12,298 nucleotides of DNA from Paraspadella gotoi (Eukaryota > Animalia > Chaetognatha), in contig CM119267.1 of the NCBI GenBank assembly GCA_051294375.1, positions 26,777,957-26,790,254 on the forward strand, in the 5' to 3' direction. Under the pieces are notes generated by a model that saw only the letters and a program-made list of their open reading frames with translations, was not told where the DNA came from and ran no database searches. A program made the position numbers and the translations under genes. Numbering within the stretch: position 1 is the stretch's first letter; each line of letters begins with the position of its first letter. Below, piece by piece: positions 1 through 12,298 of the stretch.

Positions 1-453
1 TATCTCAGTTCTCATTGGCATTATTGAGGAGTCACGTCTGGTGTTATTTGATAAGTCCTCTTCGAGGTCAATTTCGTCCACCTCGACTGAAGCTTCGATT
101 GTTGAATCGGTTATTATTTCCGTGTTTTGGGGCACGGTTGTAGCCTCTTGAATTGTTGGCTCTATTGGGTCCTCGTTTTCCTCGTTCGTTTCCGGTCTTA
201 TCTCTGGAACGGTTGGCTGTACTTGTTCGGTTCTGTCGGGGGAGTTTGGTGGGCCTGCTATTCTCACCGGTGGTTGATCGTCTTGGGACGGGGGTCCCGC
301 CTCTCTTCGTTCAGTTTGTTCTGGTGTGTTCTCTTCTCGAAGTCTCTGGTTGTTTCCGTTGGGGCCTGCATTTGTCACCTCTGAGTTTGGTGGAGCCGCT
401 TCGTCCCTATCTACTTCGGTTGGTGCCTCCAGCGGTGGTCCCGGTACTCTTCT
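1..453 (-). CDS. pol: Partial Pol: Pro/Glu/Thr-rich linker just upstream of integrase (clean copy, runs off the window; not in the ORF track)
   Basis: Stop-free 151-codon frame RRVPGPPLEAPTEVDRDEAAPPNSEV...EVDEIDLEEDLSNNTRRDSSIMPMRTEI; homologous to about 5391-5900, which lies between the OTU-like domain and integrase. Confidence 0.75.
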
Positions 454-621
454 TCATCTCGTATTAAAAAAAAAGAACAATCAAAATTTCATTCAAAGAA
501 AGAAAAAAAAAGAGGATCCCGTCCTACTCAGATACTCCGTATCGAAAATAAACGAGTCACTTGCAGGCGTTCCAGTCTTCCTAATTATATATAATAAGAC
601 GCTGAGTGAAAAACGACAAGC

Positions 622-670
622 CTCTCTCACTCTTTCTCTTCTCTCCTCTCTCCTCTCTCTCTCTCTCTCT
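622..670. repeat. Imperfect (CT)n/(GA)n microsatellite
   Basis: ctctctcactctttctcttctctcctctctcctctctctctctctctct read directly. Confidence 0.9.
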
Positions 671-714
671 TTCATTCATTCATACACGCATCTTGGTTTT
701 TTATTTACGATAAC

Positions 715-943
715 TGACCCTTCATCGCGTCATGAATGACTATCTCCCATCAATAATGATATCCATCATTCAAAGCATGATTATCATCACATCAAATTTG
801 ACAAAATGACTATTCATTCGCCATCCAATCATTGATTATTCCATCACATCACGTTATTTCATTATCAGTCGCGATCAGATTATTGGTTATCATCGCATCA
901 ATATTGGTTATCATCGCCGATCAATATATTTGTCTGATCATCA
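715..943. repeat. Degenerate ~21-bp tandem minisatellite, about 10 units, consensus near TGRYTATCATCRCATCAATAT
   Basis: tattggttatcatcgc occurs at 881 and 902 (21-nt period); decayed units such as tgattatcatcacatcaaatt and tgactatctcccatcaataa lie upstream. Confidence 0.75.
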
Positions 944-1646
944 AAGTAGAGCCCTCGATCCTATGCTTTTTAAGAATTTTTTTAAAATACCAATTTTTTG
1001 AGCGTTTTCTCATGGCCGAAAGCAGCTGAGGCAGAGGTTCTTCGAATACTAGGACTTAGTAAGACTTAAATTTTTTGCAATAATTGAGGACAACATCCCA
1101 CAACATTTTGAGCTTCACCTACTTTTCTTACAACAGTGTACAAAATCAAAGTTCAGAGTTCAATGCTCTACATAATGAGTCTAGACCTTTCCATGCATGA
1201 AAAGTTTTTAAATCAAAAACGCAGGTATTGTAAAGTGACCCATTAGACACATAAAATAAAATCCGATTCTTTTAAGTATAGAATACCAAAGAGAGTATGG
1301 TCGCATTCTTTTTTTTCCTGTTAATTTTACCTGTGATCTGTCCTGCTAATATATGACTTTTGCTTTAGACTTTTAAAATTTTTGCCCTTCCCAGGAGCGC
1401 CAAACAGTGCCACGAGCCGGTCAAAATTCACAAATATTTTTGTAGAATTTCTCTTGAACCAAGTTTTATTATATTAATTTATAAATATAATTAGTCATTC
1501 CTGAACTAGAATTATTTGCATTGCAAGTTAGTTAATTATATAAAAAAATAGTTTTAGTCGCCTCTATTATGCTTTGAAACATTTTTTATAAACCGGAACG
1601 TACCAAAAACAAGCAACCAAATTAGTTCTAAGATACCCTTTTTACC

Positions 1647-2022
1647 GTTTCGCTATTTTTTCGTGACGTTTAAATTATCACGAAGGAAATAGACACAAAC
1701 GAACAAAATGTTTATTTACTTATTTACAATCGATAGCCACATGTAATAAAATAAGATGATGTACGAAAATTGAATATCAACCCATTCGGCGCGAGAGGCA
1801 GCTTCGCTTATGAAAAATAGTAAAGTCCTTCGTCCTACTCCGCCGGCCATGAAACATTCCTCTTATGATCTAGCCACTCTCCCCTCTCTGATTCGCTATA
1901 GAGCTTTTCTTAAAACCACGATCGAATTAAACGAAGGGATGGAGAGAAGGTGGAGAGTGAGAGACGAGAAGTTCACTAATCGATCGATTAGAGTGAGCAG
2001 GCGGATCCAGTATCCGCTGACG
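1647..2022 (-). repeat. 3' LTR (~375 bp, boundaries approximate)
   Basis: Its reverse complement is colinear with 8875-9305 (shared words gcggata..atccgc, attcgatcgtgg, ttttcataag, gatattcaattt, taatttaaa, aaaatag..cgaaac); it follows the PPT and contains AATAAA. Confidence 0.85.
1711..1716 (-). promoter_or_regulatory. Putative polyadenylation signal AATAAA in the 3' LTR
   Basis: Minus strand gtaAATAAAcattttgttcgtttgtgtct with a GT/T-rich downstream tract, about 65 nt before the LTR end; not cleanly preserved in the other (noisy) LTR. Confidence 0.55.
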
Positions 2023-2024
2023 CG

Positions 2025-2041
2025 CCCACCCCGCCGCCCCC
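2025..2041 (-). promoter_or_regulatory. Polypurine tract (plus-strand primer)
   Basis: GGGGGCGGCGGGGTGGG on the minus strand immediately before the start of LTR homology. Confidence 0.7.
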
Positions 2042-2044
2042 AGA

Positions 2045-3740
2045 CGAGGGACAGTCTTAGGACTGGCACTGAGTCTCATCCGTCGTCCCGTGTGCAGCGG
2101 CCGATGCGGCCTCAACGTTCTGCTACCGACCCCCTTCCCGCTGGCGGCGGATGCAGCCAGTTGCGCCAACTGGGCAGCAGCCGCAACAGACGCAGACACG
2201 CGATCACTCTCCGATGGCACAAGTGCCCAATGAGCGGCGCCAGGTTTCACGAGCCAGTCTCCATATCTCCACTAGGGATGAGTCGCCGAAGATCCGCCCG
2301 GATGAAGCGACCAGACGGTGATCCGGCCGGTGATTTCCTCCCAGCCGTTTCATTGAAGCGCGTGGCGTTTGGCCCCGCTGACTTCGCGTGTCGATCCATT
2401 AAATGTCCCACCTCTTCGTATTATGAGATTTTCCACTATTATAGCTGACGTTGATGTTTGGCCTCCGGAGCTTGCTCCTCAGCGGGTTTCAGGTTACTTT
2501 GCTCGAACGGCGCCCGGTCGGTGTCGACAAACCTGTCGCCGCAGATTTTGGTAGTAGACAGGAGGCAGGAGAGCAAGGCGGTTTTCAAACGAGGAGTCCA
2601 TATTCACGTGGATTTGATAGATGGCCCCGTGACGATAAGCTCCGCCCCCGAAAGAGCATGGGCAGTCTTGGAAGCACCTTTCGTCTCCTCCGGAGGCAGA
2701 GCCGCTTTGTCGACATTTGGGCAGGTTACCAAGCAAGCTTCGTCCTCTAGGACGGCGGATTAAGTGTTCGCCAGCGGTCGATGACGTGTTTCCACGCCGG
2801 CCGATCGGTGAGCCTCAGAGGCCTGCCGTCCTGGCTTCGCGGCGCGCCGCTCGGTTACGCAAAGTTTTCACTGCCGCACTGCCTTTGTGAAGTTGAGTCG
2901 ATATTTTCCTGCGTTGCTTTGCCGCTACACTTCGAACCGCTTTGTTTCATGAGGGCTTCCATCACCGATGTGTCCGGTTTGCACTCCTTGAATTCTTCTT
3001 CCACGTAAAGAAGTTGGAGCCACCCGAGACGTCTCGTTCCACTTCTGATTCCCACAGCCTACTCGACAATCTTGTCTTTTTCTCGCCGTTATGAGGCGGA
3101 GAGTGACGCCGCCGTCGCTGGGTCCCGCCGCACATCGACAATACACCTCCCAATCCTTCCCGCCTGCGTCGGGGTATTAGGCTTCGGAGCAGCTCGTCAT
3201 GCATCCTCCGAAAGCAATTTGTCCCTGAGGTATGGTCTTCATCTATCCGGATCTGGCTGTGTGCTCCGGATGTCGTATATGCAATCGAAATCCGATCTTG
3301 TTTGTTTAGAATGCCTTTTGACCCGTTTTTTCTCCCCGACGAGGCAGCATCACGCGTCCGACTGCTAGCGGACGATCGTGCAGGCCATTCATAAACGTTC
3401 CGATCTTGCAATTTTGGTCTGTTCGCTTGGCGTCTCTTCCTTTCGGAAAAAACACAAAAGATCCGTTTTCTCCTTTTTTGTTATTTGTTGGATATCTTAA
3501 TGATTTTTTTTTTACTTTATTATTTGACGTCATTTACCTTGTTTGGCTTTTCTGCAGTAACTTTATCGAACGATGTGAGTCTCCTATTTTCCCTTCTGCT
3601 TCTTTCAGGCGCTCTAAGCTCGTTCGTCTTCCTGTGTTCGTTTCGAGCGTCTGCGTCTGCCCCCCTTCCTCCTCGCGAGCTACGACGAACTGCGATCGGC
3701 CGCGATTACCGGTGGTCTGAGTTGAGGAGGAACTGGTTTG
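2045..3740 (-). pseudogene. env-like type I membrane glycoprotein ORF, frameshift-ridden as assembled; ends approximate
   Basis: Lies between integrase and PPT. Frame fragments include KRVKR (furin-like, 3314-3325), FDCIYD, FGGCMTSCS, VYCRCAAG, DCRVGCG, ACLVTCP, RCFQDCPCS, sequons NET/NAT/NVS, a hydrophobic LAPLIG..CAIG..VIACL stretch and VCCGCCP (2171-2191). Confidence 0.6.
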
Positions 3741-3749
3741 TTCTCTGTC

Positions 3750-5400
3750 TGTTTCTGGCCTAAATATCTAATTTGTCTTCTCCTTATTCTTATACTTTCT
3801 CCTTTTACTTCCTCTTGTCTTTGTTTTAAGTTTCGTTTAACCCTTACCTTGAAGTTGACTTTGGCTATTGAAATTTATGAGTTTGTTTGCCTTTTGACTC
3901 TTGTAATCACGTTCGAATTGTGTATACGTTTGAAAGTATTTTACCAATTTGAGTACGTTTTCGCTTATACTTCTCTTAAGGTTCTGAAATCAGTCTGAGT
4001 CACCTGCCTTAGCTTTTGAAGGCGGTCGTCTGTGTAAGAGTGAAGCGCTTTCCGTTAATTTATTACATAATTGGTTTTTTCCCCTGCCTCGATCACTTTT
4101 TGTGTGGCCTGTTGTAATTGTTCACTCTATTTTGTGTGTGCGCGCCGCCTTTTCGAATAAGTCACGTCTCTGCGTAGTTAAACTTCGTCTCCTGTTTTGC
4201 TCTTCTTTGAGTTTCTGAAGCGGTATACCTCTTTTTGTGAGTTTCTATGTCTGATGATCTCTGCTCTACGAATTTGTTTCTTGTTGCTTCTTGTTGGTTA
4301 TCCTGCTCGCCTCTGTGCTGTACTCTGCCTAAGCATTCGTAGAATTCTTCATCTGGGGCGCCTCTATTCAGTCTTGGCCTTTCCGAATTGGAGATCGTGT
4401 CGTGAACATGTGTTGTTTTCTCATTGTTCATGGTGACGTCGACATTCAGGGTTGAGCTATAATATATTGCAGCGCCAGTTAGATCCACTTGATTCGGGTC
4501 ATCAGTTTAGGGTCTTCTTAGTGGTCCTGCCTATTCTGCTATGTCTCTTCGGGTCGGTTACTTCTTTCTTGGAGACTAGGATCCCTCTTTCTTTCCTTCT
4601 CCGCTAATGTTCTAGCACACAAAAGTCACTCTTCGCCGATATATTTTATTGCGACGTGCCCGTCGAAATTTTACCTCTAGGTTACGTTACCGTTGTTTTT
4701 CTTGTAGTAGATATGTTACTTGCATCGAGGGCTGATTACGTGTTAGTGCATCCGCCGTCTTAAGCTTTTTATTATATTGTAGGCTGATGCATGTCCAGAC
4801 TGCCACTAGGACATCGTTGTTAGCCCCCACTGGGGGTAAGGCCGCCATACCGATGCCCTAGGATTGCCCATTGGATTCGAGCTGGCTGTTGGTCTCGACG
4901 CGGTTCATTAGAATTGGCATTTCGGCAGATCTGGGATTGGCCGCGCCTTGCAACGTCGGGCGATTCGAGCACCATTTCTCCCGCAACTGACCGATATTCT
5001 AGGGTAGGCGCTATGTATTGCGCGGCTAGGTAGGAGCCTGAACATAGTCTCTTCCTGTGTGCCTAGTTTATTCGTGTTATTCTTTTTATTTACACTCCTT
5101 GAGACCTTTGTTGTGTGAGATGATATCTCTTGTTGACCGGCTTCGTTGCTGTTGAACCGGCAGTAACGCAGACGAGTCGTCCACTTGAGTTATTGTCTAG
5201 AATCCGTTCTACGTTCCGGAGGAGGAACTGCTTTGCTCCAGTGATGGTAGGCGGCAGAGTTTGTGCAAGTGATTTTTTCTCACCTTGCTTCCAAAGTTGC
5301 TTCTGACAGGCCACCCGCGCCAAGTCTTGCTTTGTATATATGTAATTCTTGGCGTCCTTGATTTCGTTGCAATCGTTCTGGCCCAGCTTTTATCATCTCG
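3750..5400 (-). pseudogene. pol: Integrase region of Pol (HHCC zinc finger, DDE core, C-terminal extension), frameshift-ridden as assembled
   Basis: Correcting small indels gives IKRIHEKLGHTGRDYVQAYLAAQYIAPTLEYRSVAGEMVLECPTCKA (about 5090-4945); GIGMAALPPVGANNDVLVAV reads directly; EVKFDGH near 4660; IAE near 4535; then KW..ALQYIIAQ. Confidence 0.75.
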
Positions 5401-5900
5401 GTTTCTCATTGGCATTGATTAGAGCGCAGTCGCGATCTTAGCTCATAATCATCCTTGTTGATAACCGCATCTTCGAGGTCAATCTCGTACCTATGCCGAG
5501 CGATACTGATGTGTTTGAATCGGTTCAATGATTTCCGTGGAGCCTGGGGTATTGTTAGGCCTCTTGCGATCGTTGTGTTCTATTTTGCGGTCCTGCTTTT
5601 TTCCTCATTTCCTCCTCTTCGTTTTCCGGTTCCATCTCCGAACTGTCTGCGTTTGTACTGTTCGATTCTGCAGACGGGAGTTTGTGGAGGCCTGCTGTTT
5701 CTCACGCGTGGTTGATTCTTGGTGGGGGGTCCCCTTCGTCTTCGTTCGTTTGTCTTGTGTGTTTTTCTTTCCTCGGGAAAACTTTTGTTTCCCGTTGTCC
5801 TGCGGTTTGTCACCTCCAGTTTGGTTGAGCCGCACCTTGTCCCTATTACCTCGGTTTGGTGCCCGTCCAAGCGGTTGGTTCCTGGGTACTTCTCTTCGGT
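5391..5900 (-). repeat. Diverged, indel-rich direct copy of 1-460 (Pol linker)
   Basis: Shared colinear words ttctcattggcatt, tcttcgaggtcaat, ttgaatcggtt, ggcctgct, tggttgat, gggggtccc, tttgtcacctc, gtccctat, ggtact. Confidence 0.9.
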
Positions 5901-6100
5901 TTCTGTTTTTGCGTGTGGTCTATGATGGATTGTTTGGCGGCCGACCATGACGCTGCGATGTCCGGCCGGGGGAGCATTGCAGTCGGCTCATTATGGGCTG
6001 GCGCCAACTGCTCTGGGTGGATTTAACCCTCGCCTGCATAGCCCCTTTCCGTCTCTATTCTGTGTTTCTAGGCCGATGTTTAATATTTCATCGTTGTGCA

Positions 6101-6125
6101 NNNNNNNNNNNNNNNNNNNNNNNNN
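6101..6125. other. Assembly gap (25 N)
   Basis: Run of 25 n. Confidence 1.
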
Positions 6126-8155
6126 CGGGGGCCATCTACTAGGTGTCTGATGGCTCTCATTCTTCTTTCGGTATCGCTGATCAGCGAAGCTTGGCCCGTG
6201 GTTGTTCTGAAGATTCTTATTTCTCTTTCCTTTCCTCCGCCGTACACCTTTTCGTACTTACAGCCGGCTTGTGCGGTGCTGTCCTCGTCTAGTATTTTAA
6301 TGCAAATACCTGTCATGTTCGCTAGTGCCTCTAGCTCTGGATGACCCAGTGACCAGTCCTTTGCACGTTTATCAGAACAATCTCTGCAAACGTCTTTTGT
6401 TTTTGGTGCGCCGTACAGCTTTTTTATGTTCGCCCTCTGGCGAGAGAAATAATTTTTCATGAATTCGAAGAATTTTGTTCGAAAGCATTTTTCGTCGATG
6501 TTTAGCGCGGTGGCTATTATTCCTAGTATCGGCGCTCCGCCTACCCTGACTTCCAGGTGTCCTGGCCACGACTCGCCTGACAACGGTTCTTCGGTGAAGC
6601 CTGGCTCGTAACTGCCGTTGATGTCGAAGCCTGCGGCTAGGAAAGGCGTGTCTAGCGGGGTGATTTGATTTTGATCAGTGAATCTGGTTAAAAAGTCCGC
6701 TGGGTTGTCGCCACTTTTTACTAAGATGATCTCTGAGGGGTGGCATTCTTGGCGGATTTCTGTTATCCAGCGTAGTACGTTCGTTGGGAGCAGCTGCTGT
6801 TTGTCGTGTTGCTGGTCCATTACTCTTTTGAAGTATTGTGAGTCTGTCACTAGACTGACTTTTCTTCCACAAATGTAACCTTTGAACTTTCTCACCATCA
6901 TGTTGAAAGCGAGTGTTTCTAGGATGTTGATGTGTTTTATTCTGTACTCTTCTGGGAATGATTTTGAGTGGAAACTGAGGGGGTATTCAGTTCCGTTAGC
7001 AGTTGCTGTGATTAAGCCCCCCATAGCGCTTGTGCTTGCGTCGGCGTAAATTTTGTACTCACCATTTTTGATTTTTGCATCGTTCAGGAAATTCAGCCCC
7101 GGCGTCGATTTGATTTCCTCTACTAGCATTTCTAAGGCTTTTCTGATCTCGTCTCTGAATTCGAAGTCTTTCCTGTCGACCAGGGTTAGCGCGTGGAGGG
7201 GCTGCGCCAGGTATGAGAATCGATGCGTGAAGCACCTGTAATAATTTAGCGACGCTAACAGCGCGCGTAGTTCTTTTTGCGTCTTGATCTCTTTCAGTCT
7301 CAGCTCCGCTTGCTCAAGCTTTTCCTTTTGGGGTTTCAGTTTGTCCTTCGAGATGCTGAAGCCTAGGATTTTGATGTCATCTTTCCTTAAGAGGACGCTT
7401 TTTGTCCACTTGAGGACCACATTCTCTTTCCTGCAGATTTCAAGGAATTCTCTCAACCTGTCTGCCATTTCTTCCGGTGACTTTGCTGTGAGGATCAGGT
7501 CGTCCACGTATATGAGGAAGCTTTTGACGTCTCTTCCTAGGTCCGCGAAGATCTCGTCGAGTATCGCTTGCAGCACATTTATGCTGTTTACGCCTCCCAT
7601 CGGGAGTTTGTTCATCTTCCAATTGTGCCCTGCGCCGGCAAAGGTGGTCACGGGTTTGCATCTGTCTGTCAGATTTACCTGATGGAAACAGGCTAGGATG
7701 TCCACTGAGCACTGGAGCTCATGTGGTTTGTATTGTTCCAAGATGGATGTTATTGTTTGCGGCTCAGTGGCGAAAGTTGATATATTTCTGTTTACCGCTG
7801 AGAGATCGCAAATGAGTCGCCATTGTTTGGCGAACGTTTCGTCATCCATTTCGTTTTGGCCTTCTTTGATGTGGTTCGGCTTCTTTATTAGGAAGGCGTT
7901 CGAATATGCCTCACCCGTCGTTCTTGAGACGACACCTGCTTGTTCGTACACTTCCAGGTACCTTTTTAGGGCGGCTTTCTTGACAGGGCCTTGATTCATG
8001 AAATCTTGGCTTGGGTAAGTGGTTGTTGTTTGAATCCAGGTCAACTTTTCTGTTAGGAAGCCTTCCTTGCAATAATCGTTAATCGTTCGCCAATACGTCT
8101 CGTATTCCCGAGCCACGTCAAGTACTTCGTCTGCCTTTTCGCTGAGGGGACGGGT
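6126..8155 (-). CDS. pol: Pol core: reverse transcriptase, RNase H and OTU-like domain (ORF track 6080..8116; the frame is open from 8155 and continues into the gap)
   Basis: RT motifs SNAFLIKK, WRLICDLSAVN, VDILACFHQV, LPMG (7595-7606), YVDD (7499-7510), ILGF, LRALLASLNYYRCF. Ty3-type RNase H IYADAS (7034-7051), INILETLA, LVTDS, NPADFLTR with all four acidic residues. Confidence 0.95.
6179..6559 (-). other. OTU-like (cysteine deubiquitinase fold) domain lacking catalytic Cys and His
   Basis: EVRVGGAPILGIIATAL at the GDGNCLFRA position, LGHPELEALANMTGICIKIL matching WGGxxELxALS..I.I, and VYGGGKEREIRIFRTTTGQASLI at the YG...I.L.Y...HY position. Recognised by eye, no HMM run. Confidence 0.65.
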
Positions 8156-8834
8156 CTATTTCCTGAACGGCTTTCAGGAGAGCTTTCGCGGCCTCTTTCA
8201 TCATGCTTTTGTCTCCTTCTGCTCCTGGCTTTGCTGCTTGTTCGATCTCTTCCTTCGATGCGGGGGTGTCTCTAATCGCTTGTCGGGGCGTGCGGATGTG
8301 ACTGTTGTCTACGACGCTCTTTTTTCTAATACTGCCGTGTGTCCCGCAACGCTTGTTATTTTTTTGGTCTCTGTGTGGGAAAGTCCTCACGGGTCTGCCT
8401 GCGCAGTGCGGCTTCAGTCCTAGCTCTCTGGCCGCGTTCTCCGCGATGATTATTCTGGCTGATCCCCATGTGCCCGGTTTTCCTGGGAGTTCGACTCCTT
8501 CTTTCAGGTCGTTTCCCGTTACCGTAACTGCTGTCTTTCCGTCTGCTGATTCCATCAGCCATTTGGAATCGGCCAGCGATTTCCAATATGTGCGTGCCGC
8601 TCTGACCTTGGCGTTCCCGGTGCCATTTGCTTCTGCGAATAATGGAATCTCTGTTCTGTCGTCTATGTATTGCCTGGCCAGCCATCTGGCGGCTCTTAGG
8701 GCGTTCTGCTTGCTTTTGAACAGGTGGGTTACCGGTTTTCCATTCATGTGGGCTACCTGCGTTCCGTCTTTATCATTCGGCGTTATCACCCACATCTCTT
8801 CGCTGGGCCCGGGGTCGGTCGTCGCCGTGCCTAG
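8118..8834 (-). CDS. pol: Pol segment upstream of RT: protease C-terminus (LGT), candidate second inactive retropepsin-like domain, and linker; open to the gap
   Basis: Frame is open from 8834 (LGTATTDPGPSEEMWVIT...). HMNGKPVTHLFKSKQ parallels INGxPxxxLxDTGA and IIIAENAARELGL parallels ILGxDxLxxLG. Overlaps the RT frame at +1. Confidence 0.8.
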   Translation of the reverse strand, partial: LGTATTDPGPSEEMWVITPNDKDGTQVAHMNGKPVTHLFKSKQNALRAARWLARQYIDDRTEIPLFAEANGTGNAKVRAARTYWKSLADSKWLMESADGKTAVTVTGNDLKEGVELPGKPGTWGSARIIIAENAARELGLKPHCAGRPVRTFPHRDQKNNKRCGTHGSIRKKSVVDNSHIRTPRQAIRDTPASKEEIEQAAKPGAEGDKSMMKEAAKALLKAVQEIDPSPQRKGRRST

Positions 8835-8835
8835 T

Positions 8836-8860
8836 NNNNNNNNNNNNNNNNNNNNNNNNN
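8836..8860. other. Assembly gap (25 N)
   Basis: Run of 25 n. Confidence 1.
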
Positions 8861-8874
8861 AAAAAAGTAGAGAG

Positions 8875-9305
8875 ATATGCGGATATGGGAATCCGCTCCA
8901 CGCGTCTATTTGTCGATTCGATTGTGACTCTGCGTTCTCTCATCTGCACCGCCGCTCCCTAGCCTGGTTTATTCGATCGTGGATTTTATTAGGCTCTTAG
9001 CGAAGTTCAGAGGGCGGAGAGTGGGAGCTTTAGGGTCATAGGGAAATTGTGCTTTCAGTGGGCCGGGAGGGAGTAAAGGAGGCGAAGGAGATCTGTTATA
9101 GTTTTCATAAGGCAGAAGCTGGGCCCTCGGCCCGGGAAGTGGTTGGATATTCAATTTCTAAAACGATCAATTAGTATTTATGTTCCACATCTAGTCCTTA
9201 TACGATTATGGTAAACGGAAGTAAGATAACTAGGCAATTTTGTTCCGGTTATACTATTTCATGCGTGAATAATTTAAAACGTCCATCGCGAAAATAGGCG
9301 AAACA
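8875..9305 (+). repeat. 5' LTR (noisy copy, ends ...gcgaaaCA; start approximate)
   Basis: Colinear with the reverse complement of 1647-2022; homology stops at a CA dinucleotide followed by gTGG. Confidence 0.85.
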
Positions 9306-9306
9306 G

Positions 9307-9324
9307 TGGCGAAGTGGTAGTAAG
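9307..9324 (+). promoter_or_regulatory. tRNA primer-binding site (possibly tRNA-Ser type)
   Basis: TGGCGAAGTGGTAG begins 1 nt after the LTR-terminal CA; TGG complements tRNA CCA; resembles Ser-type TGGCG(C/T)AGTCGG(T/C)AGG with errors. Confidence 0.65.
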
Positions 9325-9520
9325 CGACGGAATTCGAAAAGAAGAAAACAAGCTGATTAACTCTAACGCGACGCGAAGGACAAAAGATAAAAACACCGGA
9401 CTTATCAGACCTACGCGGAATAATAAAAAAAAAAGAAAGGCAAAAGAAAACCATTTGCCGGGCGCCGCGCTCACACAACAAAATTAGAGCAAAAGCTAAA
9501 TCCCGGTCCATTTTTAGGAC

Positions 9521-11910
9521 ATGGCGAAACTGCTAAGGCATTGGTGAGAAGGGGGCTGTGCAAAGAGACGCAATTACCGCCACTACAACCCTCCGCGCCA
9601 ACGCGGAGAGAAGACGTCGAGGCCACGCAAGGTTTGGTGGGGGCCTAGCTAGACAGACGGACGGGATGATCGTCTATCACGACGGCAGAACCGAACCCTG
9701 CCAATCAATGAAGACCTTGCGGCGGGCTCGACAAGATTAAGCTGGTTTGACGTACGAAAGATAGCAACCGCCGCCAACGGACATTGGACAGAGAATAGCA
9801 AACGACGCACTCCTAATCCTGGACGAAGAGCCTGAGAAGGTCGCGGAAGGAAAGAAAGGCAACATGGGAAGCCGCATTTACGGAAATATTGGCCTTGATC
9901 AACGACAACAAGGTTGAGTTCCGCCCGCGCCGCGGCGGAATCAGCGCCAGGCAGCCGCCGAAACAAGAGCTGCTCGCCCGGGAAATAAGAATGGCCGACC
10001 TCGCACAAGCAGATGAGAGGTGAGGCCACAGACGCCAAGGGAAGAAGGCCCGGACGCCTACGCGCCGGAGACCGCCGCAGCGAGCACGTCACAACGGCGG
10101 AAAGGGCAAGACAACAGGCCCGCGCTCGATCTCAGCAAACCCGCTCTCACGCGTGCCGATCAAGATGGACAGCGACGAGAGGAAGAGAAGCGCGATGAGT
10201 TCCTGAGGGGCATTCTAACAGGAACTCTAAAAACGTGCGTACTTCGAGGAGAAAAGCCGTGAACGAGCAACTACAGGCCGTCCTCGAGCACGTGACGAAG
10301 AGGCAAATTGGTACGTCGACCCAATCGACGCAGCCTATGGAAAGCCTCGAGGCGATGTGCAAAAGAGTCATCGTCACAGCAGCAGAAATAGCCGAGAAGA
10401 GTAGGTGTGAAAGTGGACGCCAAAGGAACACTGTTCCGAATATGACTCCCACTAGTAAACTCAATCTACAAAAAGTTCGACTGCGCGTCGCGCCGCGAAG
10501 AACGTGAACGCGGTCTCACGCCAGCTCGCCCGCCTACTAACTGAAGCGCATGGAACCCGTACGCCCGGCGCATCTCAAGGGAGGTACTGAAGTTCCAGAA
10601 ATCTCATTCGACACGGGGAAGGCGTCGAGAGCTAGGAAAAGAAATGCGAGTGGAATCCTACGCTGTGGCTCGAAACTGACGGATATACAAATCGAAGGCA
10701 CGTCGCTCGCCTCTTCATAAATCCGTGAAGGAGAACGACGCGCAAATCCTCACGGACTCACTCCTGAAGAAGGGCCTAAGTGCGACAAAGAACCCGGCAA
10801 GAAAGCGCGAACGTCCCTATAACCAGGGACCAATGATGCAAGAAGGCAAACAACACGCGTGAGCTTATGGGAGAAGCTCACAAAAAGCATGTCAGCGATC
10901 GCAAGAGGGCCGTCGAAGCGAAGAAAGACGACGGCAAGTGGAGAGTCGCCAGCCAGGACGCCAGAGTCACGCCCAGAATGGCGCGACAGGACGCGAAGGG
11001 GAGTGACAGGCGCTGCAGGGCAGACAGGCCCGCACAGACAAGATACTTTCCAGAAGGAATAGATTTTGAAATTTAGACGCAGAGACGCGATTGTAAGCCG
11101 ATGAATTAGATGATATCCAAACCACTAATAAAGCTTTCGAAAATTACAATGTGTATTATTACCGGATCCCAAAGTCAGAAAAAGGAAAACCCCCGGAGGA
11201 GGTGAAAGCGGCGAAGGCTAGCAAACGGACGCCGCTGACAGAATCAAAAATGCCGCAAAGAAATGGCATCCATCAGACGCCTAGCGGGAATTCGCCGATG
11301 TGCAAAAACGGCCATTGAGATTCAAAGGCAAAGACGCAGCAGCCTAGACTATACAAGCTGTTCGCCCGCCGCTGGGGACGTCAAAGACAGACACTTGTTA
11401 GCTGTAGCGATAGTCAAAGAATCAGAAGCCCCATGGAAAACGTTCTCCAATCAAGGACAAATTAGCACACGTCAAACGCTGGAAAGCGTGCGAAAAGCTC
11501 TGCAAGAAGGCGGCAAACCGGGAAACGCGGCAGCAAAGCGAAGCAAGCCCCCGCCCCGCGCAGCCCCGCAAGCTAAAGCGGAAAGCAAAAACTAGGCAAA
11601 AGCCAATTCCAGGCTTAGGACTTTTGTCGGAAATTCAGCGGAGTAAAGTCAAGAAAGATGATTCTAATTCCGACATACACAATCGTGGAACTAACCAAGC
11701 GAGTTTCATTACACGATGGAAACGATCAGTAAAGATCGAACGATATATGTGCCATGAGCGGAGACACTACAATGGCCCGTTCACAAAGGAAGAATCCAGA
11801 AGAGAACAAATGCCCGCCGTCGGTTACCCGATCGACCGCCAGAGGCGCCCGTCCAACAGGAAAAACAAAAAGGCCCGAAACCGAGGGATGATACAGGTAA
11901 GAGGCTTTTA
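9521..11910 (+). pseudogene. gag: gag-like ORF, fragmented by indels as assembled
   Basis: Starts at gacATGG about 200 nt after the PBS; A/purine-rich coding-like fragments (KRDEFLRGILTGTL, AVNEQLQAVLEHV, LLAVAIVKESEAPW); C-x4-H (CHERRH, 11750-11767) just before the protease. Assignment is mostly positional. Confidence 0.6.
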
Positions 11911-11920
11911 GACACGCAGG

Positions 11921-12187
11921 AAACAACTATATCCGGCAGTAATAAACGGGGCACCAGCCAGCTGCCTACACGACACAGGGCCTCCATAAACACAATACCA
12001 AGGAGGTTGTAGACGAGGTGTCGCTAGCAAACAAAATTTATAGTGGAAGCCCACTAAGAGTAACGAACAGGAGAACGGGCACGATCACCATACTAGAGAA
12101 AGACTGAACTGAGAGTAATGTTTCAAAAACTGGATTCTAGACACAGTATTTTTCGTCTCGCCAGACGCCGAAGACAGAGACGTGATA
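11921..12187 (+). pseudogene. pol: Retropepsin aspartic protease (DTG), noisy copy
   Basis: PAVINGAPASCLHDTG reads directly (DTG at 11972-11980); after indel correction ASINTIPR...LRVTTGNGTITILEKTELRVMFKNWILDTVFFVSPDAEDRDVI. Confidence 0.85.
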
Positions 12188-12298
12188 TTCCTGTCGTTAC
12201 TCTTAGTGGGTTTCCACTATAAATCTTGCTTGCTAGCGACCATTCGTCTACAAACCTCCTCGGTATTGTGTTTATGGAGGCCCCTGTGTCGTGTAGGC
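12188..12298 (-). CDS. pol: Partial retropepsin aspartic protease, clean copy entering from beyond the window
   Basis: Uninterrupted frame LHDTGASINTIPRRFVDEWSLASKIYSGNPLRVTTG (DTG at 12282-12290); inverted repeat of 11964-12072. Confidence 0.9.

What the first reader, a model, noticed from the sequence alone, without database searches (positions are those of the whole stretch)
1647..12298. Env-bearing gypsy-like retroelement whose Pol appears to carry two inactive protease-fold modules
Seen: LTR pair, PBS, PPT, DTG protease, RT, RNase H and integrase motifs. Known: ordinary Ty3/gypsy Pol is PR-RT-RH-INT, optionally with a chromodomain. Inferred: this element reads PR - pseudo-PR - RT (loop insertion) - RH - pseudo-OTU - disordered linker - INT, plus a large gag and a Cys-rich env-like gene, about 10 kb in total. 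I know of no described LTR lineage with this combination, but cannot run a search. A possibly infectious element with a ubiquitin-interacting decoy would parallel RNA viruses that encode OTU domains. Substitutions between duplicated parts suggest several family members exist.
Basis: partly seen in the sequence, partly recalled or inferred. Interest (0 to 1): 0.85.

Follow-up and report, generated by a model that had tools for sequence, protein, structure and literature searches.

The report
Retrotransposon Pol with inactive OTU-like domain
A multi-copy Ty3/gypsy-type jumping gene carries, inside its enzyme polyprotein, a conserved extra domain that likely has the shape of a ubiquitin-removing enzyme but appears to lack the cutting residues, so it likely works by binding; the proposed second dead protease and envelope gene could not be confirmed.

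Summary
The element is real: one ~10.5-kb Ty3/gypsy-type LTR retrotransposon. Its 5'LTR-gag-protease block is flipped by assembly; contigs from two studies join it back to pol. RT and RNase H pass Pfam cut-offs; protease and integrase score above shuffles.

The ~135-aa domain after RNase H is likely an OTU fold. OTU is its only Pfam hit (E 0.065-0.11, below cut-off), its top ESM Atlas hits (0.92) and a colinear profile match (E 0.02). It has Pro and Gln where OTUs have Cys and His, is under purifying selection (20 of 26 listed changes synonymous) and recurs in two relatives. No structural confirmation was obtained.

The 'pseudo-protease' before RT is coding and constrained, but no test supports that fold. 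'Env' is unproven: 1.35 kb of likely coding, indel-ridden sequence with no family match.

The RT belongs to an unnamed divergent clade. OTU domains are known in Ginger1 and Helitron transposons; my paper searches found none in an LTR Pol. The scan had not noted this element, though it noted an OTU fold in a DIRS element. New variant of a known kind; interest 0.5.

The parts
8878..9305 (+). 5' LTR (in the block that the assembly inverted), TG...CA ends
9307..9318 (+). primer-binding-site-like run starting TGG one base after the LTR; tRNA not identified
   Evidence: no exact match among the errantivirus PBS entries searched
9500..11880 (+). large gag-like coding region, broken by many single-base indels that look like read errors; no family match
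   Evidence: coding z 8.7; contigs with 9 substitutions and 25 gaps in 454 bases; no Pfam hit in three frames
11880..12186 (+). aspartic protease with DTG at 11972-11980
   Evidence: joined to 8835(-) by contigs in 2 of 4 runs
12135..12298 (-). second, partial copy of the protease N-terminus in pol orientation (fold-back arm)
   Evidence: 134 identities, 20 mismatches, 22 gaps to 11964-12129; best protease-profile hit, E 0.0023
   Evidence: 5 of 5 listed substitutions synonymous; protease and dUTPase-like readings unsupported; DUF2188 E 0.013, below cut-off
7352..7990 (-). reverse transcriptase, YVDD at 7510, long loop starting at 7894
   Evidence: RVT_1 E 7.7e-17
6692..7060 (-). RNase H, four acidic motifs present
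   Evidence: RT_RNaseH E 5.6e-12
6164..6565 (-). likely OTU-fold domain lacking catalytic Cys (Pro, codon at about 6530) and His (Gln, about 6192); same open frame as RT-RH
   Evidence: selection:
5230..6100 (-). long acidic, disorder-prone linker; N gap at 6101-6125 on its upstream side
   Evidence: cleaner copy at 2-465 has 78% disorder-promoting residues and 23% D+E
3881..5224 (-). integrase (zinc finger, core, GPY/F-type C-terminus), indel-rich copy
2050..3400 (-). 3' region in the env position; likely coding, identity unknown
   Evidence: 35 stops against 52+-5 expected, coding z 1.7 (2.7 for the 5' half; 2.1 for the opposite strand); no Pfam hit; no hit from 201 held proteins
2020..2043 (-). 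G-rich polypurine-tract-like run
   Evidence: 17 of 26 purines
1647..2019 (-). 3' LTR
   Evidence: 389 identities, 47 mismatches, 107 gaps to 5395-5909; one contig joins 455 to 6038 in 1 of 4 runs

Best explanation
This is a multi-copy Ty3/gypsy-type LTR retrotransposon whose Pol carries, right after RNase H, a conserved domain that is likely a captured OTU deubiquitinase fold, predicted to be catalytically dead and likely kept as a binding module. Shown: LTRs, protease, RT, RNase H, integrase, the order after re-orienting the flipped block, purifying selection on the domain, and its presence in two relatives at 33-37% identity. From general knowledge of the family: it would replicate by tRNA-primed reverse transcription in a Gag particle and integrate through its integrase. 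Inferred: the domain stays on the RT-RNase H product, spaced from integrase by the acidic linker, and binds rather than cleaves. My single most likely ligand is ubiquitin or a ubiquitin-like tag, which would shield Pol or the particle from ubiquitin-directed destruction (about 0.3 alone). The domain before RT is a separate constrained module of unknown fold, and the 3' region is an unidentified extra reading frame.
For: OTU is the only Pfam family hit among 24,736 for the window domain (E 0.065-0.11) and the best of three hits for the homologous stretch of relative P0122 (E 0.053). ESM Atlas: best hits 0.92, 171-176 of 256 features shared, the top two clusters carry OTU on 19-20% of members, 10 of the 10 best hits with a family share it. 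Against 13 viral OTU domains: colinear 83-column hhalign match, E 0.02, above 100 of 100 column shuffles though only narrowly (19.06 against 18.79); HMM score beaten by 3 of 1000 shuffles. That register puts Pro on the Cys in the window and in P0179, Leu or Ser in P0122, and Gln on the His in the window. Selection: 20 of 26 listed substitutions synonymous against 0.28 expected (P 3e-7); 23 of 40 if the indel patch 6363-6386 is kept. One open 676-aa frame holds RT, RH and the domain. Precedents: OTU in Ginger1 and Helitrons (PMC2836005, PMC11417382, passages); repeated loss of the Cys in OTUD4 homologues (PMC4654579, abstract).
Against: Every OTU score is weak and all rest on sequence. Pfam gives 13.5-14.5 bits against a cut-off of 23.3. 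hhalign probability is 2.3%. Shuffled proteins reach 0.9 in the Atlas 4-10 times in 100. The single-sequence model failed (pLDDT 36) and PDB sequence searches found no OTU. P0122 has a Cys two residues before the canonical site and ends in HHF, so relatives may not all be dead. The substitution rows are the 40 best supported of 135, not a random sample. No binding was tested. The linker-integrase-3' part rests on indel-rich sequence with thin contig cover (one run has none at 4511-4920), and no contig spans the element.
Confidence: 0.65

Rival explanations
1. The domain is OTU-derived but has nothing to do with ubiquitin any more; it is a structural or nucleic-acid-binding 'bridge' domain on RT-RNase H, like the mini and pseudo-RNase H domains of errantiviruses.
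For: It sits exactly in the RNase H-integrase bridge, where varied small folds occur (PMC13524379, section 7). In fly OTUD4 homologues, features needed for ubiquitin binding or cleavage were lost along with the Cys (PMC4654579, abstract). It differs from my best reading only in the ligand.
Against: The sister clade has a long acidic bridge and no such domain (0 of 4), so RT-RH of this kind does not need it; transposons capture ubiquitin-pathway proteases repeatedly.
Confidence: 0.3
2. The domain is not an OTU fold; the resemblance is a chance match of an alpha/beta bridge domain.
For: All scores below cut-off; no structural match; catalytic residues absent.
Against: Pfam, the Atlas and a separately built viral profile all point to the same family, in two proteins only about a third identical, with colinear motifs from end to end.
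Confidence: 0.2
3. One reading: Pol has a protease followed by a dead second protease that pairs with or regulates it, and the 3' region is a fusogenic envelope, so the element is infectious.
For: The pre-RT domain has the right size and place, is constrained, and shows an NG.PV..L stretch, an ANG and a G.D by eye. The 3' region has the env position, few stops and a hydrophobic, Cys-ending stretch near its end. Env-bearing gypsy elements are widespread in animals (PMC13524379, abstract).
Confidence: 0.12
4. The architecture is an assembly chimera of unrelated elements.
For: Two N gaps, an inverted block, a fold-back arm, no clear target-site duplication; thin cover at 4511-5740.
Against: Independent contigs join protease to the pre-RT domain; RT, RH and the OTU-like domain share one frame and are bridged by contigs (for example 6393-6815, 18 substitutions, no gap); relatives P0122 and P0179 hold RH plus the domain in one protein; matching LTRs bound the whole.
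Confidence: 0.06

Closest known systems
Ty3/gypsy LTR retrotransposons (Metaviridae); Ty3 RT, PDB 4OL8 and 7Q5B
   Same: LTRs, PBS, PPT, order PR-RT-RH-INT; best PDB sequence matches of RT-RH are 4OL8 and the Ty3-G Gag-Pol 7Q5B (E 1.5e-21 and 4.5e-21).
   Different: At most about 32% identical to any long Pol found; 24-aa RT loop; OTU-like domain and a linker of about 300 aa between RH and INT.
Errantiviruses of metazoans (Chary and Hayashi, PMC13524379) and Oikopleura Tor elements (PMC4402516)
   Same: Gypsy Pol with an extra domain in the RNase H-integrase bridge and a third region before the 3' LTR.
   Different: Their bridge domains are RNase H-like, 'mini' or 'pseudo' folds; 'OTU' occurs 0 times in the main text. 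No F- or gB-type env could be shown here. No Tor sequence was available for comparison.
Ginger1 transposases and Helitron/Helentron proteins with OTU domains (PMC2836005, PMC11417382, PMC6431247)
   Same: A transposon protein that has captured an OTU domain; Ginger1's transposase is gypsy-integrase-like.
   Different: Those are DNA transposons; in Ginger1 the OTU lies C-terminal to the integrase. Here it lies between RH and INT of a retrotransposon and lacks Cys and His.
Catalytically inactive OTU proteins (Drosophila Otu and CG3251, OTUD4 homologues; PMC4654579)
   Same: OTU fold kept after loss of the catalytic Cys.
   Different: Cellular proteins with Ser at the site; here Pro, and the His is gone too.
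Burro giant gypsy elements of planarians (PMC6431247)
   Same: Gypsy polyprotein with ubiquitin-related cargo (MATH, SUMO-like) and an extra domain between PR and RT.
   Different: 25-30 kb, env inside the polyprotein, no OTU named for it in the passages read.
Unnamed metagenome Pols P0090, P0125, P0155, P0170
   Same: Sister group in the RT-RH tree (100/99); RT loop of 27-34 aa; long bridge after RH (480-640 aa, 18-23% D+E in the three measured).
   Different: No OTU-like domain in the bridge.

Membership tests
Ty3/gypsy (Metaviridae) | Paired LTRs with PBS and PPT | tested here: met
   direct orientation only after undoing the inverted block; primer tRNA not identified
Ty3/gypsy (Metaviridae) | Pol order PR-RT-RH-INT | tested here: met
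Ty3/gypsy (Metaviridae) | RT/RH of the gypsy type | tested here: met
   RVT_1, RT_RNaseH, RT_RNaseH_2 above cut-off; Ty3 among best PDB hits
Ty3/gypsy (Metaviridae) | Integrase with HHCC and D,D35E residues | tested here: inconclusive
   whole-domain z 5.5-6.4, core alone z 0.4-2.4; indels hide single residues
Ty3/gypsy (Metaviridae) | Target-site duplication | tested here: inconclusive
   flanks do not match exactly; error-rich sequence, and the LTRs may come from different copies
Ty3/gypsy (Metaviridae) | Placement in a named lineage (GyDB/Repbase references, Tor, Cer, Mag) | not testable with these tools
   trees held mostly unnamed hits
Errantivirus / env-bearing gypsy | Third frame homologous to F-type or gB-type fusogen | tested here: inconclusive
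   no Pfam hit, but Pfam also missed the integrase in the same indel-rich frames
Errantivirus / env-bearing gypsy | Signal peptide and C-terminal transmembrane anchor | tested here: inconclusive
   best hydrophobic path matched by 12 of 60 shuffles; signal peptide not assessed
OTU (PF02338) | Profile score above the curated cut-off | tested here: not met
   13.5-14.2 bits (window) and 14.5 (P0122) against 23.3
OTU (PF02338) | Colinear Cys-loop helix, conserved Arg, WG helix and His strand | tested here: met
   alignment to 13 viral OTUs; weak scores
OTU (PF02338) | Catalytic Cys and His | tested here: not met
   Pro and Gln in the window; Pro in P0179; Leu or Ser with a nearby Cys in P0122
OTU (PF02338) | Papain-like OTU fold in 3D | tested here: inconclusive
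   single-sequence model pLDDT 36
Retropepsin (for the pre-RT domain) | D[ST]G motif or profile similarity with the motif masked | tested here: not met
   no motif; z 0.8 masked and unmasked
Retropepsin (for the pre-RT domain) | Acid-protease beta-barrel fold | tested here: inconclusive

The most novel reading that the evidence does not exclude
An undescribed, deeply branching gypsy clade has captured a deubiquitinase, disarmed it and kept it on Pol as a ubiquitin-binding shield: a pseudo-enzyme counter-defence in a retrotransposon, parallel to the active OTUs of RNA viruses, implying that the host restricts retrotransposons through ubiquitin. It may also carry an envelope of an unrecognised class.
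Probability: 0.25. Interest if true: 0.8.

Novelty: new variant of a known kind. Interest (0 to 1): 0.5.

Why it matters
Cargo domains show which host pathways a mobile element has to deal with. OTU and Ulp1 proteases are known on DNA transposons, and their role there is still a guess (PMC2836005). A conserved OTU-like domain without its catalytic residues, inside an LTR Pol, would separate binding from cleavage: if it binds ubiquitin, the selected function is recognition or shielding. That can be tested with one 135-residue domain. The RT clade itself has no named member among my hits.

Tried and rejected
No whole genome is held, so copy number, flanks and host were not determined; the host may be an animal or a protist. 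No RNA holder was listed: no evidence on expression either way.

Searches that found no relative: long Pol proteins closer than 27%; the OTU-like piece (0 of 49 candidates) and the pre-RT piece (0 of 169) at similar length only; viral contigs; metagenome contigs (1 distant RT of 252 pattern matches). The Atlas gave no usable hit for the pre-RT domain. Both AlphaFold jobs were single-sequence and poor; Foldseek and VIA listed no OTU and no retropepsin, which excludes neither.

An integrase reading of the 3' region looked good with a 10-sequence core profile (0 of 100 shuffles at two settings, 2 of 100 at a third). It fell to z 0.9-2.3 and shifted position with 28- and 102-sequence profiles, so I rejected it as over-fitting by the frameshift-tolerant aligner.

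A dUTPase-like reading of the pre-RT domain was suggested by a 29-aa match to the protease/next-domain junction of P0164 (45%). Profiles of 3 and 56 such domains did not recognise it. An OTU-like look in the N-terminus of P0155 got no support. DARPin and designed-repeat PDB hits are composition artefacts. No tRNA gene or Rfam family in the window. No complex prediction was run.
Full report
Anatomy and assembly. The window holds two N gaps (6101-6125, 8836-8860). Left of 8835 the element reads on the minus strand; from 8861 to 12186 it reads on the plus strand. The LTRs align at 8879-9334(+) and 2017-1620(-): 337 of 377 columns identical, 100 gap positions, score 356 against at most 141 in 100 shuffles. 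A TGG run follows the plus-strand LTR and a G-rich tract precedes the minus-strand one. Nine public runs of one organism, from 3 studies, hold 0.23-0.36 of the pol words. Of the 4 runs laid on the window, 2 (from two studies) have a contig joining 12186 to 8835 on opposite strands. So the LTR-gag-protease block is flipped by assembly, and the element is about 10.5 kb in the usual order. The plus-strand block carries read-type indels: contigs show 9 substitutions and 25 gaps over 9490-9943, but 18 substitutions and no gap over 6393-6815. The stretches 2050-6100 look the same by their broken frames. No contig spans the element, cover is thin at 4511-5740, and no target-site duplication is clear. 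Many diverged copies exist: 155 contigs of one run lie on 535 bases (46, 44, 40 and 25 in four identity classes).

Core enzymes. One open frame of 676 aa (8155-6128) holds RT (RVT_1, E 7.7e-17) and RNase H (E 5.6e-12) with intact motifs. The best PDB matches are 4OL8 and Ty3-G Gag-Pol, followed by foamy-virus-type Pol and others. The protease scores 70.8 with a frameshift-tolerant profile against at most 44.3 in 40 shuffles. The integrase lies at 5224-3881: z 6.4 and 5.8 with a 28-sequence profile, against -0.5 to 0.1 for two control regions, and 5.5 with 102 sequences. The signal comes mostly from the C-terminal half; the core alone gives z 0.4-2.4.

Lineage. The nearest long Pols are at most about 32% identical. 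Thirteen short metagenome proteins are closer, 38-74%; the ten looked up carry no informative name. In a 39-row ML tree (9 rows of interest, 10 chosen and 20 random from the 136 rows), the window and four fragments form a group (100/99), sister to P0090, P0125, P0155 and P0170 (100/99). These share an RT loop of 24-34 aa, against a mode of 9-14. Long branches may help to pull them together, and the tree has no named lineage references.

The domain after RNase H. OTU is its only Pfam hit (E 0.11, 0.081, 0.065 for three cuts; 13.5-14.2 bits against a cut-off of 23.3). The homologous part of P0122 (38% identical over 186 aa including the RH end) also has OTU as best of three weak hits (E 0.053). 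The ESM Atlas gives top hits of 0.92; the first two clusters carry OTU on 19-20% of members, and 10 of the 10 best hits with a family share it. I fetched 33 viral loci with an OTU motif; 20 gave full-length domains and 13 remained after removing near-copies. Against them the window domain is beaten by 3 of 1000 shuffles, and the three-sequence alignment matches over 83 colinear columns, E 0.02, probability 2.3%, narrowly above 100 of 100 shuffles. In that register Pro replaces Cys and Gln replaces His. P0179 also has Pro. P0122 has Leu or Ser with a Cys just upstream and ends in HHF, so it may differ. The single-sequence model failed (pLDDT 36) and PDB sequence searches found no OTU. I put the OTU fold at about 0.8. 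Of the 40 best-supported of 135 substitutions, 23 are synonymous; leaving out the 14 rows of the indel patch at 6363-6386, 20 of 26 are, against 0.28 expected. The four sister-clade Pols lack the domain, so it was likely gained, or kept, in the window's group only.

The domain before RT. It is coding and constrained: 5 of 5 listed substitutions are synonymous. Protease profiles of 15 and 84 sequences do not recognise it, nor does hhalign (15 of 100 shuffles as high). The model (pLDDT 50.6) matches only generic beta-sandwiches. A dUTPase-like module (my recalled label) occupies this place in many gypsy Pols: 56 segments among the held proteins; PMC5408684 (passages) reports dUTPase there in rotifer and basidiomycete elements. 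The window domain does not score against that profile either. Its fold is open.

The 3' region. About 1.8 kb separate the integrase end from the PPT. In 2060-3400 stops are depleted (35 against 52+-5), the codon signal is weak (z 1.7), Cys codons are not clearly enriched (40 against 32+-5) and the best hydrophobic path is matched by 12 of 60 shuffles. Pfam and 201 held proteins give nothing, but they also miss the integrase at this indel rate. Env is possible and unproven.

Mechanism. Replication as for Ty3/gypsy follows from established knowledge. The OTU-like domain is fused directly to RNase H and separated from integrase by about 300 acidic, disorder-prone residues, so it likely travels with RT-RH (inferred). 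With no Cys or His it is predicted not to cleave; selection says it does something. I favour binding of ubiquitin or a ubiquitin-like tag (about 0.3) narrowly alongside a ubiquitin-independent bridge role (about 0.3).

Literature. Seen: PMC2836005 (passages; OTU or Ulp1 C-terminal to Ginger1 transposases, OTU in Helitrons); PMC11417382 (passages); PMC6431247 (passages; Burro, Helentron OTU); PMC13524379 (abstract, passages, section 6 part 1 of 2, sections 7 and 8, motif searches in 7 supplementary files: 0 hits for four Pol motifs); PMC4402516 and PMC5408684 (passages); PMC4654579 (abstract); PMC5718144 (passages, nothing relevant). Searches listed no paper on an OTU domain in an LTR retrotransposon Pol, and search 117 none on a tandem protease; I saw only listings for the rest. 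Repbase, GyDB, Dfam and most subscription papers are not searchable, so absence from print is not shown. Earlier scan notes had no look-alike sequence; one unchecked note reports an OTU fold in a DIRS element and two report macrodomains on LTR polyproteins.

Verdict. A real, divergent gypsy-type family with one likely dead OTU module in Pol. Half of the headline holds; the second pseudo-protease and the envelope do not yet. New variant of a known kind, interest 0.5.

Noticed in passing
window 1-465: A cleaner copy of the RH-INT linker from another family member, 1.2 kb from the 3' LTR in the same orientation; nested or tandem copies, or a scaffolding duplicate.
   Followed up: partly
window 11964-12298: Fold-back: an inverted second copy of the protease N-terminus (134 identities, 20 mismatches, 22 gaps); likely an assembly or read artefact at the edge of the flipped block.
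   Followed up: partly
window 8120-8155: Frame change between the pre-RT region and RT inside otherwise clean sequence; one contig over 8102-8260 shows 5 gaps. Error, copy variant or programmed shift is not resolved.
   Followed up: no
window 6363-6386: A short patch in the OTU-like domain where copies differ by compensating indels; the window's version is matched exactly by a contig of one run.
   Followed up: partly
window 821-1230: A separate repeat of very high contig depth in the AT-rich flank, unrelated to the element; not identified.
   Followed up: no
window 8640-8834 (-): Weak DUF2188 match (E 0.013, 16.1 bits against 22) in the first 55 residues after the protease.
   Followed up: partly
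proteins P0090, P0125, P0155, P0170: Unnamed metagenome Pols forming a sister clade, with RT loops of 27-34 aa and long bridges after RH; P0155 and P0170 show a dUTPase-like module before RT by eye.
   Followed up: partly
window 2420-2503: Contigs in 3 of 4 runs skip or replace these 82 bases in the 3' region.
   Followed up: no
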